From assembly GCF_009914755.1 (NCBI RefSeq), contig NC_060928.1: 64,000 nucleotides of DNA; one strand, given 5' to 3'. Of this stretch, positions 1 through 64,000 are shown in pieces. How positions within the stretch are numbered: the first letter of the stretch is position 1; the number at the start of each line of letters is the position of its first letter. The position numbers and the translations under genes are program-made. Under the pieces are notes generated by a model. It saw only the letters and a list, made by a program, of their open reading frames with translations, was not told the origin of the DNA and did no database searches. The stretch is from the human T2T-CHM13v2.0 reference genome, Homo sapiens.

Positions 1-172
1 AAGGAAGGCTGTTGGCTCTACATTCTATATATTCCCCAGTTGTCGCTCAGAATAGTCATGAAGATCCGTGCCTATTCCATGTTCTTTTGGTCTTACAATG
101 ATAGTCATATTAGGCAAAGAGAACACAAAGTCTCTTGAACATTAGCTGCTTGCCTTGAATTTCAGTGTGACG

Positions 173-450
173 CATTCATTCATTCCATTTATTCATTCAA
201 GAAGCAATATTTAGCACTTACTCTGTGTCAGGTACTGTGCTAGGAACTGAGATTCCTACCTCAAGAAACTTCAAGTTTACAGTGGAAGAGACAGGTAATC
301 TTTGTGATCCAAGGTTACTGAAGCAGTGAGATGTGGGCCAGGTGCTCTGGGGAACCTGTGGATGAGCCAAGAATTTCCGATGTTGGGGCTGGGGTGGATA
401 GGAAGGATGCACAGAGCAGAAGATCTTTAGAGTTTGATGCAATACAGTGT
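173..450 (-). mobile_element. L2 LINE 3' fragment
   Basis: cattcattcatt tail followed by 'tatttagcacttactctgtgtcaggtactgtgctagg', typical antisense L2 3' end; boundaries approximate. Confidence 0.65.
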
Positions 451-653
451 CGTGGAGAGGAAACATAGTGTCTTGAAGGAGAGCATAGGTGAGATTGAAT
501 TCTAGCTCCTCTTCTTAACAATTACGTGACCCTCAGGCAAGTTACCTATTTTTTTTTTTTTTGAACTTCAGCTTTTTCATCTGAGAATAGGCAAAGAAGA
601 TAATAAGATAATAATGTCCTAAGACTTCATCATAGTGTCTGGCAACCAATAGA

Positions 654-949
654 TTTTTTTTTTTTTTTGAGACGGAGTCTGGCTCTGTTGCCCAGGCTGG
701 AGTGCAGTGGCGCAATCTCAGTGCACTGCAAGCTCCGCCTCAAGGTTCATGCCATTCTCCTGCCTCAGCTTCCCGAGTAGCTGGGACTACAGGCGCCCAC
801 CACCACACCCGGCTAATTTTTTTGTATTTTTAGTAGAGACGGGGTTTCACCATGTTAGCCAGGATGGTCTTGATCTCCTGACCTCGTGATCCACCTGCCT
901 CGGCCTCCCAAAGTGCTGGGATTACAGGCGTGAGCCACCGTGCCTGGCC
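654..949 (-). mobile_element. Alu, AluY/Sc-like
   Basis: Poly-T then full antisense dimer with gcaagctccgcc, ccattctcc, gttagccaggatgg diagnostics; TSD aaccaatagattttt on both sides. Confidence 0.95.
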
Positions 950-1194
950 AAACCAATAGATTTTTAATTAATTAATTAATTAATGTCCAGTAATAGTTTT
1001 TAAATATGTTAATTAATTAATGTCTGTCTGTTTTCAATCTCTTCCTCTTATTGTTCCTCACATTGTTACTGGAGGCAAATTATTACAATAGAAAGAACAC
1101 TAGAATTGGCTCTGCCACCAGCCTACTGTGTGACTCCAGGGATGCAGAGCTAGTCACACCTCCCTGTAGACCTCCTGTGGGATCTGTGAGGGGA

Positions 1195-1625
1195 AAGATC
1201 TGGGTTGACTTGTTTCCAGTTTTTGGCTATTAAGAGTAATGCAGCTACAAACATTCCCTACAAGTCTTTGTGTGACATATGTTTTCATTTCTCTTGGGTA
1301 TACACCTAGGAGTGGAATTGCTGGGTCGTATGGTAACTCCATGTTTAACCTTCTGAAGGACTTCCAGGCTGTTCTCACATGGCTGTACCATTTTACAATC
1401 TCACCAGCATTGTGTAAGGGTTCTGATTCCTCTCCATCCTCACCAACACTTGTTACTGCCATTTTTTTTTTTATCTGAGCCATCCTAGTGGGTGGAAAGT
1501 GGTATCCACTGCAGTTTTGATTTGCGATCTCCTGGTGACTAATGATGTTGAACGTCTTTTCATGTGCTTTTTGGCTGTTTATCATAGCCTTTGGAGAAAT
1601 GTCTGTTCAAATCCTTTGCCCATTG
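1195..1625 (-). mobile_element. L1M (L1MB-like) ORF2 C-terminal fragment
   Basis: ORF 1154..1585(-) translates as degenerate L1 ORF2 C-terminus (ELPYDPAIPLLGVYPREMKTYV). Confidence 0.9.
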
Positions 1626-1814
1626 TGAGAGTCATTGACTTTGGTATTTGTTGTTTGGACTCTCCTTCTCCTGGCTTGTGGAGATTGCTTTATCCTCTGA
1701 GGTTGCACCGCAGATCCTCTTCTGCAAGTCAATGGGTATGGTTGTGGTGTAGCGGGTTTCAGCAGCAACAGTGGTCTGAGGACCACTAAAAATAAACATA
1801 AGGAGTGTCACTAC

Positions 1815-2105
1815 GTTAGCAGCATAGGCTGTTTTATGCTGAAATAACGTCTCAGTGGCTTAACACATTAAGCCTCATTTCTTCTTCTGCAAAGTCTATG
1901 CTCCAGGCTGCTGCAATCTTAGGGCACGACTCTACTTTCTATGAATGTGAACAATGTGAGGGGACTCAGGGGCTTTTTGATGCCTCAGCCATTATCCAGA
2001 CCCCATCACATGGCCCCATACAATGGGAAGGGATCTGGGAAGTGCAGTCTTCCATGTCCTGGGAAGGGGTGACCTGGTATTAGTGAGCATCAGCAGTGTC
2101 CATCG
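1815..2105. mobile_element. old MaLR LTR (MLT1-like) fragment
   Basis: 'tctcagtggcttaacaca...catttctt' and 'tcacatggcccca...gggatctgggaagtgcagtct' resemble MLT1K/L motifs; diverged. Confidence 0.5.
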
Positions 2106-2604
2106 CAGTCACCGTCTCCCATTTCGTGGCAGGGTCAGTGACTTCTCGTGACAGCCTCATGAAGGTGAAAAAGCAGGGATACTATTAGACACTCTGATAT
2201 TGGAAATCTCCTAGTTGGCTCAGTGGAACTACAAAACTTCACTTAGGGACACTAAGATTCATCTGGAATATTTGCTTCTAATTTGACTATACAGGTTTGG
2301 TACACCTTGGAATGGATTGTCTTTTCTGTCTTTTATATAATAATTCCAGGAAGACGGTGTTTTGAGTTCCTACTGTGTGCCAGTATTGTACTGTGTGCTG
2401 CTTATACAGGATTAATTAGAGCACATCCCTGCTTCTTAGGACTCATACACGTAGCACTGTACAAGAGTGGGGATAAACACATAGACTGACATCTATGCTG
2501 GTGAGTGAAGATTAGTAGCAGGAGGAAAGACTTCTGGGAGCAGAAATGGGGGAATCCTTGGAGCTTTCTCGGGGAGTGGGGAAGAGCATCCCAGGCCATT
2601 CCCT

Positions 2605-3370
2605 TTATTTTTAATTGTGGAAAAATATACATAACCCTTCATATAGATCATTTAAATCATTCATAAGTGTACAATTCAGTAACATTAAATACATTCACAA
2701 TGTCATGTAACCATCACCAATATCTATACCTATTAAATAAGAACTCCCATCCCCTGGCACCCTTTATTCTACTTGCTGCCTTATGGAGTTTCCTATTCTA
2801 GGTACTTCCTATAAGTGGAATCATACAGTATTTGTCCTTCTGTATCTGGCTTATCTCACTCAGCATGCTATTTTCAGAGTCCGTGCTTTTTTTTTTTTCT
2901 TTGAGATAGAGTCTCTCTCTGTCACTCAGGCTGAAGTGCAGTGGCACAATCTTGACTCACTGCAACTTCTGCCTCTCGGGTTCAAGTAATTTTCCTGCCT
3001 CAGCCTCCCACGTAGCTGGGATTACAGACGTGCACCACCACGCCTGGCTAATTTTTGTATTTTTGGTGGAGATGAGGTTTCACCATGTTGGCCAGGCTGG
3101 TCTCGAACTCCTGGCCTCAAGTGATCCCCCTGCCTCAGCCTCCCAAAGTGCTGGGATTACACATGTGAGCCACCGCACCTGGCCTCCACGCATGTTGTAG
3201 CACATATTAAAATTTCATTCCTTTTCAAGGCTGAATAATAAATACTCCATCGTGTGTGTATACCAAATTTTGTTTATCTGTTCATCTGTGGATGGAGCCT
3301 TGAGTTGTTTCCACTTTTTGGCTATGATGCTGCTGTGGACGTGGGTGTGCAGATGTGGGTGTCTGTTCCA
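2605..3370 (-). mobile_element. L1MB-like 3' end interrupted by Alu
   Basis: 'aagtgtacaattcagtaacattaaatacattcacaatgtcatgtaaccatcacc' and 'gtggaatcatacagtatttgtcc'; resumes after the Alu at ~3190. Confidence 0.85.
2887..3184 (-). mobile_element. Alu, AluSx-like
   Basis: Full antisense dimer with T-tail nested in L1MB. Confidence 0.95.
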
Positions 3371-3605
3371 GTGGCACTCACTTTTTTAGGAAAATTTTAC
3401 CTTGAGTTCTGAGATAGCACATATTCATTGTGGATTAGTTAGAAAAATACAGAAAATTAAAATTAAAACAGAAAATCACCGCTTTTGTATTTAGTGATAA
3501 TTTTTACGGTAAAAATATGTTAAATTTATCTCCTTTTTTCTCTTTAAATATTTCAATAAATATATTGACTAGATTTTTAGTATTTATTATTTTTATTATT
3601 TAATT

Positions 3606-3774
3606 TATTGAAATATTTAAATAATTCAATACATATATTGAAATACTTAAATAATTCAATACATATATTGAAAAACTTAAATAATTCAATACATATATTG
3701 AAATACTTAAATAATTCAATACATATATTGAAATACTTAAATAATTCAATACATATATTGAAATATTTAAATAA
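3606..3774. repeat. AT-rich 30-bp tandem repeat, ~5.6 copies
   Basis: Unit acatatattgaaatacttaaataattcaat repeats in exact 30-bp register. Confidence 0.95.
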
Positions 3775-4368
3775 ATGAAATTTGTTAAATAAATAAATAC
3801 ATAAAATATTTCAAATATTTTTAATGACCATAAACAATACTTTTATGGGTGTGTCTTGATTTATTATTTCATTACTTTTAGATAGTTTTGAGATTTATTA
3901 TAAATTACATCGAGATGAACATATCTATATAAATCTTTGTTGATAAATCTGTTATTTACATAAAAATGAAGCTACTACATCAAAGATATGAGCAAATCAA
4001 GTTGCTTATCACAAATGGCCGATTACTTTGTGAGAGTTTTGCCACAGCCTCGCCAGTGTGTGAGTCCCCATGTCCTTAAAGCAGCACAGTAATGCTCTTG
4101 CTCAAAACTGTGCTTCCCATTCCAGGGGTTTTGGCCTCTCTCTGCAGCCCCCACTTGGGGCACCCATTGTGGATGGGTGGAGACTGACTGTTGAGGAGAG
4201 TGTGCCTTGTTTAGTTATATACAAGTGGCTCTCAAGCCTTTGTTCTGCCTCCACCTCCTCCACGTGGTTACACACTCATCACCAGTGAGTCTCATTTCTT
4301 GCAGAAGTCTTCACTTTGGAGAGAGGTATATATGAGCAGTTTCTGGTAATCATTTGAGAATCACTGAT

Positions 4369-4790
4369 TGTGCTAGCCAGAGAAAGAGAACCAATAAGAT
4401 GCAGTAAGATGTGTGTACACACACACAGGTACACGTGCACGCGCGCGCGCACACACACACACACAGGTACACATGCACACACACACACACACACACAGAG
4501 AGCAGGCCAGGTTGGAGACCCAGGGAAGAGTGGGTGCTGCAGATCCAATCCAAAGGCAGTTGGCTAGCAGAGTTCCCTCTTCCTTGGAGGAAGTCAGTCT
4601 TTTTCTCTTAAGGCCTTTGATTGGACGAGGGTCACCCATATCATGGAAGGTAATTTGCTTTATTCACAGTCTACTGGCTAAGTGTTAATGTCATCTGAAA
4701 GAGTCACAGAGACATCTAGACATCTAGGTGTCAGATCAAATATGTGGGTACCGTGACCTAGCCAAGTTGGCAATAAAATTAACCATCACA
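4369..4790 (-). mobile_element. MLT2 (ERVL) solo LTR
   Basis: TG...CA termini; end aaaattaaccatcaca is reverse complement of MLT2 start TGTGATGGTTAATTTT; 5-bp TSD ctgat at 4364-4368 and 4791-4795. Confidence 0.9.
4410..4497. repeat. compound (CA)n/(CG)n microsatellite inside MLT2
   Basis: Alternating purine-pyrimidine tracts including cgcgcgcgcgc. Confidence 0.95.
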
Positions 4791-5464
4791 CTGATCCGAA
4801 AAGTTTGGGTGCCACTGACTTTAACGTTCTCCTGCATATAGGCAAGAATTAAAACACACACACAACAAAAGTTTATTTTTACTCTGAACCACTTGAGGGC
4901 ACCATGAACGAGGGAAATGGAAAGTTGTGGCTCATCCGCTGTTCCTTTTAGAACAACCAGCATTAGTACTACAGGAAACCTGAGGGGATTTCTCCATGCG
5001 AGTCCCTAATTTTGCAGTTGAGAAAGTTACTGTGACTGTGTGCAAGTCTACAGGGCAAAGTAATAGAGTGAGTGAATGAGGCCAGAACGCGAACTGTGTC
5101 CTCTTGACTTTGCATTTCATGTTCTTTTTCGGACATTCTGATAATTTCTATTAATTAATAATGGAAAGAATTTGAAATATATGTGAGTTGTTTTGGTTCC
5201 CATAAGTTACATATGGTGATGTGGCACCTAATGTTGTGCAGATTGCATGAGTAAAGAATCCATTTAACTTTTAAACATCAATTATGAAATGATAAACTTT
5301 CGGATTTACAAATATTGTTGATACTGAGTCTGTAGCGAGTTTTGGCCAACGCTCTAAGGGTTTTGTTTGTTCTTCCTTTTGTAAAATGTTGCCTTCGAGT
5401 AACACAAAGGCCTGTGGTCTGTGAACACTCAGCGTGCAAGGATTTCTTTGTTTTTCATGGACTC

Positions 5465-5495
5465 TGTGTGTGTGTGCGCGTGTGTGTGTGTGTGT
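5465..5495. repeat. (TG)n microsatellite with CG interruption
   Basis: tgtgtgtgtgtgcgcgtgtgtgtgtgtgtgt. Confidence 0.9.
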
Positions 5496-5837
5496 TGGTT
5501 GTGGGGGCAAGAACTAGGGGAAAAGGGATGCCAAAAAATGTAAGCATGTAGTTTTTCTCCGCTTTGTTGTGAAAACAAAATTGATAATGTAACTTTTGGA
5601 ATCAAGTCTTTTGTATTTAGATTGGAACGTTCTAATACCTTATTGTTACAAATAGACAATGTGTCTGAAAAGCTGAATTTTTGAGAGTGGATGGATTATT
5701 TAAAATAATGATTCTTAACCCATTTGTACAATTCTGTGTTCTGTTACAAATGTCTTTTCTTTGTCCATGTAACAGTCAATTCCTGTTCTCTGAAGGAGGA
5801 ATTCTCTCGGTAATTTCTGAGCCCTTCTTTAGGTGGT

Positions 5838-5856
5838 TGGCCACCAGGGGGCAAGC
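5838..5856 (+). promoter_or_regulatory. CTCF core motif (predicted)
   Basis: TGGCCACCAGGGGGCAAGC; first 15 nt equal the CTCF consensus TGGCCACCAGGGGGC(GCTA); lies outside recognisable repeats. Confidence 0.65.
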
Positions 5857-6248
5857 GAAGAATGGCAGAAGCCATCTGACGTAGCCCCTTCATCACTGCA
5901 GATAAACTGGTGATGCTTTCCTGACACACTTAATGGCAACCAGAGGTTTTCTGCACGTTTGTGTTTGTGTGTAAGTGTGTGGGGTGAGTGTGTGGCAGTG
6001 GTTATTTGCTGTATTTTGACTGCATAAAATTGCCATGCTTTCCCCTCGGTCTCCTAGAAATCCTTGTAGGATAATTATAACACAAGAAACAGATTTGATG
6101 GAAATTCTCATAATTCTCATACTCTGAAGCTTAGCTCATATGCATATTTCAGACTTGCCAGAGCCCCTCTTCAGTGGCTTGAGACTTGGTCTTAATCTTT
6201 TTGTCTGACTACAAAAAAAGTTCAGTGATGTGGTTAGTGTGTTCTTAG

Positions 6249-6590
<342 letters not shown>

Positions 6591-6606
6591 CAGTTTTCAT
6601 CGTAGT

Positions 6607-6608
6607 AT

Positions 6609-6647
<39 letters not shown>

Positions 6648-6938
6648 TAGACAGGTTCTAGCTGTGTGGCTCAGGCTTGAGTATGGGGTGTGATCATAGC
6701 TTACTGGAGACTTAGCTTCCTGGGTAGCTAGTACTATAGGTGCATGCCACCACACCAGGCTAGTACTGTAGGTGCATGCCACCATACCAGGCTAATTATT
6801 ATTACTATTTTTTATTTTTAGAGAGACAGGAACTTGCACTGTTACCCAGGCTGGTCTTATATTCCTGACCTCAAAAGATGCTCCCTCCTCGGCCTCCCAA
6901 AGTTCTGGGATTACAGGCTTGAGCCACTGTGCCACGCC
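6607..6938 (-). mobile_element. AluJ with (TTTA)n tail and internal rearrangement
   Basis: (TTTA)n 6607-6648; TSD cgtagtatt; 32-bp internal tandem duplication. Confidence 0.9.
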
Positions 6939-8293
6939 GTAGTATTATGAAATCATCAGAACCCTTGGTAGCATGCGATTTCTTCCTCCATCTCTTGTGC
7001 TCAGCCTGCTTCTTATTTTAAAATGAGGTTCATTTGTAAGTTGCCTTGCTCACTATTTTTGAACATTTAAAACAACTTTTTAGAATAGGTAAGAAGTTGA
7101 GAAAATAGAGACAGAAAAAAATACACAGCTTATTAAGGCATTCCAAAATACATGCCAGATGATTATACAGAGCAACTCTTATTTTAGGAATTTCTTATTG
7201 GATGAATGATGAAATCAAATACTAAGTTGGCTTTGCATAATCAAGATATTGGAAAATAGTGGGTAAGGTAAATGCTTATGGTGGGAATTTAATTTTCCCA
7301 TAGAGTCATACAATTTGAAAGAGTCATTTATATGGGAAAAAAAAACTTGACTGTGGAATTATTAATACCAGCCTTACTTTCAGCAAGGGCTGTGTCCTTG
7401 CCAGTGTGTGGCTTAAGTAATGAATTTCCTCATATAATCCCTGTAAGAAAAGTTAGATGGATAATGAAGCCACTTGATCCTTTCATGCTCATTGCCACAT
7501 ATATTCATTAAAATATCACACAGGTAATTCCTCATTTCCCTAGTAGCTCTTACCACCTTTCCAGATTTGAGTGTTGAAGAGACCAGTCTTCTTACTGGCT
7601 GCCCCAGGCATTCAGCAAAACTCAGTCTTTGTAGGAATGTCTTAGATCTGCTTTTTTAGATGGAACCTAGTCTATATCAGTTTACTAGTTCCATACGACG
7701 TGGCTAAACTCATTTTTCAGATGCTTTGAATGGAGTATAGAAGACTATTGCTTTACTAAAAAAGCAAACATGAAAACTTCAAGCCTCACAGTCAGCTCCT
7801 ATCAATTTCCCTTTAATTACCTCCTCAAGTACCTGTTAATGGCTCATTAGTTATAAAAATAAATTATAGGTACTCTGCCACCCTGTTTGTAGTTTCTTTA
7901 GTTTTTGATTTCGCTAACCCCAGGAAAATGGATGTGTGGCAATAATACAGGAATGTGAATCAAATTGCTCTGTAATTTTATATATTTAATAAAGTATACA
8001 GCAGGGCCGTGTGCACATGGGGTTAAGCTGTGGTGGAGGAAAGCGCTCTGTGAGAAAACTGAAGTCCTCATACACCATGTTGGCTGCCTATGTTTCATTT
8101 CACGACATAGTGCTCAGCAAATAGGGCTGATTGGTTTTCAGTCCGGTTTTGTGTGGTTTTAGGTTCATAATGGTTCCTTTTCATATATGGCCTTTGAAAC
8201 TTGCTTGACACTGCAGTCATCTCTCATAGATAAAATAGGTCACAGTGAGTTTTAAATTCTTTTTTTTTTTTGTTGAAATAAAAATGTTATTCA

Positions 8294-8612
8294 GGCCGGG
8301 TGTGGTGGCTCACGCCTGTGATCCCAGCACTTTGGGAGGCCAAGGCGGGTGGATCACAAGGTCAGGAGTTCAAGACCAGCCTAGCCAAGATGGCGAAACC
8401 CCATCTCTACTAAAAAATACAAAAATCAGCCAAGCATGGTGGCAGGTGCCTGTAATCCCAGCTACTCGGGAGACTGAGGCAGAGAATTGCTTGAACCCAG
8501 GAGGCAGAGGTTGCAGCGAGCCAAGATCGCGCCACTGTACTCCACCCTGAGAGACAGAGCGAGACTCCATCTCAAAAAAAAAAAAAAAAGAAAAAGAAAA
8601 AGAAAAAGAAAA
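8294..8612 (+). mobile_element. Alu, AluSg-like
   Basis: ggccgggtgtggtggctcacgcc start; A/(GAAAAA)n tail; TSD-like aaaatgtt. Confidence 0.95.
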
Positions 8613-8901
8613 ATGTTTTTAAAATAAAATTGCAGGTGGTATCCCAATCTGCAAGGATAAAAGCAGAATGACTCTTTTTGGGAGGAGGGAGAAGAATCTC
8701 AGAACCTTGGCCACACAGTTCACACAGAGACGTCACCCTGACCCGTAGGACTCCGCAGAACTCAGTGTGAAAAACACCAAAATAGAAGATGAAATCATTT
8801 TTATGCTTAAGTACTAAATATTTCCACTCAATTTTTAGACTTGTTCAGCCACAAATGTAGACAGAAACATTGTGTACCTTCCTGGGCACTGAACTTTAGA
8901 T

Positions 8902-9135
8902 CAGGAGTTGGCAAACTTTTTCCACAGAGGGCTAGATAGTGTATGCTTTCGACTGTGGGGCCATATGGTCTCTGTCACCACTACTCAGCTCTGCTGCCGT
9001 GGCACAAAAGCAGCCAGGGACATTATGGAAATCGCATGAGCGTGGCTGTGTTCCAGTAAAGCTCTGTGCATGCCAAAATTTGGATTCCATATAATTTTCA
9101 CATATGATGAAATATTGTTTTGATTTTTTCTGATT
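8902..9135 (+). mobile_element. MER58B-like hAT-Charlie DNA transposon
   Basis: caggagttggcaaactttt terminus, ggccatatggtctctgtc..actactcagctctgc, ggctgtgttccagtaaa, atataattttcac motifs. Confidence 0.8.
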
Positions 9136-11189
9136 TTAGCAAAAAGATACTCTCGGCTCTTTTTCTTCTTTGAGTTTTAGTTATTATAAAGGTAATACCA
9201 TGAAAGAACATTTCAAAAGGATGAGAAACTCATCTTTAATTCCATAATCCATGTTCTTTTCTTCATACGTCACTGTATCTTATAATAATTGTAATTATAG
9301 TTGACCCACAGTTCTGTACTTTTGCTTTTACTTACTTAATTTTTTATACGTAAATCATAGTTTATGTAGTGTAGGTGTAAAATTCTGAAAATAAATTATG
9401 TTTACTTTTCTTTAATGTTACTTATTTAATTGCATCTACTCCCAGTGTTCTTCTACCCAATCCGAATTTCTAATCTTTTTAAAAGCAATCTAATAATTGT
9501 TTCTTAAAAAAACAAAATTATTATTCAATTTGGTGAATTTGTATTTGTTGGTATTCTGGAATATAAATCTCTGAAAAAGGGACACCCCATTGCAAGTAGA
9601 TATGAGGATGGCAGTCATTTTCTTCCTCCAACCCTTAACACTGTCTTGGAGAGTTCCCATGTTCCGGTTGAATATTTTGGTACTGAAAAATGTCTTCAGG
9701 AAAGCAACAATTGTTTTCCTAGAAAAAAAACCTGAGAACTCATTTCTCTCTTTAGGTTGCCTGACATTTGTAGCTGAGTGAAACCATGGTGAGCATTGAT
9801 TTATTTTACTATAAAATTATCAGTTTTACTCACTCAAACAATCCTTTTATATTAAAAATATTTTAAAAATAAAAGCAGGGTATTGTTTTGCTTTACTAAA
9901 TGGAGTCACCTCTTTTTCTCTTACTTTTGACAATTTGGTTGTCAAATTGTGTGAATTGTGAAAAAATAGCCCTGAGTACAGAGAATTTTTACCTCAGGGA
10001 TATCAAAAAAGTCATGTTAGTAATAAAATAAGCCATTGATTGTGTTAAAACTCAAGGTGGGTCATTTAATTGCAGTTATTAAAAAGTTCTTTCATTATTT
10101 ACCTCTGGGAGAGACTGTAGGTAGGACTGTAAGATTATTAATGAAAATGCGTGTAGATTGGTTTAAATGATTCAGCTTCATCTCACCAAGGAGTTAGCAT
10201 GTTCATTCATTTTACAAAAGTGTATTGAGCACCTCGCCTACTATGTCTTGAGTAATTTGTTAGACATACAAAGTTGACTAAAACATGGACTCTGACCCCA
10301 AGGCTAAAATGTTATTTCACATGTGCACAGTGCTTTACAGATTACAAATGACATCATTACGTCCTCATAAGAATCTCATGAAGCAGATGTTGGTTCCATT
10401 TCATTCATGATGAAACTAAAACATAGAAAACATAATAGTCTCCCCAAGGCTGCCTGTAGCACAGTTCCTTAGATTCCCAATCAGGTGACCTTTCCAAACT
10501 GTAGAGATGGCTCTATAATAGTTTAAAAAGGAGAGATAAGAAATGTCCACCATAGGTAAATACAAAATAGACAGTAATACGTACAATCACAGAAGTTCAG
10601 CTAAAGTGGTACAGGAGTCCAGAAGACGGAGAGATGGCTTCTGGGTAGGGGATGGATAAAGGGCATAAGGACTAGGGATAGGGATGGATGGACTGTGCAC
10701 TTTCAGGGCAGGGGAAGATCATTCCATCCAGAGCCGGAAAAACTTCAGAAAAGCTTAAGCCAGGTGGGATATGGCATGGGAAGAATGGAAATAGGAACAG
10801 TCAGTGGTTCAATTTACCTTGAAGATAGAATATATCACATGGAATTATTAGAGATGAGGACAAAAAGATGGAAAAGAAACACATCTTCCAGGTCTTTGAT
10901 GCCAGGCCATAAAGCTTGAATTTTTTTTTGCTGGAAGTGGAGAGCCATCTGAGGCTTCTAAGCAGAAGTGTGCTAATCTGGCAGCAGTTTTGAACAAGGG
11001 AGTTGCAAACTCACATACCTGTAAAGGCCATGAAGATAATAGAGAAGTGATGTGGAGAGGATACAGCAAAAAGAGAAGTATTCTCCAGGGGACCATCCAC
11101 CATTCAATGCTTTGGGAATGCAATCTCTCATTCTGCTGCAGATTTACAGTTCTCCTCTGCATATGTGCTTTATTAAGTTACATCTTTAT

Positions 11190-13290
11190 ACGATGTGTTC
11201 CCATTGACATAGATTTGTAACTTTTATGTGGTTATGTTTTAAATCTTACAGAAAAAAGGAGTTAATAGTCAAATATACTTTAATACTGACTTTTATATGT
11301 ACTTATGTAGTGTACTTATAATATGTACTTAACAGTGTTCTTTATTTCTTCGTGCATATTGAATTATTGTCTAGTATTTTTTCATTTCAACCTGAAGGAT
11401 TTTTTGTAGGGCAGGTTTACTAGTGACAAACCCTCTTGAGTTTTTGTCTATCTTGGAATGCCTTAATTTCTTCTTCAATTTTGAAGGATAGTTTGCTGAA
11501 TATAAAATTCTTAATGGACAGTTTGTTTTCTTTCAGCACTTTGCATGTCATCCTATTGCCTTCTGGCCTCCGTGGCTTCTGATGAGAAATTAACTGTTAA
11601 TCTTACTGTGTATACCTTGTGACAAGGCTGTTTTCTCTTGCTGCTTCCAGGATTCTCTTTTTGTATTTCGACAGTTACATTATAATGTATCTTGTTTTGG
11701 ACTTGTGTGAATTTATCATGCTTGGAGTTTGTTGAGTTTGTTGAATGTGTAGATTCATGCTTGGCCATTATTGCTTCAAATATTCTTTTGCCCTTTTTCT
11801 CTCTCCTCTCTTTGTGGAACATCACGTTGGTGTGCTTGATGGTGTTCCACAGGCCTCTTTGGTTCTGTTTATTTTTCTTCATGTTTTAATTTTTGTTCTT
11901 CAGATTGGGTAATCTCGATTGACCTATCTTCAAGTTTGCTGATTCTTTCTTCTGTCTCTTTAAATCTGCTATTGAACACTGAAGTTTGCTTATGGTACTT
12001 TTCAACTCCAGAATTTCTTTATGGTTTCTTTTTATAATTTCTGCGTGTTTATTGATATTCTCTATTTTGTGAGACATCATTCTCATGATTTCCTTTAGTT
12101 GCTTGTATATTTTTTTCTTAAAGCATTTCAACATATTTAAAATAGTCAATTTAAAATCTTTGCCTAGTAAGTTCAATAGCTTCCTCAGAGACAGTTTCTA
12201 TTCATATCTTTTCTTTTTTTCCTGTGCGTGGGTCATACTTTCTTGCATGCCTTGTAATTTTTTTTTTGAAACTGGGTTTTGAATATTGTAATGTGATAAC
12301 TCGGGTAGTCAGATTCTTTCTGATTCTCAGGACTTGTTGCACCTGCTTATTGTGGTTGCTGTTTCTTTGTTTAGTGACTTTTAGAAACTAATTTTGTTAA
12401 GTTCTGCCTTCTTTGTCATGTATGTCCATGGAAGCTTATGTTTGGTTAGCTTAGCAATTTGACAAAGATTCCCTCAAACATCTGGAACAAAAACAGAAAA
12501 AAGAATCAGAGAGCCAGTGTGCTGTGTGTATTAGGTTATGCCTTCAACCCTCAGCCATACAATTCCCAACTCTGCCTTAGCCTTCACTTCCTGCTTGTGC
12601 AGAGCCTGAAAGTCAGGCAGAAGTGAGAGCTCAGTGCCATCTCAGGTCTATTCTGAGCATATGCCCTACCTTTAGCATGTATATGGGCTTCTAGAATCCC
12701 AGGATTACATGGGAACTTTTCAAAGTCCTTATATGGAAAAGTATGTAACTCCCTAGCCTTTCCTTTTAGGTTTTTTTGCTATCTGTTGTTTGCCCCAATT
12801 TGTATTTCTTTGCCCCAGGTGTCAGCAACTAAGTCATGTGTTTTTAATGAGTGACAAATGTTTATTGGGTAGTCACTTCACCACCCAGGGAAAGTTCTGA
12901 ATTAGCAAAAATAATTCAGAACATATTGCCTTTTCTATCAGTCCTTCAGAGCCACCAGACAGGTTAAAAGAAACACAATTATTGGAAAGCAAGATCTGCT
13001 CTCCTTCCAGCACTAGGAACCATCACCAAGAAAGTGGGTTGCTGTCTTCAAGACCACAATCGAACTGGATAGGAGGATCCTGGGGCCAGGGTAGGTTAAA
13101 ATGCCATAAATCTCCCCTACTGAAATTCAGCTGCCTTTTTCTTATGTGTTCACCTGGCCGCTGTAAACCTGTGACCAGTTCCAGAGTTCAGATTAAGTTG
13201 ATTTTGACAGTTTTTGTCCATTTATTAGCTGTTTCTGTACAGGAACAGGCCCTTGGAATTCCCTATTCCACGATTTTCGCTGATGTCACT
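11190..13290 (-). mobile_element. old L1M 5'UTR/ORF1 fragment (~2.1 kb)
   Basis: ORFs 11553..11882 and 11886..12176(-) resemble L1 ORF1p (RLTVNFSSEATEARRQ; coiled-coil EILELKSTISKL); frame-disrupted. Confidence 0.88.
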
Positions 13291-13505
13291 TTGTGCACAT
13301 GTGCCTTACAAATAGTGTGTATATAAAAGAAAACATGTGTGAGCTAAGTGCAGGATGCTACCTTATTACCTTTGGTATAAAGAGAACTAGAGAGGAGAGA
13401 GGTTGAAGGAGAAGAAATGAGTAGGAAATGGAGGGATATTGACTGGCCCAGCTTCAGGCACCAAAACATAATACAGTCTTCCTAGAAAGTTATGCAGTTC
13501 AGGTA

Positions 13506-14045
13506 TCTGTTCTATTAGGGGACAGCGTGTGGTTGCCTGTAACAGAAAATTGTTTCATACTGGCCCACACAAATAGGAATTTATTTGACTCACATAACAG
13601 GAAACCTGGGGATGAACAGGTAAGAGCCAGAGTAGTGGCCTAATGATGCTGTCAAGAACTCAGGTGCTGTTGATCATTCTCTTTCACTGTCATTAGAATA
13701 TTGGCTTCTATATTCTCAGTTGTTGCCTCTTGATCTCAAGATGGTTGCTGTAGCTCCAGATAGCACCTCTGCATTCAAGGCACATAATATACAAAAGTCT
13801 TTTCCTGGCAACTTTTTAGAACGTTGGAACAGAAAGCCCCCGTCAGAAGACTTCTTATATTTCATTAGCCATAAATAAGTCACATGTTCACTCGTATATC
13901 CATCACTGGCCAAAAGAAGAGATTACCATGACAAGTCTGTGATTCTTCTGTCAGGGCTGGGGAAGGGCCTCCGAGAGATGAAAGGAGCAGGGTTCTGTAA
14001 GCCAGGAAGAGAGAATAACCGTTAGGTGGGCAGTGGACAATGGCT
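13506..14045. mobile_element. MLT1J/K-like MaLR LTR
   Basis: 'ggttgcctgtaacagaaaa', 'aatttatttgactcacataac', 'aagatggttgctgtagctccag' motifs; boundaries approximate. Confidence 0.65.
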
Positions 14046-15365
14046 AGATAGAAGCTAAGAGGGATGGCTGATAAGGATGTGAGGTGGCTAGTTGGAAGGG
14101 TAGCAGGTACCTGCTCTGTCCTAACCATGTCAAACTTGGAGCAAGCTGTCATCTTTATTAGAGAAGTGAGGAGTTAGAAGTGAAGATTAGAAATACAAAA
14201 CTTACAGACAGTCATGTAATAGGGTTAAAACCAGAAATGTCAACTCTGAGCCAAAGTAAGCTAAAGCCTGTGGTGTGTCGGATGCTGGAACAGGAGCCCG
14301 AAGTCCATGTTGGGGCCCAGGTGGAGGGAATAGAATTCTGCTGAGTGCCTGGTTTCTGGCTCTGGCTCTTGCCTCGTGGGAGTTTAGGTTACATTTAGAG
14401 CTGGCAAGCAGTTTCCAGCAGGTGTGGCAATCTCCAGGCCCTTAGATAACTAGTTCACTCTGGGCATGTACACAGTCTTGCAGGGGCTAGTAGATTCCAA
14501 GCATCAAACTAGAGATGGGAGAAGGACAATTTAGGGCCAAGTGGGGAAATTGGCAAGAGTCCCAGGCCCAGGAGCAGCCAGATTTCCTGGGCAGTTACCA
14601 AAATTGGAGCTTGGAAACAAGGCTTAAGAGGTGAAACTCTGTTATTTAGGGTTGGAGGCAGGCTGGAGTTGGGGAATTAGGAGCTCTTTGACTAAAATTG
14701 AGACTTTAGGGTGGAACTAGCAGCCACTGCTACTGGGTGCAAGACCCCAGAGTGGGCTGAAGTCAAAGGCCTCATGCCTCAGTATGGGCTTGATCCTGAG
14801 CATTGGAAATTAGCCTCAGCCTACTACATATGGATCAGGGGTTTCCTGTTGGGGTGGGAGAAGGAAGGATGTAGCTTCGTAGGAGATACATACAAGAACT
14901 CTTTTGGAGATAGCATTTACAGGGCTTGGAAAGAAGACAATGCTGGAGGGTGAGCCTAGCTGGCTGGCTTTATCTAAAATGTGGAATACAGAAATAGTAA
15001 TAATTGTTGACGTTAAACGTCTGAGCCTATGAGTACATAGGGCATCTAGGGAGAGATGTCAGTAATTGATTATATGAGATTGGGATGTGGGAGATCTCTA
15101 CCAAGATCTCTACAGCCAGAAATAAAGACTGGAGCCATCCACACATCGGGATCAGGATGGAGTGAGATTGCGAAGGGAGAGGGCGTTGGGAGTTCGGCAC
15201 ATCGTTTTTGTGTATGCACCATGAAGGAGAAGCCACTCCAAGGGTTGTATTTATTTCCATTTCATTTTATTGCCCCATGATTTTTTTCCCAGATTCCTCC
15301 AATTTCTGGTTGATTCTTCTTTCCTAATGTTTTTCAGATATAACCAGTTTCTCCCAAATAGCTGC

Positions 15366-15708
<343 letters not shown>

Positions 15709-15868
15709 TAAATGCTCAAAAAGTTTATATAGATTCTTCAAGGAGAAAAAAAAAATTTTGGAGAATGCCATATTTTCCATCCTTAAGACAAGGATTTGTG
15801 CTTATTATTCTTTATGATTTTCATTTATAGTAATTGATACTTATGAGATTTCTTTTTAAAAAAAGTCA

Positions 15869-18488
<2,620 letters not shown>

Positions 18489-21005
18489 TTATCATACTCT
18501 CATCAAGGTTAATTCTAGGTTGAACGATCTGACCACACCCTGTACCTCGGAAGCAGCATTCCCTTCAGCCATGGGAGGTTCTTTTTTTCTGCATTTAGCG
18601 GTGGAACTTTTAAGATTTATGTTAATAAGGAAGAGGAAGTTAATTTAAACCTATTTAATAAAACGAATGGTTTTGTAAGTTGGTGTAAGGGTGCGTCAGC
18701 GTAAGTAGTAGAGAGTAGAAATCTATAAGTTCCTGATGGTCAAAATGGTCAAGTTGTTATTCACACTTGTGATTGTAGGGTATGGGTGTCAACTGCTTTT
18801 TCAAACATAGATGGCAAATGTGAAGAACTTCCCAGAACTGAGGTTGAAGCTCCAGATAAGGTAGGCAAGTCATTTACTGATGAACCCGGGGCACTTTGGA
18901 GTGGGAAAGGCAGTATTAGGAATAATCGCACGCAGGAACTTTTCTGGGCAGAGTGGGACTTACGGTCACCCTAGTTCTAGACCTCAGCAATGGTTCCCAG
19001 ATTCCATAATTCAAGGTGAAATGAAATCAAAGTAAGGCATTTCCTCCTTGTTCTGGCATCTAAGTTGAAGGACTGTTCTCTTCTATAAAATACAGGTGGC
19101 TTAAGGTCCTGGAAATGCCGAAAGGAGATTGTCTTCATTGTCAGGCTTTTCCCTTGCGTTTCAAGTCAGGTGACAGTGTTTGGAGACTGTGCTGAGCGGA
19201 TTCAGGGCCCAGCCCCGTGGGTCCTTAATGACTTCAATGTGGGTTTTTAATCTTCTGCCCAAGTGTTATCTTACTTGCCCAGACAAGTCGTTCACCACTA
19301 CAGGAGAGTGTGGGAAAATTAACACTGCCAGAGCAACCAGGGAAGGGACGAAATGTCTGAAGGTAGAAATGAATTGCATTAGGATTTATTTTAATGCAGC
19401 CTGGAAACACACAACTTTAAATCTCTGGGCTGCTTAAGGAGATCCCACACCTTTCCTTGGAGGGAAAAAGAAAAAGAGGATTGAAAAATATACAGACTAC
19501 AGCTATCTTTAATGTTTAAGTTAGCTATCAGGAAACTCGAAATAGTGAATGTAATAAAATGTTGACAGCAGTTTCACTTAACATGCGGTAACTCTGGACT
19601 AGAACGACATCTTTGGCACCAAAGGAAATCGAGAGAATAAAAGCAGCAGTCGTCAGGATTTGAAGGAAGCCACAGATTATTACCATCTGTACATTTTACA
19701 GACCTCTTACAAAAACCAGAAACCCAGGACCCAGACTGGAGTGTAAGTATATTGAGCTCTGGGGTGTGTTGTTAGATGGAGGAAACTCAGAAATTGGTCT
19801 GAATTTTTAAACACAATGCTTCATAAAACCTGACTATTCTGTTCTGGCGATGTTAGAACTTGTCTATAATCTGAAACAGCAGATTTATTTGGAGGGGTTA
19901 TTTGCATGTCTCATGTGGGATATCCCATTGTTTCAAACCTTTACTATACCAGGCCTTCATACTTCCACGATTTCTCTGTAAATGTAGAATTATCTGTAAA
20001 TTGCTCTCTGATTTCAGATTGTTCTTATGTGATGGGTTGTGTGTTCTTTCCTGAAGCTTGTGGAAAGGTCATCGTCAAACACATATAAGTGTCTTGAATA
20101 ATGAATTGGTTCATCACTACCATAGATCACTTAGCTTGGACTTTTCTATTATTCTTGAGAAGGTACTTTCTCATGAACCTCCATTAAATATCAGTAGAAG
20201 AAGGTTTTGCCCAGTGTTTATTTGACATTATAACTTGGGCCAATGGTTAGATTCTCTGCAGTTGAAACTCATAGATAGAGACTAAACATAAAACATGCAA
20301 GTTTCACATCAGATGTTTTTGTGTGTGTCTGTGTGTTTTAATCAGGGCTTATATTTGCTCAGAGATATTAGACCTGAACTCCTAAACTCTAGCCCTTGAA
20401 AAACTAGATTCATGGCAGGGGGCAGGGGGGATGGTGAGTTTATTATTTTTTATAAAAAGTAAAAGTGTTTTAAAATAGCAAGTAGTGAATAAGAGAGGCC
20501 CATTTACCTAAAATGTTTACATAAAAATAGAGTTACATCCATGTAAATGGGACTGTTAGGTAAATTATTTGACATCTCATGGAGAAATAGAAACTTTCTC
20601 ATAAATGATTTTGATATAGAGCACTGAAAATACAATTTAATGGAATCATTTCAACTTAAAAATGACAATTAATGACAGATTGGAGAAGTCAGCCAATTAT
20701 CGCTTAGTGCTTTTCTATCCAACACATATGGAAGATTGCTTATAAACAGGGAATGTTTTTTTTAACATGCATATGAATTTAGTATAATATTTGTCAATTC
20801 TTAGCTAGTTTGGCAACATTAAAATCTTAGATCTTTGATACTTAGACTAGTGTCCCGAATATGAAATGTTCCATGGATAGATTTGTTCATTCTTTGCAAC
20901 CCCTGAAATATTAATGTTTAAGCAAGAAACTCTTCACCCCAATATTTTTCTTTGGTAACCTAAGATTCACAGAGTGATGTAATAGAGTATTTGGCCAAAT
21001 TAAAA

Positions 21006-21360
21006 TGAGGGAAGGTGCAAATAACAGAATTAATTCCCACAGCTGTCGAATACGAGGTTAGCAAGTAAGTGAAATCACACGCATTACTTTGGGTGTTTAA
21101 TTCTGAAAACTACTCATCCAAGTGTTCACTTTGAAATTTAATTGTGTGTATTTGTGTCTCTTCTCCTGAAGGGTGCTCTTCTGTTAGGGCAGCCCATGCC
21201 GTTTTTTAAATTAATGGTGCAGATTCTTTTAGTTCATAGGCTCGTCTTGGGGGAGTAATGCAGGCATGTGTGAAAGGGGCCGTGAGCCTTTGTGGACTCT
21301 TGGGTCCTATCTGATAAATGATTGCTTCAATACACTAAATGGGCCCCAGTGTCCTAGAAA
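21006..21360 (+). repeat. left arm of long inverted repeat
   Basis: Reverse complement of 22052-22402, ~90% identical by hand alignment. Confidence 0.97.
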
Positions 21361-22051
21361 CGTTCATATCATTTCCACATGTTCACTTCCTTTTCCTGGA
21401 AAGTGTAACTTATGACAAGGGTAACTTGGAAATCCAAGCTCATTATTGGAGAAAAACGAATGGTCGTCTATTTGGCATATGTTTTGAAAATAACCTCAGT
21501 GTGGGAAAATCTTTTGTGAAGTTTATTATGAATCTGTTTATAGTATACTTTTCAAAATGTGTATGTAAGCATCTTAAGGCTTAAGAAAAGAAAGCGCTAA
21601 GTAGGCATAGTTGATTTCTCCTATTGCAAAAATACAAGTGAGCAAGGAAGAAGACTATGCAGCGGAAGGTATGGTTGGAATGATGTGTTGAGGAATGTTA
21701 ATGATTCGTCTGGAAGCGTGCAAATGTGGGGCAAGTGCAGGCCCTTCACTTCCATCCTGGCTTCTTTTTGAAGTGACATTTGGCATTTTAGCTGCCTCAC
21801 GATGCTACTCTGATAGGAATCTTCTGCCTATGGTGCACATTCGGAGAATGCTCTGGCCACAGCTGCTCTGGTTTGGGTCAGGAGTAGGGCAAGCTTTGCT
21901 GAAGGTGGCAGCTGCCCTGGCCTGTCTCCTCTGAGTTCGCTTCCAGCCTAGGTCTCATTCCTGGCCTGGTGGTAGCATCTTGCTGCAGGGATGGACCTCT
22001 CAGAAACATCCTAAGTGCGCACCCTGGGGTCTCGAATAGGCTGGTCACAGA

Positions 22052-22402
22052 TTTCTAGGACACTGAGGCCCATTTAGTGTATTGAAGCAATCATTTATCA
22101 GATAGGACCCAAGAGTCCAGAAAGGCTCACGGCCCCTTTCACACATGTCGACATTACTCCCCCAAGACGAGCCTATGAACTAAAAAATCTGCACCATTAA
22201 TTAAAGAAATGGCATGGGCTACACTAACAGAAGAGCACCCTTCAGGAGAACAGACGCAAATACGCACAAACAGTTGCAAAGTGAACACTCGGATGAGTAG
22301 TTTTCAGCATTAAACACTTAAAGTAGTGTGTGATTCAACTTACTTGCTAACCTCGTATTTGACAGGTGAGGGTATTAATTCTGTTATTTCCACCTTCCCT
22401 CA
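22052..22402 (-). repeat. right arm of long inverted repeat
   Basis: tttctaggacactg...ttatttccaccttccctca mirrors tgagggaaggtg...cagtgtcctagaaa at 21006-21360. Confidence 0.97.
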
Positions 22403-22978
22403 GCAGTCTCCATCCAAACTGAAGGGCAGTTCAGGGATCTGCCTTCCAAAGCCTTGTCTAAAAGCCGTCCCTGCTCTCAGCCACCTGCCCCTGGCTGACT
22501 GCAGCTAATGGTAGGGTGGTTCATGTGAACATCGCTTTGCAGTTAGCTGTCTTGGACTCGGACCCCGGGGGATGATAGCTCCCTTGCCCAAGAATAATGG
22601 GGTGTTTTGTTGTTACAGAAGAAGGGAAGGGAGATGTGAAAGTGCTACTTTAAAAATAGTCTTTTTTCAGTAGTGTCTGTTTAATAGTTACTGCATATAT
22701 ATTAATGTGTGTAGCTTTATTTTTTTTGACACTTACCCTATGGGACCAAAACAGTCAGCTACCAAGTCTTATTGAGAATTTACTTTGGAAAGTCCTGGAG
22801 ATTTGGTCTGTGGCATCTGACTGAGGAGAGAGGACATGTGAAGAGGCAGGGAGGGAGATGAGTGGATAATTAGATTAAATTGTGTGGTAGAGGCTGGGAG
22901 GGGTTTGGAGGGGTTTGGAGGACAGGAAGTTCAAACAAGCCTTCCTCTCCCTTCTCTAGGGTAATCCTTCTGCCTGGT

Positions 22979-23403
22979 AGGATTGGTTGCCCTGTAGGAC
23001 TGGTTGTCCCACAGGACTGGTCATCCTGCAGAACTGGTTATCCCGCAGGACTGGTTATCCTGCAGGTCTGGTCATCCCACAGGACTGGTCATCCTGCAGG
23101 TCTCATCATCCCACAGGACTGGTTATCCCACAGGACTGGTCATCTCGCAGGACTGGTTATCCTGCAGGACTGGTCATCTTGCAGGACTGGTCATTCCACA
23201 GGACTGGTTATCCTGCAGTACTGGTTATCCCATAGGACTGGTTGCCTCGTAGGACTGGTCATCCCGCAGGACTGGTTATCCCGCAGGACTGGTTGCCTCA
23301 TAGGATTGGTCATCCCACAGGACTGGTTATCCTGCAGGACTGGTTATCCCACAGGACTCGTTGCCTCGTAGGACTGGTCATCCTGCAGGACTGGTTATCC
23401 CAT
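22979..23403. repeat. 17-bp minisatellite (AGGACTGGT[T/C]ATCC[CA/TG]C)n, ~25 copies
   Basis: aggactggttatcccac / aggactggtcatcctgc units in tandem with variants. Confidence 0.97.
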
Positions 23404-23876
23404 TGAAGGCAGTGCCACGGCTGCCTGGATTCCCAGCCTTCCACATACTGACATGTGCAGGTCATCTCCGAATTTGAGGTTCTGCCCGATTCAGCTTCTT
23501 AATCTACTTATTTTTCCTCTTCTCCACATAACTTAAAAGATGTTCTGCTTTCATTCCTTTTATCTTGTTACCCCTTACCTCTGGGGTCCTTCCCACCTCC
23601 TGAATCCCGGGCAGCTGTGGAATGGAGGAACGTTCCCCCCAGCCCTGTCTCTTTCTCCTCCAGCTCTGCCCCAGTGCTGCTGGTGTCCCTGTCTGCTTTG
23701 CAGCCCCCCTTCCTTGGTTTCTGGAAAGCTGCTCTGTCCTTGTTTGCATCGATGCTGTTGGCGGCACAGCTCCCTCCCATGCCTCTGAGGGTATCCCCAG
23801 GTTTCAGTCCTGCCCATCCCCCTGTTCTCTCCCTGGGATAATGATAATTCATCCACTCTTCTCTCCCTACAGGAGT

Positions 23877-24000
23877 CAGTCATTCACTTCTCAAACATTT
23901 ATCGAGTGCCTTTTATACCCCAGGAACTGATCCAGGCATTGGAGTAGAAGGATGAGGGCAAAAACTGGGTCCCTGCCTCCTGTAGTCCACAGTGAGGAGC
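23877..24000 (-). mobile_element. L2 3' fragment
   Basis: cattcacttctcaaacatttatcgagtgcc...tccctgcctc. Confidence 0.6.
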
Positions 24001-24547
24001 GGGTAGTAAATAGGCCTCCCCAGCACAGCTGGAAGGGCAACCCCTGGGGAAGTGCAGGCTCCCTGGGGGACCCTCAGGGGGCACCATGCCTGACCTCACT
24101 GCACAGCCCCATCCCTAAGCTCTCCCTTGCCCCTCCGCCTCCCGGATGACCTATCCACACTTCAGACAAAGCAGCTCCACAGGGAAACCCACAATCTGTT
24201 CCTCCAAGCTAAGTGCCCTGCTGCTGGCCCATTCTTGACACTGTGACCTGCGTCTCCTGCCCTGTGCGGGCTGCAAGCCTGGGAGTCCCACTACAGCTCT
24301 AGTTTCCCTTCAGATCCTTACCCAGTCAGCCACCCACCCGGCAGCTCTTCTGCTGTCGTTGCGCTCAGCTCTGCTTCCGACTTTCCATTCCTGTTGCCTC
24401 TGCCCACGGCCGGAGCCTCCCTGCCTCATTCGTGCACTGTTTCGTATTTATAGATGGGGTATTTACTTCCTCAGAGATTTAAAAAAGTTACCCAAGTGGT
24501 TCATGTTCATGGTGGAAAATAATTAGAAAATAGAGAAAAAGAGAAAG

Positions 24548-24585
24548 AAGGAAGGAAGGAAGGAAGGAAGGAAGGGAGGGACGGG
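24548..24585. repeat. (GGAA)n microsatellite
   Basis: aaggaaggaaggaaggaaggaaggaagggagggacggg. Confidence 0.9.
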
Positions 24586-27489
24586 AAAACCACACATTTC
24601 ACCATTCAGATAATGTCCCTATTGAGCTGTGATAGTTATCCCTCTAGACTTTTTCCCGTGTATCTATCAAAATATCCTCATCTATCCAAATGTGAAACAT
24701 GTCTTACAAATCATGATTATGTTATCTATATTGTTTTGTAGTCGACTTCTTTATACTTAGCTTCTATGATTGCTTTTCTGGATCTAGAAATATAATACTT
24801 TTTTTTCATGGCTGTATAATTATTGGAAGCAATTTGCCCCTTCATCTCTACGTCATTTCAGTGTACTGTACACACCGCCCCTAAGTCATTCTCACACTTG
24901 ATTGGTCTTGCTGCCCTTCTGCTGAAAAGCACAGGCAGCTTCCTATGGCCCTCTGCCACCCGCCCCACATTCCTCTTCTATAGGAAAGGTTTTATGCCTT
25001 TCTCAGTCTTCAGGATTCTTTCTCTCCTCTGAATAAGATCTATTATTTGGACCAAGCTTGGTGGCTGTCATAGGCTACACCTTGGGATTAGGAGGGGCAG
25101 TTCCTGGGATCCCACGGTGCCTTGCTCATCGCTGTGCCCCTGCTCTGGCCCATTCTCTCTCTCCCTCTTCCCAGTGTTGTAGGGTGTCACATGCTGCCAG
25201 GTCTTGGGACTGAAGAGGTGACCAAAGTGCCTCTGAACTCCAGCTCCTACCGCAGTAGGGCAGATACAGCCATGAAAACAGACAAATGCAACAGGGCAAG
25301 ATCACGACGCTGGGGAGGAAGAAAGGGTGTCCATCGGGTGACATTGGAGCTGGTCTTGCCCTGTGACAGGCACCTACAGAGCTCAGCTGGCAGTGACCAA
25401 AGAGGATGACAGCAGGCATTTCAGGGGTGGCAGAGGGGACTGGGGGCAGTGGGCAGCCTGGGAAGGGCAGGGGCCAGATGGTGGGTGTTGGTGTGGCTTG
25501 GCATGACAGAGGCGGCGGGGCCAGGGTATGAACAGGCTTACGGAGCCATCTCCACCCACCCACAGGACAGTTTTGATGAGACAAAGCAAATGGTGACGCA
25601 CAGAAGGCCAGCATGGCCCTTGCATGCAGGGAACTTGTTGTTGAAACCAAGATAAATTTCTGTATTTTTATGATTTTGATATCACAAGTCAAATCCTGAA
25701 ACCCACATGTCACTGGGATGATCCAAATGATCTTACCGAACTGAATGGATTTTTTTTTCCTATTATACCAAAGACTAGAAAGACTTTTGATATCTAGGAC
25801 TTTATTTTCCTTGTCACAATATTCTGTATATTGGGATTTGTTCATGTCAGTTGCGTTTACTGACAGATTAGATTAGATTAGATATTTACTGACAGAATTT
25901 CCTGGCAGATTAGAATGTGTGTGTGTGTATGTATTTGTTAGTATATTAAAACTAGTCAAAAAGCCTCTTTGCTGTTTAAAGATAATATATAATTCTGCAA
26001 TTAAATATCTGTGTCCCTTTAAAATCATATTCTTTTTTTTTTACCGATGTCTACCTATTTAGGATGTAGTTCACTGTGAATTTTTAAATCAAAGAAAATA
26101 ACTTCTTCCAGTTTTTGTAAAGGGAGATGAGGAATGATTTAAGCTTCACAAATAGAACATAGTGCTTTAAACTGTGAGGGACTTCTCACTGGGTCCAGCC
26201 TCATCATTATACAGAAAAGGAAACGGGCCCTCAAAAGTGAAGCAATTTGCCTAAAATGACGTAGCTAATTAGTGGCCCAGCCAAAACCCCAATCCAGGAC
26301 TTCTGGCTTTCAGTGCTGTGACCTTCCCACTATTCCATGCTGCCAGCTGGCTTAAAACAAAACAAAACAAACAAAAAACAAAAAACAAAAAAAAAAAAAA
26401 AAAAAGAAGAAAAAGAAGAAAAAATTGGAGAATTGAGTTGACACATTGCTTGAATTCCCCTACCTCTTTATAGAGTGTGAAAAATCCTGATATGCTTTAA
26501 AAGAAACACTTAAAAATGTATCAGGACTTGTAAAGAAAATCAGGAATATTTGTGATATGCTAATTAGAAAGTATCTCATTATGCGAGAGACAGGAAACGT
26601 GGCAGAGGGAGATGCTATTCAGAGTAACTTAAGGAAACTTCAAAGGTAAGACAAAAGGCCGTTCTTTTTATTTATTTGATAATGTGTGTGGCTGTCATCA
26701 AAGTTCTGATGGGGCCTGACACCTTTATGAAAAACCCCCTTTATGAAAAACACTGGGGGAATCTCTCAGACACACGGAAGGAAAAGCAAACGATTCCATT
26801 TCCATCCGAGTTTCCGTAGGTGGAAGACAGCCTTTCCCACAGTGCTCGCCTGCCAAGCATCTTCCTGTAGGAACTTGTCAGTGCCGCCATTAGTTGTTTG
26901 CAAAGGGATTACGCTTTGGCAGCCATGCTAATCGCTCCAAGGTGACCCTTTATTTGGAGAAACAAATCCTTTTCAGTTGTTGTTACGGTACACTAATCCA
27001 ACCATGCAAGTAGCTGTTTGGGAAAAAAATTATCAAAGTGCATTTTCTCCCCACTACTTCTTTCTCTCCAGATCGCTCCTAACTAAAAGTGCTGTTTCTT
27101 CCAAAGAAGTTCAAAATGACAGGGAGAAAAACACAGAACCTGGTCAGATTTCAAATTCAGGAGCAGACAGGACCCCCTAGATCTCAGAAGGAGCTGCCCC
27201 CCACCACTGAGGTTCAACAAAACCCCCAGGTGGGAGTGGACTGTCCCGTTACCTTGGGGGGGGTCCTCACCCTGCTGCAGTGGGGCCCCTGTCTTTGTCT
27301 GGCCATTGCTGCTGTTTGCCGCCATGGTGAAGTTTGTTGCACTGTAATGTTCATAGATACCCAGGAAGAGGGAGAACCGGGGAGCTTTCAGCCTCTCAGC
27401 CTGCGAGAGCCTCGAGGGAGAGACAAGGACACCTCAAAATACCAGTTCTGACGTGAGAAGCGACTTTCAGGCAGGGTTTTGTAGATCGT

Positions 27490-27720
27490 GTGGATTTTGG
27501 AGTTGGAACACACTGGCTTGGGATTGCAGTTTTGCATCTTAGCCGTGTGACCGTGAACAAGTCACCTGGTCCCTGGGCGCCGCAGCTTCTTCATCTGTAA
27601 AATGGGTTGTGGTGATTACCGGTAGGGATGTTTGGAAGACACAATGCGACAATATATGTAAAGTGCCTCGCAGGGCGTAGGGCTCATTGTGGGTCCTCAA
27701 AAATAGTAGCAGTTATCATT
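27490..27720 (+). mobile_element. MIR SINE
   Basis: Core tgtgaccgtgaacaagtcac...cagcttcttcatctgtaaaatggg; 3' tgtaaagtgcct...ctcaaaaatagtagc. Confidence 0.85.
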
Positions 27721-27984
27721 TTTCCTATATTTATGATTATCTAAACGCTAATATACCAACAACTATTTTAGTTTAAATTAGGACCCGGAAGAGCCCAAAT
27801 ATTAATTTACAGCTCAGTGGATGATTCAAAGTGCAAAGCCCCACGTAACCACCATCCAGGTGGTAACTAGAACATTACAGGATCACAGGAGCCTCATCCC
27901 TCCCCGTCCACACGATTTCCCCTTCCCTTCTTACCGAATGTAGCCATTTTCCTAAACTTCTAACACTCAACAGATACTTCGTGA

Positions 27985-28401
<417 letters not shown>

Positions 28402-30042
28402 AATGTTAAGTGTTATGAGGAAAATAAAATACCCGAATGGGCCAGAAGACAGCTGTCAGAGGGTGCCTCTACAAGGGTGACCAGGGAAGGCCCTTCTGAA
28501 GAAGTGACAATGGGAAGACCCAGGGAGGAGCTGTCCATGGGAGGGAGCAGTGGGAGGCCCCTGGGCGGGAGAGGCTGGCACGCATTTGAGTGGCAAGAAG
28601 AAGCCATGCGAGAGTCGGCAGGGTTTACACCCTGAGGGCTCGATACAGGCTTTGGGGGCAAATTGCGTTTTAAGATCAAGGGTAATTAGTGTCCTGAGAA
28701 AAACCAAGGAAACTCAGAAGAGGGAGGGATCGCGCCCCACCACCTCTCTCTAACGGTGCCCTGTGGGACTTGGACAGTGTGGTTTCCTTGTAAACACAGG
28801 GCCTCCCTGGACCGTCACTACCACCTCGTGAGGCCTACAAGGAAGGCGTGGTTATTTCCGGTCAGACAGGAGGTGACAGACACTGGGAGGGCCTAAGGCT
28901 TGTTGCAGAACTCCTTTTACCACACCAGGGAGCCCACCAATCTCACTGGGGATGTTTAGGTTGCTCATGTCATCGTAGTTCAGGATCTTCCGACCTAAGA
29001 AACAAGCCAACTCCTGCAGGAAGCAGGTAGCCTTGTGTCTCCCACAAGGTCATCTGAGAACATCGGTGGCGTACAGGACTCATGAAAGAAGCGGTCCTGG
29101 GTGAGTGACGTGGACATGGAGCACAGTGCCTCCCAGCCCTGGAGAGTCCCAATGTGGAACGCTGTAAAGCCTCTGAGAAGCTCTGCAGTAAGGAAACCCA
29201 TGAACTGTGCCCCCCACACCAGGCCATAGGAGCTCTTTTGTATGCCATGTCCATTGACATCTCAAGGAATGCAAGTTCTGGAGGTGCCACTTGGAAAACG
29301 CCAGCTGAGAGAGCTGCTATAGAGTGTTTACTAAATGAGCTCTTGAAAGAGTTCAAGGATTTTCTGAGCCTGAAAGTCTTCTCTGTGTGAAAGGATTAGA
29401 AACAACATTTGTAAAGCACTTCCATATGCGTAGAATGAAGACTCTGGATGAATGGAGATTCAAAGTGTTGAAAATCATAAATCCACTCCTGTTTTGTACA
29501 CGAATGTTAATTACTTTGCCCTTTGAACTCATAGTGTTTCCATTAGTATTGCGTGACGATTGGCTTGTTCTTCGGGACTCTAGGATCTCAAAGCAGGAAC
29601 CAGTCTTATCTGGTTTAAAAGATAAATGTTCTAAACCACACATGGCTTTGATTTTGGATTACTACCTACAAGGCTACATATTTACATAGAAAAGAGTCCA
29701 TTTCTAGATTGCTTATAACCATTTATACCTGTTTTCATACAGATTATTATTCTTTTAATTTTTTTTGTTTGCTCTTGCCTAGGGATTTACACAACCGTAT
29801 CTGAACTTGGAGGAAATGTTTTTGATAGGTGTTCACAGAACCACTGAGCTCTGGCAGTTTGTGGAAGAGTGTCTGGTTGACTTTAATTCGAAACAGAATG
29901 TTCAGACCTCTTAGCACCTTCATTTCTCTTCATTTTCCAGCTCCAGCTCCATCTGTATTTCCTCCTTCATTTTAACTCTGTGGTCCACACTTTAAAGTAT
30001 GTGAATGTTATTTTTTTTAATAGTCTGTATTGCCTAGAGTTC

Positions 30043-30270
30043 TGCATTTCCCAAACTAGGTTCTCAGAAAAAAAAGTTTTGAAATATGAGGAAATACAGA
30101 GGTAAACGAGGCTGTTTACTGCAGGACTTCTCATGCCTTTACTATCCTAACATGCACTGTTATTCTCCAGAACGGAGATAAAACAGTTATTATTTTCCAG
30201 ACTTATTTAACTCCTGAATGCCTACCTCAGCCCCTTTCAGGAATGTTATTCTGCAAATCCTACTTTGGAT
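30043..30270. mobile_element. Charlie4-like hAT relic
   Basis: tttactgcaggacttctcatgcctttactatcctaacatgcactgt resembles Charlie4a consensus as recalled. Confidence 0.55.
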
Positions 30271-30318
30271 TAAAAAAACTAAAAGAAGAGTAATCTCTAT
30301 GAAAACAGGTGCAGATGA

Positions 30319-30675
<357 letters not shown>

Positions 30676-32680
30676 TAGATAACAATCCAAATCCAAGTAG
30701 GATTGATGCTGAAGTAAGATCAAACCCAAACCTCTCAACTTGGATTTTCCTCAACCACTCCTCTAGCAATGTGTCCCACTACCACTTCACTTATCCGTCC
30801 CAGCAAAACTAATTGTTTTATAATCTTCCCAAAAAACTTCAGGTTTCTCTACTTTTAAATCTCTTCTTATGATACTCTCTTTCTCTCCTCCATTCTTACC
30901 CAGCAAATCTAAAATGCTTTTCTTTCTTCTGCTCCGGTATGAAAGATCACAGTTCTCCAAATCCCAGTTACCCTGGGAACACCTTCCTGACCATCACAAT
31001 CCACAAAGAATCTCTCTTAGAGCTGTTATCATCTGTACCCTGCCTTAGCCCGTATTATGAATATTTGCTGCCTATGGTTTATCACATATGTACTGTCTCT
31101 GCTACTTGAGGCTCACACCTGTATGTGCATTTGTGTGCCCATGTGTTTAATCCTTGTTAGGCTTTGTACACAGCACAAACTCCATTGAATGAAAAAAATA
31201 GTTTATATTTTGTTTTGAAATCTGATTATTTATTCTCTCTCTTCTTAGATACTCGGTTTTAAAGTGACTGGGGTGGGTGGGATTGCTGTTTTACCTGTCT
31301 TTTGGTTCATGAGTTAGGCAGAGACTATAGAAAAGGCATGAACAATTACTATAGAAACTGCCACAAACATATTAAGCACATAGAGGGTGTCAGCATCTAT
31401 GAATAAAAAGCCCGTATTTTCTCTAAATGAGCTTACGGTCTGTTTGGGGAGATAAGTATTATAATACAATTTAATAAAAGACCTTGTTAGTAGTATCAAA
31501 AAGCATTATAGGATACAGGAATGAGGATGGCTAATTTCAGGTGAGTCTGCAGGACCGTAGATAGAAAGAATTTATGGGATGTAAAGAAAAAAATTCACTG
31601 AAGAGGAGGTAGTGATTTATGCTAAAAGAATAAGACAGAATTAGGAGTTTGGATGGGGAAGAGGAGGTGACGGAGGTTGCAAGGAGGGGAACGAAATGGC
31701 ATGAACACAGGCTAGAAGGCAAGAAAACCCTGGTTGTAGGTTGCATGGAGAAGTCTTGTGGAGACAAAGACAGAATTTGATTTGGGGGTCATTTTTTGGA
31801 AGGCTTTTTTCTTTTTAACCACTTAGGCATTGTGAGTCCATTAAAACAACGTTTAAGCTGATGAGTGGCGTGATAAAGATTAGGCTTTAGGAAAAATGGA
31901 AGACGGAGTTGACACAGGTGAATAAAATGAGGGTTCCACTGAGATTGTCATGGGTCTAATGATCTTGGTGACTCCCAGCAGACCTGGGTATGAGGAGCAG
32001 AGAAAACCCACAGCATAGGTGAAGGGGAGAAAGATACACGTGCTGATGAACAATTGTTTTCAAAGTTAATTTTAATTCTTTGCGGTGAAGGAATAATATA
32101 GGGAGGGGCCTTAAGCTCTTGTGGTCCCCCTTCAAGTGGCCACCCCTCTGCCCCTTCTCTTATATCCAGTGCTCAGCTTATTTCAAGAAGATAAGCCCAC
32201 CCCGAGCCTGTTCTTTCCTTGCCAAAAACCCTAATTGCTGGTTTTCCTAGTGGTCTTTCTCTCCCGGTTTCTCTCACTGGCAGCCTGAAGAAATCATATT
32301 ATAACGAGTGAGGAAAGAATGTTCTCCATGGAGAACCTGTTCTGGCATCTTAAGATCCTGTTTCTCCTGGTGTTCTGAGTAGGATGCTTCAGCCTTCAGA
32401 GCTGCAGGGCATCTGATTTAAGAGCCATCTGTTTTAATCAGGCATTTTGCCTGATTTATGAAGAAGAGGATGGTGGAGGGGGAGGGGCTGGGATATACTA
32501 TATTCTCCCAGTTAGATGAGAATTACTGAGAATTACTGTGCCAGATCCCGGCAATGATGTGTTTGCATTATTGAATGTCATTGCTTTTCCTTTCATTGTT
32601 CTTTATCTTAAAGTTTCAGAGCCTCTTGTTAGTGTTTCTAAAACTTCAACACTTTGTGTTTTTGGAGCTCCTAGACAGGT

Positions 32681-32856
32681 GCCAGGCGCAGTGGCTTATG
32701 CCTGTAGTCCCAGCACGTTGGGAGGCCAAGACGGGAGGAACACTTGAACTCAGGAGTTGGAGGCCGCAGTGAGTGGCAATTGGGTCACTACACTCCAGCC
32801 TGAGTAACAGAAGGAGACCCTGTCTCAAAACAGACAAACAAACAAACAAACAAAAA
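32681..32856 (+). mobile_element. Alu monomer (FAM/FRAM-like)
   Basis: Single arm with (CAAA)n tail. Confidence 0.85.
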
Positions 32857-34227
32857 GAACAATGTATTTTATTTTGTCAATCAACATGAATAGAAGTTGA
32901 AGCAATTTACCCTCACATTTGATACTCCGTGATACAAATTAGAAAAAGGTCATCTCTTATTTATAGTTCTTTTTTTTTTCCCCCTATGAGTGGGCACTAT
33001 TTACATGTGGAAGGATCTGTGTCCAAGCTTTCAATCACCATGTTGTTTCGGCTCTAGAGCTGCCTATAAGCAACTGTACAGAGTTTAGAGTGGATCAAGG
33101 TGGTGACATGTTCGCCCTCTCTATTACCCATGTGGGCACACCCAGTGTTTAGAAAATAGTTTTTCTCTACATCTCCATTTGCCGCTGTCACTTGAGGAAA
33201 TTTTACTAAAATTCAGAAGGTTTTGAAACTCCCAGATTACCTTTAAAACTTAGGGAGACTGGTTGCCCAGAGGATAAACAGAGATTTCAAAAATATGACA
33301 TGGAAGAGAGGGTGAAAGGCTGGCACTTCTTAAGCCGAGAGCCCGAGGAGAAAGGCCAAGATCGGGACACAGCAGATACGTTTCCTGGACAGGGCTGCTG
33401 AGGGAACGTTGCCAGATGAGCTTTCAGCGAATGCTGTGTTTCATTTGTTCTTGGTCCCTTCATCATTAAAAGCATATTAAAGTGTCATAGTCACTCGGAG
33501 CAGTGGCCCACCCCACCATGATCCTGCTTTACCGTGGGACATGAGGCCAGAGATCTGAGGTTATCCATCGTTTGTCATCCTGAGAAGGAGTTTCCTTTAA
33601 TAAGTCGGGGTATATTTCCCTTCCTAGCTCTTTTCCCATATAGTTAATTCTTGGCGTGTGCAATCACTTTTAGTCTATTAGTATTAATCGTGCCCCCTTG
33701 CTGCTCCAGGCTCTGTGCTGGGCTCAAGAGACACAAAGGTTGAGTAGCTTCTCCTGAAAGGTACCTCACAGCCCCAAGGGGGAAGCAGACAGGAATGCAA
33801 TTCACTACAAGTGCCAAGAGCTAGAATAGAGCACCGGTATGGCTCAGGGGATGCAGAAGAAGGAAGAACTGATTGCTGGGGACAGTCAGAATTTTCCCTC
33901 TGCTTTTTTATTCCTGTAGTGTAAAATTTGCATAATAAAGAAGCAAGTTAACATGTTGTGTCAACCTATGCCTCTCGAACATTAGAGTGTGTTCTGGATC
34001 TGGGGCTTGACCACTTGCTCAGCAAGTCTGTAATTGTCCTGAAAGCCTTTCTGAAGCCATGACTGAAGCCTCTCGGTGGCATCTGAGGAGAAATGTTAGG
34101 AAAACATTTAGATGGCAGTTCAGTGGATCATAGAAACTACTTTGCTAATACAGTTTAGTGACATTTTTAGAAAGGAGGCCAGAATACCAGAGAGCCATGG
34201 ACAACCATTTCTTTACATTGTTTCTAG

Positions 34228-34392
34228 GGCCAGCACTGTGGCTCACACCTGTAACCGCAGCACTGTGGGAGGCCGAGGAGGGAGGATTGCTTGAGCTCAG
34301 GAGGTTGAGCCTGCAGTGAGCTATGATTGTGCCATTGCACTTCAGCCTGGGCAACAGATGGAGACTCAGTTTCTTTAAAAAAGAAAAAAAAA
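34228..34392 (+). mobile_element. Alu monomer (FAM/FRAM-like)
   Basis: Single arm, A tail, TSD attgtttct. Confidence 0.88.
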
Positions 34393-37300
34393 TTGTTTCT
34401 CTATGTATGAGTTGGATAATGGAAGTTACCTAGATCTTCCTCAGGTCATCTGGGCATGCTGGTGAGGTGGCAGAACCTGCCCCAAAGACGAATGTCCCGA
34501 CTTGAGTGAAGGTTGCTCAGGTGGACTTGAAAAGTCTGGGGAAACCAGGAACAGCTGATTAAGCCCGAGGAGGCATAATATAGCAGCACTGTGACCCTGA
34601 CGGCTGGAAAAATTTAGATGCTCAGTTTTTCTCCTGAGTGCAACAATTCTCATGTCTTACTCGAATTCAAGACTTCATGGAATGCAGCAAGCTGTGTATA
34701 GCTCCTCGTAGCAAAACCTCAAATGGGTGGAAATAAGATGTCCGGCTTAACTGAATGTTCTAGTTTATTAAAAGTAAACCCTTCTGTTAAGAGTAAGCCC
34801 TTTTATTAAAAAAGAAAAAGGGTAAGTCACTCCCCACTTTTCTTTTGATAAAAATATGTCTTTAATACAATACAGTGAGTATATCCTTGAACCTTTTTGG
34901 TTTATTTGGTGTTTTGAGGATTTCCCCAGATTCTTCCGACTTTGATATTACTCCTCATGGTAAGACATGAGAATGAAGCTCTGGGAGATTCAGATTATTT
35001 TCTGAAACTTTAAATAATAAACACTGATTATGTATTTATTTGCTGTGTGAAAGTTCTGGATAGTGAAATTAAAACTTCCCAGTATGGTATGATGTAGACT
35101 CTTTTTAGTATACCTGACAAACAAAAGAAAGCAAGCCGTGCTATCTTTATAACACAATTTTCCATGACGAGGAAAGAAAATGGACAATAAAGAAAATACA
35201 AACCACCACTTAATAAAGCTGTCAGAATTGTTCGATGGGCCTAGAAACTGACTGTCGTTGAGAGCTGTTCAGAATCCATGTCCATATCTGTGGTGCATAT
35301 CAATTGAGGGGTAGAAGCAGCTTTTTTAAAGCTCTTTTTTTAATATAAGCATGGGAATCCTGTGAAAGGTTAAAAGCTATAATGGATCACCTTTTCAACT
35401 TGCTAAGTCATATTTTTATTATCTGAGGTGATCTGTATTAATATATCTGTATAACAGATGATTACACAGCCTTGAAAATAGAAAATGTTTTCATTCCTTA
35501 GATTAAATCAATAAAGGTGAAATTAGACCCAACTCTCAGAATACTTAGAATAGTCATTTATCACACTATTAGCTTGGCATCTCAGAATTTACCTTTATTA
35601 ATTTTGGCTTCACTAATTCTAAATTTTGTGATTATTTAGACAAAAGTTGGACTAGAATTACTTTTGTGAGATTCTGTAACTGTGTAAGTAGAAACAATCA
35701 GTGACTATTTAAAGCTATGTACGAGACCATTCTTTGGAAGTTCCCATATACTTGGAAACATTGATAAGCTATTTAAAAACAATCCTTCCCAGTCATCAGT
35801 GGAATCCCAGAGATGCTTTTTCTTGCTTCTTTTTTGTACTGTATTCTGGGCTTAATTATGGTGGGACCAAGGAATGGGCGGGACCAAGGAATGGGCTTCT
35901 GATTCACAAGCAGGCCGTAAAGCAGCCAAGGTATCTTTCCCAAAATTTGTTTATGGCCTGATTGATTTGGGATGTCTCAGAACTCATACTTCCGTGGGCA
36001 AAAAAATCGTTGTAAGTAGTAGTGAATACATTTCAGTACTTACGATGAAATGAAGCCCATTTTATTCCATATGCAGCTGTGATAGTCTCATACTAGTATC
36101 TCCAAACTGTTATGTTGTTATATACTCTACCAGTACTAAAATACCAGAGCCATAGTATGATTAAAATGGCTTTGGGAACTTGCGCGACATTTTTAACACT
36201 ACATGTGATTGTGTTTTGTATAAAAGTGTTTGTGTTCTAAGAGTTCATTTGTGAGTAAATGACTGCTTGTAGTAACGAAAAGCATTGTTCAACCCTAAAA
36301 CCATTTCTTTCTAGGTCGTCAAATACAGTTTAGATGACTATGGTTTTTAGCTATTTTAACTACCAGTAGTATATTAATAGCCTTGCACTTTTAGTCATTT
36401 CACCTACATTAGAGATTATGTTGGTTTTTTGTACTCTGAACTACACCATGAGTTGCCCTTTATAATATTGTTTATTGGGACAATGCATTCTACAAATGAT
36501 GGTGGTTTATAAATTTTAAGTCTAGGGCACCTGTGTGCTCTTTCACTTAAAATTTATAAAAATATTTATTATAAGAATGAGAGTACAATATACTTAGTAA
36601 TAAAAATCTTCAAATTTAAAACATGTTCTTTGGGTGATTTTCATAGCCGCTTTGTCTTTATATGGTCTTTCAAAGACATAGTTATGAATTTCAGTTGTTG
36701 CACTGATGGGAGAGAAGAATTTCAGTAATTACTATATTGAACGTGGAAATGCTGTATAAGAACCCCATTTGTTGTTCTTAAAAATATAAAAGTGAACTTT
36801 CTAAGAGGATTCCTTCTCTCTCAGATTAACAAGTCCACATTCATAGTCTACTGAATGTAAAAATGTTCTTGCTTGAAATCTTATATGATTCTATCCTGAA
36901 AGTTAAACTTAAGAAGCCTAGAAATCATGAAGATACTGGTTATATGTGGCTTACTGGATGGCTGCCTAAAATTATTTACGACCTTTTTATTCTTAGATGG
37001 CCTTATTTGCTTTAACTAATACGAGACTGCAGTGAGTGTTATTCTGGTGAGTGGGTGCCATTCCTGGCTGGATCTAACAGGGAGATACCATCCTTGCAGG
37101 GAGCACAGTCTTTATTCCTTGCAGTGAGACCTGCTTCTCCAGGTGTGCCCACACCTTGTTAACTGTCTTTCTCTAACTACTGTGGACTCTCTTCAGGGAA
37201 TAAGAATTCTTTGTCCTCTCCTTGGCCGCCCTTCAGAAGCAAATGTCTTTCTTCTTTGAATGCCTTTGGTAGGCATTTCCTGCTCTGTTTTCAAGTCTTG

Positions 37301-38011
37301 CTCAACTTGAAAAAGTTTTTGAACCTTGAAAAGCAGGTATCCTGATCTGCTTTCAGTACTAATGCCAGTGATAAAATTACACTAATTGCTTTTAATCTCC
37401 TAGTCACTTTAGTTTTGGTATGAGAACATTCTGGTATTTGTGAACAGGCTTTTGTGCCAGAAAAATAATATAAAACCATTGCTCAGAAAAATAGTGCCAT
37501 TAGGAGCCCTCAGCAGCACATAATAATGGCAATTAATGACAATCAGCGGCCAACTCACTGCTCACTGTATCTGATATTTTTTAAGGGAGCAAAACATATG
37601 AAGTTTATTTTATTATTATTTTTTTACTTTGTGTAAGTATTTTTACATCTGCTTGTGATTATTCTGCCTTGTAACTACCACCTCAGGCCCAGTTCTTTTT
37701 AGGGGAAAAAATGAATTCCTTATGTAATAAGTGATCGTTTGGAAAATTTCTCTGACAGACCGTGAGCTCTTCTTATGAAACATTCAATACCAAAAAAAAA
37801 ATATGCAGCTATAATTCACTACAGAAGTATGGGTTTGTAAGAGAGATAGAGGATCTTATGTATCCAACTTAATTTCTTTTGTAAGGATGAAAATTTGCGC
37901 CTCATATATTAATGTAATAACTTAATATGAAGTGCTGCAGGTATTAAAAAAACCCTATCATCTGGATAAACTATAAGTTGTGCCAAGACAGCATGGCATC
38001 GAGTGGAATCA

Positions 38012-38303
38012 TTTTTTTTTTGAAACAGAGTCTCACTCTGTTGCCCAGGTTGGAGTATAGTGGCGCAATCTTGGCTCACTGCAACCTCTGCCTCTGGGTT
38101 CAAGCAATTCTCCTACCTCAGCCTTCTGAACAGCTGAGATTACAGGCGCCCACAACCATGCTCAGGTAATTTTTGTAGTTTTTAGTAGAGACGGGGTTTC
38201 ACCATGTTGGCCGGGCTAGTCTCGAACTTCTGACCTCAGGTGATCCTCCTGCCTCGGCCTCCCAAAGTGCTGGGATTACAGACGTGAACCACTGTGCCCG
38301 GCC
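38012..38303 (-). mobile_element. Alu, AluSx-like
   Basis: Antisense dimer; TSD agtggaa(t/c)catt. Confidence 0.95.
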
Positions 38304-39113
38304 AAGTGGAACCATTGGACCTTGTTCAAGATGACTGCCTTATTCGAAACACCTTCAGTTTAGGATTATATTGCTGCATAGACTCTAAAGGAAGAATTAT
38401 AGCCAGATTCCAGAATATGTACAAACTTTTTATGTATTTAAAAAAAAATCACAAGTGTGTTTAAAAATGTAAATAAAGGCAGAAATATCAAGGCTATGTG
38501 TCAGAGACTTGAAATAGCATATTTAACATCGATCATAAAAGGGGCCTCTTGCAGATTGTGAAGTGGTGGTTTTTAAAATTAGAAGCCGGGTGTGTGGCAA
38601 GCTCAGAAGCATATGACATAGCTGTTGCTAGGGTAAGCGTGCTGCTTTGGGCCAATAGCTGAGTAAATAAACAAGATAAACCCACGTAAATTGATGGCTC
38701 TGGTCCTCCTAACTCATTGGCCATCTGCTTATTATTTTTTTTTTAATCCTGGGTTTTCTCACCCTGCAATGTCCATGTATCTGACACTTTGGAATTCAGA
38801 TCTGCTCTATGAGATTAGTCCGTCATCTTTGTGTTCTGCTGTTTGCTTTTAGTGAAAGTTTGAAAAACCATGAAGGCCATGGAATCAATGATAAGACAGA
38901 ACGTTTCAGAAAGTCACGTTCTGAAACTTGTCTATAAGCTGTGAATGTTACTTCTCAGATTTTTAAAGTGTTACTTACTTTTTGGAAGCTGGCTCTTTAT
39001 TTTTAATACAAAGACAGTCTAAGTCTTTTCCCTGCATGTTATGTCCTGTTGGTATGTTCAGATCTGTCTATAAGCATTTTTGTGTTGGGCACATATAAAA
39101 ATTGGGAGGATTG

Positions 39114-39502
<389 letters not shown>

Positions 39503-40546
39503 CTAGTAACACACGCAGCATGCAAGCTTCCTCCTGGAGCACTGTGCTGGGGGTTGTTTCCATAGATATTGTGGGATAGTAATGCCTCCCTTTACTGTCT
39601 CTTGGGTATGTTGAAACCGGGAAGTGAGACAATGCACATGAACATGCTTTGAGTTCTTTGGAAGAAAGCTACTTAAATCAGGCATGTAATTAGTTTCATC
39701 ACCATTATGTGTGTGCTTCTCCTGAAAATTGCCCAGGGAAGCTCCACAGTAAGGCAGGGCTGTAGTTGTACAAACACAAAGCTGCCAGGGCTGCACACCA
39801 TGGAAATGGTGGTTTCCCCAGGATTGTAACTCCAGTGCTCTGTCATGACTCTGAAACGACACCTCCAATTGGAGAGCGTGGATGAGCTTCCTCCAGACTT
39901 GTGGTCTGCTCAGCTGAGGTCCGGGTACTTGCCTTCTGTTTCATGAGACCTCATCCTTTTCCCTACATGGGCTGGATATCTGAGACAGTGTGGCCTGTGG
40001 CTCCCATAAGTAAGTGGCGAGCGGACAATCATTCTGCTTTCCTAAGAGATGGGCATTCTGACTCAGATGTGGTTGTACCAATATCTTAGCAGATGGCAAG
40101 AAACAGATTGCAGAGACTTGGAGAAAAAAAAATGTCACGGATGTGTCCAACCCACTTTTGGAGCTGTAGCCCCATTTGGGATATTTTCTTATCAGTGACA
40201 CTGGGAGAAAGGCTTCATCCCTTGGTAAAAGTGACCCTTTTGCATGCCATTTTTCTTTGGTTGTGCAGGGGGTTTTATTATTTTCTTCAACCCTAGCCTC
40301 CCTGCAGTCATAACTGAATAAGAAAGTCTCTTTGTATTTGCTCCCTTTTAGAGAAGGAGGACAGTCCTTAGGTTTACAGAGGTTCTCTTTAAGCAACTGC
40401 AATATTTGATTGACTCCTGGAAAGCTCAGAGTCTCAGGAGGACTGAAGATTATTAATGAGCTTTTACCTTTGTTGTGTATTTTAAAATGTACTTATTATT
40501 CTAAGCAATTATACAGAACTCTTTCTAATAGCATTTTTGTTCATGA

Positions 40547-40944
<398 letters not shown>

Positions 40945-41674
40945 AAACTTAGAATTTTGCAGTGTGAATTAAGTTTACATGTTGTGGGATAGCTTTGGTT
41001 TCTGTGATTTCTCAAGAACAGTCACATACATCTCAAGAGCTCCTGTCCTTCCACTGTCTGCAGACTTAGTGGCCCTCGGCTGCCTCTTTCCCTGACCAAC
41101 ATTTGTCTCAAGTAGTCACCAACAATGCCCATATTATTACAGGGTGATGGGGACTGTGGAGAAACTGAGTTCTAAATTTCTCTTCTTGTCTTTATTCTCT
41201 TAAAATAAGGAAAGTCCTTCTTTCTCTCCCTTCCCTCCGCTTCCTCAAGGCTTTCATGGTAGGTGGTGGTGAATACCTTGGCTGGGGTTTTAGAAGGTGG
41301 GGCAGGGGAAGGAGGCAATTGTGGTTTTGTTTTCTGTTCCTTATTGATAGCACTTCCGCAGAGGCCAGTGGCTTTTCTAGGGAGAGTCTGTGTTTGCCCC
41401 AGGCGAAGCCTCCCATTTTATGGAGGAGCCTGTGATAGTCGGGACTGTGTTCCCTGGAGGGCTCCCTCTCACTGTGTGGGAGCCCGAGGCCTGGTGGAGC
41501 GGGCTTTGCAGCCTCCTCCTTTCATGCAGCAGTAGCTGGTGTCTCCTTTGCAAAGCCCTCTAAGAAAATTGAGTGGCAGCCTGTGTTTTGTCAAAGAAGG
41601 ATGGAAGAGGAGGGTATACTTAAAACCTGGGTCTTGAGAGGATGAGCTCCGCTCGTTTTAGTCTCACATGAGTA

Positions 41675-41961
41675 CTTTTATCATTATTGTTGTTGCTATT
41701 ATTGGAGACAGGCAGGAGTCAAGGGCCATGATGGTGGCCCACTGCAGCCTTGACCGCCCAGGCTCAAGCGATCCTCCCATCTCAGCTTCCCGAGCAGCTG
41801 TGACCACAGATACATGCCACCACGCTGGGCTAATTTTTTAAAAATTTATTTGTAAAGATGGGGTCTTACTATGTTGCTCAGGTCCATCCAGGGAGGAGTG
41901 ATCCTCCTGCCTCAGCCTCCCAAAATGCTGGGATTATAGGTGTGAGCCACTGCACCTGGCC
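41675..41961 (-). mobile_element. degenerate AluJ
   Basis: cactgcagccttgac..ggctcaagcgatcctccc; TSD cacatga(g/a)tacttt. Confidence 0.88.
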
Positions 41962-43179
41962 ACATGAATACTTTAGATACTGTTGACCAGAGGCCCCATA
42001 TCAGCTAGAATTGTTGCAGGTGCATGTTGCCTATGTTCACCTTGATCCCCATGAGTTCTCCAAGAGGTGCAGATCTCTTGATGACCCAAGCTCTGCGTCT
42101 TGCAGACACCTGAACCCTGTGTCTGGCCCACACAGTTCTCTGACAGAGACTGTCTACAATTTGAACTTCAAGGGGCGACTCCCAGGCGGTCTGATGCATT
42201 ACCCCTGACTTGGCCAGGTCCCAAGCTCTTGGCAGCCTCCCAGACTGCAAAGGCTGTGCGTAATGGCTTTCCAGAGAGTGTGCAGCAGGCCCGGGAGGCC
42301 TGGGCTCCTTTCCTATGGGGGAGATGCCAGCTTTGGCTCAGCCTCCTGGTTGGCTCTGACCAGGAGGTCAGATAAGTGGATGACGTAAGTGGATGACGGA
42401 TAGGCTTCTTGGTATTCCTTGTTTATGGTATTAATAACCAGACATGGAACTGCACCAGAAAGGAGGTTTTTAAAAGTGAAAGTAGTTAGTCATGTTGAGC
42501 CGGGATGGCAAGGAGAGGTTGCCAGCGCCAGTGGTTTGAAAGGTGCTGAGGCCCCACCTGTATGGAGGCAGCCGCTCAGGGTGCCTGCTGAGCTGTCAGT
42601 AGTTCTCATTGTCCCGTAGGGGACCCAGCACCTCCCCTCCTCTCTGCTGCCCAGCCCTGTGGCCTGAGCCAAGTCGTTCACGGCTGCGCCTCCCACTTTC
42701 TTGTCTGCAGAGCGAGTGGGGTTGCCAGGAAGGTCATGTAAACCAGTGAAGTGGGCCAAGCGGGCATTCTATTCTGACGTTTCTTGAAACGTGCACAAAG
42801 CCCTGTGAGTTCCATTGTGAGTGCGAATGGAGAAGCGTTTTCTAGACTGAGAACGGTTGACAGTAGTTCCTGCATCCTGGAACATGGCCGTGCCGTTCAG
42901 TCTTTGTGTTGGGGAGGGTCTTGGAGAATGTGTGGCCCCTCTATAGGGCCACCACTCGGCTTCAGGAAAAAAGGCCCATACTATGAGACTGTGTTTTTTG
43001 GGTTTTTTTGATGCTATAAATCTGTAAAACTTACCCAATTTCAAAAAATATGATGAGGACCAAAACTAAAAAAATTATATGTGGGCAGAATTTGCTGAGT
43101 CTTCCATCTTTGGGATAAAAACAATCTCTTTTAGCTCTAAGTTCTGTGAGTCTCTGATTCTTGCTATCCCCTGAACTAA

Positions 43180-43310
43180 AGTCCTGCTACTCAAAGCGTA
43201 TGGTCTGGGGACCAGCAAGTCAGCATCTCCTTTGAGCTCAAGAGAAATGAAGAATCTCGGGTCCGCACACAGACCTACAGGATCTGCATTTTAACCAGAT
43301 CCCAAACATT
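43180..43310. mobile_element. MER5A-like hAT relic
   Basis: ctactcaaag..ggtc..ggaccagca..cagcatc..agaaatgaagaatctcggg..atctgcattttaacca. Confidence 0.75.
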
Positions 43311-43619
43311 TCCAGAAAGATGATGCTAAAATGTTTTGGAGTAGGGGAAACATGAACACCAGCCAGTATGTTAGCATGAATCTGGTTTTCAGGTTAATTC
43401 ACTGACCAAAAGAATCAATGGATCAGAGCATATAGAGATTACTTTTGACCAAGGGAGAAAATAGGGTCTGTAACTTTGTTGCAGAGCCGTTTTGCGTGCT
43501 CTGTATGCGTGCTCTGCACAGTGGAGTGGGACACATGGAAGCTTTGAGTTTCTGGTTGAGGATAAAGCGTTATTAACTTTATTAAGAATTTTAAGCACCT
43601 GCCTCATGCCGCACTTTCG

Positions 43620-43938
43620 CTGCTGCTGCTGCTGCTGCTGTGTTTTTGAGAAGGAATCTCGCTCTGTCTCCCAGGCTGGAGTACAGTGGGGCGATCTTGG
43701 CTTACTGCAACCTCTACCTCCTGAGCTCAAGTGATTCTCGTGCCTCAGCCTCCCAAGTAGCTGGGACTACAGGTGCCTGCCACCACACCTGACTAATTTT
43801 TTTTTTCTTTTTACTTTTAGTAGAGACGGGGTCTCACCCTGTTGGCCAGGCTGGTCTTGAACTCTTGACCCCAAGTAATCTGCCTTCCTCGGCCTCCCAA
43901 AGTGCTGGGATTACAGGTGTGAGCCACAGTACCTGGCT
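43620..43938 (-). mobile_element. AluS with (CTG)7 in tail region
   Basis: Antisense dimer; TSD atgcc(g/a)cacttt; (CTG)7 at 43620-43640. Confidence 0.93.
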
Positions 43939-45867
43939 TATGCCACACTTTCACATAATTTATCCTATTAAGCCCTGACAACAGTATCTTGAGGTAAGAA
44001 TTATCACTTGAAGTTTTTAGACCTGGAAACTGAGTTGCAGAAAGCTTGAGGAACCATCCAAGGCCACTTGCTTGCTAGGAGAGGAAAGAGCTGTGATTTG
44101 CACCCAGGAGATCTAAGAAGAGCTTGTCCAGTGCAAGCTTCATTTATACAACTCTGCCATGGCCTGCCCTTGCTGGAGACATTTTTAGATTCAGTGAACC
44201 TGCCTGGTAAAGGTGCCATTTGTAGAATTCCCAGGAATAAGAAAAACTAAAATGCAGGCCTTGTAATGCTGCTCCAAGTTTATTCATTATGTTTTGTTTT
44301 TTGGTGTTTTTTGAAACAGCTATTACTTAAGCTTTCATTGGTGGTTTTGGCCACGGAAAAGCAGCTACAAAATAAGAAATATTTGTCACTTCATAAGGAC
44401 CAATTATTCTGTTTTAACAGTCGTTTTCTGGGTTTAATCCAGCAAGTTGGGTCCTGATTTTGATTTGGAATTAGAATTACAGACAATAGCAAATTGAGAA
44501 CATACATGCAATCTTGGTGTTGAAAGAAAACCAAATGAGTGTGAATCTAAAAAGCATGTTCATTGTGCACCTTTAATGAAAAAATTTTCTGTATAACGAC
44601 CTCTTCAATTTAGTATTTAACATTTCAAAGGACTTTGAAGGACTCTGCCTTCTCAAAAGTTGTCAAAGATTTTAGCTATTGTCATCATTAGACTTCAAAG
44701 CAGAAACTGCAGGCTATTTTAATGCCAATGCTTTTAATCCTAACCTTTGTATTGAGATTAGGAGCACAAAGGATGGCCCGCAAGGGGTGAGCTGAGTTTT
44801 TCTATTTTGTTTTCTTTTTCTTTTCCCTAAAGATTTACAGTGAAAGCTCTGCTCTCTAGAATTGTTCTTTACTCATGGATAGTTTTTTTTTTTTTTTAGG
44901 TCTAAACTATTTTGAAATCTGCACAATGGTGTCTGTTATTAAAAAAGAACAGCCACAGTAATGAAAGGACTTGGCACTTACAGATCAATTTCATGTGCCC
45001 ACAGCCTGTTTCTGTAAAAGATCAAGAGCCATAAATCTCTCCCAAATTATCTGTGTTTGTTATTATTTTAGTGTTTGAAGATTAGACGTGTGTATGGGGT
45101 GAAGGAGTTGGTGAGAATTATGTGTAGAGACCCCAGGCAGCCTCAGGCCAGCCTCGCGAAGGCATGTCCCCGGGCTCACTGCCACCCTCTCTCTCACCAT
45201 CTCATCCTTCTTCACCTCCATGAGCCCTACACACATCCCTTGTACGCCTTTCTGCTCTCGGCCCATACATCAAGCATGGACATATTTGTGCAGTGTCCTC
45301 ACGGAGCAAAAACAGAAGCACACGGTGGCTCTATGCTGGCCTCACTCTGGAGGAAACCACAGAGCTCCGGCAATGAATAGTTTCTCGGGTGCTTGTGCAT
45401 CGCACGAGTTCACAATGCGGCTGGGCGCTGGGATACAGTGAGTGACTTTCTCTTCTCATGGGCCCTAACATCAGGTAGGCTTGTGTAGCCGTAAGTTAAG
45501 TGAGCCGCATCTCCATGATCTCTTCTGTCCCTGGCAATGTCAGATGCCTCGCGTTGGTGTGGCACCTTTCACCATTTCTCCACGGACAACTCCATCTATT
45601 AATTTCTTGGAGAAATCTGGAGCCCAGATTTAGGGGGCTCAAGTGGCATAGTTGATTTGCTGCTGATGAGTGGAAGGAAGGGTTAGTGGGAACCTGTTGG
45701 GTCTATGGCCAGCTTTAGAGGAGGCTTGGGGGATGGGAGCAGGATGCTAAATACAGGGAAGAGGGGTGGGGTGTACTTGAGAAGAACGTGGGGGGATGGC
45801 GCATGGCAATGAGAGGCGATAGTACGACATGGTGCAAATCGTACCACGTCGGAAGTCAGAGACCTAG

Positions 45868-46254
<387 letters not shown>

Positions 46255-47097
46255 TGAGTGCAGGAGCAGATGGATTTAAAAATCTTCAGATTTAAAAGTC
46301 TTCTTTTTCAGTTATTAGACGATTTGATTCTAAAGTATCCAGGTATAAACCAATCAACCAACCAACCAACTGATCAAACAAGCCAGAAGTCTTTTCATGG
46401 AGGAGAAAAACTGTGAATTTTGCAGAACGATTGATTGAAAGCTACTGTTAGAATTTTAAGAAGAGAATGTCACAGCCAGATCAGAGATAAAGATAATTTT
46501 TTCATCTACATTCAACATGTCCAGAAAAAGTATGTTTGGAGACTAGGAGAACAGAAAAGATGGCACTAAAATGTTTAGGTTAGAATTAACTTGGGGCCTT
46601 CGTCTGATAAAATGAGAGATGAAGAGAAAAAGATGGAGCCAGCAAAGTTTGTGAAAGAGACAGCAGAAAGCCTTGACAATGTCTCTGTTAGATGTTTTCC
46701 TCTCATTTTACAATTTGAACAACCAACATGAAATTTTAGCATTTTACCTTGGACAGATAAAGAACATTGTGGGGTAATATTTTTGCCTGTTTGATAACTT
46801 ACTTCTGAACAGGATTTTTTTTTTCACCTGTGTACAGACTCTAAGGAGGAAATTTTTTCAAGAAATACACGTGATTGTTGGAGAGTTAAAATTTAGACCA
46901 TTGTGTGAAGCTGTTAACGTCTGTCTCATTGGCTGTGGGAAGAAGAGTGAAAACATTCTCTAAATATAATCAACAGAGCTGTAGGGTGGTACAGGTCTCT
47001 TCAAGAGCCTTTCTGCCTTCAATGAGACTGAAGTAAATTGCCTTTTCTGAATTCCCCAAGGGCTGCTGAAGTTACTCGCAAGCTCAGAGATTGTCTA

Positions 47098-47520
<423 letters not shown>

Positions 47521-48649
47521 TTAAATAACTAAATGGAATTTCTTCTGAGAACTAGAATTCAACATGAATTATTACACAGCGGGGCATAGAAAAACCTGAT
47601 AAAAATATTGAAATCTCTGTTTAAGATGATATTTAGGCAGAAATACATGGAAAGAGTAATTTTTCTATGTTTAATTGTATTGCTCTCATCCTCACTCAAG
47701 CCAATTTCGTAGCACGAAATAGACTTTTCATCTGATTTCATTCTCTGTGTGGCATGCGTGCCATCATCTGCGTAGCTTTGGAAAGCTGACGGATAGTGAA
47801 CAGAATTATCATAGATCGAGACATCTTTGGGTATTCTCCATTCTAGAAGTGGAACTTAATTTGAACCAACAACTTTAAAAGTAACGTATTTCGACTGGTT
47901 TGAACTTGAGCTGACCTAGAACTGAATTAATTACATGTAATGAGGACCCCAGCCAAGGCACCACTCGGACATATGCGCTGTGGCCAGCAGGGCTATGTGA
48001 GAAGTATGAGTAAGTGACAGATACTAGGACTTCAGGTCTACTGTACACTGATACCCAGCTCACTGTTCTGGAAAATCACAGTGAAAATGTTTGTCCGAAA
48101 ACAGATTCCAGCCTGTTCTCTTTTTACAATGACTCCCAAAATGGAATTTGGGAAACTGAATCCCTGAGATAAAATGCCATTCCCTTGATCCCAGTTAGAC
48201 CCTTCCCTGTTTTTCTGTGTGTGGAATTTTCTGTTAATTGGCCCTTTACTCTGAATACACATTGATCTTTATGGGTTCCTGAGTGCTAGGTTCCCACTTT
48301 TTAAAGCAATTATAAAAGAAAAAACAGGGCATTTCCCAGACGTAAAACTCCTTCTCATTTCCCAGTGGGTCGGTTAATCCCGGGATATTGCAAGAGTTCA
48401 GTGAAACCTAATTCAATTAACTTCTATCACTTCATTCTATCCCAATTTTGAGTATACCTTTAGCTGCATTAAGTGGAACAAAGCCAAGCTTTTGGTCAAT
48501 GTCAGATTAATATCTTTCTCCCAACATTTAGATTGAATGCTTAGTTTTTGTAGTTGACCAAATGCACTGTAGAGTTGTAGCAGCTGTTAGGATTTACTAT
48601 GCCTGGGTTACACTTTTGCTGCTTCCTTTTAAGCGGGCTTCATATTTCA

Positions 48650-48820
48650 TTGAATCTTATAGCTGGAAGAGACCTTAGAATCCTTCTGGTCTGATGCACT
48701 GGTTTTATATAAATGAAGTAATGAAGCCCACAGAGGCTAAGAGACAGGCTTAAGGTCACAAAGCTAGACAGTGGCAAAGCCGGGGCTAGAACTGCAATTT
48801 CCCACCTCTTGCACCAGTGT
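48650..48820 (-). mobile_element. MIR-family SINE
   Basis: agctggaagagaccttaga...tgaagcccacagagg...aaggtcacaaagctag. Confidence 0.7.
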
Positions 48821-48959
48821 TTTTGGTAGCTTACTTCTGAACAGGATTTAATGATATTCTTTACCTCTGTCCAGATTCTCAGTGGAAACATTTCCAAGAA
48901 ATGCTAAATGTTATTGTTGGAGATTTAAAATTTAGACCATTTTATATAACTGTTGCTTT

Positions 48960-49260
48960 TTTTTTCTTTTTATCACGTACAATTTCTAAAATACACAAAA
49001 GTAGAGAGAATAGAAAAACAAACCCAATATCCGGCTTCAGCAATGTCATCATGTTTCATTTATATCCCCATCTACTCCCTCCTCCCCCCAATTATTTTGA
49101 AGCAAATCTAGACATCATATTAATTCATCCATAAATATTTCAGCATGTAGCTCTAAAAGATAAAGACCCTTGAAAAATAGCTACAATACTATTACTAACC
49201 TAAGCAAATTAGAAGTAATTCCATAATGTTATTAAATACCCCATAGTTGTTCTGTTTGAC
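48960..49260 (-). mobile_element. L1MC4/5-like 3' fragment
   Basis: attttgaagcaaatctagacatcatattaattcatccataaatatttcagcatgt motif. Confidence 0.7.
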
Positions 49261-49269
49261 ATGTTATAA

Positions 49270-49564
<295 letters not shown>

Positions 49565-49799
49565 GACCTGTTATAAATATTATATAGTCATTTTATTTTC
49601 AAATGTGTTTTCCCTTTCGAAGAGGAAACAAACTGTTAAGAATGATGGGTGTTTTAGGTGAATGGAATGAGGAGAGGTGCTGTAAAGGTCTTCTTCAGTA
49701 TCACTGATGAAATGTGACACGACTTTACAATTAATGAAGAATTTGCTAGATAGTCGCTTAATTTTGGAGTGTTTTCTCTTTTCCACCAAAACTAGTAAA

Positions 49800-50101
49800 T
49801 TTTATTTTTTTTTTTTTGAGATCGAGTCTTGCTCCATCGCCCAGGCTAGAGTGCAGTGGTGCGATCTCATCTCACTGCAACCTCCGCCTCCTGGGTTCAA
49901 GTGATTCTCCCTCCCTCAGCATCCTGAGTAGCTGGGACTACAGGCGCCCGCCACCACGCCCGGCTAATTTTTTGTATTTTTAGTAGAGATGTGGTTTCAC
50001 CATGTTGGCCAGGCTGGTTTTGAACTTCTGACCTTAGGTGATCCGCCCCCCTCGGCCTCCCAAAGTGCTGGGATTACAGGCGCGAGCCACTGCGCCTGGC
50101 C
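49800..50101 (-). mobile_element. AluSx-like
   Basis: Antisense dimer; long TSD caaaactagtaaatttta. Confidence 0.95.
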
Positions 50102-50340
50102 CAAAACTAGTAAATTTTAACATGATGCTTTTCTAAGGCACTGCAGCTGTTCTTTTTATATCCCTTGAAGTCATTTGAGTATCAGTATATTAAAGAAACT
50201 TGTCACCACAGAAAAGGAGAAAGACTGGGTCATCTTTGTTGGTTGTCTCTAATTTTTTTTTTTTTTAGTGTGAGCAGATGTGAATACCTTGAGCTCCTAG
50301 GGTCCGGTTTAGTAGCATGAGATAGAAAATATTTTATTGG

Positions 50341-50430
50341 TTTGGGAGGCTGAGGCGGATGGATCGCTTGAGCTCAGGAGTTCGTGACCAGCTTGGGCAA
50401 CATGGTGAGACCCTGTCTCTGTTTTAAAAG
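50341..50430 (+). mobile_element. 5'-truncated Alu left arm/FLAM
   Basis: tttgggaggctgaggcggatggatcgcttgagctcaggagttcg...gagaccctgtctct. Confidence 0.85.
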
Positions 50431-51960
50431 GAAGAACAAATAAAATAATTTATGGTTAGATACATGTCCTATTCACTACAAACTATATTCCAGGGAAGGA
50501 TTTTAGAGGAGACAGGTTTATCCTTTTGTGGGATCCTTTTGTGAAGGCGTTTCTCATTTCTTTGACTTCTGCTTTTACGTTTCTTTAGTGACAGAAGCCG
50601 CGAGCAGGTGTTGAATGAATATCCCATCCCATTCATACGTTTAGGCTGGCGTGACATTTTGTGCTGCAGAATATAGGGTACAAAACCGAAATGTCCTCAT
50701 CACTTGTCTGTTGTGATGAGAAAGCTACAAGTTTGTCAAGTTGGCTGAAACCAGATTGTCTGCCTTAGAGAAACGTTAGGGAGAGTGGGGTCCCGGGAGT
50801 GAGAATCCGGAAGCAGGATTTTCCTGAGAGCAGCGGTCATGAAAGTAAACCTTGGTGAATGAGCCAACTGGGAGAAAAGAAGAAAACAAACCAGCCAAGT
50901 ACAGCTGTGTGCCTGGGCGTCGCGTCCCCGTCGCCACACATCCCAGACCTAACAGCGCAGAGACATGTGAGCTGAAACTAGTTTAAGGCTTGCTGTATCT
51001 AGGTCAGACTGACTTCCAGGGCATAATAAAAACCCGTGTCTTCTGGTAATTGGGGCCACAGACGCACCTTGTGACTTGCTTAAAATGTTTCCTCCTACTC
51101 CCCCATCAGAGTATAGTCGCCCACCGCCCCCCACCCACCTTTCAGAATTTGGAGAAGCTCCTTTTTTTCTTCACCTTTCATACTGTTTGTTGTTGGTGTG
51201 TATTTGTTTTACCCTTTCTTTGCCATTGGCTTTGGCTGGTCCAAGAAGGACAAGTGTTTCAGAAAAAATATAGAGAGAGCAACAGAGAGACAGAGGACTT
51301 ATGTAGCTGATCAGTCCGAGAGCGGGAACAGCTGTTTTGTAGGGCTGAACACTCAGATGTCCAAAGGCCTGCATTTCGTGGTCACTGCCTCCTGCCTGTG
51401 GCCTCCTTGCTGTATTTGAGTGATGATGATTCTGGTTCTGTGCAGCGAGACAAATGAGGCCCCTCCATCTGTGGAGGCTGTGCAGGGTGCCGGCTGCCTC
51501 GCATTTGCTTTGTTAATGGTGCTGAGGAAGAAAGAGGAAATGCCTCAGCTTCTGGAAGCTAAACAAAGTGGATGTCTAGCCTGATGGATGAGTGGAGTTT
51601 CTGTATCTCCCTTCACCGATAGTCCATTCATCCAAGGTCCTGCTCCTTATATACACTGGTGTTTAATGCTCTTACTGTGGGCTTTGCAGGACCTCCTCTT
51701 TAAATTTTGTTTTTAAAAGTTCATTGATGATAATTGACCAATAGCCAAATTCCCAAAACCAGTGAAGGACCTTAGTCCCCTTTATAACAATGTTTGCGTG
51801 GAAAAATAAGAGTTCCAGTGTCAACACGCATCTCATTGCCCCATTACCTGAAACTGTTGGCCGAGGGAGGGAACCCTTTCCTGGCCCCAGCTTATGAGTC
51901 TGCAGAGATGGAGGCCCACATAACAGGGTGGACACGAGGGCTCTGAGAAGGGTCCTCCAG

Positions 51961-52324
51961 AGGGCGAAGGTTCAGATGGTTGCTGGATGGTGTAGGCAGA
52001 TGCAAGATCAGGAGGGTGAAGGTTCCGATGGTTGCTGGATGGTGTAGGCAGATGCAAGATCAGGAGGGTGAAGGTTCAGATGGTTGCTGGATGGTGTAGG
52101 CAGATGCAAGATCAGGAGGGTGAAGGTTCAGATGGTTGCTGGATGGTGTAGGCAGATGCAAGATCAGGAGGGTGAAGGTTCAGATGGTTGCTGGATGGTG
52201 TAGGCAGATGCAAGATCAGGAGGGTGAAGGTTCCGATGGTTGCTGGATGGTGTAGGCAGATGCAAGATCAGGAGGGTGAAGGTTCAGATGGTTGTTGGAT
52301 GGTGTAGGCAGATGCAAGATCAGG
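51961..52324. repeat. 52-bp VNTR, 7 copies
   Basis: Unit agggtgaaggttcagatggttgctggatggtgtaggcagatgcaagatcagg starts at 51961, 52013, 52065, 52117, 52169, 52221, 52273. Confidence 0.98.
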
Positions 52325-52953
52325 GTCACTAGGATTGCACAACAGAAAGGGGGGGAATGAGGAAAGGCCTCCTTGGAGACAGGCCTTGTACCTAAGAGAT
52401 GATTTGACAATCGAATGTTTCTAAGCAGGGGACTACCTGGATTTTTCAGTAATACAGACTGAGAAGAAATTCTGCCTGCATGTCTGTGAGTCCATTGAGG
52501 ACACTTAGGGACACAAGAGAAAGGGGAAAAAAGCTAGTGTTTGAGCAATAACCATGTGTCTGCAGCTCCTGGCACTCTGTTCCAGCACCGTCCAGGTGCA
52601 GAATGAAAGGCAGCCAGACTGGAATTAAGCAAGTAGTCCTGGAGTAAGATGCAAGTAGTAGTGGGGTAAGTAGTGTGGTAAGAAAAAGACCAGGTCTTTT
52701 TCTTCTAAGCATCTTTCTCTGCAATACCACTTTTCTTTTTGAACAGCCATTCCCCAAGCACAGACGTCTCATTAGTTGAACACAGAGCAAGCAGTCCTTA
52801 AAAACAACCCCACTCTGCCATCTTTTTTCTCATCCTCCCTCCCACAGATGTGCATTCAATACCTTCTACACACGAAGAATAATGCCAGATTCTTGAAGGC
52901 TATGTTCCTATCCATCTTGAGATTCTTTTTCATGGTGGATCAACTCAGTGCTA

Positions 52954-53333
<380 letters not shown>

Positions 53334-53742
53334 TCAGAGACACCATCAATTTAGGCCGTTATAAATTTAGTGATTTAGTATTTGGAGAGATTGTAGTATT
53401 TGGAGAGATGGATTAATGTTTCCTTAGAAAGGAAACTCTTTATTCCCTCTAACTGTCCAAAAGGTACTGTGTGAGCTACTGGAGGCCTTTCCCCTTTAGG
53501 ATCAGACATATCCCTACTAATGAAGGACACTTACACATCATTAGCAGACTCCCTGCTGAGCGCCCTGCATGCACGCTCTTATTTACTCTTCACACAACAT
53601 TAGGAGAGAGCTCTGTTTCCCATTTTGCCTTGGAGGGAATAAAGCCTTAGCAGAGATTTTGGACTTCGCTCAAGGTTATACCTCTAATAAGTGCAAGATC
53701 CAGGACTTACATCCATGCTCCAAAGCTGATGCTGTTAAAAAA

Positions 53743-54075
<333 letters not shown>

Positions 54076-54254
54076 TAGAATGCTAGGCAAATATCTTAGG
54101 GCCATGTGTATCTTTCTACCCTACCGGGAGGAAAATATGGTGTTGGAGACCTTCAATTGTCTTTCATTCCCCTGAGACAGCTTCATGTTTCAATGGATGA
54201 AGATTCAAAGCTCTGAGCAAGAACCCCTCCTTAGACCCTTCCCCTAAGCATTAC

Positions 54255-54470
54255 TAATAGTAGCTAACATTTATAATGCTCTCTACCAGGCATTGTTCTA
54301 AGCAGTTCACATGGATTCACTTATTCAAGCTTCACAGCAGCCTTGAGAATTCTATTATTTTCCCCGTTTTACAGCCGGGGAAACTGAGGCCCACGGATGC
54401 TCACACAGCTAGTCAGTGGCTAGCGCACTTTACCTAGGCAGGCTGGCTCTGCATTCTGTACTCTGTACCT
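54255..54470 (-). mobile_element. MIR SINE
   Basis: aatagtagctaacatttat...ccccgtttacagccggggaaactgaggc. Confidence 0.85.
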
Positions 54471-55112
54471 CTCTGGCATGCCACTTGGGTCCCACGTACC
54501 ATGAGCCCATGTCCTGTTTCCTCCCGACCTTGAAGGAGCTGGAGGAGGAGGCCTTTGCAAGTGAGGGCTCGAGGCTGGTACTGAGGCAGCACCGCCTAAT
54601 TGGGACCTGGATTAATTCTCTTGCCTGCTCCTTGCCAATCCCGTGGTTACTTCTTATTCTGACTTGCTTATTTCTGGGCCCTGGGGCTTGGCAAAGCAGA
54701 AGCCAGAGGTTTGCAGAGTCTGCACAGGAATGAGACAGACTCTTGCTCCTGTTAATGAGCATTAAACATCTCAAGTGCTACCTTTTCCCCACGCCTTTCC
54801 TCCACTTCATTCTTTTGGATGGTGCTCAAACCCGCAATTATGCTGACTTACTGCTTGTTCCTGGGGCTGATTTGGCTCTGTGCTGGGGAAGGGGGCAAAT
54901 GCTGCCTTTCTTTGGAGCACAGAAAACAAGTTGGCTTCTTCCTCTGTCAGGAAAACACAGTTACCCAAAAGGGAAGGTTTGCTTTGATGAACTGCCAAAG
55001 ATGTTCTCGATGCGTTATTGGACCGTCTTTTGCTTGGTTTATTTTTTTTCCTTAATGAATTTGGCTTTGGTTTATCAGTCCAAGGGAGTTAAAGGATCGT
55101 CCTCAACGACAC

Positions 55113-55551
55113 TGATCGGGGTTGAACTGCATCCCTCACAGATTCATATGTTGAAGTCCTAACCACCTATAGCTCCAAATAGGACCTTATTTGGAAATAG
55201 GGTAGTTGGCGATATCATTAGTTAAGAGGAGGTTGTACTGGAGTAGGGTGGGCCCTCATCCAGCATGACTGGTGTCCTTATAAAAAGGGGAAACTGGGAC
55301 ACAGGCACACAGGGAGAATGCACAGACAGGGACGGTAATGCAGGAACCAAGGAATGCCAGAGGTCACCAGCGTGCCCCAGAGGCCAGGGGCAGGGCATGG
55401 GGCAGGCTCTTCCTGCAGCACCCCCAGAGGAAACAGCCCTGCTCTTAACCTTGATCACAGACTTCTGGTCCCCAGAACTGTGAGACAGTTTCCGCTGTGT
55501 AAGCTGCCAGTGTGTGGTGTTTTGTTACAGCAGCCCTTGCAAACCTGTACA
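55113..55551 (+). mobile_element. MLT1B/C MaLR solo LTR
   Basis: attcatatgttgaagtcctaacc, gaccttatttggaaataggg, gactggtgtccttataaaaagg, ccagaactgtgagac, tttgttacagcagccc; ends ...tgtaca. Confidence 0.9.
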
Positions 55552-56214
55552 ATCACCTTCAACAAACAGACAGTCAAAACAAAAGCATGAAGTTAGCAAA
55601 GTTTGATGGACCTGAGCCTCCGTGAAGGAGACCTTCCCTTCTTCTGCAGCAACTTCGAGTCAGAGGGCCCAGCCCTGAAAGGGCCTGGCCGGGGACTTGA
55701 ATGGGGTCTGCTGGGGCACGGCAGGCCTGAGTCTGAGGCCAGGCATACCAGGCCACCTCCCCTCTTTCTACACCTGCCTCCTTTCCATATATATGTGGAG
55801 AGAGAGAGAGAATATTCAAGGATGGCTGGAAACCTTTGTTTTCTCTGTGGTAATACTTTCTGTTTTTTCTTCTTTTGATGAAAAGATGGATTTCATAATT
55901 GATTGTTAAGGGATTACTGCTGTTTAGAGGCCATACAAGAAAAAGCGAGCTACTTGCTTCTATTTCCCACAATATGGCAGACTATACAGCCTGAGAAGCT
56001 TCTAGGTTTGAAAAAAATTAATTTCCAGCTGAAATATTACATAGTATTTCTTGGCTCTTCAGTCTCATTTAAAATACAGGTCTAGCTCCATACACCTGCG
56101 CATACCATTGAGCTAGCAACTCAGACCCGAGGGAACTGGCCAGCTCATACTGAACAAGGAAACCAGTAAACTCAGGTAAACTCAACAAGGTTTGACTATT
56201 TAAAACAGCAACAG

Positions 56215-56781
<567 letters not shown>

Positions 56782-56849
56782 TCATTGAAAGAGTAGGAAG
56801 AGAAGCAGAGATGGAATTAGAGAAAAAGAGAGAGCTTGTTATTCAATAA

Positions 56850-57187
<338 letters not shown>

Positions 57188-57220
57188 TTAACCACCTGTC
57201 AGAATTTGTCTGTGTGCTCA

Positions 57221-57355
57221 CAGTTTGCAATTGCAAAAATATGGAACCAGCCCAAATGCCCATTAATTAATGAGTGGATAAAGAAACTGGTGTGTGTGTG
57301 TATGTGTGTATATGATGGAATATATATATCTATGATGGAATATATATATGATGGA

Positions 57356-57394
<39 letters not shown>

Positions 57395-57800
57395 AATACT
57401 ACTCATCCATAAAAAGGAATGAATTAATGGCATTTGCAGCAACCTGGTTAAGATTGGAGACTATTATTCTAAGTGAAGTAACTCAGGAATGGAAAACCAA
57501 ATGTTGTATGTTCTTGCTTATAAATAGGAGCTAAGCCAGGAGGATGTAAAGGTATAAGAATGATACAATGGACTTTGGGGACTTGGGAGGAAAGGGTGGG
57601 AGGGGGTGAGGGATAAAAGGCCAAAAATTGGGGTCAGTGTATACTGCTTAGGTGACAGATGCACCAAAATCTCACAAATCACCACTAAAAAACTTACTTA
57701 TGTCGCCACACACCACCTGTTCCTGAAAACCCTATGGAAAAACAGAAGTATTCATCATTTTTAAAAAAATCAATAAATAAAATGAAAATTAAAAAAAAAG
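57221..57800 (+). mobile_element. 5'-truncated L1PB-like 3' end
   Basis: aagtgaagtaactcaggaatggaaaaccaaa, gatacaatggactttgggg; A-rich tail; 19-bp TSD gaatttgtctgtgtgctca at 57202-57220 and 57801-57819. Confidence 0.95.
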
Positions 57801-58113
57801 GAATTTGTCTGTGTGCTCAGCCCTGAACCAGGTATAGTGTATTAGTTTAGAAATAGCTAATATTTACTGAGCATTAATGAATCGCCAGGCACTAGTCTCA
57901 GGTCTTTGAAGAGATGGTTGCTTTTGTTTTCCCCATGTTCCGGAGGAAGAACTGAGAAGAGCGTCAATAGGACAGGCCGGCGGTCTCCACAATGGGAGTA
58001 GAGGTGCTGGGATTCACACACTGTCCGGGATATTCCAGAGCGTTCATGTTTAACCCCTGAGCTATACTGTTTTAGTAAAACCCTTGTTTTGTCTTAGCAA
58101 ATCCTTGTCTTAG

Positions 58114-58669
<556 letters not shown>

Positions 58670-59558
58670 TGACATGGAAAAGCAAACTGGACGCTCTTCT
58701 CATAGTCGATACATACTTAGGATATACTTAACCTCTCCTCCGAGGCAGTTTTTTTTCACTTGTTCCAGAGTCTGAGTTTAGGATATCACACGAGCAACTG
58801 TTACCTACTAATTGACATATAGGTTGTGACTCCATGAAGACCTTGCTTTGTCCAACCAAACATGGATGGATTCCCTTACACCTAAAACTTAAGTAATTTA
58901 GCTTTAAAAATGTATCATGGCTCTGGAAAAGTCTGTAGGAGGCTTGTCTCCAGGGACATGGTGATGTGTAAGCACAGAGTATCTAGGGCCAGAAAGCCAC
59001 ATCAGATATCCTTCGGAAACCAGTCTCTGAGATTTTGGAACAAAATGTGTCCCACCGTATCTCTGGGTCCAACTTTCTTTTTTTTTTTTTCCCCTCTCCC
59101 TCACTGTCTTTAATTTATTGCCTTCTGGTTCTTTCTCACGGTTTCTAATTCTGGTCAGGCCTTATCCCATTTCTAGGATATTTTCCGCTCGTATCTACTG
59201 AGACGCCACAGCCCCAGGTAAGCGGCAGTTCCCTGGCGGTACAGAAGTGATCACGTGGAAACCCTGCAGTAGGCTGGGACCAGTGTGGACTGTTAGCCGA
59301 CCTAACAGCCTCGTCTATGGTCTGAAACATGCTCCACATGAAGTGCTGGCACTTGCCCCTTCCCTTTGCGGCCAGCATCTTAGCTTGGTGGACTGGACGA
59401 AGCCGGTGGTCTCTTCAGAGACCTGTGGGAGGAAAAGTCTGGGTGATGCAAGTGATGCTGGACTTCATGTTTTTGTTACTGGAAACATTTGCAACAGATC
59501 TTGAGTCTTCACCCTTCTAGTCGGGGTGAGAGAAGAGCGGATGGAGATACTCTTATTT

Positions 59559-59651
59559 TACACTATTATTTTACATATAAAATACACTATTATTTTACAT
59601 ATAAAAGTGTATATTTCACATATAAAATACACTATTATTTTACATATAAAA
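59559..59651. repeat. AT-rich 24-bp tandem repeat, ~4 copies
   Basis: tacactattattttacatataaaa x2, one variant unit, then another exact copy. Confidence 0.9.
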
Positions 59652-59768
59652 CTGTCTGATCCTGCAGGTGATTTTTCCTGTCTCCCCACTTAGATTTATT
59701 TGTTCCTCTTATAAAGCAAAACTGTAACTTAAAAAAAACCAAAAAACTAGCCTCCTTTCCCTGAAAAG

Positions 59769-60186
59769 TAGAGTGACCTTGTGTCCCCATTTGTCCAGGA
59801 GGGTACTAGTCTAAGCATTTTGTTCTAGTGTAATTAGTAGCATCCTTCTTACTTTAAAAAACATCCTAGTTGGCTCTGGGAGGCCAAGTCAGGTGGATCC
59901 CTTGAGCCCAGGAATTTGAGACCAGCTCGGGCAACATGGTGAAACCCCACCTCTGCTAAAAATACAAAAATTAGCCAGGCACGCTGGCGTGCACCTGTAT
60001 TCCCAGCTACTTAGGAGGCTGAGGCACGAGGATCACTTGAGCCCAGAGGTCAATGCTGCAGTGAGCGGTGATCATGCCACTGCACTGCAGCCTGGGCAAC
60101 ACAGTGAGATTCTGTCTCCAAAAAATAAAAAAAATTAAAAATATTAAAAATATCCTAATTGAATAATAACTGACATGGTAACTCTA
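59769..60186. mobile_element. MER94-like hAT-Blackjack element split by an Alu
   Basis: Terminal inverted repeats tagagtgacc / ggtaactcta; interior resembles MER94; Alu TSD aaaaa(c/t)atccta(g/a)tt. Confidence 0.7.
59872..60140 (+). mobile_element. 5'-truncated AluJb-like
   Basis: Starts at ctgggaggccaag; cttgagcccagga J-type motif. Confidence 0.9.
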
Positions 60187-61429
60187 ATGGAAGCTACTGC
60201 GAACTACAGTTATATTATAGCTAATCCTCTGTGCTTGAAACAGCACCTTTAACATATGGTATGAAAAATAATAGAAAGATTTAAGATTATTACCCATAAG
60301 CCTAGCTACTTAAACTGCTAAATATTGAAACAAAATTTTAAAAAATGTTTCAGATGAACTCAGCAGAAATTATTAAATAATAGCATCTCTGTATTTTTAT
60401 TCTATATTAGCATTAGAAATGTTATTAGTAATTATTAAATGATATCACATAAAAGTCCTGTAATTTGCTGGAGTTAAAAAGTTATTCTTAATAGTGTCTG
60501 GGATTTAAATATATGGGACCTTTTTTTTTTTAACAGTTATTGAAATTTGATAAAGCAGGAAACTATTTGAGCTTTGCTTCCCTTTTTGATATATGATTTT
60601 AATTGTTCCTGTATAACATTCCCTTAAATTACAGGAAGCCACATGTTGGAAAAAGGATCCATCCTTTAAACTCCATCTGTGTTATAGTGTGGTTTTTCAT
60701 TGGCTTGGGAAGCAGCTCTGTGGTGACCTGCAAACAGAATTGAGAAAAGAAAACTTTCAAGACTGATTAGTGTGAAGGAGGTTTGTGGATTTAACTCTCT
60801 CGGTCTCTTGCACCATCTGTATAAACGAGCTGCGGGGAAGTCATTTGAGTCATCTGAATACATTTGTACTCTATTTTGCATTCGTGTATATTCATAAAAA
60901 CTAATAAGACATCCTAAAAATTGGGGGCTATTCTAGCAATGCAAAGATTTATATGGACTTTGTTTGGATGACACAAACAACAATAAGAAAACACTAAATC
61001 CAGTAACTGCTCGCACCAGGCATTACGGAGGCAATGGAGTGAGGCAGGAGAGTACAATCGCGGACTAGGATGTCAAGAATGGAATGCTGGTTCCTCAAGC
61101 TCTGTGGGCAAATCGTGGACTGTCTCTGAGCCTTAGTTTTTCATCCTTTCTTATGATAGCAACCCCTGCCTTGCCTGCCTTATGCATAAGGCTCAATAAA
61201 TTGTCAAGTCCTATATGAACATAAGGCATTATTTGTTTTTCCTTAGATAGAATTCTTATCTATAAATGGATATGAGGGACATGAAGTAGATACAATATTT
61301 GTTCCTTTATGATCTGAAGTCCACGGCCATTTGATGCCCCTCTGCTGGGAACCATAGCACTGAAGAGGGCCTAAAATGAGCACATTGTGGCACACTTTAT
61401 TGAGGGCCTATTTTTTGAAAGGCACTAGG

Positions 61430-61730
61430 CATAAAATGATTATAAAGTGAAATCTCCCCTGGCCACCCCATTTTACATTGCTAACGCTCAGTCTCAATCT
61501 TCGTCTTCTGCCTTATTTTCTTCCATTCATCACTATTTTATATTCGACACAATTCACTAATTGATATGTGTACTGTTGTCTCCTGCCCTTAGGAGGCAGA
61601 TTCCTTAATGACAGAAGATTTTGTTTTTGTTGCTATTTTATTGTTTTATTTTTGAATTTTGGTACCCCAGTACCTAGAACCATTATTAGCACATAGCAAG
61701 TGCTCAATAAACATTTGTTGGATGAACAAA
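61430..61730 (+). mobile_element. L2 3' end
   Basis: ccccagtacctagaac...gcacatagcaagtgctcaataaacatttgttggatgaac. Confidence 0.75.
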
Positions 61731-62110
61731 GCAGCCATTACTCTTCAGTCGTACACCGCCAGGGAAGCAGACAGACATTTTTGTAGGGTGTTGTGTTGCA
61801 TTATTAATACAATGAGGTCAGCAGGGTAATAGGAAGGGCACTGTTGTTATATAAACAGGACAAGGGCCTCTAAATCTGCAGGGATATTTGAGGGCAAAGA
61901 TAAGGAGAAGATGGAAAGTCTTTCAGAGAACTGACCTGGGTTTGAATCCTGCAAGCAGGATACATGAGAGTTTCCAGGAGGCCAAGGAAGTGCTAGCCAG
62001 CTTACAGCAACAGGGCAGCTCCTAAGGCCTGCAATGAGAAATGACCTTGCTGACCACTGGGCATATTTTGGTGTGTGGTGCACATTGTGACAAGGGCCCT
62101 TGATGATTCA

Positions 62111-62121
62111 ATGAGTCAGCA
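62111..62121. promoter_or_regulatory. AP-1/MARE (CNC-sMAF) motif (predicted)
   Basis: ATGAGTCAGCA, reverse complement TGCTGACTCAT. Confidence 0.35.
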
Positions 62122-62313
62122 GGAGAAAATGCGAGAACTTGGGTATTTATAGTGATCTTTTAGGTAGAAAGTACCAAATAAATGAAGTCTTAACAGCTGA
62201 TACCAGGACCAGCGCTGGGTGAAATGTGTCTGGTGGCAGTGAGTTACAGAAGGATGTGTGGGAGTATCATCAGGCGCAGGCCATTCTCCGTGGCTCCGTG
62301 TCGTCTTTTCCTT

Positions 62314-62607
62314 GTTTATCTTTTTATAGAAACAAGATCTTACTCTGTTGCTGAGATTGGAGCATAGTGGCACAATCATAGCTCACTGCAGCCTCCATCT
62401 CCCAGACTCAAGCAGTGCTCCTGCGCAGACTCCCAAGTAGCTGAGACTACAGGTGCACCCCACCATACCCGGATAATTTTTTAATTTTTCATAGAGACGG
62501 GATCTTGTTATGTTGCCCAGGCTGTTCTCAAACTTCTGGGCTCAAGTGATCCTCCCACCTTGGCCTCCTAAAGTGCTGGGATTACAGGCATGAGCCATCA
62601 CCCAGTC
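62314..62607 (-). mobile_element. AluJ
   Basis: cacaatcatagctcactgcagcctcc; TSD cgtcttttcctt. Confidence 0.92.
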
Positions 62608-64000
62608 CCGTCTTTTCCTTTTAGTATATTTCTTCCTACTGCAGTTTACCTGTGCTCATTAAGTGGATTTACAGCTCATCTGATCTTCACGATTTTGTAA
62701 CGAGTTTGGGAGTAACCTTGAAAAGTTTTTCTACTTCACAAAAAATCCACTGATTAATTGTGACAAAATACTTTAAGGAGGTGTTCAACATAAAGATAAG
62801 GTATGCATTTTACTTTATAAATGTCCAGAGTTATATTTTTGCTGACCTTTTTTGAATACAGCGATGTTAGTACTAGTCACTATAATCCAAGGAACCCACC
62901 AATATTGTCATTTGGGGGTTAGTTAAATATGAGCTGCATGAAGCAGTTCACAAAGACATTGTGGTGAGTCTTGGGTGGTCCAGTAGAGAACTTGCTCTGC
63001 CTGTTGAAGCTTGGCAGTGGAAGCAAGCGTTACCCACTGCGGTTTCCCTGGGGCAAGCCTGAGATGCACAGGGAAAATCTAAAGACTCACTTCATGAACT
63101 GTTAACATTGTCAGTCATGTCAATCAGGCAACTAAATTCCTACTCTTTTCCTCAACCTGTAGAGGTTTGGTGACTCAAATCAACTATTGTTTCATTCCGA
63201 AGCTTCTTGGTTTTCATGGGAGAAAGCCCGTTATTTGTCTATTTGGGTTTCAGAGAAACATTAGGTCTTTCTAGAGGAAGCCTGTTCTCTGTGAGAGCAT
63301 GCCTGGGTGCTTCTGGCTTTGTAGATGACTGTATTTTGGTGCTAGCTTTGCTTACTTGAAGTCTTGTGGGTATAACCTTAGGTTCTTCAGATGAGCAGAT
63401 GTAGCTGTTGTACATGCTAATTGTCAAAGACAGGGTTTCAGTATGAGATAGCTTTAAAAAGGGGACTGCAAATCGGGGCTGAGGAGCTGGACACTGAGGT
63501 CATGGTGAGCTAGTTTCTTTTAGTGAAATGAGCAACTTTATTCTGAACTCTTTGGATTTTGCTGAAAATATTTTAGCCATTTTGAGGAGAGGCTTGAGAG
63601 CTTGATAAAAGAGCCTCATAGATATTTTCCCAAAGAAGATGGCAGTAATACACTTCAGATGCATTAGTAAATACACAGCATATGCAGAATAAAAACAGAT
63701 CCTGAGGTTCATTTCAAGTAATACGGTTTATTGAACAGAAGTCAGCTGGCTCATTGTCAGTGTCCAGCCTTATCAGAAAAGATCTTTAAATATTTTTCAT
63801 GATTTCCAACTGCATTCACATTGGGGCTTCTCCACGCTGGTTAACATAAAAAGTGAAACATACAATCATATTATTATGCAGTCTGATTTTTGCCTTAAAC
63901 TATTTAATATTGAAACAAATTGCTGATTATCACGTTCCTTTTTTTAATTGAAAAGCTTATTTTGAAGTAAGCATTTTAACAAATATATTAGGCATAGGAT

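What the first reader, a model, noticed from the sequence alone, without database searches (positions are those of the whole stretch)
21006..22402. ~350-bp non-Alu inverted duplication around a 691-bp spacer
Seen: 21006-21360 is the reverse complement of 22052-22402, with about 29 substitutions and 4 gap bases by hand (~90%). I recognise no transposon consensus in the arms and see no flanking TSD (ccaaattaaaa vs gcagtctcc). Established: closely spaced inverted repeats mediate small recurrent inversions by non-allelic homologous recombination, and form long dsRNA substrates for ADAR when transcribed. Inference: this could be an orientation-polymorphic 0.7-kb cassette and/or a locus-specific non-Alu hairpin RNA.
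Basis: partly seen in the sequence, partly recalled or inferred. Interest (0 to 1): 0.8.

Follow-up and report, generated by a model that had tools for sequence, protein, structure and literature searches.

The report
Old local inverted duplication in STOX2 intron
A 355-base stretch of unique intron DNA in the human STOX2 gene was copied long ago in reverse orientation 691 bases away, leaving a real but probably inert inverted repeat that should fold the intron RNA into a long hairpin.

Summary
21006-21360 is the reverse complement of 22052-22402: 323 matches, 27 substitutions, 6 gap columns, a 691-nt spacer and sharp ends.

It is not a transposon pair. In the whole T2T genome the arm matches only itself and its partner. 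Two masked control stretches gave 4838 and 59 candidates. I found no target-site duplication, Rfam family, Pfam match or long open frame.

The best reading is one ancient local inverted duplication. It arose either by a replicative template switch or as the by-product of a staggered-break micro-inversion. From 8-11% arm divergence and recalled substitution rates I infer an age of roughly 20-55 Myr.

Both arms lie in one STOX2 intron on the sense strand. The pre-mRNA is predicted to form a ~330-bp, 94%-paired stem, the kind of structure ADAR edits. Editing, transcription and function could not be tested here.

Orientation polymorphism was also untestable. It looks unlikely: the arms are 91% identical and the longest perfect run is 53 nt.

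The inner 134 nt of the arms are more alike (96%) than the rest, which hints weakly at past gene conversion. Overall this is an ordinary member of a catalogued kind and of low interest.

The parts
21006..21360 (+). Left arm of the inverted duplication (355 nt, 42% GC)
   Evidence: Searches give the alignment and the sharp ends. In the genome it matches only itself and the right arm.
21361..22051 (.). Unique 691-nt spacer, which forms the loop of the predicted hairpin. GC is 35% in its left half and 54% in its right half.
   Evidence: No other copy in the window (blastn word 7; nhmmer --max) or in the genome. It has no internal inverted symmetry. The longest stop-to-stop frame is 81 aa, and 0 Pfam families matched the 6 frames tested.
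22052..22402 (-). Right arm (351 nt), the reverse complement of the left arm
   Evidence: Genome hit at 91% identity, E = 8.9e-134.
21227..21360 (+). Inner sub-block of the left arm, next to the spacer. It is more similar to its partner 22052-22185 (96%) than the rest of the arm is.
   Evidence: pair I1. There are 5 differences in the inner 134 columns against 28 in the outer 222 (Fisher p = 0.0045). In permutations, a window this clean anywhere in the arm has p = 0.04-0.05, and at either end p = 0.004-0.005. JC distance is 0.038 for the inner part and 0.110 for the outer part.
22052..22185 (-). Inner sub-block of the right arm, partner of 21227-21360
   Evidence: Same calls as for the left inner sub-block: 1, 5, 29 and 45.

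Best explanation
This is the fossil of one local rearrangement. A 355-nt piece of unique intronic DNA was duplicated in inverted orientation 691 nt away, inside an intron of STOX2. It is not a pair of transposon copies and not a transposon with long terminal repeats.

Two mechanisms give exactly this anatomy. One is a replication-based template switch or fold-back that copies a nearby stretch backwards. The other is a micro-inversion made by staggered breaks whose filled-in overhang becomes an inverted duplication at the breakpoints. Present-day sequence cannot tell them apart.

The arms then diverged by ordinary substitutions and small indels to 8% overall and 11% in the outer two thirds. With recalled neutral rates of 1.0-2.2e-9 per site per year, that puts the event at roughly 20-55 Myr ago. 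It should therefore be shared by apes and Old World monkeys.

The inner ~134 nt may have been homogenised later by arm-to-arm gene conversion.

Today its one predictable consequence is at the RNA level. Both arms are transcribed in the same STOX2 pre-mRNA, so the intron should fold into a ~330-bp imperfect duplex closing a 691-nt loop. That structure is a generic nuclear ADAR substrate and leaves with the intron.

Shown: the repeat, its uniqueness, its sharp ends, and the in-silico stem. Inferred: the mechanism of origin, the age, gene conversion, folding in the cell, editing, and lack of function.
For: (1) The repeat is real and has discrete ends.

(2) It is unique to this locus. The arm gave 2 first-look candidates and 2 matches in the 3.1-Gb genome. 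The 4.5-kb region 19500-24000 matched only itself and the arm pair. The same tool gave 4838 candidates for a 307-nt masked stretch. For a 1527-nt masked stretch it gave 59 candidates, with hits down to 66-72% identity.

(3) Inside the window, blastn with word 7 and an nhmmer --max profile of the two arms (next best E = 3.8) find no third copy of arms, spacer or flanks.

(4) There is no target-site duplication around the unit or around either arm. There were 0 Rfam matches at E <= 1. No frame exceeds 81 aa, and 0 Pfam families matched the 6 frames tested.

(5) Divergence is JC 0.081 overall, 0.110 in the outer part and 0.038 in the inner part. Six of the 27 substitutions are CpG-associated.

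(6) Predicted RNA stem. MFE is -785.3 kcal/mol. Of the 355 left-arm bases, 332 pair with the right arm, 10 of them as G:U. 94% of arm bases are paired and the longest helix is 53 bp. Arm-arm duplex energy is -579 kcal/mol against -127.5 +/- 7.8 for 30 shuffles.

(7) Precedent for the origin. In Drosophila, 17 of 29 inversions carry inverted duplications of ancestrally unique sequence at their breakpoints. Their median length is 321 bp and their identity about 88%, and in 12 cases only one breakpoint region is duplicated (Ranz 2007, PMC1885836, passages).

(8) The hub's gene table places the window inside STOX2 (+ strand) with no exon in it.
Against: No outgroup or second human haplotype could be examined. 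The single-event origin, the age and the neutrality are therefore inferences.

No clear microhomology is visible at the junctions, so a template switch has no direct support.

The transition:transversion ratio of 14:13 is lower than the roughly 2:1 I recall for neutral primate DNA. Several differences are adjacent doublets or triplets. The divergence clock is therefore rough.

The excess similarity of the inner 134 nt could reflect selection on that part rather than gene conversion. That would argue against an inert fossil.

The genome search is word-seeded and scores only the best candidates. Very old, highly diverged repeat fragments inside the arms cannot be excluded.
Confidence: 0.7

Rival explanations
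1. The inverted repeat drives NAHR, so the 691-nt spacer flips between orientations and is polymorphic or recurrently inverted in humans or primates.
For: Inverted repeats of this size are within the published range. One preprint quotes 54 NAHR inversions mediated by repeats of 140 bp to 134 kb, and candidate inversions from 197 bp upward (10.1101/2025.05.27.656315, passages). Inversion frequency rises with the ratio of repeat length to inversion length (Giner-Delgado 2019, PMC6748972, passages). Here that ratio is high, 355/691. The better-matched inner 134 nt would fit past exchange between the arms.
Against: The arms are only 90.7-92.3% identical and the longest perfect run is 53 nt. In Giner-Delgado 2019 the 24 NAHR inversions had repeats of 654 bp to 24.2 kb at >90% identity. 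About 85% of human inversions under 2 kb are attributed to L1 twin priming rather than NAHR (Porubsky preprint 10.1101/2021.12.20.472354; only the abstract start in the listing was seen). T2T-CHM13 holds 627,791 inverted pairs of >=200 bp and >=80% identity (PMC11794170) against a few hundred known inversions, so the prior is small. GC rises smoothly from the AT-rich left flank through the spacer to the GC-richer right flank. That is a weak hint that the present orientation is the original one.
Confidence: 0.05
2. The hairpin is a selected, functional RNA element of the STOX2 pre-mRNA. It could be an ADAR-binding or edited structure that affects splicing or intron fate, or a source of small RNAs. 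Selection or gene conversion would be keeping the arms complementary.
For: The stem is long and stable on the sense strand: -785.3 kcal/mol against -729.0 for the antisense transcript. It holds 188 paired adenosines, 153 of them without a 5' G. The inner 134 nt are 96% identical. Non-repetitive dsRNAs are described as sparse in the human genome, and 4,597 of them are edited (Andrews & Bass preprint, PMC11838218, passages).
Against: The substitutions show no sign of selection for pairing. Of the 14 transitions, 9 give G:U and 5 give A:C in the sense RNA (binomial p = 0.42). There are 13 transversions and 6 indel columns that break pairs. There is no Rfam match. No other genomic copy exists that small RNAs could target in trans. 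At 94% paired and 91-92% identity the stem falls below the >300 bp, >96% class treated as MDA5-relevant. The intron also leaves the mRNA. STOX2 does not appear in the main texts or held supplements of the two dsRNA surveys.
Confidence: 0.08
3. The arms are two independent insertions of an interspersed repeat, or the whole 1.4-kb unit is one DNA transposon or foldback element with ~350-nt terminal inverted repeats.
For: The overall shape, long inverted ends around a short core, resembles a long-TIR element. The genome search is word-seeded, so very old families could be missed.
Against: The arm has only 2 genomic places and the spacer and flanks have none elsewhere, while the controls returned 4838 and 59 candidates. 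Two independent copies only 8% apart would imply a young family with many similar copies. There is no target-site duplication of any length >=6 at the unit's ends or around either arm. Neither arm appears among the 20 longest NCBI-masked stretches in the hub's table. The shortest stretch listed there is 307 nt, so a fully masked 355-nt arm would have been listed.
Confidence: 0.03
4. The repeat is an assembly artefact, a fold-back or chimeric read assembled into T2T-CHM13.
For: Inverted duplications can be produced by long-read library artefacts (recalled, not from a call).
Against: The arms differ by 27 substitutions and 6 indel columns and are separated by 691 nt of unique sequence. An artefact would give near-identical arms joined at a point.
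Confidence: 0.01

Closest known systems
Inversion-associated inverted duplications of unique sequence (staggered-break model; Ranz et al. 2007, PMC1885836)
   Same: An inverted duplicate of ancestrally unique, non-repetitive sequence flanks a segment. The size fits (355 nt here, median 321 bp there), as does the arm identity (91% here, about 88% there). As in 12 of their inversions, only one breakpoint region is duplicated.
   Different: Those cases are in Drosophila, span large chromosomal inversions, and were proven with outgroups. Here the enclosed segment is only 691 nt, the host is human, and no outgroup shows that the spacer was ever inverted.
Inverted Alu pairs in introns (the usual intramolecular dsRNA substrates of ADAR)
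   Same: Two ~300-nt inverted arms lie within about 1 kb in one pre-mRNA and are predicted to form a long imperfect duplex. The same window holds such a pair at 15359-15705 / 15842-16178.
   Different: The arms here are not a repeat family: 2 genomic places against 4838 candidates for an Alu-like control. The stem can therefore form only in cis with its own partner. Editing was not tested.
Human NAHR inversion loci flanked by small inverted repeats (InvFEST / HsInv set)
   Same: Inverted repeats >=140 bp at >=90% identity bracket a short unique segment.
   Different: No second orientation has been observed. The arms sit at the low end for both length and identity, and the longest perfect run is 53 nt.
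Long-TIR DNA transposons, MITEs and foldback elements
   Same: Long inverted termini surround a short core.
   Different: It is a single copy in the genome, has no target-site duplication, and has no coding remnant.
Segmental-duplication palindromes with arm-to-arm gene conversion (X/Y palindromes; recalled, not from a call)
   Same: Inverted arms surround a unique spacer, and part of the arm may have been homogenised (the inner 134 nt at 96%).
   Different: This repeat is smaller by two to three orders of magnitude and falls below the 1-kb size I recall as the usual definition of segmental duplications. Its arms are 91% identical rather than >99%. The evidence for conversion is weak (p about 0.04 after allowing for any window).

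Membership tests
Interspersed-repeat (e.g. Alu) inverted pair | Each arm is a copy of a family with many dispersed genomic members | tested here: not met
   The arm has 2 candidates and 2 matches genome-wide. Controls gave 4838 and 59 candidates. There is no third copy in the window by blastn word 7 or nhmmer --max.
DNA transposon / MITE / foldback element with long terminal inverted repeats | Target-site duplication directly flanking the termini | tested here: not met
   The only shared words between the 30-nt outer flanks are 5-mers that do not abut the junctions.
DNA transposon / MITE / foldback element with long terminal inverted repeats | Other copies of the element, or of its termini, in the genome | tested here: not met
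   The 4.5-kb region around the unit matches only itself and the arm pair.
Segmental duplication | >=1 kb and >=90% identity (definition recalled; PMC11794170 speaks of '>1 kb, >90%' LCRs/SDs) | tested here: not met
   The arms are 355 and 351 nt and 90.7-92.3% identical. Identity is met but length is not.
Catalogued intrachromosomal inverted repeat pair (PMC11794170 criteria) | >=200 bp and >=80% identity, same chromosome, inverted | tested here: met
   355 nt at 91% identity; criteria. I could not check whether this pair is in their files. Their Table S4 lists STOX2 only as 'flanked: yes, overlapped: no'.
NAHR-mediated polymorphic inversion | Inverted repeats at both breakpoints | tested here: met
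NAHR-mediated polymorphic inversion | Both orientations of the enclosed segment observed among haplotypes or species | not testable with these tools
   Only one assembly (G000) is held, and states it has no relatives here.
Staggered-break inversion scar | An outgroup with a single copy of the arm and the enclosed segment in the opposite orientation | not testable with these tools
   No primate outgroup sequence is available. The GC trend across the spacer weakly favours the present orientation as ancestral.
ADAR-edited intramolecular dsRNA (editing-enriched region) | Both arms in one transcript and a stable long stem | tested here: met
   In silico only. The hub's gene table puts the window inside STOX2 (+) with no exon in it. 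MFE is -785.3 kcal/mol with 332 arm-arm pairs.
ADAR-edited intramolecular dsRNA (editing-enriched region) | Clusters of A-to-G mismatches on both arms in RNA-seq | not testable with these tools
   No expression or editing data are held. Full-text searches for STOX2 with editing terms gave 1 paper on mouse DNA modifications, judged from its listing only and not opened.
Long, nearly perfect dsRNA (putative MDA5 substrate class) | >300 bp and >96% paired or identical | tested here: not met
   Length is met, with 332 pairs. Pairing is 94% and arm identity 91-92%. The stem is also intronic.
hpRNA / endo-siRNA locus | A trans target sharing the arm sequence, and 21-22-nt small RNAs | tested here: not met
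   No other genomic place shares the arm sequence. Small RNAs are not testable here.
Known structured RNA family (Rfam 15) | Match to a covariance model | tested here: not met
   0 matches at E <= 1 in 19500-24500, both strands.

The most novel reading that the evidence does not exclude
The repeat is not inert. It would be a sub-kilobase, non-transposon palindrome whose arms still exchange sequence, with the inner 134 nt kept at 96% by gene conversion. Its spacer would have flipped at least once in primates. Its sense-strand hairpin would be a conserved, heavily edited ADAR substrate in the brain-expressed gene STOX2. That would make it a miniature autosomal counterpart of the sex-chromosome palindromes with an RNA-level role.
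Probability: 0.06. Interest if true: 0.55.

Novelty: new member of a known kind. Interest (0 to 1): 0.2.

Why it matters
As it stands it matters little. It is one more small inverted duplication in an intron, of a kind that genome-wide catalogues count in bulk. T2T-CHM13 holds 627,791 inverted pairs and dsRNAscan predicts about 5.1 million dsRNAs.

It has modest value as a clean example. Because the arms are unique sequence, reads map to them unambiguously. That makes the locus a convenient test case for three things: ADAR editing of a non-repeat hairpin, whether ~350-nt repeats at ~91% identity ever mediate inversion, and dating a primate template-switch or staggered-break event.

If an outgroup showed the spacer inverted, the locus would be a human example of the Drosophila-style case where inversion creates the inverted repeat. 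That would reverse the usual causal reading.

Tried and rejected
- **Transposon origin.** Rejected by the genome search of the arm and of the 4.5-kb region, with two positive controls, blastn word 7 and nhmmer --max in the window.
- **Target-site duplications.** Checked around the whole unit and around each arm. None found.
- **Longer arms or hidden symmetry.** The outer flanks (inverted and direct) and the two spacer halves align no better than shuffles.
- **Structured RNA family.** Rfam gave 0 hits at E <= 1.
- **Coding remnant.** There are 20 stop-to-stop frames of >=40 aa and the longest is 81 aa. I scanned 6 of these 20 against Pfam and got 0 families at E <= 1.
- **Selection for RNA pairing.** Transitions split 9 G:U to 5 A:C, not significant.
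- **Palindromic GATA-type motif in the arms.** There are 4 hits against 2.9 expected, and 37 of 100 shuffles reach 4, so this is chance level. The motif itself was recalled.
- **Junction microhomology.** Inspection of the junction sequences shows at most 1-3 low-complexity bases. This is uninformative.
- **Literature on this locus.** STOX2 + 'inverted repeat' gave 1 paper, a lymphoma review. STOX2 + A-to-I + editing gave 1 paper on mouse DNA modifications. I judged both unrelated from their listings and did not open them.
- **Supplements.** STOX2 is absent from the held supplements of PMC11838218 (1 file) and PMC7006430 (3 files). It is present only as a gene-level flag in PMC11794170 Table S4. 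The large tables of these papers and the supplements of bioRxiv preprints were not available and may list the locus.

Full report
**1. The observation**

The repeat finder returns four collinear inverted blocks that tile 21006-21360 against 22052-22402, with identities of 88-96%.

A gapped local alignment given 100 extra bases on all sides ends precisely at those coordinates. The global alignment has 323 matches, 27 substitutions and 6 gap columns. That is 92.3% identity without gaps and 90.7% over all 356 columns. The arms are 355 and 351 nt and the spacer is 691 nt.

Chance is excluded: E = 7.9e-115 in the window and E = 8.9e-134 in the genome.

The ends are sharp. The 400-nt outer flanks align no better than shuffled sequence, whether compared inverted or direct. 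The two halves of the spacer are not inverted copies of each other.

**2. What it is not**

The window's own genome is held (3.1 Gb, 24 contigs). The left arm gave 2 first-look candidates and 2 matches, itself and the right arm. The 4.5 kb around the unit (19500-24000) matched only itself plus the two arm cross-hits.

The search does see repeats. A 307-nt masked stretch (28101-28407) gave 4838 candidates, of which 40 were scored. A 1527-nt masked stretch (16956-18482) gave 59 candidates, with hits down to 66-72% identity.

Inside the window, blastn with 7-nt words and an nhmmer --max profile of the two arms (next best E = 3.8) find no further copy of arms, spacer or flanks.

Two independent insertions only 8% apart would imply a young family with many similar copies, and there are none.

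- No target-site duplication lies around the unit or around either arm.
- Rfam gives nothing at E <= 1.
- The longest stop-to-stop frame is 81 aa.
- Six of the 20 frames were scanned against Pfam and gave 0 families.

In one search, 28 inverted pairs of >=80 nt within 5 kb were found and the 25 longest shown. Two of these are blocks of this repeat. Each of the other 23 has at least one arm inside a stretch that the hub's table lists as masked, and they cross-match one another as one family would. This is therefore the only non-family inverted repeat of that size among those shown.

An assembly artefact is excluded by the 33 differing columns and the unique spacer.

**3. Origin**

The anatomy is a discrete inverted copy of unique sequence a few hundred bases from its source. 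Two known routes fit it.

(a) A replication-based template switch or fold-back (FoSTeS/MMBIR type) that copies a neighbouring stretch backwards. These mechanisms are named in PMC11794170 (passages).

(b) A staggered-break inversion, where the filled-in overhang becomes an inverted duplication at the breakpoints. Ranz et al. 2007 (PMC1885836, passages) found such duplications of ancestrally unique sequence at 17 of 29 Drosophila inversions. Their median length was 321 bp and their identity about 88%. In 12 cases only one breakpoint region was duplicated, which is the picture here.

Under (b) the repeat is the product of an inversion of the spacer, not a cause of future ones.

I see no informative microhomology at the junctions.

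One weak pointer favours the present spacer orientation as ancestral, and hence route (a). GC rises smoothly from the AT-rich left flank (30-36%) through the spacer (35% in the left half, 54% in the right) to the GC-richer right flank. Only an outgroup can decide.

**4. Age**

JC distance between the arms is 0.081 overall, 0.110 in the outer 222 columns and 0.038 in the inner 134. With recalled neutral rates of 1.0-2.2e-9 per site per year, the overall and outer figures give about 19-55 Myr.

This is an inference and it is rough. Transitions and transversions are 14:13. Six of the 27 substitutions are CpG-associated. Several differences are adjacent.

The prediction is that the repeat is present in apes and Old World monkeys, possibly in New World monkeys.

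**5. The identity gradient**

The inner 134 columns next to the spacer carry 5 differences and the outer 222 carry 28 (Fisher p = 0.0045).

Allowing for any window position, a stretch this clean arises in 4-5% of permutations. Restricted to an end of the arm, it arises in 0.4-0.5%.

This is modest evidence. It is compatible with a later gene-conversion tract, with constraint on that part, or with chance.

**6. What it does now**

The hub's table places the window within STOX2 on the + strand with no exon in it, so both arms lie in one intron of the sense pre-mRNA.

- The 1397-nt unit folds at -785.3 kcal/mol, with the arms paired end to end.
- Of the 355 left-arm bases, 332 pair with the right arm, 10 of them as G:U. 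94% of arm bases are paired and the longest uninterrupted helix is 53 bp.
- Arm-arm duplex energy is -579 kcal/mol against -127.5 +/- 7.8 for 30 shuffles.
- The antisense transcript would fold at -729.0 kcal/mol.

This is the kind of structure ADAR edits. [quoted passage not shown] Non-repetitive dsRNAs are described as sparse, with 4,597 of them edited (Andrews & Bass preprint, PMC11838218, sections 9-10 and passages).

The stem falls short of the '>300 bp and >96%' class linked to MDA5. Being intronic, it should not reach the cytoplasm.

Nothing in the substitutions indicates selection for pairing: 9 G:U-compatible against 5 A:C transitions, p = 0.42. No second genomic site exists that small RNAs from the arms could target.

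Folding in cells, editing and small RNAs were not testable here.

**7. DNA-level behaviour**

Distance and divergence between inverted repeats reduce their fragility (Ait Saada et al. 2023, PMC10164571, abstract). A 691-nt spacer and 8-9% divergence put this pair on the stable side under normal conditions.

NAHR inversion is not excluded. Inverted repeats down to 140 bp and inversions down to 197 bp are in the candidate and validated sets (preprint 10.1101/2025.05.27.656315, passages). A high ratio of repeat length to inversion length favours recurrence (PMC6748972, passages).

Against it:
- The 24 validated NAHR inversions in that study had repeats of 654 bp to 24.2 kb.
- Breakpoints fall in regions of high identity (Aguado 2014, PMC3961182, passages).
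- The longest perfect run here is 53 nt.
- Hundreds of thousands of comparable inverted pairs exist, against a few hundred known inversions.

I put a human polymorphism at about 5%.

**8. Comparison and novelty**

The locus works like an inverted Alu pair at the RNA level, but it is not a member of any repeat family. It looks like a long-TIR element but fails the copy-number and target-site-duplication tests. It meets the criteria of catalogued intrachromosomal inverted repeats (>=200 bp, >=80%), though not the size I recall as defining segmental duplications.

Its closest structural precedent is the inversion-associated inverted duplication of Drosophila.

No paper in the searched library discusses this locus. 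Bulk catalogues probably contain it, but I could not verify that. Large supplementary tables and bioRxiv supplements were not available.

**Verdict**

This is a new member of a known kind: real, locus-specific and most likely inert. Interest is low at 0.2. The boldest reading still open is a conversion-maintained, flipping, edited mini-palindrome, at about 6%.

Noticed in passing
window 22911-23484: A minisatellite with a 17-nt unit (about 23-34 copies; TRF reports it as period 34 and 51, about 80% matches) lies ~0.5 kb to the right of the right arm. The 4.5-kb genome search that covered it found no other genomic copy.
   Followed up: partly
window 16228-18482: The masked stretch 16956-18482 has a 95% identical direct copy that overlaps it and is shifted upstream (window about 16228-17605). 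This suggests a local tandem duplication inside a repeat-rich block. Purine skew at 18000-18400 is extreme (GC skew 0.95, AT skew 0.68).
   Followed up: no
window 15359-15705 and 15842-16178: An inverted pair of Alu-like masked elements has arms 84-90% complementary and only 174-439 nt apart. It is a more ordinary candidate ADAR substrate in the same intron (pairs I5 and I10).
   Followed up: no
window 22145-22154 (and left-arm counterpart near 21257-21266): Three substitutions within 4 nt (alignment columns 256-259) make a perfect 10-nt palindrome in the right arm only. A clustered change of this kind is what short template-switch mutations produce (mechanism recalled; sequence fact).
   Followed up: partly
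window 21307-21317 and 22095-22105: Each arm carries an overlapping palindromic GATA-type motif (ATCWGATAR on both strands). These are the only 4 hits in the window, but 2.9 are expected by chance and 37 of 100 shuffles reach 4, so it is not significant.
   Followed up: yes
window 24543-24579: A short (GAAG)n microsatellite of 9 copies.
   Followed up: no
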